Positions 1 to 36,772 of a stretch of DNA of 36,772 bases are shown here, in pieces (the stretch's first letter is position 1; each line of letters begins with the position of its first letter). The stretch lies in IMG/VR virus record IMGVR_UViG_3300020045_006747, positions 1 to 36,772 of that record. One strand, 5' to 3'. The stretch comes from a virus (lineage: Duplodnaviria; Caudoviricetes). The notes beneath the pieces were generated by a model. That model was not told the origin of the DNA, did not search any database, and worked only from the letters and a program-made list of their open reading frames with translations. The translations under genes were made by a program, and so were the position numbers.

Positions 1-1
1 C

Positions 2-940
2 ATCGCAATGACGCGTTTGGCGCAACTTGCCGAAACCACGCCGGGCAATTATCTGACCCCACGGGCGTTCTATGATATGAACCCCACCAACAAGATGCAC
101 TGGGCATATAAGATATTCATCCAGAAGATCGAACCGGAAACCAAGAAGCCTTTGAGTCATCCGGAAAACTTCGTGAACTGCAAGATGAACCCGGAAGACA
201 ACACCGAGAACCTCTCCAGCACTTATATGGAGACGTTGAAGGCTCTCAGCCCCCGTCTTCGCAAGCGTTTTTTGCTCGGTGAATTCGCGGATGCTACCAA
301 TAATGCTCTTTTCAATGATGAAAATTTCGAGCTTTGGCGTGTCATTGATGGCGTTTTGCCTGATATGGTGCGCATTATCATTAGTGTTGATCCTTCTGGT
401 GCCGGTGACACGAATAACGCTGATAATGATGCTATCGGAATCATTGTCGCTGGAATTGGCGTGGACGGATATTGTTACATCATGGAAGATATTACCGTAA
501 AAGCTGGTCCCGCTACATGGGGAAAGGTGGTCACAGATGCATATGACCGTCATGAAGCCGATGCGGTAGTAGCTGAAGTAAATTATGGCGGGGCCATGGT
601 CAAGCACGTGATCCAAACTGCACGTCCGCACACTAATTTCCGTAAAGTCACTGCAACTCGCGGCAAAGTCGTTCGGGCAGAACCCATTTCGGCGCTCTAT
701 GAGCAGGGCAAAGTGCGCCACGTTGGGTATATGCGGGATCTCGAAGACGAACTCTCGGCGTTCACAACAAACGGATACATCGGGGAAAATAGCCCGAATC
801 GGGCCGATGCGCTCGTGTGGGCGGTTTCTGAATTGTTCCCTGGAATCATCAAACCCCGCAAAGAGAAGAAGGCCGAAGAAGCCGCTCGACCGCGTGAATA
901 CTCTGGCCGTGGAATGGCCTCTTCTTGGATGGGATCATAA
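2..940 (+). CDS. terL: Terminase large subunit, C-terminal part (5' truncated by the window edge)
   Basis: The frame is open from the window start. It has the ATPase motif III-like YDMNP and RNase H-type nuclease motifs ISVDPSG, DAIGI, AEVNYGG, GKVVRAEP and NRADALVWA. It lies directly upstream of the portal. Confidence 0.93.
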   Translation: MAMTRLAQLAETTPGNYLTPRAFYDMNPTNKMHWAYKIFIQKIEPETKKPLSHPENFVNCKMNPEDNTENLSSTYMETLKALSPRLRKRFLLGEFADATNNALFNDENFELWRVIDGVLPDMVRIIISVDPSGAGDTNNADNDAIGIIVAGIGVDGYCYIMEDITVKAGPATWGKVVTDAYDRHEADAVVAEVNYGGAMVKHVIQTARPHTNFRKVTATRGKVVRAEPISALYEQGKVRHVGYMRDLEDELSAFTTNGYIGENSPNRADALVWAVSELFPGIIKPRKEKKAEEAARPREYSGRGMASSWMGS

Positions 941-3063
941 TGGCTGATAATAAAGATATCCTCTCAACCGCCCGTGCCCGCCTTGATATGGCGATCGCGG
1001 CCTACAGTGAGTCGCGTGAAGATGAAATTGACGATCTTCGATTTTTTGCGGGTTCCCCTGACAATCAGTGGCAATGGCCTGCAGATGTTCTGGCTACACG
1101 TGGCGCTGTGCAAGGTCAAACCATCAATGCGCGCCCGTGTCTCACGATCAACAAGCTCCCGCAGCACGTCCGGCAAGTCACGAACGACCAAAGGCAAAAC
1201 CGGCCATCCGGTGCGGTCATCCCGGTCGACGATAAAGCGGATGTCGAAGTAGCTGAAATATTCGATGGGCTTATCCGACACATCGAATACATCTCCGATG
1301 CAGATGTCGCATATGATACCGCCTGCGAGAATCAAGTCGCATACGGTGAAGGATTCATCCGGCTACTTACAGAGTATTGTGATGACAATACTTTTGATCA
1401 GGACATTAAAATTGCGCGAGTTCGGAACTCTTTTTCGGTCTATATGGACCCAACGATTCAGGACCCATGCGGAGCGGACGCAAAGTGGTGCTTCATCACT
1501 GAGGATCTGCTCAAAGATGAGTATGTTCGGACATACCCGAATGCTGCCCCGATATCCACACTACAGTCTTTGGGTGTTGGCGATGAATCTTTATCGAACT
1601 GGTTAGCCGAAGATACCGTTCGGATCGCTGAGTATTTCTACTTTGAGCGCAAAAAGTCTACTCTGAACCTCTATCCGGGCAATGTGACTGCCACGGAAGG
1701 TTCTTTGGATGACCGTAAGATGAAGGCGGTCTACGGAAAGCCCATTCGATCACGTCCGGTGGATGTGAAGCAGGTCAAGCGCATCAAGACCAACGGCTAC
1801 GAAGTTCTGGAAGAGAATGATTGGGTTGGGAAATATATCCCCGTAGTTCGTGTGATTGGTAACGAATTTGAAGTGAACGGCAAGTTATTTATTTCCGGGC
1901 TGGTTCGCAACGCCAAAGATGCCCAACGGATGTATAATTATTGGGTATCCCAAGAGGCCGAAATGTTGGCGTTGGCTCCAAAAGCACCATTTATTGGGTA
2001 TGGCGGTCAGTTTGAGGGATATGAAACCCAATGGAAGACAGCCAACACCACTAACTGGCCGTATTTGGAGATCAATCCTGATGTGACGGATGGTGCAGGC
2101 CAAGTTTTACCCCTTCCGCAGCGGGCACAGCCCCCGATGGCGTCTTCAGGTCTTCTCCAGGCAAAAGCGGGCGCTGCTGACGATATTAAATCGACCACTG
2201 GGCAATATGACTCCAGCCTTGGCGCTCAGTCGAACGAAAGATCGGGAAAAGCAATCCTTGCCCGTGAAAAGCAAACCGATACTGGAACGTACCATTTCGT
2301 CGACAACCTCGCCCGTGCGATTCGTTACGTTACCCGACAAATTGTTGATATGGCCCCAAAGATCTACGATACTGAACGTGTCGCCCGAATCATCGGTGAA
2401 GACGGGGAAATCAGCCAAGCCCGAGTAAACCCCCAACAGGCTGAACCAGTCCGCAAGATCGTCGATCAGCAGGGTATCGTGATCGAGAAGATCTATAACC
2501 TCGGTGTCGGTAAATATGACGTCCGTGTCACGACCGGCCCAAGTTATATGACCAAGCGCCAAGAAGCTCTCGAAGGTATGGGCCGACTGCTTGAAGGCAA
2601 TCCGGAACTCTGGAAAGTTGCCGGTGACCTATTTGTCAAGAACATGGATTGGCCGGGCGCACAGGAAATGTCCAAGCGCTTCGCCAAGACTATTGATCCC
2701 AAGTTGCTTGCCGGTGATGACCAGTCTCCTGAGCTTCAAGCCGCCCAACAACAGATGGAGGCCATGGGCAAGGAAATGGAGCAGATGCACAGCATGCTGC
2801 AGAATGTTTCCAAATCCATGGAGTCTCAGACCTTGCAGAACGACCACTTCTTGGCGGACATCGCGGCGTTCAAGGCAGAGACAGAGCGCCTGAAAGCACT
2901 TTCCGATACCGCAGCAGCTACCCCGGTGGCCCAAGACATTCACAACGTGGTCAAGCAGTACATCCAAGAGATTCTTGCAAATCCCACGCTCGAAGAAGAA
3001 GAACCCGCTTCGTTCGAGCAATATGAACAGTACGGCCAACAACAGCAACTCCCCCCACAATAA
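940..3063 (+). CDS. P22-like portal protein
   Basis: About 707 aa from the ATG at 940 (TAATG overlap with terL). Motifs: DDLRF..G..QW, RPCLTINKL, GLVRNAKDAQRMYNYW, SGKAILARE, GKYDV.V.TGPSY.TKRQEA, and a C-terminal helical barrel. Confidence 0.93.
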   Translation: MADNKDILSTARARLDMAIAAYSESREDEIDDLRFFAGSPDNQWQWPADVLATRGAVQGQTINARPCLTINKLPQHVRQVTNDQRQNRPSGAVIPVDDKADVEVAEIFDGLIRHIEYISDADVAYDTACENQVAYGEGFIRLLTEYCDDNTFDQDIKIARVRNSFSVYMDPTIQDPCGADAKWCFITEDLLKDEYVRTYPNAAPISTLQSLGVGDESLSNWLAEDTVRIAEYFYFERKKSTLNLYPGNVTATEGSLDDRKMKAVYGKPIRSRPVDVKQVKRIKTNGYEVLEENDWVGKYIPVVRVIGNEFEVNGKLFISGLVRNAKDAQRMYNYWVSQEAEMLALAPKAPFIGYGGQFEGYETQWKTANTTNWPYLEINPDVTDGAGQVLPLPQRAQPPMASSGLLQAKAGAADDIKSTTGQYDSSLGAQSNERSGKAILAREKQTDTGTYHFVDNLARAIRYVTRQIVDMAPKIYDTERVARIIGEDGEISQARVNPQQAEPVRKIVDQQGIVIEKIYNLGVGKYDVRVTTGPSYMTKRQEALEGMGRLLEGNPELWKVAGDLFVKNMDWPGAQEMSKRFAKTIDPKLLAGDDQSPELQAAQQQMEAMGKEMEQMHSMLQNVSKSMESQTLQNDHFLADIAAFKAETERLKALSDTAAATPVAQDIHNVVKQYIQEILANPTLEEEEPASFEQYEQYGQQQQLPPQ

Positions 3064-3072
3064 GGATACACC

Positions 3073-3558
3073 ATGGCAAGCTTGATGCCCCCCGGCAAAC
3101 AACAATATTTCGCAGCCAGCGGTGCCCCTCTCGCTGGAGGTAAGCTCTATACTTACGCTGCCGGTACTTCATCGCCTTTGTCGACTTATTCCGACAAGGC
3201 CGGAGTCACCCCGAACACGAATCCCGTGATTCTAGATGCCCGTGGTGAAGCGTCGGTATTTTGGGGTCCGGCTGGATATAAGGCAGTCCTCAAGGACGCC
3301 AATGATGTTCTAATTTGGACCCAAGACAATCTTTACGCCGCAGATTCTACGGATTTTCAACAAGTAGTGGTAACAGCCACGGAGGGGCAAACCGTGATTG
3401 GACTAGGCGGTACTTATATGCCCGGCACCAATGCACTGGCCGTGTATTGTAATGGTCTTCGCTTATCGATGTCAGATTACATTGAGTCATCAACCACGGC
3501 CATTACGTTGGTAAACCCCGCAACATTGGGCGATGAATTTTTAATCGATAAAAAATAA
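3073..3558 (+). CDS. Stand-alone tailspike/tail-fibre N-terminal (virion-binding) adaptor domain protein
   Basis: GAPLAGGKLYTYAAGT...NTNPVILDARGEA...YKAVLKDANDVLIWTQDN is typical of podovirus tailspike N-termini. It is followed by a TATEGQT...VYCNGLR beta-domain. RBS AAGGA. Confidence 0.7.
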   Translation: MASLMPPGKQQYFAASGAPLAGGKLYTYAAGTSSPLSTYSDKAGVTPNTNPVILDARGEASVFWGPAGYKAVLKDANDVLIWTQDNLYAADSTDFQQVVVTATEGQTVIGLGGTYMPGTNALAVYCNGLRLSMSDYIESSTTAITLVNPATLGDEFLIDKK

Positions 3559-3584
3559 GTAAAATGAATGTGTCTGAGGAGTAA

Positions 3585-3613
3585 TTGACAGCCCTTCCTC
3601 GATAGAGTAAAAT
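3585..3613 (+). promoter_or_regulatory. Sigma70-type promoter upstream of the scaffold/capsid genes
   Basis: TTGACA (3585-3590), a 17-bp spacer and TAAAAT (3608-3613), in an intergenic gap. Confidence 0.8.
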
Positions 3614-3659
3614 CACAAAATCGTACTGGTGCGAATCATCAGGGAATCCAAGGATTCAA

Positions 3660-4415
3660 ATGGACCCCGAAATTGGGCAAGAAGTAATAACGGAGTCACT
3701 ATCCGTGCCAGAAAAGGTCGTAACGGCTACACCTGAATCTGTACCTGAAACGCCGGAAGAAAAGCCAGTTGAAGCCCCCAAGACTTTCACACAGGAAGAA
3801 TTGGACGCAGCAATCGGCAAGAGGCTTGCGAGAGAGCAACGCAAATGGGAACGGGAACGCCAAGCGCAACCCGCTGCGCCCCTGAATGTTCCACCGCCTG
3901 AGCAATTTGAATCGGTTGAAGCTTACGCTGAAGCCCGTGCAGTTGCCTTGATGGAACAGAAGGAGCAGCGGCGTCAGCAGTCGCAGATTATTGAGAGTTA
4001 CCACGAGAAGGAAGAGGAAGCCCGTGGAAAGTACGATGACTTCGAGCAAGTCGCATACAACCCAGGCATCCCGATCACTCAAGTGATGGCTCAGACGATC
4101 CAAAGCTCTGATGTTGGCCCCGATGTCGCCTATTACTTGGGTTCAAACCCCAAAGAAGCAGCGCGCATTTCCAAGTTAGCGCCATTCCTGCAGGCCAAGG
4201 AAATCGGGCGAATTGAAGCCAAATTGGCCGACGCGCCCCCAGTGAAAAAGGCTTCAAGTGCCCCCGCACCTTTCGCGCCTGTCACTGCCAGATCGTCGGG
4301 TTCCCCGGCAATTGATACCACTGATCCTCGGTCTATCAAGACCATGAGTACATCAGACTGGATCGCGGCGGATCGGTTGAGGCAGGTCAAGAAACTTGAA
4401 GCGCAGCGTCGTTAA
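3660..4415 (+). CDS. Capsid scaffolding protein
   Basis: Acidic Pro/Glu-rich N-terminus, KTFTQEELDAAIGKRLARE coiled coil, GPDVAYYLGSNPKEAARI. Immediately upstream of the coat gene. Confidence 0.85.
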   Translation: MDPEIGQEVITESLSVPEKVVTATPESVPETPEEKPVEAPKTFTQEELDAAIGKRLAREQRKWERERQAQPAAPLNVPPPEQFESVEAYAEARAVALMEQKEQRRQQSQIIESYHEKEEEARGKYDDFEQVAYNPGIPITQVMAQTIQSSDVGPDVAYYLGSNPKEAARISKLAPFLQAKEIGRIEAKLADAPPVKKASSAPAPFAPVTARSSGSPAIDTTDPRSIKTMSTSDWIAADRLRQVKKLEAQRR

Positions 4416-4435
4416 CATTACTTTTTGAGGAAACC

Positions 4436-5644
4436 ATGTCCAATTCCATTCTCACGATCGATATGATCACCCGCAAGGCTCTGGAAATTCTGGAGAACAA
4501 CCTTGTGCTGACCCGCAACGTGAACCGTCAATATGACGACTCTTTTGCAGTTGAAGGGGCCAAGATCGGCTCTACCTTGCGTATCCGCATTCCGGATCGT
4601 GCCTTGGTCACTGACGGTGCCGCCCTGCAAGTCCAGGACGACAACGAGCAGTTCACCACTTTGTCTGTCGCCAGCCAGAAACATATCGGCGTGAATTTCA
4701 CTTCCGCCGAACTGACCATGCAATTAGATGACTTCGCTGAACGTGTGTTGAAGCCTCGCATCAGCCAGTTGGCCGCTTCCATTGACGCTGATGTGGCGAA
4801 TGCTTACAAGTCGATCGCCGCTTCCGTGGGCACCCCCGGCACTGTTCCTTCCACTTCGCTGGTCCTGCTGCAGGCCCAACAGAAGTTGAATGAAGCTGCT
4901 GCTGTGATGACCCCGCGTTACGCCACCGTCAATCCTGCCGCTAATGGCGGTTTGGTTGAAGGCATGAAGGGCTTCTTCAACCCCACCGACACCATCAGTC
5001 GCCAGTTCAAGAACGGCATGATGGGTACTGGCGTGTTGGGATATGAAGAAATCAACATGTCTCAGTCAGTCAAGGTCCATACCACCGGTACCCGTACCAA
5101 TGGCACTGTTGGTACTACGGTGTCCGCGCAAGGGCAATCGACTGTTGCGTTAGCCGGTTTGGGTGCGAGTGGCACGATTACTGTTGGTGATGTCTTCACG
5201 ATCAGCGGTGTGTATGCGGTTAACCCGCAAACCCGCGAAACCACTGGATCGCTCCAGCAGTTCGTGGTGACCGCTGCGGATACCGCATCTGGTGGTGGTG
5301 CGACTACTGTCACGGCAATCTATCCCCCGATTTATACGGCAGTCCATGCTTTGGCGACGGTTGACAGTTTCCCGCAATCCGGCGCTACTGTGACTTGGAT
5401 CGGCGCTGCGAATAGCCAGTATCCGCAAAACTTGGTATACCACAAAGACGCGATCACGTTTGCGACCGCTGACTTGCTGCTGCCCCAAGGCGTAGATATG
5501 GCTTCGCGTCAGGTGCATAATGGCATTTCTTTGCGGATCGTGCGCCAGTACGACATCAACAACGACCGGATGCCTTGCCGGATCGACGTGTTGTACGGTT
5601 ACAGCACCATTCGTCCGCAGATGGCTTGCCGCCTCTGGGGTTGA
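4436..5644 (+). CDS. Major capsid protein, P22 coat (gp5) family
   Basis: 402 aa. Motifs MSNSILTIDMITRKALEILENNL, AKIGSTLRIR.P, LKPRISQLAASID, NLVYHKDAITFAT and RIDVLYG. RBS GAGG. Confidence 0.93.
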   Translation: MSNSILTIDMITRKALEILENNLVLTRNVNRQYDDSFAVEGAKIGSTLRIRIPDRALVTDGAALQVQDDNEQFTTLSVASQKHIGVNFTSAELTMQLDDFAERVLKPRISQLAASIDADVANAYKSIAASVGTPGTVPSTSLVLLQAQQKLNEAAAVMTPRYATVNPAANGGLVEGMKGFFNPTDTISRQFKNGMMGTGVLGYEEINMSQSVKVHTTGTRTNGTVGTTVSAQGQSTVALAGLGASGTITVGDVFTISGVYAVNPQTRETTGSLQQFVVTAADTASGGGATTVTAIYPPIYTAVHALATVDSFPQSGATVTWIGAANSQYPQNLVYHKDAITFATADLLLPQGVDMASRQVHNGISLRIVRQYDINNDRMPCRIDVLYGYSTIRPQMACRLWG

Positions 5645-5649
5645 TATTC

Positions 5650-5682
5650 GGGGCTTCGGCCCCAGTTCCTTTTATTCATTTT
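5650..5682 (+). terminator. Hairpin/intrinsic terminator after the coat gene
   Basis: GGGGC-TTCG-GCCCC stem-loop followed by a T-rich tract (AGTTCCTTTTATTCATTTTT). Confidence 0.6.
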
Positions 5683-5695
5683 TGGAGATTTAATC

Positions 5696-6106
5696 ATGGC
5701 ACTTCCTTCTATTGGCGGTGGTTCGCAAATTGGTGACGGCAACTTGAATGAGATTTTGTTGCGCGATCAGCCTGATGTCCAGACAGCCACGGTCACGGCC
5801 ACTTTGACTGTCGCACAGATCACGAACGGCATGCTGGTCGGTAACCCCAGTACCACCGCTGCGACTTACACTTTGCCGACTGGTGCCGCTGTCGATGCGA
5901 CGATCAGCAATGCGAAAGTTGGCAGCACGTTTGATCTGGCTATTGTCAATTTGGGCACTTCTACCGGTGTCATCACATTGGCCCCCGGCGCTGGTCTTAC
6001 TCTGGTCGGCCTGTTGACTCTTCCGACTGCTGCTGCCGGTTCTTCTGCGCAACTGCGCTTCCGCAAAACGGGCGTGGCTACTTGGGTGGCTTACCGCATC
6101 GCTTGA
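5696..6106 (+). CDS. Putative head decoration/cement protein
   Basis: 136 aa, Thr/Ala/Gly-rich beta-type protein directly after the coat gene. RBS GGAG. Confidence 0.6.
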   Translation: MALPSIGGGSQIGDGNLNEILLRDQPDVQTATVTATLTVAQITNGMLVGNPSTTAATYTLPTGAAVDATISNAKVGSTFDLAIVNLGTSTGVITLAPGAGLTLVGLLTLPTAAAGSSAQLRFRKTGVATWVAYRIA

Positions 6107-6130
6107 TTTCGTTGGAATTTAACCACAGGA

Positions 6131-6154
6131 ATGGCCCTTCGGGGCCATCTTCTT
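6131..6154 (+). terminator. Hairpin/weak terminator
   Basis: ATGGCCC-TTCG-GGGCCAT perfect 7-bp stem followed by CTTCTT. Confidence 0.55.
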
Positions 6155-6367
6155 ATGCCTACAATTTACCTTCAACATCCGATCCACGGGTCAAAAGTCG
6201 CTACAGTCGAAGCTGAGGCTGTTTACGATGAATCCAATGGCTGGACTCGGTATGATCCAAGTCCAGTGAATGCTTCTCAGGAGGTATTGACAGAAACCCC
6301 CTCTGAGGTGTACAATGAAATTGTACCTCCTCCACCACCCGAACACAAGTCGAAGAAGGCGAAATGA
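6155..6367 (+). CDS. Small hypothetical protein of the head module
   Basis: MPTIYLQHPIHGSKVA...GWTRYDP with a basic C-terminus. The start is placed after the hairpin, and the stop overlaps the next ATG. Confidence 0.65.
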   Translation: MPTIYLQHPIHGSKVATVEAEAVYDESNGWTRYDPSPVNASQEVLTETPSEVYNEIVPPPPPEHKSKKAK

Positions 6368-7080
6368 TGGCAACTACTGCTGGTGACCAAATCAACGCGG
6401 CATTGCGGTTAATAGGGATGCTGGCAGAAGGTGAAACACCGTCCTCCGAAACAGCGTTGGACGCGCTTGCCGCCATGAATCAAATGTTGGATTCGTGGAG
6501 CGTCGAACACCTGATGATCTACAATACCATCGATCAGGTGTTCACATGGCCTACCGACGAAATTCGACGCACACTTGGCCCATCTGGAGACTTTGTGGGG
6601 TTGCGTCCCGTGCTTCTGGAGGATTCCACGTACTTCCGCGATCCCGCTACGAATGTGTCGTTTGGAATTAAACAGATCAACCAGCAGCAATATGATGGCA
6701 TCGCAGTTAAGACGGTGACCAGCACGTATCCGCAAGTGATGTGGATCAACATGGAATATCCGGATATTTCGATGACCATCTACCCGAAGCCTTCGCGGGT
6801 ATTGGAGTGGCATTTCATTTCAGCGCAGGAGTTGCTGCAGGCACCATCATTGGCCGCTACTCTTGCGTTTCCTCCGGGGTACTTGCGGGCGTTCAAGTAC
6901 AATCTCGCATGTGAAATCGCGGGCGAGTTTGGTGTTGAACCGTCCACACAGGTGAAGCGCATCGCGATGGCGAGTAAACGCAATCTCAAACGCACGAATA
7001 ATGGTAATGACATCATGTCGTTGCCGTACGCTATCGTCGCCACCCGCCAGCGCTTCAATGTCTATGCCGGAAACTACTGA
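6364..7080 (+). CDS. Head-to-tail adaptor, P22 gp4-like
   Basis: TAGDQINAALRLIGMLAEGETPS...ALAAMNQMLDSW and AFKYNLACEIAGEFGVEP. Lies between the capsid module and the gp10-like gene. Confidence 0.8.
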   Translation: MMATTAGDQINAALRLIGMLAEGETPSSETALDALAAMNQMLDSWSVEHLMIYNTIDQVFTWPTDEIRRTLGPSGDFVGLRPVLLEDSTYFRDPATNVSFGIKQINQQQYDGIAVKTVTSTYPQVMWINMEYPDISMTIYPKPSRVLEWHFISAQELLQAPSLAATLAFPPGYLRAFKYNLACEIAGEFGVEPSTQVKRIAMASKRNLKRTNNGNDIMSLPYAIVATRQRFNVYAGNY

Positions 7081-8522
7081 TGAAGACCCCATTTCTCGGA
7101 AGTAGTTACGTTGCGCGCAGTATCAATGCTGCGGACAGCCGCTGCGTGAACTTATTCCCGGAAGCAGTACCTGAAGGCGGGAAAGAGGCGGGGTATTTCA
7201 GCCGGACCCCCGGACTGCGCCTATTGACTACTGTTGGTATTGGTCCGATTCGGGGGCTGTGGTCGCGTGGTGCGAACGACACCAATTTCTACGTTGTGTC
7301 CGGGACTGAATTGTACAAGATGGCTTCCCTGACCGCCACGCCCGTGAAGTTGGGGGATGTGTCGGGCCTTGGTCCGGTATCTATCGCGGACAACGGCACG
7401 CAGCTGTTTATTGCCTGTGGTGGCCCAAGCTACATCTATAACACCACTACAGGTGTGTTCAATAAGATCACAGATGCGGACTTCCCCGGCGCAGTAGCCG
7501 TCCAATATATTGACGGCTATTTTGTGTTCAATGAACCGAACAGCCAGCGGATGTGGGTAACAAGTTTGCTCGATGGGCTTGCTGTCGACCCCCTGGACTT
7601 CGCCAGCGCTGAAGGCTCCCCTGATGGCGTGGTTGCTATCGCCGTTGATCACCGTGAACTCTGGGTGTTCGGAACCGATACTGTTGAGGTCTGGTACGAC
7701 GCTGCCCTCGCCAGCTTCCCGTTTACCCGCATCCAAGGTGCGTTCAGTGAAATTGGCTGTATTGCCCCCTACTCGATCGCTAAATTGGATAGTGCCTTGT
7801 TCTGGCTTGGTGGTGATCCTCGTGGCTTTGGTATTGTTTATAAAAACAACGGGTATGCTGGCATTCGGATTTCGACCCACGCCATCGAGTTCGCAATCCA
7901 AAGTTATGGGAATACTTCCGATGCCGTGGCGTATACGTACCAGCAAGAGGGTCACGCTTTCTATGTCCTGAATTTCCCGACAGCCAACACCACGTGGGTA
8001 TTTGACGTAGCCACAGGCGTATGGCATGAGCGCGTCGGGTTTTCGGACGGGGTGTATACTCGCCACCGGTCAAACTGCCAATGCCAGTACGACAACACCA
8101 CTGTGGTTGGTGATTTTGAGAATGCTAATGTCTATGCCATGGATTTGAATGTTCATACGGATAACGGGCAAACTCAGAAATGGTTACGTTCGTGGCGGGC
8201 GTTACCGATGGGTAAAAACAATCTGAAGCGTACTGTTCAGCACAGCCTGCAACTCGATGCCGAAGCGGGGGTCGGGCTGCTTGAAGGTCAGGGATCAGAC
8301 CCGGAAGCCATGCTTCGTTGGTCCGATGATGGCGGCCACACTTGGAGCAGTGAACATTGGCGCTCGATGGGTAAGATCGGTGAATATGGTCGCCGTATCA
8401 TTTGGCGCAGACTTGGTATGACAGAGAAATTACGTGATCGGGTCTATGAAGTTTCCGGCACTGACCCGGTGAAGATTGCTCTGATGGGCGCAGAATTGTT
8501 GGTATCCCCGACCAATTCATGA
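7080..8522 (+). CDS. Tail hub/packaged DNA stabilization protein, P22 gp10-like
   Basis: 480 aa beta-rich protein. Motifs CVNLFPE, TPGL, DPLDFASAEGSPD, LRWSDDGGHTWS, WRRLG...RDRVYEVSGTDPVK. Confidence 0.88.
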   Translation: MKTPFLGSSYVARSINAADSRCVNLFPEAVPEGGKEAGYFSRTPGLRLLTTVGIGPIRGLWSRGANDTNFYVVSGTELYKMASLTATPVKLGDVSGLGPVSIADNGTQLFIACGGPSYIYNTTTGVFNKITDADFPGAVAVQYIDGYFVFNEPNSQRMWVTSLLDGLAVDPLDFASAEGSPDGVVAIAVDHRELWVFGTDTVEVWYDAALASFPFTRIQGAFSEIGCIAPYSIAKLDSALFWLGGDPRGFGIVYKNNGYAGIRISTHAIEFAIQSYGNTSDAVAYTYQQEGHAFYVLNFPTANTTWVFDVATGVWHERVGFSDGVYTRHRSNCQCQYDNTTVVGDFENANVYAMDLNVHTDNGQTQKWLRSWRALPMGKNNLKRTVQHSLQLDAEAGVGLLEGQGSDPEAMLRWSDDGGHTWSSEHWRSMGKIGEYGRRIIWRRLGMTEKLRDRVYEVSGTDPVKIALMGAELLVSPTNS

Positions 8523-8845
8523 TGGCTACTATCACCAATATCACCAATATTCCGGCACCCCGCGTGCCGTTCACAGATGAGCGCACGGGTTTGATTTCAC
8601 GTGAGTGGTATCGGTTCTTGTTGAATCTCTACACACTTTCAGGTGGTGGGCAAAGCGATACTTCACTGGCTGATTTGCAAGTCGGTCCATTGAATGGGGC
8701 CAACACAGGATTATTTCGCGATGAAATACAGCACATGGAGTTGGCTACAGATTTCGCCAATCAGAATGCGATACAGGCATTAGGACTAATCGCCACACTA
8801 AGGCCTGTGATGTCTAACGCTAAGGGAGCCTTTATACATGGCTGA
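8519..8845 (+). CDS. Tail-associated protein (tail-needle position)
   Basis: IPAPRVPFTDERTGLISREWYRFL N-terminus. ATGA-coupled to the gp10-like gene. Confidence 0.6.
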   Translation: MMATITNITNIPAPRVPFTDERTGLISREWYRFLLNLYTLSGGGQSDTSLADLQVGPLNGANTGLFRDEIQHMELATDFANQNAIQALGLIATLRPVMSNAKGAFIHG

Positions 8846-9164
8846 ACATTGGGGAATCTTAGCGCAAGTGAAATCAGTAGCGGCGGTGCTCACTAATGTT
8901 TATACTGCACCGCTTTCACGCAGGGCGACCGTGCTTGTGGTGATATGTAATGTGGGCGCTCCAGCGAATGTTCGGCTGGCTTATGCCGTCGGTGGCGCGG
9001 CAGATAACGTTTCGCAATATCTATTATATGATTTTAGTTTGGGTGCGAACGCGGCAGTCTCCACTGAAAAATTCACGATCAGTGAATCAGATGTACTTAG
9101 GGTATATTCCGATTCTGGTGACGTTGTGTTTAATGTGAATGGTATTGAAGAGTATGTCACTTAG
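8838..9164 (+). CDS. Small beta-sandwich virion protein
   Basis: 108 aa of alternating beta strands. RBS GGGAG. Same pattern as 11499-11834. Confidence 0.6.
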   Translation: MAEHWGILAQVKSVAAVLTNVYTAPLSRRATVLVVICNVGAPANVRLAYAVGGAADNVSQYLLYDFSLGANAAVSTEKFTISESDVLRVYSDSGDVVFNVNGIEEYVT

Positions 9165-9175
9165 GGGTAAATATT

Positions 9176-9640
9176 ATGGCAGCAGGTGATTTCAAATGGT
9201 TCGCGCAAGGTCTGCACGATATCGGCAATAAGCTGATTGACCTTGATACGGATGTACTAAAATTTGGTCTAATAACAAACTCAGTGGTGCCTACGGTCGC
9301 CACCGCTGTCCCGTGTTGGGGAGCCGGTGGCACTACCGACTTCAGTACCACGCAAGTCACCGTAGCCACAAGCTACGCTGGGCCTGTTACATTGAACACA
9401 GTTACATGGACAAAAGATGCGACGGGCGCTGTGCTTGATGCGGCGAACCCGGCTGTGATCGCACAGGATGCTTCGGGTGCTACAAATATCGCGTATCTGA
9501 TCCTATATTCAGATACATCCGTGAATAAAAAGTGTATTGGATATATGGAATTGTCTACCACTGGGGCTATCAGTCTGGTATCTGGCCCTTTAACTATCAC
9601 ATTCAACGCATCGGGGATGCTGAGAATCACGCAGTCATGA
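9176..9640 (+). CDS. Hypothetical tail protein
   Basis: 154 aa, IDLDTDVLKFGL...LTITFNASG. Thr/Ala-rich, in the tail block. Confidence 0.6.
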   Translation: MAAGDFKWFAQGLHDIGNKLIDLDTDVLKFGLITNSVVPTVATAVPCWGAGGTTDFSTTQVTVATSYAGPVTLNTVTWTKDATGAVLDAANPAVIAQDASGATNIAYLILYSDTSVNKKCIGYMELSTTGAISLVSGPLTITFNASGMLRITQS

Positions 9641-10674
9641 CAGACCTCGCTCTTAACAATACAGTAGTTACGATCAGTAATACACCTGGAACGACCGACA
9701 ACTTTGTGATTGCCGGGCCTGCCACCCGCTCAGACGGCCTACCGGTGCGTGACTTGACCGCTGCTCACAATGGCAAATCGTTCACCATTACCGCTTATGA
9801 CGCTGCTGGTGACGAACAGCGCACTGGCTGCGTTTACACCCATGCGACTCGGACACTCACACGCGGTACGCTGGAAGATAGCTCTACCGGATCAGCCATC
9901 AATCTGACCAGCGCGGCTGTGGTGACGGTGACGATTACGGCGGGGATGGGTAACAGCCTGGACATGGTGATGCGGTCTCACATCGGCGGCTTGTTGATCA
10001 CAAAAGGCACCGGCAACACCATCAACATCAGCGCGGGCACCGCGTATGTCCCGGCGTCAGATCGAGTGCTTTCATTTGCAGGCGTCACCAGTGCATCGGC
10101 GGGTGCGCTGGGGGTATCTCAGTGGCATCAGGTCTATTTGTATGACAACGCGGGAACGGTAAGTCTGGAGGTCGTCAACAACGCAAACCCTCCAAGTACC
10201 CCTTACGTTGGCACGGCGCGACAAGGCGGCACAAACAGCAATAGGCGCTGGATTGGCTGCTTTCGCACAGATGCATCAAGTAACGTGGTGGCATACGAGG
10301 TGATGGCGGAAGGCGCGTCTTATTCCGCCTACGCCATTGGGGCGCCCATTCGCGTGTTGAACAATGGCGTAGCGACAACAGTGACGCAGGTGTCGATTGC
10401 GTCTGCCGTCCCCAAATACGCCGCTGTAGCCGCTTATGCCACGGCCTACATCACCGCGCTTAACACTGGGGGGAATGCGTTGAATCTGAGTACCGGCGCA
10501 TCCGGGTCTTCGGTAATTGAACTAAATGTGCCGCAAATGCCAGTCAATGGCACCTTGTTGTCTTTGCGCGTGGATATGCAAATAGATGCCGCTACGCCCA
10601 GCGTCTCTTACAAAGTGTTTTCGGCCTCTGGCGGCGGCTACATCGACGTTTCTGGCTATAGGGTGGCACGATGA
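9637..10674 (+). CDS. Putative tail fibre/receptor-binding protein
   Basis: The start MTDLALNN is ATGA-coupled to the previous gene. About 345 aa, Thr/Ser/Gly-rich, with RRWIGCFRTD. Followed by a chaperone-like gene. Confidence 0.6.
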   Translation: MTDLALNNTVVTISNTPGTTDNFVIAGPATRSDGLPVRDLTAAHNGKSFTITAYDAAGDEQRTGCVYTHATRTLTRGTLEDSSTGSAINLTSAAVVTVTITAGMGNSLDMVMRSHIGGLLITKGTGNTINISAGTAYVPASDRVLSFAGVTSASAGALGVSQWHQVYLYDNAGTVSLEVVNNANPPSTPYVGTARQGGTNSNRRWIGCFRTDASSNVVAYEVMAEGASYSAYAIGAPIRVLNNGVATTVTQVSIASAVPKYAAVAAYATAYITALNTGGNALNLSTGASGSSVIELNVPQMPVNGTLLSLRVDMQIDAATPSVSYKVFSASGGGYIDVSGYRVAR

Positions 10675-11084
10675 AATACGCAGTAAAAATCGGCACAACG
10701 AGTGCATTTTGCATTGATGGCTTGGCACTACCAACAGATCATGTCGAATATGACGGCGAGTTCACGCCAACGCTGATTTGGGGAGACGATGTGCAGAATC
10801 TGCGTGAGCCTACCGCAGAGGAAGCAGCAGTAACCCTAGCAGCCGCCCAGCGTGCTGCTATTCCCACAGTCTCCCCCCGCCAAATCCGACAGGCCCTGAC
10901 CATCGTTGGCTTGCGTTCAGCAGTCGAAGCCTTCGTGGCTTCCAGCGACCAAGACACAAAAGACTGGTGGGAGTTCTCGACAGAGTTTGAGCGCAACCAC
11001 GCCAAAGTTGTTTCTGCAATTGCTGTAATTGGCGTGTCTGATCAGCAAGCTGACGATTTGTGGCTGCTGGCCAACTCTTTGTGA
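10671..11084 (+). CDS. Putative tail-fibre assembly chaperone
   Basis: VSPRQIRQAL...WWEFSTEFERNH...QADDLWLLA resembles the small proteins that follow fibre genes. ATGA-coupled. Confidence 0.55.
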   Translation: MKYAVKIGTTSAFCIDGLALPTDHVEYDGEFTPTLIWGDDVQNLREPTAEEAAVTLAAAQRAAIPTVSPRQIRQALTIVGLRSAVEAFVASSDQDTKDWWEFSTEFERNHAKVVSAIAVIGVSDQQADDLWLLANSL

Positions 11085-11091
11085 GTCCTAA

Positions 11092-11490
11092 ATGACCTGG
11101 GGCTCAAGCGCATGGGGTGACAAGCCGTGGGGGTGGGTGCCCAGCGCATCAAGCGGAGGAGCCACGGTGGTGGGGACACTTGCTGATGCTACTGCTATAG
11201 GATTTACGGGTGCCGTTAGTAATCCTATGGTTGTTGTCGTCAACGCAGTGCTTGGTGTTGCGGTGGCAGTAGGGTTTACGGGCACTGTTGTTGGCGGTAG
11301 CGGTGTTGTAGTTGGTGGTACACTCGGTATTGCTGCCGCATCTGGATTATTAGGCGTCGTAGGTTTCACTGCTGCTGTCAACGGCTTACTTGGCGTCGCA
11401 TCGGCATACGGACTTACCGCGACGGTGTGCTCGGGCACGCCAATAACGACCTCACCTTATACTCGTTTTATCAGGGCTTTCGCAGCTTAA
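11092..11490 (+). CDS. Gly/Val/Ala-rich repeat protein (probably virion-associated)
   Basis: N-terminal WGSSAWGDKPWG and repeated (V/I)GFTG.V and G.LG.A.A units. Fills the operon gap in the sense orientation. Confidence 0.55.
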   Translation: MTWGSSAWGDKPWGWVPSASSGGATVVGTLADATAIGFTGAVSNPMVVVVNAVLGVAVAVGFTGTVVGGSGVVVGGTLGIAAASGLLGVVGFTAAVNGLLGVASAYGLTATVCSGTPITTSPYTRFIRAFAA

Positions 11491-11498
11491 GGAAAATT

Positions 11499-11834
11499 AT
11501 GGCAGTTACTATCAAACCACTTATCCCCGCAAAAATTGCGGAGGCAGTGCAGACTACTCAGTATATTGCTATTGGTGTCAGTGCCATTATCGATAAATTC
11601 ACCGCCACCAATTTTAGTGCGGGTGTTGCCGTTATTTCGGTGAATTTGGTTACAGTGGCGGATACTGCGGGGAACCAAAATTTGATCACCAAAACCAAGA
11701 CACTGCAACCCGGTGAAACTTATACTTTCCCGGAATTGGTCGGCCATATTTTGGCTCCAAGTGGGTTCATCAGCACGTTGGCCGGCACTGCCACATCGAT
11801 CAATATCCGGGCTTCCGGGCGTGAGGTGACTTAA
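11499..11834 (+). CDS. Small conserved podovirus structural protein
   Basis: MAVTIKPLIPAK...ETYTFPELVGHILAPSGFIST...IRASGREVT. RBS AAGGA. Confidence 0.7.
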   Translation: MAVTIKPLIPAKIAEAVQTTQYIAIGVSAIIDKFTATNFSAGVAVISVNLVTVADTAGNQNLITKTKTLQPGETYTFPELVGHILAPSGFISTLAGTATSINIRASGREVT

Positions 11835-12268
11835 TGGATATGCGGCAAAAAGTAGATCACTTAGAATTCGCGTTACGAGAAGTGCCTCAAGTCAGCTGTC
11901 CAATCAGACATTACTTCGCGCCGGGGATGTATGCTAGAGAAATCACGATCCCGAAGGGCACAGTGTTGACGGGTGCAATACATAAGACAGAAAATCTCGC
12001 TATCTTATCTGCGGGGCGGCTTCAGTTGGTAACTGATCAAGGAACTGTTGAGATTGCAGCTCCACATATTTTAGTAGTCAAGCCCGGACAGAAAAATGCG
12101 GCATTGGCGCTTGAAGATTCTGTGTGGACTAATTTCTTCCCTACAGACGAGACTGACACAGACAAACTCGTCGAGTTGTTAACAGAATCAAAAGCATCTG
12201 AATTATTGGGTGGCACAGATAACTTGCAACTAACTGCGCAACGCGCAGTAGAAAAACTGGAGGGTTGA
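11834..12268 (+). CDS. Cupin-like (RmlC fold) hypothetical protein
   Basis: HYFAPGMYAREITIPKGTVLTGAIHKTEN double-stranded beta-helix pattern. TAATG-coupled. Confidence 0.65.
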   Translation: MDMRQKVDHLEFALREVPQVSCPIRHYFAPGMYAREITIPKGTVLTGAIHKTENLAILSAGRLQLVTDQGTVEIAAPHILVVKPGQKNAALALEDSVWTNFFPTDETDTDKLVELLTESKASELLGGTDNLQLTAQRAVEKLEG

Positions 12269-12269
12269 T

Positions 12270-13022
12270 ATGGCATTTGGATTATCTGCTGGAGCCGCAG
12301 CCTTAGTAGGAGCTGTTGCGGCACCTGTTATCGGTGGCCTGATTGCTGGGGATGCGGCGCAGTCGGCAGCTGGAACAAGTGCAGCGGCATCTGATCGCTC
12401 CATTGCGCTGCAGAAGGAAATGTTCGACAAACAGATGGCGCTGCAAGAACCGTTCCGGACGGCGGGCATTGCTGGACAAAATCGGTTATTGGAGTTGCTG
12501 GGGCTTGGCGGCAGTAAAACTGCTGCGGGTTACGGCAAATACGCCAAAGACTTCAGCATGCAAGATTTTCAAGCCGACCCCGGATACGCATTTCGTTTAT
12601 CTGAAGGTTTGAAAGGGCTTGACCGCACCGCTGCTGCTCGTGGCGGGCTTATTTCGGGGGGGGCACTTAAAGCCGCCACCCAGTACGGCCAAGAAATGGG
12701 TTCGCAAGAATACCAGAATGCGTTTAATCGTTATCAAACTAACCGCACGAATCAACTTCAGCCGCTTGGGAATTTGCAATCTGTGGGACAATCTGCGGCC
12801 AGCAATCAAGGTTCTGCTGCGGCTAATTATGGTAGCGCAGCTGGAGCTGCAATCACAGCCGGTGGTCAAGCGCAAGCTGCAGGCCAGCTCGGTCAAGGCA
12901 ATACGATCGCTAATGCCTTGACCGGGGCGACTACCGCATACCAGCAGCAACAAAACTTCAATAATTGGCTGAGTTCACAAAACCCGACCACATCTGCACC
13001 TTCAACTCCTGTTTGGACCTAA
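12270..13022 (+). CDS. DNA ejection (internal virion) protein, gp7-like
   Basis: Hydrophobic Gly/Ala N-terminus, DPGYAFRLSEG and AAARGGLISGGALKA. First of three Ala/Gln-rich genes. Confidence 0.75.
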   Translation: MAFGLSAGAAALVGAVAAPVIGGLIAGDAAQSAAGTSAAASDRSIALQKEMFDKQMALQEPFRTAGIAGQNRLLELLGLGGSKTAAGYGKYAKDFSMQDFQADPGYAFRLSEGLKGLDRTAAARGGLISGGALKAATQYGQEMGSQEYQNAFNRYQTNRTNQLQPLGNLQSVGQSAASNQGSAAANYGSAAGAAITAGGQAQAAGQLGQGNTIANALTGATTAYQQQQNFNNWLSSQNPTTSAPSTPVWT

Positions 13023-13024
13023 TC

Positions 13025-14251
13025 ATGGCAAACCTCAATGCCTTAATCGCACAGGGTGTTCAGTTTAAAGCACCCCCGGACCCATTTGACCAATATGCGA
13101 AGATGCAACAATTGACGCAGGGACAGCAGGCCAACCAATTGAATCAGATGAAGATGCAGGAGTATCAACGGGGGGTTGAGGAACAAAACCAGCTCCGCCA
13201 ACTGGACCCGTCTGCTCCTGACTACTTGGCGCAGGTGTCGCGGGTAAACCCGAAGTTGGGGTTTGAATTTGGGAAGTTGCAACAAGAGGCAGCTACAGCC
13301 AAACTGACCCAACAAAAGACTCAAATTGAAAGCGCAAAAGCCAAGCAGGCCATGATAGCCCAAGCAGCCCGCGACATTAGTAGTAACCCGTCAGACGCAC
13401 AATTGACTGCGTATCTTGAAGACATCATGCGGTCAGATCTGTTTACAGAAGCCGAAAAAGCCCAAGTAGCTGCCCGGCATCAGCAGTTACTTGCGTTACC
13501 TTATGAGCAGCGCAGCCCAACACTTGCAGCCACAGGCGCAACTGCCGGAGAGCTGAAACCGCACATAACTCCGCAGAATCTCGGTGGTTCAGTCCAGATC
13601 ATGTCGACCCCCGCATTTGGTGGCGCTGCGTCAGTAGTGCCGGGGTCTTCGCAAGCCACGACAATTACCCCCGGTCAAGATAGGGCCAATCAGATCGCGG
13701 AAGCCCGCCTCAGTCTTGCCGAAGGCCGGGCGGCGGCGGGCCCCAAAGCCCCCGACCTGAAGCAAGTCCCAGTCCACGCCCAGAAAGCAATAGTCGGTGC
13801 AGCTACCACTATCGAGAAATTGGACAATGTCATTGCCGCGATGGAAGCAAAAACGGGCGGCGATGCTACAGGACTTAAAGGATACCTCCCGAATGTGGTC
13901 TTGAATCGTGCCTATCCGGAAGGAACAGACGCTCGTGCTGCCGTTGCGGATATCGGATCGTTGGTACTTCACGACCGAAGTGGCGCAGCAGTCACGGCGG
14001 CTGAAACGCCACGGCTCATGCCATTCATCCCGCAGATCACCGATACCAAAGAAGTGGCGCTGAAGAAATTGAAGCGGATGCGTCAAATCCAAGTCGATGA
14101 AGCGGAAGCGCTGGCGGGGACGTACACACCAGAACAGGGATTCCGTGAATTCAAAACCCCAACGAAGCCGGGCGATGCCCCTGTTGGTGCTGGTCTAAGT
14201 CCTGAAGAACAAGCTGAACTTGATCAACTCCGGAAAAGGTTCAAAAAATGA
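13025..14251 (+). CDS. DNA ejection protein 2 (gp20 position)
   Basis: Starts at MANLNALIAQG, 2 nt after the previous stop. Gln/Ala-rich helical protein with RSGAAVTAAE. Confidence 0.65.
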   Translation: MANLNALIAQGVQFKAPPDPFDQYAKMQQLTQGQQANQLNQMKMQEYQRGVEEQNQLRQLDPSAPDYLAQVSRVNPKLGFEFGKLQQEAATAKLTQQKTQIESAKAKQAMIAQAARDISSNPSDAQLTAYLEDIMRSDLFTEAEKAQVAARHQQLLALPYEQRSPTLAATGATAGELKPHITPQNLGGSVQIMSTPAFGGAASVVPGSSQATTITPGQDRANQIAEARLSLAEGRAAAGPKAPDLKQVPVHAQKAIVGAATTIEKLDNVIAAMEAKTGGDATGLKGYLPNVVLNRAYPEGTDARAAVADIGSLVLHDRSGAAVTAAETPRLMPFIPQITDTKEVALKKLKRMRQIQVDEAEALAGTYTPEQGFREFKTPTKPGDAPVGAGLSPEEQAELDQLRKRFKK

Positions 14252-16107
14252 CCCCCCGCGAAGAACTTGCTGCCCTACGACGGATGGCCGAGCTAGAGGC
14301 AAAAGCTTCAGGCGCTCCTGCTCCAGTCTCACCAGTATCCGTCCCCGGCCAGCCAACTCCACCCGTCAAACAAGAGGCGTCTGCGGGTGACATCGTGGCC
14401 GGACTGCCCGCCACCCGAATGATTGTGGGTGCTGCTGCCCCTCTGATTGGTGCCGCCCAACTCGGAGCCAATGTCGGGGACTGGATCGCCGGAAAGATGG
14501 GCCAAGACCCGGTACTCGGTAAATTCCTCGCCGAAAAAGTGGGCGAATATGAGGCCGCAAAAAAACGCGGCATGGTCGCTCTCGGAGACACCGGGCCGGA
14601 TGTGGCGGGTGTGGTCGCGGGAGGGGTCACCGGAGGTGCCGCGCTGCGCGGGGTCGCACCAGCGGCCAGCTGGGGGGGCAGGGTAGCTCAGGGCACCGCC
14701 GTGGGCGCGGGAGCCGGTGCTACAACACCGTCATCGACTCCCGGCATCGAACAGTCACTACTACAAGCGGGAGGCGGTGCCGCTATCGGCGGTGGTGTTC
14801 CAGCAGTGGCCCCAATCATCGCGAAAGGTGGTCGTGCCGCATACCGTACTTTGATTGAGCCGATGGTTGATCCGGCGTCCATTAAAGGTAGGGCGTATTC
14901 AGAGGCAGCGGGCAATAAAGCGCCTGAAATCATTGCGGCGCTCCGGGCAAATCAAGAAATCGTTCCGGGGAGCTTGCCGACTGCAGGTGAAGCGGCCACG
15001 AGCGCGGGGCGGGCAGAGTTCAGCGCACTTCAGCGCAGCGCTGAGAAGGTGCTCCCGACTAATTACTTGGCCCGAGCCGATGCCCGAAATGCGGCGCGGC
15101 TAAATCAACTTGGGTCAGTGGCAGGGACAGAAGCGGACTTAGCAGCAGCACAGAATTTGCGGGCAACCACGGGGACCCAGAACTATAGTACCGCCATGGC
15201 CCAAGGCATTGACCAACAGATGGCAGCAGCGATCAAACCCCAGATCGACAGTCTGATGGGTCGGCCTTCAATGGAAAAGGCAAAAGCGCTTGCAGTGAAG
15301 TTAGCGCGCGAGAAAGATATCGCCCTCACCGATTTTGGCTCACTTGAAGGTCTGGATTGGGTGAAGAAAGGTCTGGACGAACAGATTTCATCGGCGGCAA
15401 AAGTCGGCACGTCTGCGGGCAAGCTGGAACTCGCTGCTTTAATGCAGACGAAGCAGGATTTGCTGGCCACCATAGATCAGATCGCACCAGCGTACACCAC
15501 CGCACGTCAAACATTCGCCACCCAGAGTAAGCCGATCAATCAGATGGAGGTCGGCCAATATCTGAAGGATAAGTTAACCCCCGCACTTGATGATACGGCG
15601 GCGCAAAAGGCGGCTTCATTTGCCGGTGCTGTCCGTGATGCTCCCGGAACAATCAAGCGGTCACTGTCGGGTGCTCCACGCTACGAAAAGTTGTTGGATG
15701 TTTTAACTCCCGATCAAGTGGCAAAGATTGAAACGATTCGCCAAGATTTGGCCCGCGTTGCCCGCCAAGAAATGATGGCACAGAAAGGCGCTCAAGCTGG
15801 CCCGAACGCAATGGATGTCGCGAGTCAGTCGATTTCCGGGGCCACTGGTGGCGGTAAGATCCCGAACCCGCTCAGCCGGGTTGTTACGATCGCCAATGCT
15901 ATTATCGGTCGCATGGAAGGCAAAATTGATAAGAAACTCGCGCTTGAAATCGCCAATGAAATGCTTGATCCGAAACAAGTGGCCGCTATTCTCGAAAAAG
16001 AGGGAGTAAAATCCACTAAGAAAGCCGCTTCAGTTAAGGCCGTGAATAGCTTGCGCCTTCCCGCTACCGCTCTCGCCACTCAAAACGCTCTATCCTCCAA
16101 AGATTAA
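14248..16107 (+). CDS. DNA ejection protein 3 (gp16 position)
   Basis: 619 aa, Ala/Gly-rich with hydrophobic GxxxG segments. ATGA-coupled. Confidence 0.65.
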   Translation: MTPREELAALRRMAELEAKASGAPAPVSPVSVPGQPTPPVKQEASAGDIVAGLPATRMIVGAAAPLIGAAQLGANVGDWIAGKMGQDPVLGKFLAEKVGEYEAAKKRGMVALGDTGPDVAGVVAGGVTGGAALRGVAPAASWGGRVAQGTAVGAGAGATTPSSTPGIEQSLLQAGGGAAIGGGVPAVAPIIAKGGRAAYRTLIEPMVDPASIKGRAYSEAAGNKAPEIIAALRANQEIVPGSLPTAGEAATSAGRAEFSALQRSAEKVLPTNYLARADARNAARLNQLGSVAGTEADLAAAQNLRATTGTQNYSTAMAQGIDQQMAAAIKPQIDSLMGRPSMEKAKALAVKLAREKDIALTDFGSLEGLDWVKKGLDEQISSAAKVGTSAGKLELAALMQTKQDLLATIDQIAPAYTTARQTFATQSKPINQMEVGQYLKDKLTPALDDTAAQKAASFAGAVRDAPGTIKRSLSGAPRYEKLLDVLTPDQVAKIETIRQDLARVARQEMMAQKGAQAGPNAMDVASQSISGATGGGKIPNPLSRVVTIANAIIGRMEGKIDKKLALEIANEMLDPKQVAAILEKEGVKSTKKAASVKAVNSLRLPATALATQNALSSKD

Positions 16108-16118
16108 AGGAAACTGAA

Positions 16119-17585
16119 ATGTCTTCAAAAGCTCTTAAAAATAAAGTCAAGCTCAATGATTGGGTTTCAGTTAAGGATTTCGGTGCAGTGGGGGATGGAG
16201 TAACGGACGACACAGCAGCTTTCATGGCTGCAGTGTCTACAGGCAAACTGGGGCATCTGCCTGTAGGCTTGTACCGCATCACAGCTCCCCTGACGGGAGG
16301 GGGTGCGACGCATATCCAGCTCGAAGGAGAAACACCCTGTCATATGCCGGATCAGGGTATTGATAATCTGATCAGCGATACGAATTCCAGTAGTTACACG
16401 GATCTACCACCAGCGTCCTTGTACGAAAACTTCACAGTGATTCTCTGTGACGGGTGTAACCTTATCGGCACACCTGACAGCGCCAGCATTGGTGCATCCA
16501 ACGCCCTGAGAAGTCTTAAGAATGTTGTTCTTTGGGGCAAAAACGGCGCAAAGATCGGCGTTTACACTACAGGGACAAATTGCCAAATTGACAACATCTC
16601 TACTGTCCTTTTTGAGCGGGCCGGAATTGTCAACCGTGGTCAAATCCTAAGCCAGATTTCCAATATTTCCAGCTTTGATTGTGGGTGGAATGTCGCTGGT
16701 TCAGGGACATCGGGTTACCCCAACACATATACCAGCGGTTGCAGCGTTTTAATTCTTGCTAATAAAATTGCCAACGACTACACGACAGTAACACCAGCAA
16801 ACCGGCCAACTACGCTCGACGTCCGAAACATATGGTCATACGTCAGAAACCATACGGAAACTACAAAAAGTGGGTTGCGCGGAGTGCATGCACACGGGTT
16901 AACGCAAAGTATTCTCTCGAATCTCGGTGGCTATACGGGCAACTTTTTTAACATCTGCTCGGGAAGTTTAGAGGCTCCTTACGTGGAGAACTACGCCACA
17001 AGTGGATATACAGCAGGCGACGCAACCCCGATTTGCGAAGCCTTTGTCAACTGCATTATGTCTATCGAGCCGGGGTATCTAGCTAATTTAGGTGGATCAA
17101 CCCCAACAGTAGCTGTGATCGATAACGCAGTTCCGACTATTAATGCGAGTGTAACTCAACTTGTTAATGGTGTTTATGTTCCAGTAAACAGGCCGTCAGC
17201 TCCTCAATTAACTAAGCAAATCACCGTAGGTACATCTGGAACGACACAAAGTTATACTTTTCCGAACTTCATAAGGAATACCGCAGGGTTTGTCGGGTTT
17301 TTATCTGTGTCTCTCATAAAGACGGTCGATTACACGAATTGGTCTAGAGCTTTGTTGTACGTGGCAAACCACCGGGCCGGTGGAACTGCATGGCAGATCG
17401 GGACGAGTACTTCGATAGCCGCAAGTAACAGTGCGGGGGTGACCGGCATCTACGCAGCAACGATCGGAGCAACGTGGTCTGGGGCTGACTTGATTGTCAC
17501 GGTTACTTGGGGTGCATCCTGGGGACCGACAACCGCATGGCAGTTAGATATAGCAGCGTTCGGGGCAGGAACGCTAAGTACATGA
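16119..17585 (+). CDS. Tailspike/depolymerase-like protein with a pectin-lyase-type beta-helix, lacking an N-terminal anchor
   Basis: VSVKDFGAVGDGVTDDTAAF...LPVGLYRIT at residues ~16-55, followed by Asn/Ile-rich beta-helix-like sequence. RBS AAGGA. Confidence 0.8.
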   Translation: MSSKALKNKVKLNDWVSVKDFGAVGDGVTDDTAAFMAAVSTGKLGHLPVGLYRITAPLTGGGATHIQLEGETPCHMPDQGIDNLISDTNSSSYTDLPPASLYENFTVILCDGCNLIGTPDSASIGASNALRSLKNVVLWGKNGAKIGVYTTGTNCQIDNISTVLFERAGIVNRGQILSQISNISSFDCGWNVAGSGTSGYPNTYTSGCSVLILANKIANDYTTVTPANRPTTLDVRNIWSYVRNHTETTKSGLRGVHAHGLTQSILSNLGGYTGNFFNICSGSLEAPYVENYATSGYTAGDATPICEAFVNCIMSIEPGYLANLGGSTPTVAVIDNAVPTINASVTQLVNGVYVPVNRPSAPQLTKQITVGTSGTTQSYTFPNFIRNTAGFVGFLSVSLIKTVDYTNWSRALLYVANHRAGGTAWQIGTSTSIAASNSAGVTGIYAATIGATWSGADLIVTVTWGASWGPTTAWQLDIAAFGAGTLST

Positions 17586-17607
17586 TCAACCGAATCAATA
17601 ACCAATT

Positions 17608-17931
17608 ATGACTTCCTCCGACACCGAACTCGGCTCCCCAATTCCTGACCGCCGACAGGAATCTGAAACTCCAATTAACTGCAACGCAGACTGCAAAGCT
17701 GTGTTTGTGCTGGAGCGGCGGGTTAACTCTCACGCCACTGAACTTGCCGCGCTCAAGGAAATGATCGCTACGAACAACGCGCAGACTAAGGAAATCCTGG
17801 ATATCGTCGGGCTTGGCCGGGCGTTTTTCAGAGTGCTTGGATGGATTGGTTCAATGGTCAAGCCTGTCGTGATCGTTGGCGGTGCGGTCGCCGCTACAGT
17901 TACTTGGATCAAAACAGGAACATTTAAATGA
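17608..17931 (+). CDS. Membrane protein, putative holin/antiholin
   Basis: Coiled coil followed by a C-terminal hydrophobic segment. Directly upstream of the endolysin with an ATGA overlap. Confidence 0.55.
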   Translation: MTSSDTELGSPIPDRRQESETPINCNADCKAVFVLERRVNSHATELAALKEMIATNNAQTKEILDIVGLGRAFFRVLGWIGSMVKPVVIVGGAVAATVTWIKTGTFK

Positions 17932-18404
17932 TTACTTTCGATGAAGCATTTGATCGGCTACTTGGGCATGAGGGGCGATATTCTAATAATCCCGCTGATC
18001 CGGGTGGTGAAACCAACTGGGGTATTTCTAAACGGAGTTACCCACATCTGGACATTAAGAATTTGACGCGGAATCAAGCAGCTGTGATTTATTATAAAGA
18101 CTTCTGGGAACCGTTGATCGAAGCACGCCCCGCCGTTAAATACCAAGCTTTTGATTTCGCGGTAAACTCCGGGATTCAAACCGCAATTCGAAAGCTTCAA
18201 GCAGTTGTCAATGTGGCAGATGATGGCCATTGGGGTCCTCGATCTCAAGCGTCATTGGCAGCAGCAGAATTGAACGATGTTTTGATGCGTTACGCCGCTA
18301 GTCGGCTGCGTTTCATGACTAGCTTGTCGAATTGGTCTGATGCAGGTAAAGGATGGGCGATTCGTATCGCAGGACAACTTGAATACGCAGCGAAGGACAA
18401 CTAA
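17928..18404 (+). CDS. Endolysin, glycoside hydrolase family 108
   Basis: HEGRYSNNPADPGGETNWGIS, FDFAVNSG, DDGHWGPRS and GKGWAIR. Confidence 0.92.
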   Translation: MITFDEAFDRLLGHEGRYSNNPADPGGETNWGISKRSYPHLDIKNLTRNQAAVIYYKDFWEPLIEARPAVKYQAFDFAVNSGIQTAIRKLQAVVNVADDGHWGPRSQASLAAAELNDVLMRYAASRLRFMTSLSNWSDAGKGWAIRIAGQLEYAAKDN

Positions 18405-18907
18405 TGGACCCGATCTCAATCGCCTTGGGACTATCCCAGTTTGCCCCAGCCATCATCCGCTGGGTAAGTGGTAATGATAAAGCGGGCGACGCGGCACAGA
18501 AAGTAGTAGATGTGGCCGCCCAGATAACAGGTAAAGCCCCAGACCAAGTGATCAATGCTTTGAAAGCAGACCCTTCACTGGTCCTGGAGTTCCGTAAGGC
18601 GGTGATGACCAATGAAGCAACTATGGACGCCATGTACTTGGCGGATGTGGCGGATGCCCGGAAAAGAGATACCGCCTTGGGCGCTCACAATTACCGGGCT
18701 GATTCAATGTACGTGCTGGCGGTGATATTGATCGGGGCGCTGGTTTGGGCTGTACTCAACTCTGCGATGGACGAATACGCCAAAGGAATCGTCACCCTAG
18801 TCTTGGGCCGGTTTCTCGGATACCTCGACAACATCTATAGCTTTGAGTTCGGAACTACGCGCTCCAGCAAAGTTAAGGACTCGACCATCGAGAACCTCAC
18901 CAAGTAG
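18404..18907 (+). CDS. Putative holin
   Basis: MDPISIALGLSQFAP N-terminus, DVADAR, two hydrophobic segments and YSFEFGTTRSS. TAATG-coupled to the endolysin. Confidence 0.65.
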   Translation: MDPISIALGLSQFAPAIIRWVSGNDKAGDAAQKVVDVAAQITGKAPDQVINALKADPSLVLEFRKAVMTNEATMDAMYLADVADARKRDTALGAHNYRADSMYVLAVILIGALVWAVLNSAMDEYAKGIVTLVLGRFLGYLDNIYSFEFGTTRSSKVKDSTIENLTK

Positions 18908-19060
18908 CTTTTTATGTGAACACCCGGCACAGCCGGGGTCCGCATATTTGTCGTCGGCCTGATACCTGCAATCTTTCGTCATCCGAAAAGGAATAACCTC
19001 ACCGTGGGAAGTCAAGAAGGTTTCCCCGAAGGGGAGACGGTTATAACAGCCGTAAGTCAT
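18797..19060 (-). CDS. Small Cys-rich hypothetical protein
   Basis: GCYNR...IPFRMTKDCRY...DPGCAGC. ATGA-coupled to the primase stop. The C-terminus overlaps the holin gene convergently. Confidence 0.55.
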   Translation of the reverse strand: MTYGCYNRLPFGETFLTSHGEVIPFRMTKDCRYQADDKYADPGCAGCSHKKLLGEVLDGRVLNFAGARSSELKAIDVVEVSEKPAQD

Positions 19061-21624
19061 CCCACATCCTCGGTGCTGGGTTTCGGAAACCGTGAAGCTT
19101 TACGGGCGGCATCGATAGCGGACCACAGGTGCGGGGCCATTTCCTGTGCCAGATCGTAGGCATAAGAGCTTCCGTGCCATTTTCCGGATGGGCGGGTCTT
19201 CTTGAATCCAAGCCCCCGCAATACCCGTTGCACTCGCAGCACGTCATTTTGTGATTGACGGGCGGTGTCGACCTGAAGCACGATGCCGAGGATCAGATGC
19301 AGCGAACCAGAGCGGACGTTGAATTGCTCGGTGCGTTGACCCTTTTCATAACGATCGACCACATGGAAGACTTCATTAGCATAACTGTCCGGATCGGTCA
19401 GAGCTTCCCGGATCTTCTGATACCACGGCTCGGAATTCTCAATACTGACCTGACGATCGGCCTGTTCTTCCGAAACTAGCTCTTGTGGGACCGTATACCA
19501 ATCTTCCCCACCTTCATATGCCACGATGGCCTCAGCCCACAACTGCTCCCGTATCTCTTTGAGGAGCGCTGTTTTGACTGACCCACACTCGCCCACGTGG
19601 GTCGGCCAAAAGCGACGGGCACCCGTCAAATCAGAGATATATGCCTGCCCTACCTCGTTCGTGGTGCCAGCAAAAACGCAAGTACGGGGGTAGGATTTGG
19701 GGTCACGTTCGTAACTCAACCTGACGTCATCAACTGTAGTGGTCAGGACGGCTTTCAATGCCTCCATTTCAGCCCGTTTGACTGTTGCCAATTCTGACAT
19801 TTCAACGATCATCTTCCCGGCGATCACAGCAACCAAGTCTTTATGGGATGTCCCGCCGCCCGTCATGCCGCCTGAATATTCAGTGTAGAATTGCCCGCCC
19901 AAAATGCGGAGCGCTTGGGATTTGCCGATACCCTGCGCACCTTCGAAAATCAACATGTGATCAGCTTGGCATCCCGGTTCCATCGCACGGGCGATGGCGC
20001 TGATCATCCATTTCCGACCAATTGCGCGGGTATACTCGGTGTCTTTTGTTCCCATGTACTCTGGGAGCCATGAGGAGAGACGTTCGACGCCATCCCAATT
20101 CAACTGTTTCAGATGGACGCGTAGTGGATTGACTTGATGTTCACTGGCGAGGTATTTGATGACTTGGCTGGTGTGGGCCTGTTTCACCCACGAGTCGCCC
20201 ATCGAGTGAAAGCGGACCATTAGGTCGATTTCCTCGTCTTCGGTGGATTTCGCGCAATCGATGTCCCCGATCTTACCGACACGAATTCGGTGGTCATAAT
20301 CGGCTACCCAGTACATGGGCGTAATTCCCTCTGCTTGGAGCAGTCTAGTACGGTTGATCACCCCGACGATATTGCCCTTTTCGTTATTCTCGCCGATAGT
20401 AGCCCGCTGGAACCGCTTGCGCTCTTCCTTGATGTTATCTTCCAGCAGCAACACACGGGGGCGGGGGCATTCCAGTTTCAGCTTCTTAATGACGTCCGAC
20501 AACCGCTTGCCTGTGGCGCAGGCCGACTGGACCAATTCGGCATCGATTTCTTGGGCATCACCGAAACACCAGTCCTTCAGGCGCTCAAATATCGTCTCGG
20601 GGTCTTTGTATGTGGGGTCAATCTTCTCTCGAAACTCTTTCCAGCGAAACGCAGAACAAGAATCGTGGAGACACCGATACACAGGGCGATTGTTTACCAA
20701 TCCCACCATCGGGTCACTGTGCGTCTCATTGAACGGGCACTTGGAGATGATCCATTTCTGACCCTCATTTCCAAACATGGGACGGGGACCGGATACGATC
20801 TTTTGGCCGCGATCCGTAAGCCATTTCACCATATCCCCGATATACTCACCGGTCATGTCCCGATATTCATCGCTCTTGGCATCGCGAAGTGGGCGGGCCA
20901 CGTTATCGATCTGCTCTCTCGTAAGCAGCTTCAGTTCTTTCGGTACGTGGGTGAACATGGCCACCCGGTGTGGGCGGTCGGCGGTGTCGGACCCCTTCAT
21001 ACTGACGGTGCCGTAAATTTTCCAGACCCGGCTGGCGTTAAACACCGTCACATCAACTTTTACCTTGTCGTCCGAGAAAATAGACGACAACATCTTCAGG
21101 GCGTATTCGAAGTCGATGCGGGTGGCGTCGTCGTTCGGTTCGTCAACGCGGTACATCACGTGGACACCATTACCGGAGTTTGCCCGGATCGGTTCCGGCC
21201 AGCCTATCGACGTCAACCACTCGACCACCGTGTCGGCCCGGTCTGCTGAAGCTAGGTATTCCTCCTGTGACGACGATATGCCCGCTGGTCGATTCGGGTC
21301 AAAATCCAGCAGAAACCAGCGTCGACGTTTGATGTCGGCATCGGATGTCGTGAGAAACGAGCCATAACCTAACTTATTCTCAGCACGAGCCATCAAATCC
21401 GGGTTAATCGGATTGACAGTCATGTAAATTGATTGGTGCCGCCCATTTTCTTTGGCGATCAGGGCGGCGGCAATCCCGGTGTCATTAAAATACCCACTGA
21501 TGGTCCCTGCTTTTGTCTTCGGGATCCGCACTTCAAACACATCACCGGGCGCGTGGAGTAAATCCAACGTAGCCTTGATAATCATGGCTGGTTTCGTTGT
21601 CTGGTACTCTTTGAAGTCTGCCAT
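19057..21624 (-). CDS. Primase-helicase: AEP/PrimPol-like domain, Zn-binding domain and VirE/VapE-type P-loop helicase
   Basis: AEP motifs LLDFD and NSGNGVHVMY, Zn ligands CPF..H...YRCLHDSC, WDGVERL, Walker A GAQGIGKS, IVEMSEL, RTCVFAGTTN and DLTGARRFWP. Confidence 0.88.
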   Translation of the reverse strand: MADFKEYQTTKPAMIIKATLDLLHAPGDVFEVRIPKTKAGTISGYFNDTGIAAALIAKENGRHQSIYMTVNPINPDLMARAENKLGYGSFLTTSDADIKRRRWFLLDFDPNRPAGISSSQEEYLASADRADTVVEWLTSIGWPEPIRANSGNGVHVMYRVDEPNDDATRIDFEYALKMLSSIFSDDKVKVDVTVFNASRVWKIYGTVSMKGSDTADRPHRVAMFTHVPKELKLLTREQIDNVARPLRDAKSDEYRDMTGEYIGDMVKWLTDRGQKIVSGPRPMFGNEGQKWIISKCPFNETHSDPMVGLVNNRPVYRCLHDSCSAFRWKEFREKIDPTYKDPETIFERLKDWCFGDAQEIDAELVQSACATGKRLSDVIKKLKLECPRPRVLLLEDNIKEERKRFQRATIGENNEKGNIVGVINRTRLLQAEGITPMYWVADYDHRIRVGKIGDIDCAKSTEDEEIDLMVRFHSMGDSWVKQAHTSQVIKYLASEHQVNPLRVHLKQLNWDGVERLSSWLPEYMGTKDTEYTRAIGRKWMISAIARAMEPGCQADHMLIFEGAQGIGKSQALRILGGQFYTEYSGGMTGGGTSHKDLVAVIAGKMIVEMSELATVKRAEMEALKAVLTTTVDDVRLSYERDPKSYPRTCVFAGTTNEVGQAYISDLTGARRFWPTHVGECGSVKTALLKEIREQLWAEAIVAYEGGEDWYTVPQELVSEEQADRQVSIENSEPWYQKIREALTDPDSYANEVFHVVDRYEKGQRTEQFNVRSGSLHLILGIVLQVDTARQSQNDVLRVQRVLRGLGFKKTRPSGKWHGSSYAYDLAQEMAPHLWSAIDAARKASRFPKPSTEDVG

Positions 21625-21625
21625 T

Positions 21626-22057
21626 TCAAATCCTTGTAATTGTTCTCAATGCTGGCGATAACGCTGAAACGATACTGTCCTGTGGGGACCACACCACCGC
21701 CAACGATATTAACGTGGACAATTCGGTGGCTTCAGATATCGCAGCGTGATATTTCCCATCGATGAGGAATATCTCTTTCTGGACCCGAATCAGGAAATGG
21801 ATCGGCATATGCGCCCGCCATTTCCTGATGTATTGGTGTTGGGATGGCTCGACTTTGATCCTGTGAGTCGCGGACATCTTGACGTCAATAGCCTTCAGTT
21901 CCAACCATCCGACCCGGTGCGGGTCTTCGGCTTTCATAACATAATGAAGATCAGGTACCCCCGGAGAGATATGCCGATCTTCATGCCACGACATCATCCA
22001 CTCCCCGGCCATTGCGGGGCCGAGGAAATGCCGAAATCTAAGCTCTGCAGCATTCAT
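21626..22057 (-). CDS. PD-(D/E)XK nuclease (VRR-NUC/Holliday junction resolvase-like)
   Basis: PGVPDLHY...VGWLELKA...SQHQY. Confidence 0.78.
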   Translation of the reverse strand: MNAAELRFRHFLGPAMAGEWMMSWHEDRHISPGVPDLHYVMKAEDPHRVGWLELKAIDVKMSATHRIKVEPSQHQYIRKWRAHMPIHFLIRVQKEIFLIDGKYHAAISEATELSTLISLAVVWSPQDSIVSALSPALRTITRI

Positions 22058-22598
22058 GGCAGTATTTTTCCAGATTTTCTCGCACGTGATCAGTCAAATG
22101 AAGCGGCCACCCCAATTTCTGGGCATATCCAGCCAATTTATCGATCATCTGTTCGTAAATTGATTCATAGACTGCTTCCCCAGTGGCATCGGTAGCGTGT
22201 TTGTAAATATACCGCACAGCGTCAGCCATATCGCACAGCTTGATCAGCGCTTGTGTACTCGGATTGACAGGTACGATAAACACTGGATGGGTCACCGCCT
22301 TTTCGACTTCTTCCAGTCCAGTTAGATGTGCCTTCATGTGACTTGGGATGTCGCCCGTGAACACTTCAGCGATGTCGTGAACCAAAGCGGCAGCAGCGAC
22401 ATCAGACGACGGATCAAAGTAAAATACCGGGGCGGTCGACGCGATCAACATCGCCAATAGCGCCACGTTTGTTGTATGTGCCGCCAGAGACTGGTTGCCC
22501 GACGTCTCCATCATATGCCACCGAGTAACGGATTGCATCCGCAACACCGATTCCATTGCGTGATTCTCGGGTCCGTAGACCAAAAAGCTATTTAACAT
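22038..22598 (-). CDS. datZ: HD-domain dATP triphosphohydrolase
   Basis: YfbR-like HD motifs RWH...QSLAAHTTNV...ALVHDIAEVFTGDIPS.K...IKLCD. Adjacent to purZ and mazZ. Confidence 0.88.
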   Translation of the reverse strand: MLNSFLVYGPENHAMESVLRMQSVTRWHMMETSGNQSLAAHTTNVALLAMLIASTAPVFYFDPSSDVAAAALVHDIAEVFTGDIPSHMKAHLTGLEEVEKAVTHPVFIVPVNPSTQALIKLCDMADAVRYIYKHATDATGEAVYESIYEQMIDKLAGYAQKLGWPLHLTDHVRENLEKYCHECCRA

Positions 22599-22920
22599 GG
22601 CTATTTACTCCGTTCTTGTCGGTCGTCCATTTGCGCTTACTGTTCGTGACTAATTTTTTCATAACAGACGTGGTGATGTCAACTTTCTTGCGTTTAGCAT
22701 AGTCAAGCAGCAGGATGAACATGTCCGCGATTTCATCAGCGGCACCGTCCGATTCAATCATTTCAGAAACTTCACCATAGATCTTGAGGAACATGCTGGC
22801 GTCAGTCCGGTTTGGGAATGTGGCTTCGGCCCAGGTATGCACTGCCTCTGCCAGCATCCCAACATCGGTGTTGTAGTCATGTGCCCATTCCGGGCCACCG
22901 TACAAATCAAGTTGTTTCAT
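22588..22920 (-). CDS. mazZ: MazG-like (d)GTP/dATP pyrophosphohydrolase
   Basis: W...TFP, acidic EVSE...DEIAD (ExxE/ExxD) motifs and K...N..RKW. Lies between purZ and datZ. Confidence 0.85.
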   Translation of the reverse strand: MKQLDLYGGPEWAHDYNTDVGMLAEAVHTWAEATFPNRTDASMFLKIYGEVSEMIESDGAADEIADMFILLLDYAKRKKVDITTSVMKKLVTNSKRKWTTDKNGVNSHVK

Positions 22921-22922
22921 GA

Positions 22923-23984
22923 TTATTTCCCGTAGACGGTCACTTGGGCGTCGTCAGCGCCCCAACCGATCCATTTGACCTTGGGGGGGTTGAGATAACC
23001 GGGGGCGGCGTCTTCGATCAGGCCGACGATATGAGCGACTTCTTCCTCATCCTTGCAGTAGTTAGCGAAATTCAAGAACACTTCGGTGTCCCAATATCCG
23101 CCACAATGGAACGCGGCGTCGATCATCTGCTTCTTGCTGAATGTGAAAATCCGGCGTTGGAGTTTGGTCACTGTTGTGACTTCAGGCTTGATGCCCATCG
23201 GCGCGAAATGGCTCCAATCCAGTTCCTCTTGATCATCGTAGCACGGGCCACTGGAACCAGTACGGTTATTGACCCGAATCGGGAAGCAGCGGGTCGATCC
23301 GATCACCTGGATGTACGACGCCCAATTGTAGGGTAGTCCGCAATCCGCAGCGATTTGCCACGGGGTCACATCACGGCTTGTGGTGTACGGATAAGACCCG
23401 TGGTAGAGCGAGAGGCTGAAACCTTGAGCGCCCTCAACGATGGTGCTTTCAGAGGCCATGATCGCATCGCGGTATTCACCGACAGTACAGACGTATTGGC
23501 CAAGCGGAGTACCCTTCCAACGAGAGCCAACCGTTACCGGATTATCTGGGTTGCGGCGAACCCGTTCGATCATAGCAGCGCCAACGCCATGGACGGTAGA
23601 CCCAATCTTGGCCATACCCCACTCAATTTCTTGGTCAGTGTGGTAATCCTCGATCGAAATGGCGTGAGGATGGACCATGATCCGCTTACCGACCAAGAAT
23701 TCACTGTATTTCTCGATCTCAGCGGCCAGTGTAGGACCATGAATCGCAGAACCGGGACCAATCAGAACCGTCTTGACTGTTGGGGAAGACAGGGCGCTGG
23801 TCGGAATTTGCTGCGTCATCACATGGATTCCACGGGATGAGTCAATGTAAGTATGACCCGCGTTAACGCTGAAAGCGCAAATTGCGGTATCATAGTCCTC
23901 CCACTTGGAGAGATGCCCGGCGATCAGACCTTTTCCAGTAGAGCCATACTGGAAGTCCATGATAAGGTGTACTTTATGTGTCAT
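22923..23984 (-). CDS. purZ: 2-amino-adenylosuccinate (N6-succino-2-amino-dAMP) synthetase
   Basis: PurA fold (NAGHT, IGST, EGAQG, YPYTTSR, PIRV) with PurZ-type changes: QYGSTGKG (Ser at the PurA catalytic Asp), TTVTKLQRR, and LNFANY in place of TKLD. The start at 23984 is ATGA-coupled to the polymerase stop. Confidence 0.95.
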   Translation of the reverse strand: MTHKVHLIMDFQYGSTGKGLIAGHLSKWEDYDTAICAFSVNAGHTYIDSSRGIHVMTQQIPTSALSSPTVKTVLIGPGSAIHGPTLAAEIEKYSEFLVGKRIMVHPHAISIEDYHTDQEIEWGMAKIGSTVHGVGAAMIERVRRNPDNPVTVGSRWKGTPLGQYVCTVGEYRDAIMASESTIVEGAQGFSLSLYHGSYPYTTSRDVTPWQIAADCGLPYNWASYIQVIGSTRCFPIRVNNRTGSSGPCYDDQEELDWSHFAPMGIKPEVTTVTKLQRRIFTFSKKQMIDAAFHCGGYWDTEVFLNFANYCKDEEEVAHIVGLIEDAAPGYLNPPKVKWIGWGADDAQVTVYGK

Positions 23985-25804
23985 TTCGAAGCCTCGTACC
24001 AATTAAGTCCATAATCTCCGCTTGCAGTAATTGGTACCCGCATTTGGACCACAGAATCTTCAGAATTGAAGTTCGTGTACTTTTCGATGATCCGGGATTT
24101 TACCGAATCATCCTGTTTCATACTCACCCCTGCCTCGTCATGACATGACATGAGCAGACGTGCGGGGAGCTTCTCGGTGCGGATCAAATCATCGATCGCC
24201 ACCAGCCCCAATTTGTGTAGATCGGCGGCATACGCCTGATAAAGAAGCCCAGCAGCTTTATGTGCGCCCAATGGGAACCTCAAGCGACGACCAATAGCGG
24301 TCCGGACAAATCCAGTCTCCTTGGCTACTGATTCTGCCCGCTTCATGAATTCTTTCACACCGGGTAATTTCTTGTGATAGAGATTAAAAATATCAGTCGC
24401 GGCTTGGCCCGGTACGTATTGCATTTTCCCACGTGATTCCTTGATGCCATACTCCATCCCCATCATAAACGCTAACTTGCCTGCCCCTGCACCAAAGGCA
24501 AGTCCAAGGTTGATTTGTTTGGTGTTTGGGGCACCCGCATATGGCGGGTTTCTCGGAATTCCGGTCATGCCCGACACGATCTGGTGGTAGTCCAATGTCG
24601 GGTCGTCCTGATACGCCTGAATCACCAGTGGATCGTTGATTAAGTGAGCCGCACATCTGAAGTCGACCTGTGAATAGTCGGTGCAGAGCCATTCTTCTCC
24701 GTCGTCGGGCAAGAACATAGCTCGGAGGATGGCCGCGTTAACCTTATCGCGTTTTGTGATCTGCTGTAACGCCGGATCTGTAGACGATAGACGGCCAGTA
24801 ACGGTGCCCGCATCAGCATCATTACGGGTTTGGTTGAACTGGGTATGTACGAACCCGTTCCCATCAGCACTTCCGATAACATGGCCTCGGATGAAGGTGT
24901 CGCGCAATTTGATGGTTTTACGAAGAGCCAATATTTTCGCAGCCAATGGATGGGTAATTTGCCGCATGACGTTCTGATCGAGCGATGGGCCTTTGCCGCC
25001 TTTAGTAGGCCCGACGAGCGTACCATCAATGAGCTTCCATTGGAATTTACTGATCGGCTCGGGCTTAAAGAACGCCCGGACTTGGGGGGACGAATTAACA
25101 TTGAATTTACCTCCAGCGATTTCGTTAATTTCTTTCTGAAGCTGTTCTTCTTGGATATCGAGCTTCGGGATGGCGGCGTGGGCGGCTTCGAGGTCGACCC
25201 GGACACCACCCCATGACATATCAGCCAAGACAGGGAGCAGTCTCATTTCGAGGTCGAGCACCTGCTGTAGTCCTTGTGACTTGATTTCTTTTGCCTGTGC
25301 CCGGTAGATTGCGAGGGCGTCCGCTGCGTCAGAGGCACCGTACGGGGCCACTATAGCGGGGGGCACCTCAGAGAGGCGGGAGAGTACCTCCCGACTATCT
25401 CGCCACCCCATCGCCGCACGGATCGACTCTAGGTGGACCAGCTTCTGGGAGTCGATGCCCCGATACTTGGCGATAGACGCCAGATCATAGGTCAGATGGT
25501 GTTCGTCAATGAGGCACTCAGCGACCATAGTACAATACCAAGATACCGACCGAGGGTCGATCTGGAAATGGCGAGTGCACTGGAATTCATATTGGGCGTT
25601 TTGGGCGACAACTGTACGTTGCGGCAGCAGGTCACGCAGCCAATCAACTACTTGCGGGTCAGAGCGAACATCCCAGTACCAAGAGTCAGCGCCGACAGCC
25701 ACAGCAATCCCAAACACACGAAAATCGGGGTCCCAATAACGCAGACCAGAAGTTTCATAATCAAGAGAAATGACTTCATTTTGGGGTATCTCTGGGAAGT
25801 TCAT
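23981..25804 (-). CDS. dpoZ: Family A DNA polymerase of the DpoZ type (3'-5' exonuclease + polymerase)
   Basis: Exo motifs LDYETSG, QNAQYE and YGASD. Polymerase motifs TGRLSS..P.LQQI, A DYSQVDFR, B KQINLGLAFG, AAGLLYQ and C MSCHDE. Coupled to purZ. Confidence 0.9.
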   Translation of the reverse strand: MNFPEIPQNEVISLDYETSGLRYWDPDFRVFGIAVAVGADSWYWDVRSDPQVVDWLRDLLPQRTVVAQNAQYEFQCTRHFQIDPRSVSWYCTMVAECLIDEHHLTYDLASIAKYRGIDSQKLVHLESIRAAMGWRDSREVLSRLSEVPPAIVAPYGASDAADALAIYRAQAKEIKSQGLQQVLDLEMRLLPVLADMSWGGVRVDLEAAHAAIPKLDIQEEQLQKEINEIAGGKFNVNSSPQVRAFFKPEPISKFQWKLIDGTLVGPTKGGKGPSLDQNVMRQITHPLAAKILALRKTIKLRDTFIRGHVIGSADGNGFVHTQFNQTRNDADAGTVTGRLSSTDPALQQITKRDKVNAAILRAMFLPDDGEEWLCTDYSQVDFRCAAHLINDPLVIQAYQDDPTLDYHQIVSGMTGIPRNPPYAGAPNTKQINLGLAFGAGAGKLAFMMGMEYGIKESRGKMQYVPGQAATDIFNLYHKKLPGVKEFMKRAESVAKETGFVRTAIGRRLRFPLGAHKAAGLLYQAYAADLHKLGLVAIDDLIRTEKLPARLLMSCHDEAGVSMKQDDSVKSRIIEKYTNFNSEDSVVQMRVPITASGDYGLNWYEASK

Positions 25805-25818
25805 ATCTATGTTCTATT

Positions 25819-25849
25819 AAAAAGACCACCAGCCCGAAGGCCAGTGGTT
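25819..25849 (-). terminator. Intrinsic terminator between the SSB-like gene and dpoZ
   Basis: Minus strand ACCACTGGCC-TTCG-GGCTGGTGGT-C-TTTTT. The G-U pairs form only on the minus strand. Confidence 0.8.
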
Positions 25850-25898
25850 AAAATCCCCATAGGCAACTGCAAGAAGCTCATGGGGCAGGGAGACTCAG

Positions 25899-26681
25899 TT
25901 AGATGTCACCACGTTCGGCAGGTGCCGCATCATTCATCGGGGTGGCAGAAGCGTGGTCGGCCACCACCTCACCAGAACGGAACGTAGAATAAAGACGCTC
26001 ACACTCGTCGTAAACCGCTTTCGGGGGGAATCCGGCAGGCTGGACCACAAAATTCTTGAACTTCTGGCCCTTCTTGTTCTCGTCCGTGAAAGCAGAGATT
26101 TTGTAAACCCGGCTGAAACGGTCACCACCAGCAATCTGGATCATCGCATTCCATTTGCGGCTGACCTTGGATTTGGTCTTGGCCATCGAAATAACGATCT
26201 GCTCCTTCTGACCTTCTGGGGTGATACGCAGCCCGTAGTGAACCGGGGTGTCGACCACTTCAATGATGTTAAATCCCTTGGCGTTCGTACCGGCCAGATT
26301 CGGATCATTCTTGATGACCAATGTGCGCTTTTCTTCAGCCTGCTCCAGAGTGGGGAACGAGCCATGGAAGCCACCGCCCGCATCTTGGTCTTGCCACACC
26401 AAATATTCCATGCGGTAGTAGACCGGGACGAAATAGGCGTGGTCACCAATGATTTCCTGAGTCACCGAATTGAACAACATACCCTCACGGGCATCGGGGT
26501 CCAATTCCTTGATCGGGGAGAGAGCTTGCACGATTTCCAGTCGCGGCAATACCATGTCGGAGGATTTGACCTCTTCGGAGCCACGATTGGAATCCTGCTT
26601 GATGTAATCGGGAACAGATGTAACTGCAAACGGATCTGCTGCGACTGTTGCGACTTCTGTCTTCTTGGGATTGGTAGCCAT
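25899..26681 (-). CDS. Putative single-stranded DNA-binding protein
   Basis: DMVLPRLEIVQALSP N-terminal motif, aromatic beta-rich core, flexible acidic tail. Next to the DNA polymerase. Strong RBS GGAG. Confidence 0.65.
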   Translation of the reverse strand: MATNPKKTEVATVAADPFAVTSVPDYIKQDSNRGSEEVKSSDMVLPRLEIVQALSPIKELDPDAREGMLFNSVTQEIIGDHAYFVPVYYRMEYLVWQDQDAGGGFHGSFPTLEQAEEKRTLVIKNDPNLAGTNAKGFNIIEVVDTPVHYGLRITPEGQKEQIVISMAKTKSKVSRKWNAMIQIAGGDRFSRVYKISAFTDENKKGQKFKNFVVQPAGFPPKAVYDECERLYSTFRSGEVVADHASATPMNDAAPAERGDI

Positions 26682-26756
26682 GATTTAATTTCTCCAGACG
26701 CTTCTTACAAAAACCAGTCCGCTTGGCGTCATCAAGGGAGGACCAGTGGGGGAAAC

Positions 26757-26831
26757 TTACTTCTTCATCCGGGCGCAGAGGATGCGAACAGCCAGTGCAA
26801 TGGGGGAAAGAGGGAATGGGGGACGTGCCAT
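26757..26831 (-). CDS. Possible 24-aa micro-protein (MARPPFPLSPIALAVRILCARMKK)
   Basis: ATG 2 nt after the previous stop, with AAGG upstream. Below the ORF-track cut-off. Confidence 0.35.
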   Translation of the reverse strand: MARPPFPLSPIALAVRILCARMKK

Positions 26832-26833
26832 AA

Positions 26834-27022
26834 TCAACCTTGGAAGTTGCAATTGTTGATCTGAGTGCCTTCGACACGAGCAGCAGCTTCGATCGCCTTG
26901 ATCGCGGCAATCTTGGTCTTATTGTCTATGCTGGGGACCCGCAAAACAGCGAGTACCGCATCAGAAACTGCTTTGATTGATTTCGGGTCAGCACCGATTT
27001 GGAGGAGAGGAGCTTTTGTCAT
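26834..27022 (-). CDS. Hypothetical protein
   Basis: 62 aa amphipathic ORF, packed 1 nt after the upstream gene. Confidence 0.6.
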   Translation of the reverse strand: MTKAPLLQIGADPKSIKAVSDAVLAVLRVPSIDNKTKIAAIKAIEAAARVEGTQINNCNFQG

Positions 27023-27023
27023 T

Positions 27024-27428
27024 TTAGGCTTTCACGATGCTGGCACGGATAAACGGAGTGACGTTGAGGCACTCTGGGATTTCAGCGCCCTCAACCATCA
27101 AGCGGCGGACCAGTGCTTTCATACTGCTGGCATTGTAAGTCTCGCTGATCATGGCGCCCATTTCCATGTCGCGAAGCCACTGCATGGCCTGATCCTTTTG
27201 GCCCGCTTTGGTAGAACAATAAAGGTCTGCAGCCAATTGTACACGTCCGATCCCCTGAAATGTGGCATTCTTGACCTCCAGCTGGTCCATCATTTCCGGG
27301 ATTTGTTTCAGGCGAAGATTGTCAATTTCAACACCCATCGCTTTGGACTGCTCTTCGAGAGCCTCTTTTCGGGCTTGGAGGTCAGCCATTTTCGCGCAGA
27401 GGTCGCGCAGTGTATTCAGGTCAGCCAT
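27024..27428 (-). CDS. Conserved replication-module hypothetical protein
   Basis: N-terminal coiled coil, LRLKQIPEMM and AMQWLRD...ISETYNASSMKALVR. Upstream of the SSB-like gene. Confidence 0.7.
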   Translation of the reverse strand: MADLNTLRDLCAKMADLQARKEALEEQSKAMGVEIDNLRLKQIPEMMDQLEVKNATFQGIGRVQLAADLYCSTKAGQKDQAMQWLRDMEMGAMISETYNASSMKALVRRLMVEGAEIPECLNVTPFIRASIVKA

Positions 27429-27440
27429 GGTACTATCTTT

Positions 27441-27881
27441 CTATGCGGTAATTACAAATCTGTTGCACTTACTTGAGTTTTCACCTGCAGGCAACAACTG
27501 CAGGTTATTGTGGACATGGAGTCCAGAAACCAATTTTCCGCGAAGGGGAATGATATGGTCAACAGTCAGCCCTGATTTCCGCGCCGATTTGTAAATTTCT
27601 TTGATGGCGGACATGTTCGCCCACGCCGGAATCCGAACAGTCATATCCTGTCTACGCTCTCTCGCACGACGGATAGCAGCGTGGCGATTCTCTTCATAAT
27701 AGGCCTTTTGCCTCTCAGTGACACTGGGCTTGTTGGCTTCGTAATGTGCTTTCTTCTGTTCGGAAATCGCTTCCACATTCGAATGGTACCTGAGCATGGC
27801 AGCAACTCTCAACGCTTCGCGGTGTGACGCCCGGTATCTAGCATCACGGGCACGTTTTAAGGCCAGCGCTGGATCACACAT
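27441..27881 (-). CDS. HNH endonuclease (free-standing, homing type)
   Basis: Basic repeats (Y...N/H.E) followed by PAWAN...VDHIIPLRGKLVSGLHVHNNLQLL...N..K.N. The start MCDPA overlaps the previous stop. Confidence 0.88.
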   Translation of the reverse strand: MCDPALALKRARDARYRASHREALRVAAMLRYHSNVEAISEQKKAHYEANKPSVTERQKAYYEENRHAAIRRARERRQDMTVRIPAWANMSAIKEIYKSARKSGLTVDHIIPLRGKLVSGLHVHNNLQLLPAGENSSKCNRFVITA

Positions 27882-28248
27882 GCTGTATCGCCGGAGGGAT
27901 ATAATCGAGTACACGGTAACGGTTTTCCTCCCTCCGCCACACCAAAAAGCGGGGGGATTTTTCAGCCAAGCCAAGAGCATGGCCGACTGCGAAAATTGCT
28001 GTGGGTTGTCCGGTAGTAATAACGTAATCGATCCCGGGGTCGTACTTCCCGACAAATTCTGCGACGTCTTCACGCCACTTCTCTTGGACTGATGATCCGG
28101 GATGGAACGGCATATCAGTGCGAGTGATAAACCTCAATTCACCAAATGTCATGGCAGGGCTGTAGTCCATCGCATTTGACCCGGCGGCATCGCGGACTGA
28201 TTGCTCCTTCACGATCCAAACGGTAGCCAGATTATTATGTGTGTTCAT
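27874..28248 (-). CDS. Hypothetical alpha/beta protein
   Basis: 124 aa, DYSPAMTFGEL...DYVITTGQP...FLVWRREENRY. Has its own RBS and candidate promoter. Confidence 0.7.
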   Translation of the reverse strand: MNTHNNLATVWIVKEQSVRDAAGSNAMDYSPAMTFGELRFITRTDMPFHPGSSVQEKWREDVAEFVGKYDPGIDYVITTGQPTAIFAVGHALGLAEKSPRFLVWRREENRYRVLDYIPPAIQHV

Positions 28249-28292
28249 TTTGATTTCCTATCTACTATGGGAGCCTCTCGACCCGATACCGT

Positions 28293-28321
28293 AGTGTACC
28301 ACGGCTCGTACCCGGACACCA
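28293..28321 (-). promoter_or_regulatory. Candidate extended -10 promoter
   Basis: Minus strand TGGTGT-17 bp-TACACT with a TGn extension, in an intergenic gap. Confidence 0.5.
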
Positions 28322-28326
28322 TACCC

Positions 28327-30042
28327 CTAGCCGACATATTCATCCATTCTTCCAGATGCCAAACGAGTCATAATGTACTGCTCGACCGACATCTTTTCGG
28401 TGATCGATTCAGCGATCAATTCATCGATCGTGCGCTCCATGATGAGGTCAACGACGAGGACCGTGCCCGTCTGACCAATTCGATGTGCCCGATCTTCTGA
28501 TTGTGCCCGATCAATGTAAGCGTTTGTCCCACTATAGTAAACCATAGCATCCCCTTCGCCCGATATGAGAGTAAGCCCAAGTCCTGCGGTAGCCGGATTT
28601 CCCACAAAGAAGCGCATTTTCGGATCGTTACAATATCGGTCCTCAATCCGTGAGCGATCTTGCATTTCTGTTTTACCGTAGTAACTCTCCACGGAGGCAT
28701 CGCCGTATACTTCAGCCAATTTGGTGGCGATGAATTCGATTTCATGGACGAACGTTGTCCAGATGATGAATTTCGTCGTGGCATAATTATCTCCAATCAT
28801 GTCGAATAAGAGGTCCATCTTCGGATTCTCTTTGAGAGGTTCAAGGGTCACTGTCTCGGTTTCGGCATTGTATCGGGGCATCCATCCGCCCACAACCTGT
28901 CGCCAACGAAGAACACGCTCAAGCACATTATCGACCTTGATTTCCTCGTGCTCACCCTTCTTGATCAGCCGCAACAGGTTCTTTTGCTCGGGCGTGGCCT
29001 CACAATATCGTGGCGCGATCACTTTCGGTGGAAGGTTCAATACGTCTTTCCCGACTTCGACCGTATAAGGCTCGATCAGCTGCATCAATTCTTCAATATT
29101 CTGTACGCCGACGATCTGCTTGTGCTCGTATCCACCCATTGTGAGGTATCGGCACTTGTAAGACCAATAATCTCCAGATCCGATGATGTTAGGGTCGAGA
29201 AATTCATATTGCGACCAAAGGTCTTGAATACCAAGCGCAATGGGTGTGCCGTTAAGTATGACGCGATATTTGGAAGCATCGCGAAATTCAATCGTGCGCT
29301 CCGTTCGTTGAGCACTAGGGTTTTTAATGCGGCTGGATTCATCACAAATGAGCATAATGTCTCGCTGGACGAAGAAACCACAAACACTATCGAAGAGGGC
29401 TTTTGATACGCCAAGACCTTCCACAGATACGGCGAGTACTTGTAATCTGTCCTTAGGGTGATCATTATAAAACTCCTGTAATGATTTTGACTTGGTGTCG
29501 TGGACACGGAATTCGTAGGGCGCTGTCGAATATTTCTCGAACTCTTTACGCCATGTCGCTCGGAGGGTTGAAGGGCAGATGATCACAATAGCGTTAATCA
29601 GGCCCGCCTTGTATCGGGCGCAAGCCAGATGAATGGCTGCAAAAGTCTTTCCCGTTCCCATCTTAGCGAACCACGCGACAGCCGGGAGATTCCACGCCTT
29701 GTCCAACATCTTGCGTTGATGGTCCATCGGCCGATAAGCGGTCTTGGACTCGGTGAAATCATAAAGGTGATACGGGAATGGTTGGTAGATCGGACCCGCA
29801 GTCAACTTCTCGAAATCGCGAATAGCGTCGGCGGCACCTTGCGTCAACTTATAATCATAGATGTGCTTGGTGCCTTCCAAGTGGTTGATGTTGGGGCGAA
29901 CCAGTGGCATTCGCCAAGTCTTGTCTTTCGGGTTGAACCGACGCGATGGAAACCCGCGCATGACGTCCGCCAAAAAGAACGGACATGCCATCTTCAGGCG
30001 ACGCGTCTTCGCATCGAAATCCACACTGATAGTGTTATTCAT
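28327..30042 (-). CDS. SNF2-like superfamily 2 helicase
   Basis: KMGTGKT, ICDESSRIKNP, LNGTP, GLGLTL and QSEDRAHRIGQ. Confidence 0.92.
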   Translation of the reverse strand: MNNTISVDFDAKTRRLKMACPFFLADVMRGFPSRRFNPKDKTWRMPLVRPNINHLEGTKHIYDYKLTQGAADAIRDFEKLTAGPIYQPFPYHLYDFTESKTAYRPMDHQRKMLDKAWNLPAVAWFAKMGTGKTFAAIHLACARYKAGLINAIVIICPSTLRATWRKEFEKYSTAPYEFRVHDTKSKSLQEFYNDHPKDRLQVLAVSVEGLGVSKALFDSVCGFFVQRDIMLICDESSRIKNPSAQRTERTIEFRDASKYRVILNGTPIALGIQDLWSQYEFLDPNIIGSGDYWSYKCRYLTMGGYEHKQIVGVQNIEELMQLIEPYTVEVGKDVLNLPPKVIAPRYCEATPEQKNLLRLIKKGEHEEIKVDNVLERVLRWRQVVGGWMPRYNAETETVTLEPLKENPKMDLLFDMIGDNYATTKFIIWTTFVHEIEFIATKLAEVYGDASVESYYGKTEMQDRSRIEDRYCNDPKMRFFVGNPATAGLGLTLISGEGDAMVYYSGTNAYIDRAQSEDRAHRIGQTGTVLVVDLIMERTIDELIAESITEKMSVEQYIMTRLASGRMDEYVG

Positions 30043-30175
30043 ATAAATCTCCGAAGATCACCCCGACAGCAAATGACAGCCAAGCAAATTCAATCCAAAA
30101 ACACCCAGTCACGCCCACGCCGATGGCCGGTAATATGAAAACACAATGGTCAGAGAAACGAGAATAAAAAGTCAT
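30035..30175 (-). CDS. Small hydrophobic hypothetical protein
   Basis: The start MTFYSRF is ATGA-coupled to the upstream gene. RBS AAGGAG. Confidence 0.55.
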   Translation of the reverse strand: MTFYSRFSDHCVFILPAIGVGVTGCFWIEFAWLSFAVGVIFGDLYE

Positions 30176-30435
30176 GTCGGCTCCTTTAGTGCTGCTCCAA
30201 TCGGAAAAATAGCAATCCGGTGCGTCTTTGCGCATTGCGTACAGATCACAGCCCAATCACCAACATAACCAAGCCCAACGCCATGCGGTCCCTGATCTTC
30301 CCCAGCAATTCTATATGGGGTTTCTGAATATACCCATTTGCCGTTCACTTTGTTGCCTGTGTCGTAGTTCAGATCGGCGTCATAAAACGCTTTGCCACCG
30401 CACACGTCGCATGATCTGTAGTCAGCTCCTGCCAT
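30172..30435 (-). CDS. Zn-ribbon hypothetical protein
   Basis: CDVC...CTQC. RBS AAGGAG. Confidence 0.65.
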   Translation of the reverse strand: MAGADYRSCDVCGGKAFYDADLNYDTGNKVNGKWVYSETPYRIAGEDQGPHGVGLGYVGDWAVICTQCAKTHRIAIFPIGAALKEPT

Positions 30436-31159
30436 TTGAAGTCTCCTTTGGCGCTACGGCTAGCATTGCTTTGTAAAGATTACGCGCATCATCAATTCCA
30501 ACGAAAGCATCGGTTTCAATGTCAACTCGCAGCATCGCATCTGTAGGCTCTACCGGCACAAGTTGCCACCCTTCAGGCGCAGGTGCCGCACCAGCGGCTA
30601 GATACAGCGGCTTCATATGGTGCAAGTCGTACTTATATTTAGTCAACCATTCAAAATTACCACTGTCCCAGTTGAATCTAGCCACAGGCTCCTGCGCTGC
30701 CAGTTCAGCACACTTTGAGCATGGCGTGACTGCCCCAGCGGCCTCGGAGTCGCTCACAATGCGCTTGTACCCAATAACCTCGCCCTCTAGCTCGTGTATG
30801 CGGTGCTTGAGGGCGCGAATGTCTCCGGGTACTGCACCAGCGGCTGCGTAGAGCTTAGTAATGCCATCAGGGAAACTGTGTCCTTCAGCCGCCCAGATGA
30901 TTCTGAAGCCGTCGCGGGTGGCTGATCCGGTATAAACAGTCCCAATGGGCTCCTGCGCTGCCAGTGCTGCGATATGCGCGTCACGTCGGTCACAAGCGCT
31001 TTCTAAGCTCGCTTTTTCGGCTGCGAGGATTTGATTCTCCTGCTCTGCTTTCGCAAGGGCTGCGCGGAGTTCGTCAATTTCTGTTTGTTTGTATTCCAAA
31101 ATGTCATCATCGGAGGACTTTGTGGTGATCCTGCTTTGCCAAGTTTTGATATTGCTCAT
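30422..31159 (-). CDS. Eaa/Ead-like mosaic early protein
   Basis: Repeated LAAQEP and LY.AAGA.P modules, PEGWQLVPVEPTDAM and YKAMLAVAP. Alternative start at 31195. Confidence 0.65.
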   Translation of the reverse strand: MSNIKTWQSRITTKSSDDDILEYKQTEIDELRAALAKAEQENQILAAEKASLESACDRRDAHIAALAAQEPIGTVYTGSATRDGFRIIWAAEGHSFPDGITKLYAAAGAVPGDIRALKHRIHELEGEVIGYKRIVSDSEAAGAVTPCSKCAELAAQEPVARFNWDSGNFEWLTKYKYDLHHMKPLYLAAGAAPAPEGWQLVPVEPTDAMLRVDIETDAFVGIDDARNLYKAMLAVAPKETSNGRS

Positions 31160-31169
31160 GATTGACCTT

Positions 31170-31712
31170 TCAAAAATTCCCGCTTCCGATTCCATGCTGA
31201 CCTTTCATTGCGGCCAGCGCCACACGCTGCACTTGCCCGGTTGATATTCCTGCGATGTAGCTCAGCTCTTTGCGCAGTGCATCGCGCTCGTTTTTCAGAT
31301 ACCGAACATCAAGGTCTTCACCGCTGAGTTGGCATTGGCTTACAAGGTCAGTCCAGCTTTTTGCGTGCTTTTCGCAGGCATTCAGCTTACACAATAGGTC
31401 TTCGTTATCTGACGCCAGCCTGTTTTTACGATGCTGTAGTGCATCGCGCTCCTTCCGCGTGAAGTCCAGTATGTTTGCCTGCTTGTCGCCTGCTCTGCGC
31501 AGTGCATCGCGCTCTGCTGCCAGTGCTTGAATTTCCTCCTGATACCGCTGTGCGTTTTCATCCTGTTCGCGTTGTAGCTCATCGCGCTCTGCCTCTGCTT
31601 CTGCAAGAGCTTTTTGTAGATCGTCAATCTCTGTTTGCATTAAGTCAATACGACCCTCCAAGTTAGGCACATCGCCTCTGGTATATTGCTCTTCCCAACG
31701 TCTAATAATCAC
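31170..31712 (-). CDS. Coiled-coil Ead/Ea22-like early protein
   Basis: Four ERD(A/E)L repeats. ATGA/GTGA-type overlap with the upstream gene. Confidence 0.6.
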   Translation of the reverse strand: MIIRRWEEQYTRGDVPNLEGRIDLMQTEIDDLQKALAEAEAERDELQREQDENAQRYQEEIQALAAERDALRRAGDKQANILDFTRKERDALQHRKNRLASDNEDLLCKLNACEKHAKSWTDLVSQCQLSGEDLDVRYLKNERDALRKELSYIAGISTGQVQRVALAAMKGQHGIGSGNF

Positions 31713-31912
31713 GACTGACCTCCATCATCTGAATCGGGCTTACCCCTCGTGAAACCTTTACCGCCGCAAGAATTGCAAGCCGCACCATCGTATTGCCCCT
31801 CGCCCGTACCGGCACAAGCAGAACAATGGCCGTCATTCTCGTCTGTTTCGGGTTCGTCGTCAAGATCCTCAAGTGTATCGGTTATGGATCCTTCATCATC
31901 AATTGTCTTCAT
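31709..31912 (-). CDS. Small protein with DnaJ-type CxxCxGxG zinc finger
   Basis: CSACAGTG...CNSCGGKG with an acidic N-terminus. RBS GAGG. Confidence 0.7.
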   Translation of the reverse strand: MKTIDDEGSITDTLEDLDDEPETDENDGHCSACAGTGEGQYDGAACNSCGGKGFTRGKPDSDDGGQS

Positions 31913-31991
31913 TGTCTGCCCCTCTCATGAATGCTAAAATTAAGATCACAAGGATCACGTACACACCAGTCGCGACCAATACCTGTGTCAT
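31899..31991 (-). CDS. 30-aa single-TM micro-protein (MTQVLVATGVYVILVILILAFMRGADNEDN)
   Basis: Translated by hand. TAATG overlap with the upstream micro-ORF. RBS GGAGG. Confidence 0.65.
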   Translation of the reverse strand: MTQVLVATGVYVILVILILAFMRGADNEDN

Positions 31992-32065
31992 TACTTGCCC
32001 TCCCAAAAATCAGCAATTGCCGTCGCGATCACCAGAATGCCGACAATGATTGCTGTTTCAATCAT
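31991..32065 (-). CDS. 24-aa single-TM micro-protein (MIETAIIVGILVIATAIADFWEGK)
   Basis: Translated by hand. ATGA overlap with the upstream gene. Confidence 0.6.
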   Translation of the reverse strand: MIETAIIVGILVIATAIADFWEGK

Positions 32066-32397
32066 GATTCCCACCCTTGAGTGAATGGGCCGATATGGAC
32101 TTCCGAGGTGGCGCTCCCCTCGCGCTCACGCCGAGCTTTCTCGACTTCATGTTCAATCTGGACCCGCAACGGCGAGAAAAGGCCAAGCGTCATGACGTCC
32201 ATGATCATATGGCACATGTTAGTGGAAATGACTGCAGACTTGTTGTCGGCGTTATCCGTGATCACGAGATTATGGATCATGTCCTTCACGAAGAAGCCCT
32301 TGTTCTTCATATCGGGCGTCTGGACATAACGAACATAGATGTAAGTACGTGGAGATTTGGTGAGTTCAATGACCACCGAGTATTCATTGAGTGCCAT
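32062..32397 (-). CDS. Hypothetical protein
   Basis: The start MALNEY is TAATG-coupled to the upstream gene. Confidence 0.6.
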   Translation of the reverse strand: MALNEYSVVIELTKSPRTYIYVRYVQTPDMKNKGFFVKDMIHNLVITDNADNKSAVISTNMCHMIMDVMTLGLFSPLRVQIEHEVEKARREREGSATSEVHIGPFTQGWES

Positions 32398-32813
32398 TAT
32401 TTGCCCCATCCTTTGTTAGGTATGTACCCCCATGCGTTCATGGCAGGCTGCATCTCTGCGGCCCCGAACGCCATCTTTGTCTGTGTGTCGCGCCACTCCT
32501 TTGCCTCTGTGACATCAACGTCGAGAGGTTCTGTTTGACGGGTCCCGGAGACACTCGCGGGTCCCGGAGCTATGTCAGCCCGGATCGGGGTCCCGGAGCG
32601 CAGTGGCGGTACTGCCGGAGTACCGGCGCGACCCATCGTCGGACTGACGTGATGACTGGTCAGGCGTGCGATCCGCGCCCGATTATACTCCACGAGGCAG
32701 CGTGCCTTGTCAAGGCTGTTTTCAGCCATCAGCATCTCATGTCGGGCTTCAAGTAGTTCTTGCTCGACCGCTTGTTCCAGCGTCGGATGCCTGAACAATT
32801 CAAAAAATTTCAT
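32397..32813 (-). CDS. Hypothetical protein
   Basis: N-terminal helical hairpin (ELLEARHEML...VEYNRARIARL) with a low-complexity tail. RBS AGGAG. Confidence 0.65.
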   Translation of the reverse strand: MKFFELFRHPTLEQAVEQELLEARHEMLMAENSLDKARCLVEYNRARIARLTSHHVSPTMGRAGTPAVPPLRSGTPIRADIAPGPASVSGTRQTEPLDVDVTEAKEWRDTQTKMAFGAAEMQPAMNAWGYIPNKGWGK

Positions 32814-32978
32814 GTGGTTCTCCTATCGGGCTATGAATCTTGCAGTGATGGTTCTCTTTGAGATTCCTTTCGGATTTTAACTCAGGCCACTGCTTGCGCT
32901 GACCTTTTTAAATCGAGAGCTACGGCATGTTAGGGCGGCAAACTCTGCATTGCTCTCGATTCACACCGCCCCAGAGTT
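32814..32978 (-). ncRNA. Candidate structured leader RNA with interleaved helices
   Basis: Complementary pairs: 32952-61/32911-20 (10 bp perfect), 32972-78/32941-47, 32966-71/32933-38, 32958-65/32832-39 and 32888-93/32842-47. GCAA and GAAA tetraloop hairpins are also present. Confidence 0.5.
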
Positions 32979-33970
32979 CAGGCTTCGGCGGCTTCTTCGG
33001 CAGGTACAGCCTTGGCAGCGGCTTTTGCTTCCTTAGCGGCTTTGTTGGCTGCTGCGGCTGCGGCACGAGCTTCACGCTTGGCCTGAGCTTTGGCTTCCCA
33101 GTCGGTCGCAGTAGCCAAGCCATTTGATTCGATGGTGGCCTTAATCACATCCATCGTCAGCGTGCCCTTCTTCAAGGCACCGCGCATCCGATTACGCAGA
33201 TTCATGCTTTGCTGACCAGAGTTCAACTGGCTGTAAGGATTGTGGTCCAGATCAAGCACGAGCTTGGCCAATTGAATCACATTGCCGACAGGCACAGCGT
33301 CGAGCACTTCGGCCAGTTCGTTGGTCGAGCGGAGTTGTCCGGTAGCGCCTTTCACATAAGCGCCTTGTTTGACACGGTCAGCCAGAGCCAGCATCGACCC
33401 GACGTATTTACGAGTGCCGTCGGGGTTCAGATTGGCGAGACGTTCGGCACGGGCGGCCTTCGCGGCTTCACGTTCTTCCTTGGTCATCTGATTCTTGGCT
33501 TGAATCGCTTTCAATTTGGCAGCATCCTTTTCGGCCTTCAGAGCAGCAGCGGCTTTCAGCTTGGCGGCTTTGGCTTCAGCTTTCGCGGCATCCTTTTCGG
33601 CTTTCAGAGCAGCTTTCTTGGCTTCGCGCTCCTGTTTGGCCAGTTCTTTGTTCGACAGGACAGGCTTGGGCATGGGGTTCAGCGTTTCGGTGTAGCCGTC
33701 TTCGTTGACTTCAGTCATGGTGACTTCCTCAGTGGTTGGTTGATTGGACCCCGATTCTACGGCAACGGGAGTGTCGGTGTCAATGGGGTTGGCGGCGGCA
33801 TTCATAGTGCCTTCATTTTTCGGGCTTTTCCGTGGGGCGCGTTCATTTTTCGGGCTTTTCCGTGGGGCGCGTTCATTTTTCATGGGGTCTTCCTTTAGGA
33901 TACTGATAGCTGATTGGAGGAGGAGGTCCGAATATGCATCCGGACCCCATTTGGGATTAGACTGGCTCAT
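32978..33970 (-). CDS. Ala/Lys-rich early protein with an LNxGQQSMNLRN domain
   Basis: Histone-like AK repeats flank a ~80-aa domain paralogous to 35522-36235. ATGA-coupled to the upstream gene. Confidence 0.7.
   Translation of the reverse strand: MSQSNPKWGPDAYSDLLLQSAISILKEDPMKNERAPRKSPKNERAPRKSPKNEGTMNAAANPIDTDTPVAVESGSNQPTTEEVTMTEVNEDGYTETLNPMPKPVLSNKELAKQEREAKKAALKAEKDAAKAEAKAAKLKAAAALKAEKDAAKLKAIQAKNQMTKEEREAAKAARAERLANLNPDGTRKYVGSMLALADRVKQGAYVKGATGQLRSTNELAEVLDAVPVGNVIQLAKLVLDLDHNPYSQLNSGQQSMNLRNRMRGALKKGTLTMDVIKATIESNGLATATDWEAKAQAKREARAAAAAANKAAKEAKAAAKAVPAEEAAEA
33812..33881. repeat. 30-bp tandem repeat (2.3 copies), in frame
   Basis: Unit TTCATTTTTCGGGCTTTTCCGTGGGGCGCG, encoding KNERAPRKSP twice. 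Confidence 0.9.
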
Positions 33971-34263
33971 TTCAGGGCTTTAAGCTCCTTTCTGGCAATC
34001 GAGTCCCAGCAGCTGTTGGCGTTAACTTCGACAGCGTACGCTGTTTCAATGGACTGCTCATCTTCATTGTCATAATAGGCCACAACTTCATGGTATGTGC
34101 CGAAATCATGGGGGAAAGCCTTCACGCGCAGGTCGGCTGTTGGGAATTCGCGCCGGAGTTGGTCGCGATAGATGCGGGTTTCGGCACGTGAGAAGGCGTG
34201 GCCGACAGGAAAACACTCTTCATTTGCTGGTGTGGACCCGATTGTGATGTAATCGCGTGCCAT
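33967..34263 (-). CDS. Conserved phage hypothetical protein
   Basis: Starts at MARDYI with RBS GGAG. Motifs IGSTP..E.C and PHDFGTYHEV. Confidence 0.7.
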   Translation of the reverse strand: MARDYITIGSTPANEECFPVGHAFSRAETRIYRDQLRREFPTADLRVKAFPHDFGTYHEVVAYYDNEDEQSIETAYAVEVNANSCWDSIARKELKALK

Positions 34264-34265
34264 GG

Positions 34266-34772
34266 TTATTCTCCGATGCATTCGAGTTTGTATCCCGCCA
34301 CTTCGACCATCTTGGTGCCGATCTGGACCTTCTTGCATGTCCCGGTATCGGTTTCGCGGATATTGACGTCAACGCCGATCGTCATGGCCAAAAAGTGCTC
34401 AGACTCGGGGCGCGAAAAATCGAAATGACGCAGGGCTTCAATATCTGTCACGGTGTCTTTACTTGCGGTGGCTTCGCATTCCATGTCGAGCATGGCCTTC
34501 AATATCTGCGGCACGACGCCCTCAAGCATGGAATCGGTGGTCACGCTGATCGACACGGCGAGTTTTACCTCATTGTTCCACACATTGAGTTCAGGCCATA
34601 TCGCAATCGATGAATCTTCATCGCCGATGCCGTCGAGACGGCGGTTGATCAGGTCCACGGTGGCGGTGGTCTTCTTAGCGTTTTTGCGTGCCAACGCCAG
34701 CCGTTTTTTGCTGTAATCAACGTAGCTCTTCGCGTCGCAGATCGCGATTTTGGCTGTCAGGGTTGTCTTCAT
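34266..34772 (-). CDS. Hypothetical early protein
   Basis: 168 aa, RBS AGGAG, C-terminal CKKVQIGTK...YKLEC. Confidence 0.7.
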   Translation of the reverse strand: MKTTLTAKIAICDAKSYVDYSKKRLALARKNAKKTTATVDLINRRLDGIGDEDSSIAIWPELNVWNNEVKLAVSISVTTDSMLEGVVPQILKAMLDMECEATASKDTVTDIEALRHFDFSRPESEHFLAMTIGVDVNIRETDTGTCKKVQIGTKMVEVAGYKLECIGE

Positions 34773-34815
34773 GGTAATACTCCTATTAAACTATCGGGGG
34801 GGCGGGTGAGATTCT

Positions 34816-34844
34816 ATTGTAGCACAGCCGGAGCCGTGCTACCA
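34816..34844 (-). promoter_or_regulatory. Candidate extended -10 promoter overlapped by an inverted repeat
   Basis: Minus strand TGGTAG-17 bp-TACAAT with TGn. The inverted repeat GTAGCAC...GTGCTAC spans the spacer. Confidence 0.55.
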
Positions 34845-34856
34845 GATATGTTCAGA

Positions 34857-35063
34857 TCACATTACGACATTAAAATGGAAGTGGGCCATCACTTGAATCG
34901 CCCGTTCACCTACGAATACTGGGAAATACCTATTGTCGGCTGTCTTCTGAATGAAATAGGTAAGTGGGCCTTGATCTGCGGGGTATCGTTTCTCGACGGC
35001 CTTGACCGCGTTCGCTTCGGTGGCATATGTGCGGTTTGGTTCGAGTGCGATCAGGCGGCTCAT
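34857..35063 (-). CDS. Hypothetical early protein
   Basis: 68 aa, RTYATEANAVKAV...RYFPVFVG. RBS AAGGAG. Confidence 0.7.
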   Translation of the reverse strand: MSRLIALEPNRTYATEANAVKAVEKRYPADQGPLTYFIQKTADNRYFPVFVGERAIQVMAHFHFNVVM

Positions 35064-35167
35064 TTTAACTCTCCTTGTATTTGGTCACGAATCCGCAGGA
35101 AGGCGGGGTAGCTGAGGGGTTTTACGTGAAGCATCGCGCAGCGCGCTTGGTGATGAAGGTAGCTCAT
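35060..35167 (-). CDS. 35-aa micro-protein (MSYLHHQARCAMLHVKPLSYPAFLRIRDQIQGELK)
   Basis: Translated by hand. ATGA overlaps at both ends fill the gap exactly. Confidence 0.65.
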   Translation of the reverse strand: MSYLHHQARCAMLHVKPLSYPAFLRIRDQIQGELK

Positions 35168-35448
35168 TCCAGCGCCCCACGTGTGGTGTTACCTGTCGCG
35201 ATATCGACGCAGACCGCTTCGGTTCCGGGTTCAAGCACGACGACCACGCTATTGTGCTCGGTGAATATCTCCAAGATGGCTTCATCTTCGCTGAGCGTGC
35301 CGGTATCGTGAAGCACGGCATCAAGCGCCAGATCAGCTTCATCGTCTCGGCTGGACCTGTGCCATGTGTAGGCAGCGCGTGCGAGTGCGTCGCGCTTGAG
35401 CATGGCCGCGATCGTGCGGTTTGACTGGGTGTGGTCGACTGTTTCCAT
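35164..35448 (-). CDS. Hypothetical acidic early protein
   Basis: 94 aa, RBS AGGAG. Confidence 0.6.
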   Translation of the reverse strand: METVDHTQSNRTIAAMLKRDALARAAYTWHRSSRDDEADLALDAVLHDTGTLSEDEAILEIFTEHNSVVVVLEPGTEAVCVDIATGNTTRGALE

Positions 35449-35521
35449 GTGAACTCCTATAAACTATGGTTGATCGAGCAATACGCTCCGAATGCTGCCT
35501 GTCACACGGCATTCAGCGGGT

Positions 35522-36235
35522 TCATGCTTGGTCGTCGAAGAGGGTTTCGTCATTCATGCCGGTCGAGCACTCGTCCATGGGGATCGTCGTACCGGGACGA
35601 AAGCCAGCATCAGCCTTGGCTTGACTCTTCGCGTCTGTCTCCAGTACGACTTCAACTGCTTCAACCACGACGCCCATCCCGAACTCACCACGCTTCATGC
35701 AGCCGCGCAACTTATTGCGCAGATTCATGCTTTGCTGGCCGATGTTGAGATGCGTGTAAGGGTTGTTCGGCAGATTCATCGCGATGATGCAAGCCCGGAT
35801 CACTTGAGCGGGTGTCAGGCTTCCGAGCGCGACCGCGATCTCATCACCACAGCAGGGCTGGCCGTTCGGCGCTTTCTTATATGCGCCAGCTGCCAAGCGT
35901 TCACGCAGGGCAAGCATAGGGCCAACATAGCCGACAGGCATCAACGCAACGTGGGCGTCTTCGGGTGTCGTGTCGAGTTCAGCTGCGACCTGTTCGATGA
36001 AGGTCTGCTCCGGACCTGCTGCGGCCTCTTCGTTCGTGGGCGCACGGTCAATACCCGCTTCAAGCTCGTCGGCGTGCTGTTCGTTATAGTCGGCGCGACA
36101 GGCGAATGCTTCGCCACGGCTGATGCTTGCGCCATTCGAGAGCTTGACCCAGCGACCCTTGATGGTCGTGATCGTGACTGTCGCGCCAGCGATCGTGAGC
36201 ATCTGGCCGATTTCGAGTGTGGGTGTCGTGTTCAT
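35522..36235 (-). CDS. First early gene: acidic protein with an LNxGQQSMNLRN domain
   Basis: N-terminal small beta domain and acidic linker, then YVGPMLAL...NPYTHLNIGQQSMNLRNKLRG. RBS AGGA. Confidence 0.7.
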   Translation of the reverse strand: MNTTPTLEIGQMLTIAGATVTITTIKGRWVKLSNGASISRGEAFACRADYNEQHADELEAGIDRAPTNEEAAAGPEQTFIEQVAAELDTTPEDAHVALMPVGYVGPMLALRERLAAGAYKKAPNGQPCCGDEIAVALGSLTPAQVIRACIIAMNLPNNPYTHLNIGQQSMNLRNKLRGCMKRGEFGMGVVVEAVEVVLETDAKSQAKADAGFRPGTTIPMDECSTGMNDETLFDDQA

Positions 36236-36319
36236 GGTGTGGTCCTATTCGCTGTGGAGTGGGGTCTGGGGGATCCAGCTTGCCCGGCAGAAGAGAGGGA
36301 TCTCGATCTTCTGGTTTCT

Positions 36320-36349
36320 ATTATAACAGCCTGTCAATATATTTTGTAA
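36320..36349 (-). promoter_or_regulatory. Leftward early promoter
   Basis: Minus strand perfect extended -10 TGtTATAAT (TATAAT at 36320-36325). Weak -35 TTACAA at 18 bp. AT-rich. Confidence 0.7.
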
Positions 36350-36350
36350 C

Positions 36351-36386
36351 TACCGTTCGTCAGCTCGGAGATACCGTTCGTCGGCT
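36351..36386. repeat. Direct repeat TACCGTTCGTC(A/G)GCT x2, 21-bp period
   Basis: Copies at 36351-36365 and 36372-36386, immediately upstream of the early promoter. Confidence 0.85.
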
Positions 36387-36574
36387 GACTTCACCAGACA
36401 GAATGGGCGCTATCGTCTTGATAGCAATGCTGATAACAAGAAAGGTATCTGGGAGGGCTTCGGTTGAACACGAGAATGTCGGGCTATACTAGTACCGGAC
36501 ACATCAGACGAGAACAAGGGAGATACCAAAGAGAAGGTTGATATGTGAAACATGGTGTTGGTTTCACGCAACAG

Positions 36575-36610
36575 ACCGAGGAGTCGTGATGAATACCGAG
36601 GAGTCGTGAT
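36575..36610. repeat. Direct repeat ACCGAGGAGTCGTGAT x2, 20-bp period
   Basis: Identical copies at 36575-36590 and 36595-36610, plus a partial GAGTCGTG at 36661-36668. Confidence 0.88.
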
Positions 36611-36671
36611 CTCGACGTTCTGTTCTCGGAGAGACTAGTAGGTAAAGACGAAAAACTGAAGAGTCGTGGAG

Positions 36672-36687
36672 CGTTCCACGTGGAACA
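36672..36687. promoter_or_regulatory. parS-like ParB-binding palindrome
   Basis: CGTTCCACGTGGAACA, a 15/16 match to TGTTCCACGTGGAACA, in non-coding DNA. Confidence 0.7.
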
Positions 36688-36711
36688 CAGAGGAAGGCCA
36701 GAGGAATAGGG

Positions 36712-36741
36712 TTTACAGGCTGGGACTGGCGACGATAGAAT
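36712..36741 (+). promoter_or_regulatory. Rightward promoter for a gene starting at the window end
   Basis: TTTACA-18 bp-TAGAAT, followed by AGGAG and ATGs at 36764 and 36770. Confidence 0.55.
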
Positions 36742-36772
36742 GGGGATTCATCAACCTAGGAGCATGAAGATG

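What the first reader, a model, noticed from the sequence alone, without database searches (positions are those of the whole stretch)
32814..32978. Dense multi-state RNA structure, a possible switch, in a 165-nt early-operon leader
Seen on the minus strand, in the order A-B-C-A'-B'-C': AACUCUG/CAGAGUU, GGGCGG/CCGCCC (extendable by G-U pairs) and AAUCGAGAGC/GCUCUCGAUU. Next come an AGGUCA-GC-GCAA-GC-AG-UGGCCU hairpin, a UCC-GAAA-GGA hairpin and a competing GCAGUGG/UCACUGC helix. Finally, a long-range GGGC..UGUGAAUC/GAUUCAUA-GCCC helix ends about 3 nt before the AGGAG RBS. A and B cannot coexist sterically, B and C form a pseudoknot, and the long-range helix competes with both. The G-U pairs favour the coding strand. 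I cannot match this to a tRNA, to HDV, hammerhead or pistol ribozymes, or to a c-di-GMP riboswitch. Inference: an undescribed riboswitch-like, timer or processing element that gates the downstream early and helicase genes.
Basis: partly seen in the sequence, partly recalled or inferred. Interest (0 to 1): 0.72.

Follow-up and report, generated by a model that had tools for sequence, protein, structure and literature searches.

The report
Swappable knotted RNAs in Z-phage messages
The 165 bases between two early genes of an uncultured phage with Z-base (2-aminoadenine) DNA genes hold two uncatalogued RNA modules, predicted to fold as pseudoknots, whose base pairs are kept in a few related phages; they likely shield the message from RNA-cutting enzymes rather than act as a switch, but no function has been tested.

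Summary
The helices are real and exceed chance: 0 of 3000 shuffles reach the A-B-C-A'-B'-C' pairing. No Rfam family matches. The spacer is two modules. Module 1 (32980-32909) has three mutually crossing helices. One homologue (L155) keeps all three with compensatory changes, and a rough 3D model lets them coexist, so it looks like one compact fold, not alternative states. Module 2 (32905-32842) is a branched H-type pseudoknot, also found in L155 (twice), L160 and perhaps L179. The 'RBS-gating' long-range helix is not conserved: its 3' strand is a phage-wide ribosome-binding motif. In about 40 related Z-phage loci this slot holds a plain hairpin or other, unrelated pseudoknots, ahead of unrelated genes. 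That argues against a gene-specific riboswitch. Best reading (0.4): constitutive, interchangeable barriers to mRNA decay, like pseudoknots that block RNase E scanning (PMC9943677). Rivals are an anti-defence decoy RNA, a protein-binding operator, a new ribozyme and a switch. Only 2 and 4-5 copies support the two modules, and nothing shows expression.

The parts
32909..32980 (-). Module 1: three mutually crossing helices A-B-C-A'-B'-C' (pseudotrefoil order), starting in the stop codon of the upstream gene
   Evidence: homologue L155; coarse model
32939..32980 (-). Helix A: 32980/32978-32972 with 32947-32941/32939; a 4-pair core is kept in L155
   Evidence: of 7 pairs, 3 same, 1 changed on both sides, 3 broken in L155
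32931..32973 (-). Helix B: 32973-32964 with 32940-32931 (6 WC core, 10 with G-U)
   Evidence: 8 of 8 compared pairs kept in L155, 3 changed on both sides, 1 on one side (hand register, one extra pair in L155)
32909..32963 (-). Helix C: 32963-32952 with 32920-32909 (10 WC core)
   Evidence: 9 of 10 pairs kept in L155, 3 changed on both sides, 3 to G-U; pair probability 0.95
32842..32905 (-). Module 2: branched H-type pseudoknot. P1 32905-32901 with 32888-32884; loop strand 32893-32889 pairs with 32846-32842; P2 32884-32881 with 32862-32859 holding the GAAA hairpin 32874-32865; then AAGA 32858-32855
   Evidence: window, L160, two copies in L155, tentatively L179
32820..32835 (-).
   Evidence: 4 sites in window; 36 of 41 spacers
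32978..33970 (-). Upstream Ala/Lys-rich gene of unknown function; likely true start near 33718, behind a sigma-70 promoter inside the annotated frame
33754..33783 (-). Sigma-70-type promoter (11 of 12 matches), likely source of the transcript that carries the modules
32397..32813 (-). Downstream 138-aa gene of unknown function; its homologues in L129 and L132 lack the modules

Best explanation
The spacer holds two separate RNA modules whose helices are kept in related phages, and they likely fold constitutively into compact pseudoknots that would act as roadblocks to mRNA decay rather than as a switch. Shown: the helices, their crossing order, their conservation with compensatory changes in a few homologues, and that the same slot in related Z-phages holds either a plain GC-rich hairpin or other pseudoknots ahead of unrelated genes. 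Inferred: the early transcript from the promoter at 33783 runs through the Ala/Lys-rich gene into the spacer; module 1 folds as one three-helix unit and module 2 as a branched H-type pseudoknot. After any upstream cut, these coaxial structures would stop RNase E scanning into the downstream cistrons, and they would also hinder 3'-5' exonucleases nibbling back into the upstream gene. Because such a job depends on shape and not on sequence, modules can be gained, lost and exchanged.
For: Crossing triple above chance. Homologue L155 keeps A, B and C (23 of 24 pairs in its own register). Coarse model: A+B+C unknotted, largest bond strain 0.48 A (window) and 0.42 A (L155), against 0.34 A for a classic pseudoknot and 3.6 A for an impossible control. 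Slot interchange: 26 of 41 spacers end in a standard GC-rich hairpin; other spacers hold unrelated covarying pseudoknots (43 of 44 cells paired, 4 pairs changed on both sides; 87 of 87 cells, 6 pairs). Modules start in or at the stop codon (window) or about 8 nt after a -10 box, at the predicted +1 (L155: -10 ends 3494, helix A starts 3502; L153: 3500 and 3508). Downstream genes of module holders are unrelated. In E. coli, pseudoknots, including a branched SARS-CoV-2 one, block RNase E scanning in proportion to their coaxial pairs, and stem-loops do not (PMC9943677, passages).
Against: No expression or stability data. Module 1 rests on 2 sequences and module 2 on 4-5 copies in 3-4 genomes; further scans found no more. 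By a strict Watson-Crick test the window's own module-2 pseudoknot is no better than shuffles (60 of 100), and only 6 of 20 long spacers pass at 5 of 100 or fewer. Unpaired-looking sequence is conserved (the 14-nt P1 loop region in 3 copies; 14 of 19 linker bases in module 1), more than a pure shape barrier needs; that fits a binding partner or recent exchange. Most relatives do without the modules. The host, and so its nucleases, is not known. The 3D model uses recalled helix geometry, three beads per base and 22 starts.
Confidence: 0.4

Rival explanations
1. Anti-defence decoy RNAs: the modules are cut out at their A-rich linkers and bind a host immune protein (as pseudo-ToxI of phage phiTE binds ToxN) or another host factor; the slot is a variable cassette like other early anti-defence genes.
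For: Fast turnover of unrelated folds in one early slot; own promoter in L153 and L155; A-rich linkers between modules; conserved loop sequence; precedent in PMC3475682 (abstract); a sibling module also occurs in unrelated viral contigs.
Against: No tandem near-identical repeats; no match to ToxI or CRISPR-repeat families in Rfam at E up to 10; no terminator to release a discrete RNA in the window; modules of 64-72 nt are larger than ToxI units (recalled: about 35 nt).
Confidence: 0.2
2. Protein-binding operator or translation enhancer: a phage protein (for example the upstream Ala/Lys-rich protein) or ribosomal protein S1 binds the pseudoknots and tunes translation of the next gene, as with the T4 gene 32 leader pseudoknot.
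For: Pseudoknots lie 15-90 nt upstream of a ribosome-binding site; T4/T2 gene 32 precedent (PMC3014915, passages); the upstream protein is basic and helical.
Against: Downstream genes differ between module holders; the modules follow, not precede, the Ala/Lys gene; unrelated folds fill the slot, which one protein is unlikely to read; no RNA-binding fold found.
Confidence: 0.15
3. Neutral or weakly selected elaboration: the helices exist but do nothing beyond what a simple hairpin does.
For: Most relatives have a single hairpin (26 of 41); nested energy ordinary; few homologues.
Against: Compensatory changes in three crossing helices between diverged phages and in two sibling modules are hard to keep without selection.
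Confidence: 0.1
4. A new class of small self-cleaving ribozyme that cuts the early message between genes.
For: Compact multi-pseudoknot folds of ribozyme size between genes; conserved linker bases. Ribozyme classes can replace each other at one site (recalled).
Against: No known ribozyme in the window, in 26 related loci or in 136 kb of related contigs; each module has its own fold with no shared core; cutting at +1 of a promoter (L153, L155) would serve little.
Confidence: 0.08
5. Riboswitch or folding timer: ligand or kinetics choose between A/B/C and the long-range helix, and so gate the ribosome-binding site of the early and helicase genes.
For: The long-range helix can form (-12.7 kcal/mol alone; a fold forced to contain it reaches -45.0 against -47.1 kcal/mol); A and B overlap by two bases.
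Against: The helix is absent from L155 and L160 and uses the generic RBS motif; it leaves AGGAG outside; B, which nested folding cannot count together with C, takes the same G-run; no link to one gene or to purZ, which lies 9 kb away.
Confidence: 0.07

Closest known systems
Pseudoknots as obstacles to RNase E scanning (VPK, BWYV, telomerase and branched SARS-CoV-2 pseudoknots in E. coli reporters; PMC9943677)
   Same: Coaxial pseudoknots in an untranslated region upstream of a gene; module 2 has the same plan as the branched type, with a hairpin in the last loop.
   Different: Those were foreign RNAs placed in reporters; here they are natural, phage-encoded and interchangeable, module 1 has three crossing helices, and protection is untested.
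T4/T2/RB69 gene 32 leader pseudoknot (PMC3014915)
   Same: A phage mRNA pseudoknot upstream of a ribosome-binding site, present in some relatives and absent in others (RB49).
   Different: That is a simple H-type operator for the gene it precedes (ssDNA-binding protein). Here the downstream gene varies and the folds are larger.
Pseudo-ToxI repeats of phage phiTE (PMC3475682)
   Same: Phage non-coding RNA with pseudoknot character and variable content.
   Different: No tandem repeats and no ToxI similarity here.
ABCABC 'pseudotrefoil' class of RNA topology (PMC3390330)
   Same: Module 1 has this order; its 72 nt match the class mean of 73.6 nt.
   Different: The class is rare (51 records against 1688 H-type and 365 kissing hairpins). 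The passages read did not name its members, and no Rfam family matches this one.

Membership tests
Any Rfam 15 family (riboswitches; hammerhead, HDV, twister, twister-sister, pistol, hatchet ribozymes; ToxI; CRISPR repeats) | Covariance-model match at the gathering score | tested here: not met
   0 in the window; 4 matches at 12-13 bits, far below gathering; none in the related spacers
Riboswitch | Consistent association with genes of one pathway | tested here: not met
   unrelated downstream genes; the same gene occurs without the module in L129 and L132
Riboswitch | Conserved expression platform (terminator or RBS-sequestering helix) | tested here: not met
   no terminator; long-range helix not conserved and outside AGGAG
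Riboswitch | Ligand binding | not testable with these tools
   needs in-line probing
Self-cleaving ribozyme | Site-specific self-cleavage | not testable with these tools
   needs an in vitro assay
Type III antitoxin mimic (pseudo-ToxI) | Tandem near-identical pseudoknot repeats similar to an antitoxin | tested here: not met
   only short 2-copy repeats
Gene 32-type autogenous operator | Pseudoknot fixed upstream of the gene whose product binds it | tested here: not met
RNase E-blocking pseudoknot | Base pairing coaxial with the RNA path (pseudoknot, not stem-loop) upstream of coding sequence | tested here: met
   (by sequence comparison; fold not probed)
RNase E-blocking pseudoknot | Protection of downstream cleavage sites in cells | not testable with these tools
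   needs the reporter of PMC9943677
ABCABC pseudotrefoil | Three mutually crossing helices formed at the same time | tested here: inconclusive
   all three kept in 2 of 2 copies and sterically possible in a coarse model; coexistence not measured
Z-genome (PurZ/DatZ) podophage | purZ, datZ and a family A polymerase | tested here: met
   purZ in 10 of 10 relatives at least 90% complete (23 of 45 overall)

The most novel reading that the evidence does not exclude
Module 1 is a natural, free-standing pseudotrefoil: three helices that lock into one compact body. Z-phages and other phages trade a repertoire of such small knotted RNAs in one early slot as a fast-evolving RNA armoury that blocks host nucleases or decoys host defence proteins.
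Probability: 0.2. Interest if true: 0.8.

Novelty: new variant of a known kind. Interest (0 to 1): 0.5.

Why it matters
If confirmed, it gives a 72-nt natural example of a rare RNA topology, small enough for crystallography or cryo-EM, and a natural test of whether phages use pseudoknots to protect early messages from RNase E, so far seen in the passages read only with engineered reporters. The slot yields several further uncatalogued, covarying pseudoknot motifs, one of which recurs in unrelated viral contigs. Such modules could serve as portable mRNA or guide-RNA stabilisers. Interest is tempered because few homologues support this element, the switch idea fails, and earlier notes of this scan describe similar modules in other phages.

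Tried and rejected
BLASTN of the spacer against 50,697 phage records: only 3 chance matches at E 0.8. The full upstream protein found nothing there, and its core one weak hit. Rfam: nothing. No tRNA or tmRNA. Sequencing runs: none was listed, which is no evidence either way. DNA-pattern scans of IMG/VR for more copies gave only the known loci or chance matches: 119 loci, no nhmmer hit; 2: L155 and L160 contigs; 11, only L155 real; 119 listed of about 200, only L160 real; 9, only L155 real. A covariance model of module 2 found only its training sequences in 1.14 Mb, and missed the L155a copy. A generic crossing-triple scan was too unspecific. MAFFT misaligned the 5' half of module 1, so its register was set by hand on shared anchors. 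The module-1 counts and the S1 counts had index errors and were redone; the P2 register was off by one, so its energy rows with P2 are not used. The first 3D script timed out. Stop-codon readthrough: rejected, since an in-frame stop follows after 15 codons, L126 has two stops in a row, and L153 and L155 have a promoter between stop and module. A six-codon mini-frame inside module 1 (32950-32930) lacks its ATG in L155. Whether module holders lack purZ could not be tested, as the L155 and L160 contigs end before that region. The upstream protein has no Pfam or PDB match.

Full report
Context. The window is a 36.8-kb virus record of a podophage with purZ (22923-24002), datZ (22038-22598) and a family A polymerase; the best purZ matches among annotated phages are Vibrio, Acinetobacter and Klebsiella phages at about 44%. 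The finding is the minus-strand spacer between an Ala/Lys-rich gene (frame 32978-33970) and a 138-aa gene (32397-32813). A sigma-70-type promoter at 33783-33754 lies inside the annotated frame, so the upstream gene probably starts near 33718 (inference). The spacer itself has no promoter or terminator match. It is therefore an intercistronic region, not a 5' leader.

Observation. The best crossing triple has 22 Watson-Crick pairs; 0 of 3000 dinucleotide shuffles reach it, and the site is first of 916 genome windows. Nested folding energy is ordinary (z -0.53). A looser scan of 1.17 Mb gave 403 triples, with the window 7th, so the topology needs support from homologues. Rfam has no match.

Homologues. 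The core of the upstream protein gave 3, 23, 54 and 3 loci from four scans; the family has at least 204 members in the protein database. purZ is present in 10 of 10 records at least 90% complete (23 of 45 in all). I chose by eye 41 spacers behind orthologue-like genes, the window and some near-duplicates included. They are 59 to 350 nt long; 26 hold a standard GC-rich hairpin and 36 end in the ATAG-N-ATAG(GA) motif. nhmmer with the window's spacer hit L155 (E 0.0017 and 0.047) and L160 (E 0.068). These show that the spacer is two modules.

Module 1 (32980-32909). L155 has the same order A-B-C-A'-B'-C', the same central linker (14 of 19 bases) and the same A-rich 3' flank. In a hand-set register on these anchors, helix C keeps 9 of 10 pairs (3 changed on both sides, 3 to G-U, 3 same); helix B keeps 8 of 8 compared (3 on both sides, 1 on one side); helix A keeps a 4-pair core (1 on both sides) and loses 3. 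All one-sided changes give G-U on this strand, which supports the transcript strand. 23 of 24 positions pair in L155 and 0 of 200,000 shuffles of its 5' half reach that; the register came from the same sequence, so this figure is inflated. A three-bead model with recalled A-form geometry found unknotted arrangements of all three helices with largest bond strain 0.48 A (window) and 0.42 A (L155) in 22 starts each, against 0.34 A for a classic H-type control and 3.6 A for an impossible control. This is rough, but it does not support the claim that A and B exclude each other. The ABCABC order is the rare 'pseudotrefoil' class: 51 records against 1688 H-type in RNA STRAND (PMC3390330, passages and first part of the Discussion).

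Module 2 (32905-32842). A P1 hairpin, whose loop pairs with a strand beyond a second hairpin P2 and an AAGA run, forms a branched H-type pseudoknot. The same plan holds in L160 (9-pair pseudoknot helix, 8-pair P2), in two copies in L155 and tentatively in L179 (hand-assigned). Against: under a strict Watson-Crick test the window's copy is matched by 60 of 100 shuffles, L160's by 1 of 100; 6 of 20 long spacers pass at 5 or fewer. A covariance model and four further pattern scans found no new copies.

The long-range helix. It can form, but in the nested ensemble its two parts have probability 0.10 and 0.40, against 0.95 for C and 0.89 for P1, and helix B uses the same G-run. It stops 3 nt before AGGAG. 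Its 3' strand is the ATAG-N-ATAGGA motif seen at 4 genes in this window; the same 14 letters follow bare promoters in three other contigs. L160 has no module 1, and L155 has no such helix in its list. I take it as chance.

The slot. Other relatives carry unrelated pseudoknots here. One H-type motif in L124, L128, L130 and L153 has 43 of 44 cells paired and 4 pairs changed on both sides. A two-part motif in L126, L140 and L201 has 87 of 87 cells paired and 6 such pairs. The first also appears in 5 of the 20 other viral loci that matched its pattern, with helices the pattern did not ask for (L419, L422, L430, L431, L435). None matches Rfam. Genes behind the modules are unrelated to each other, and the two tblastn homologues of the window's downstream gene have only a hairpin. 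In L155 and L153 a sigma-70 promoter sits between stop codon and module, and the first helix begins 8 nt after the -10 box, which is about where +1 would be (established knowledge).

Mechanism. Sequence-unrelated pseudoknots that replace one another and a plain hairpin, at the 5' end of a transcript or right behind a stop codon, fit a shape-dependent job. In E. coli, pseudoknots of 8-15 coaxial pairs, including a branched SARS-CoV-2 one, protect downstream sites from RNase E scanning while stem-loops do not (PMC9943677, passages). I give a constitutive decay barrier 0.4, a decoy against host defence 0.2 (precedent PMC3475682, abstract), a protein-binding operator 0.15 (T4 gene 32, PMC3014915, passages), neutral 0.1, a new ribozyme 0.08 and a riboswitch or timer 0.07. 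Conserved loop sequence is the main point that a pure barrier does not explain. The host is unknown, and expression is not shown.

Novelty. Ten paper searches (listings only unless cited above) found no description of this element or of structured RNAs in Z-phages. The library lacks most subscription papers. The survey of over ten thousand candidate viral RNAs (PMC10690425) could hold it: its alignment archives and PDFs could not be opened, and the spreadsheets and document that could be searched had no match to my terms. Earlier notes of this scan report similar pseudoknot modules behind early-gene stop codons in other phages; they are unchecked leads, not support. Verdict: a real, uncatalogued pair of folded RNA modules, one with a rare three-helix topology; not the switch proposed; function untested. 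Interest 0.5.

Noticed in passing
L124:930-980, L128:1617-1668, L130:3495-3540, L153:3536-3583; L419, L422, L430, L431, L435: Uncatalogued 40-50 nt H-type pseudoknot with an invariant UCUU first loop and a purine run in the second stem (possible triple helix); covaries, and recurs in unrelated viral contigs of 4.7 to 331 kb.
   Followed up: partly
L126:1130-1270, L140:2067-2205, L201:3865-4005: Two-part motif (interlocked hairpins plus a branched pseudoknot) ahead of the standard hairpin; fully paired with 6 compensatory pairs in 3 sequences.
   Followed up: partly
window 35467, 34794, 32834, 28268 (minus strand): Clade-wide ATAG-N2-7-ATAGGA motif before early genes; the upstream ATAG copy is conserved beyond the Shine-Dalgarno sequence and may be a translation enhancer.
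   Followed up: partly
window 32978-33970 and 35522-36235: Two paralogous genes share a conserved NPY..LN.GQQSMNLRN domain with no Pfam or PDB match; fold relatives occur in Vibrio phage JSF9 and Alteromonas phage ZP6, so it may be a marker of Z-podophages.
   Followed up: partly
window 35466-35525 (minus strand): The paralogous gene is also followed by hairpins before the next ribosome-binding site, as in several relatives.
   Followed up: no
window 33813-33882 (minus strand): A 30-nt tandem repeat just upstream of the promoter at 33783; the frame's first 80 or so codons are probably not coding.
   Followed up: no
L153:3465-3485, L183, L193, L194 spacers: The -35 box of several early promoters sits inside a GC-rich inverted repeat, which could be an operator or a hairpin ending the upstream message.
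   Followed up: no
L262 (G032), near 980 and 1341, minus strand: A GC-rich element with crossing helices is repeated in several spacers of this contig.
   Followed up: no
L159:3448-3656, L162:3586-3729, L163:3529-3700, L179:3340-3540: Further long, structured spacers in the same slot, each different; not analysed for covariation for want of copies.
   Followed up: no
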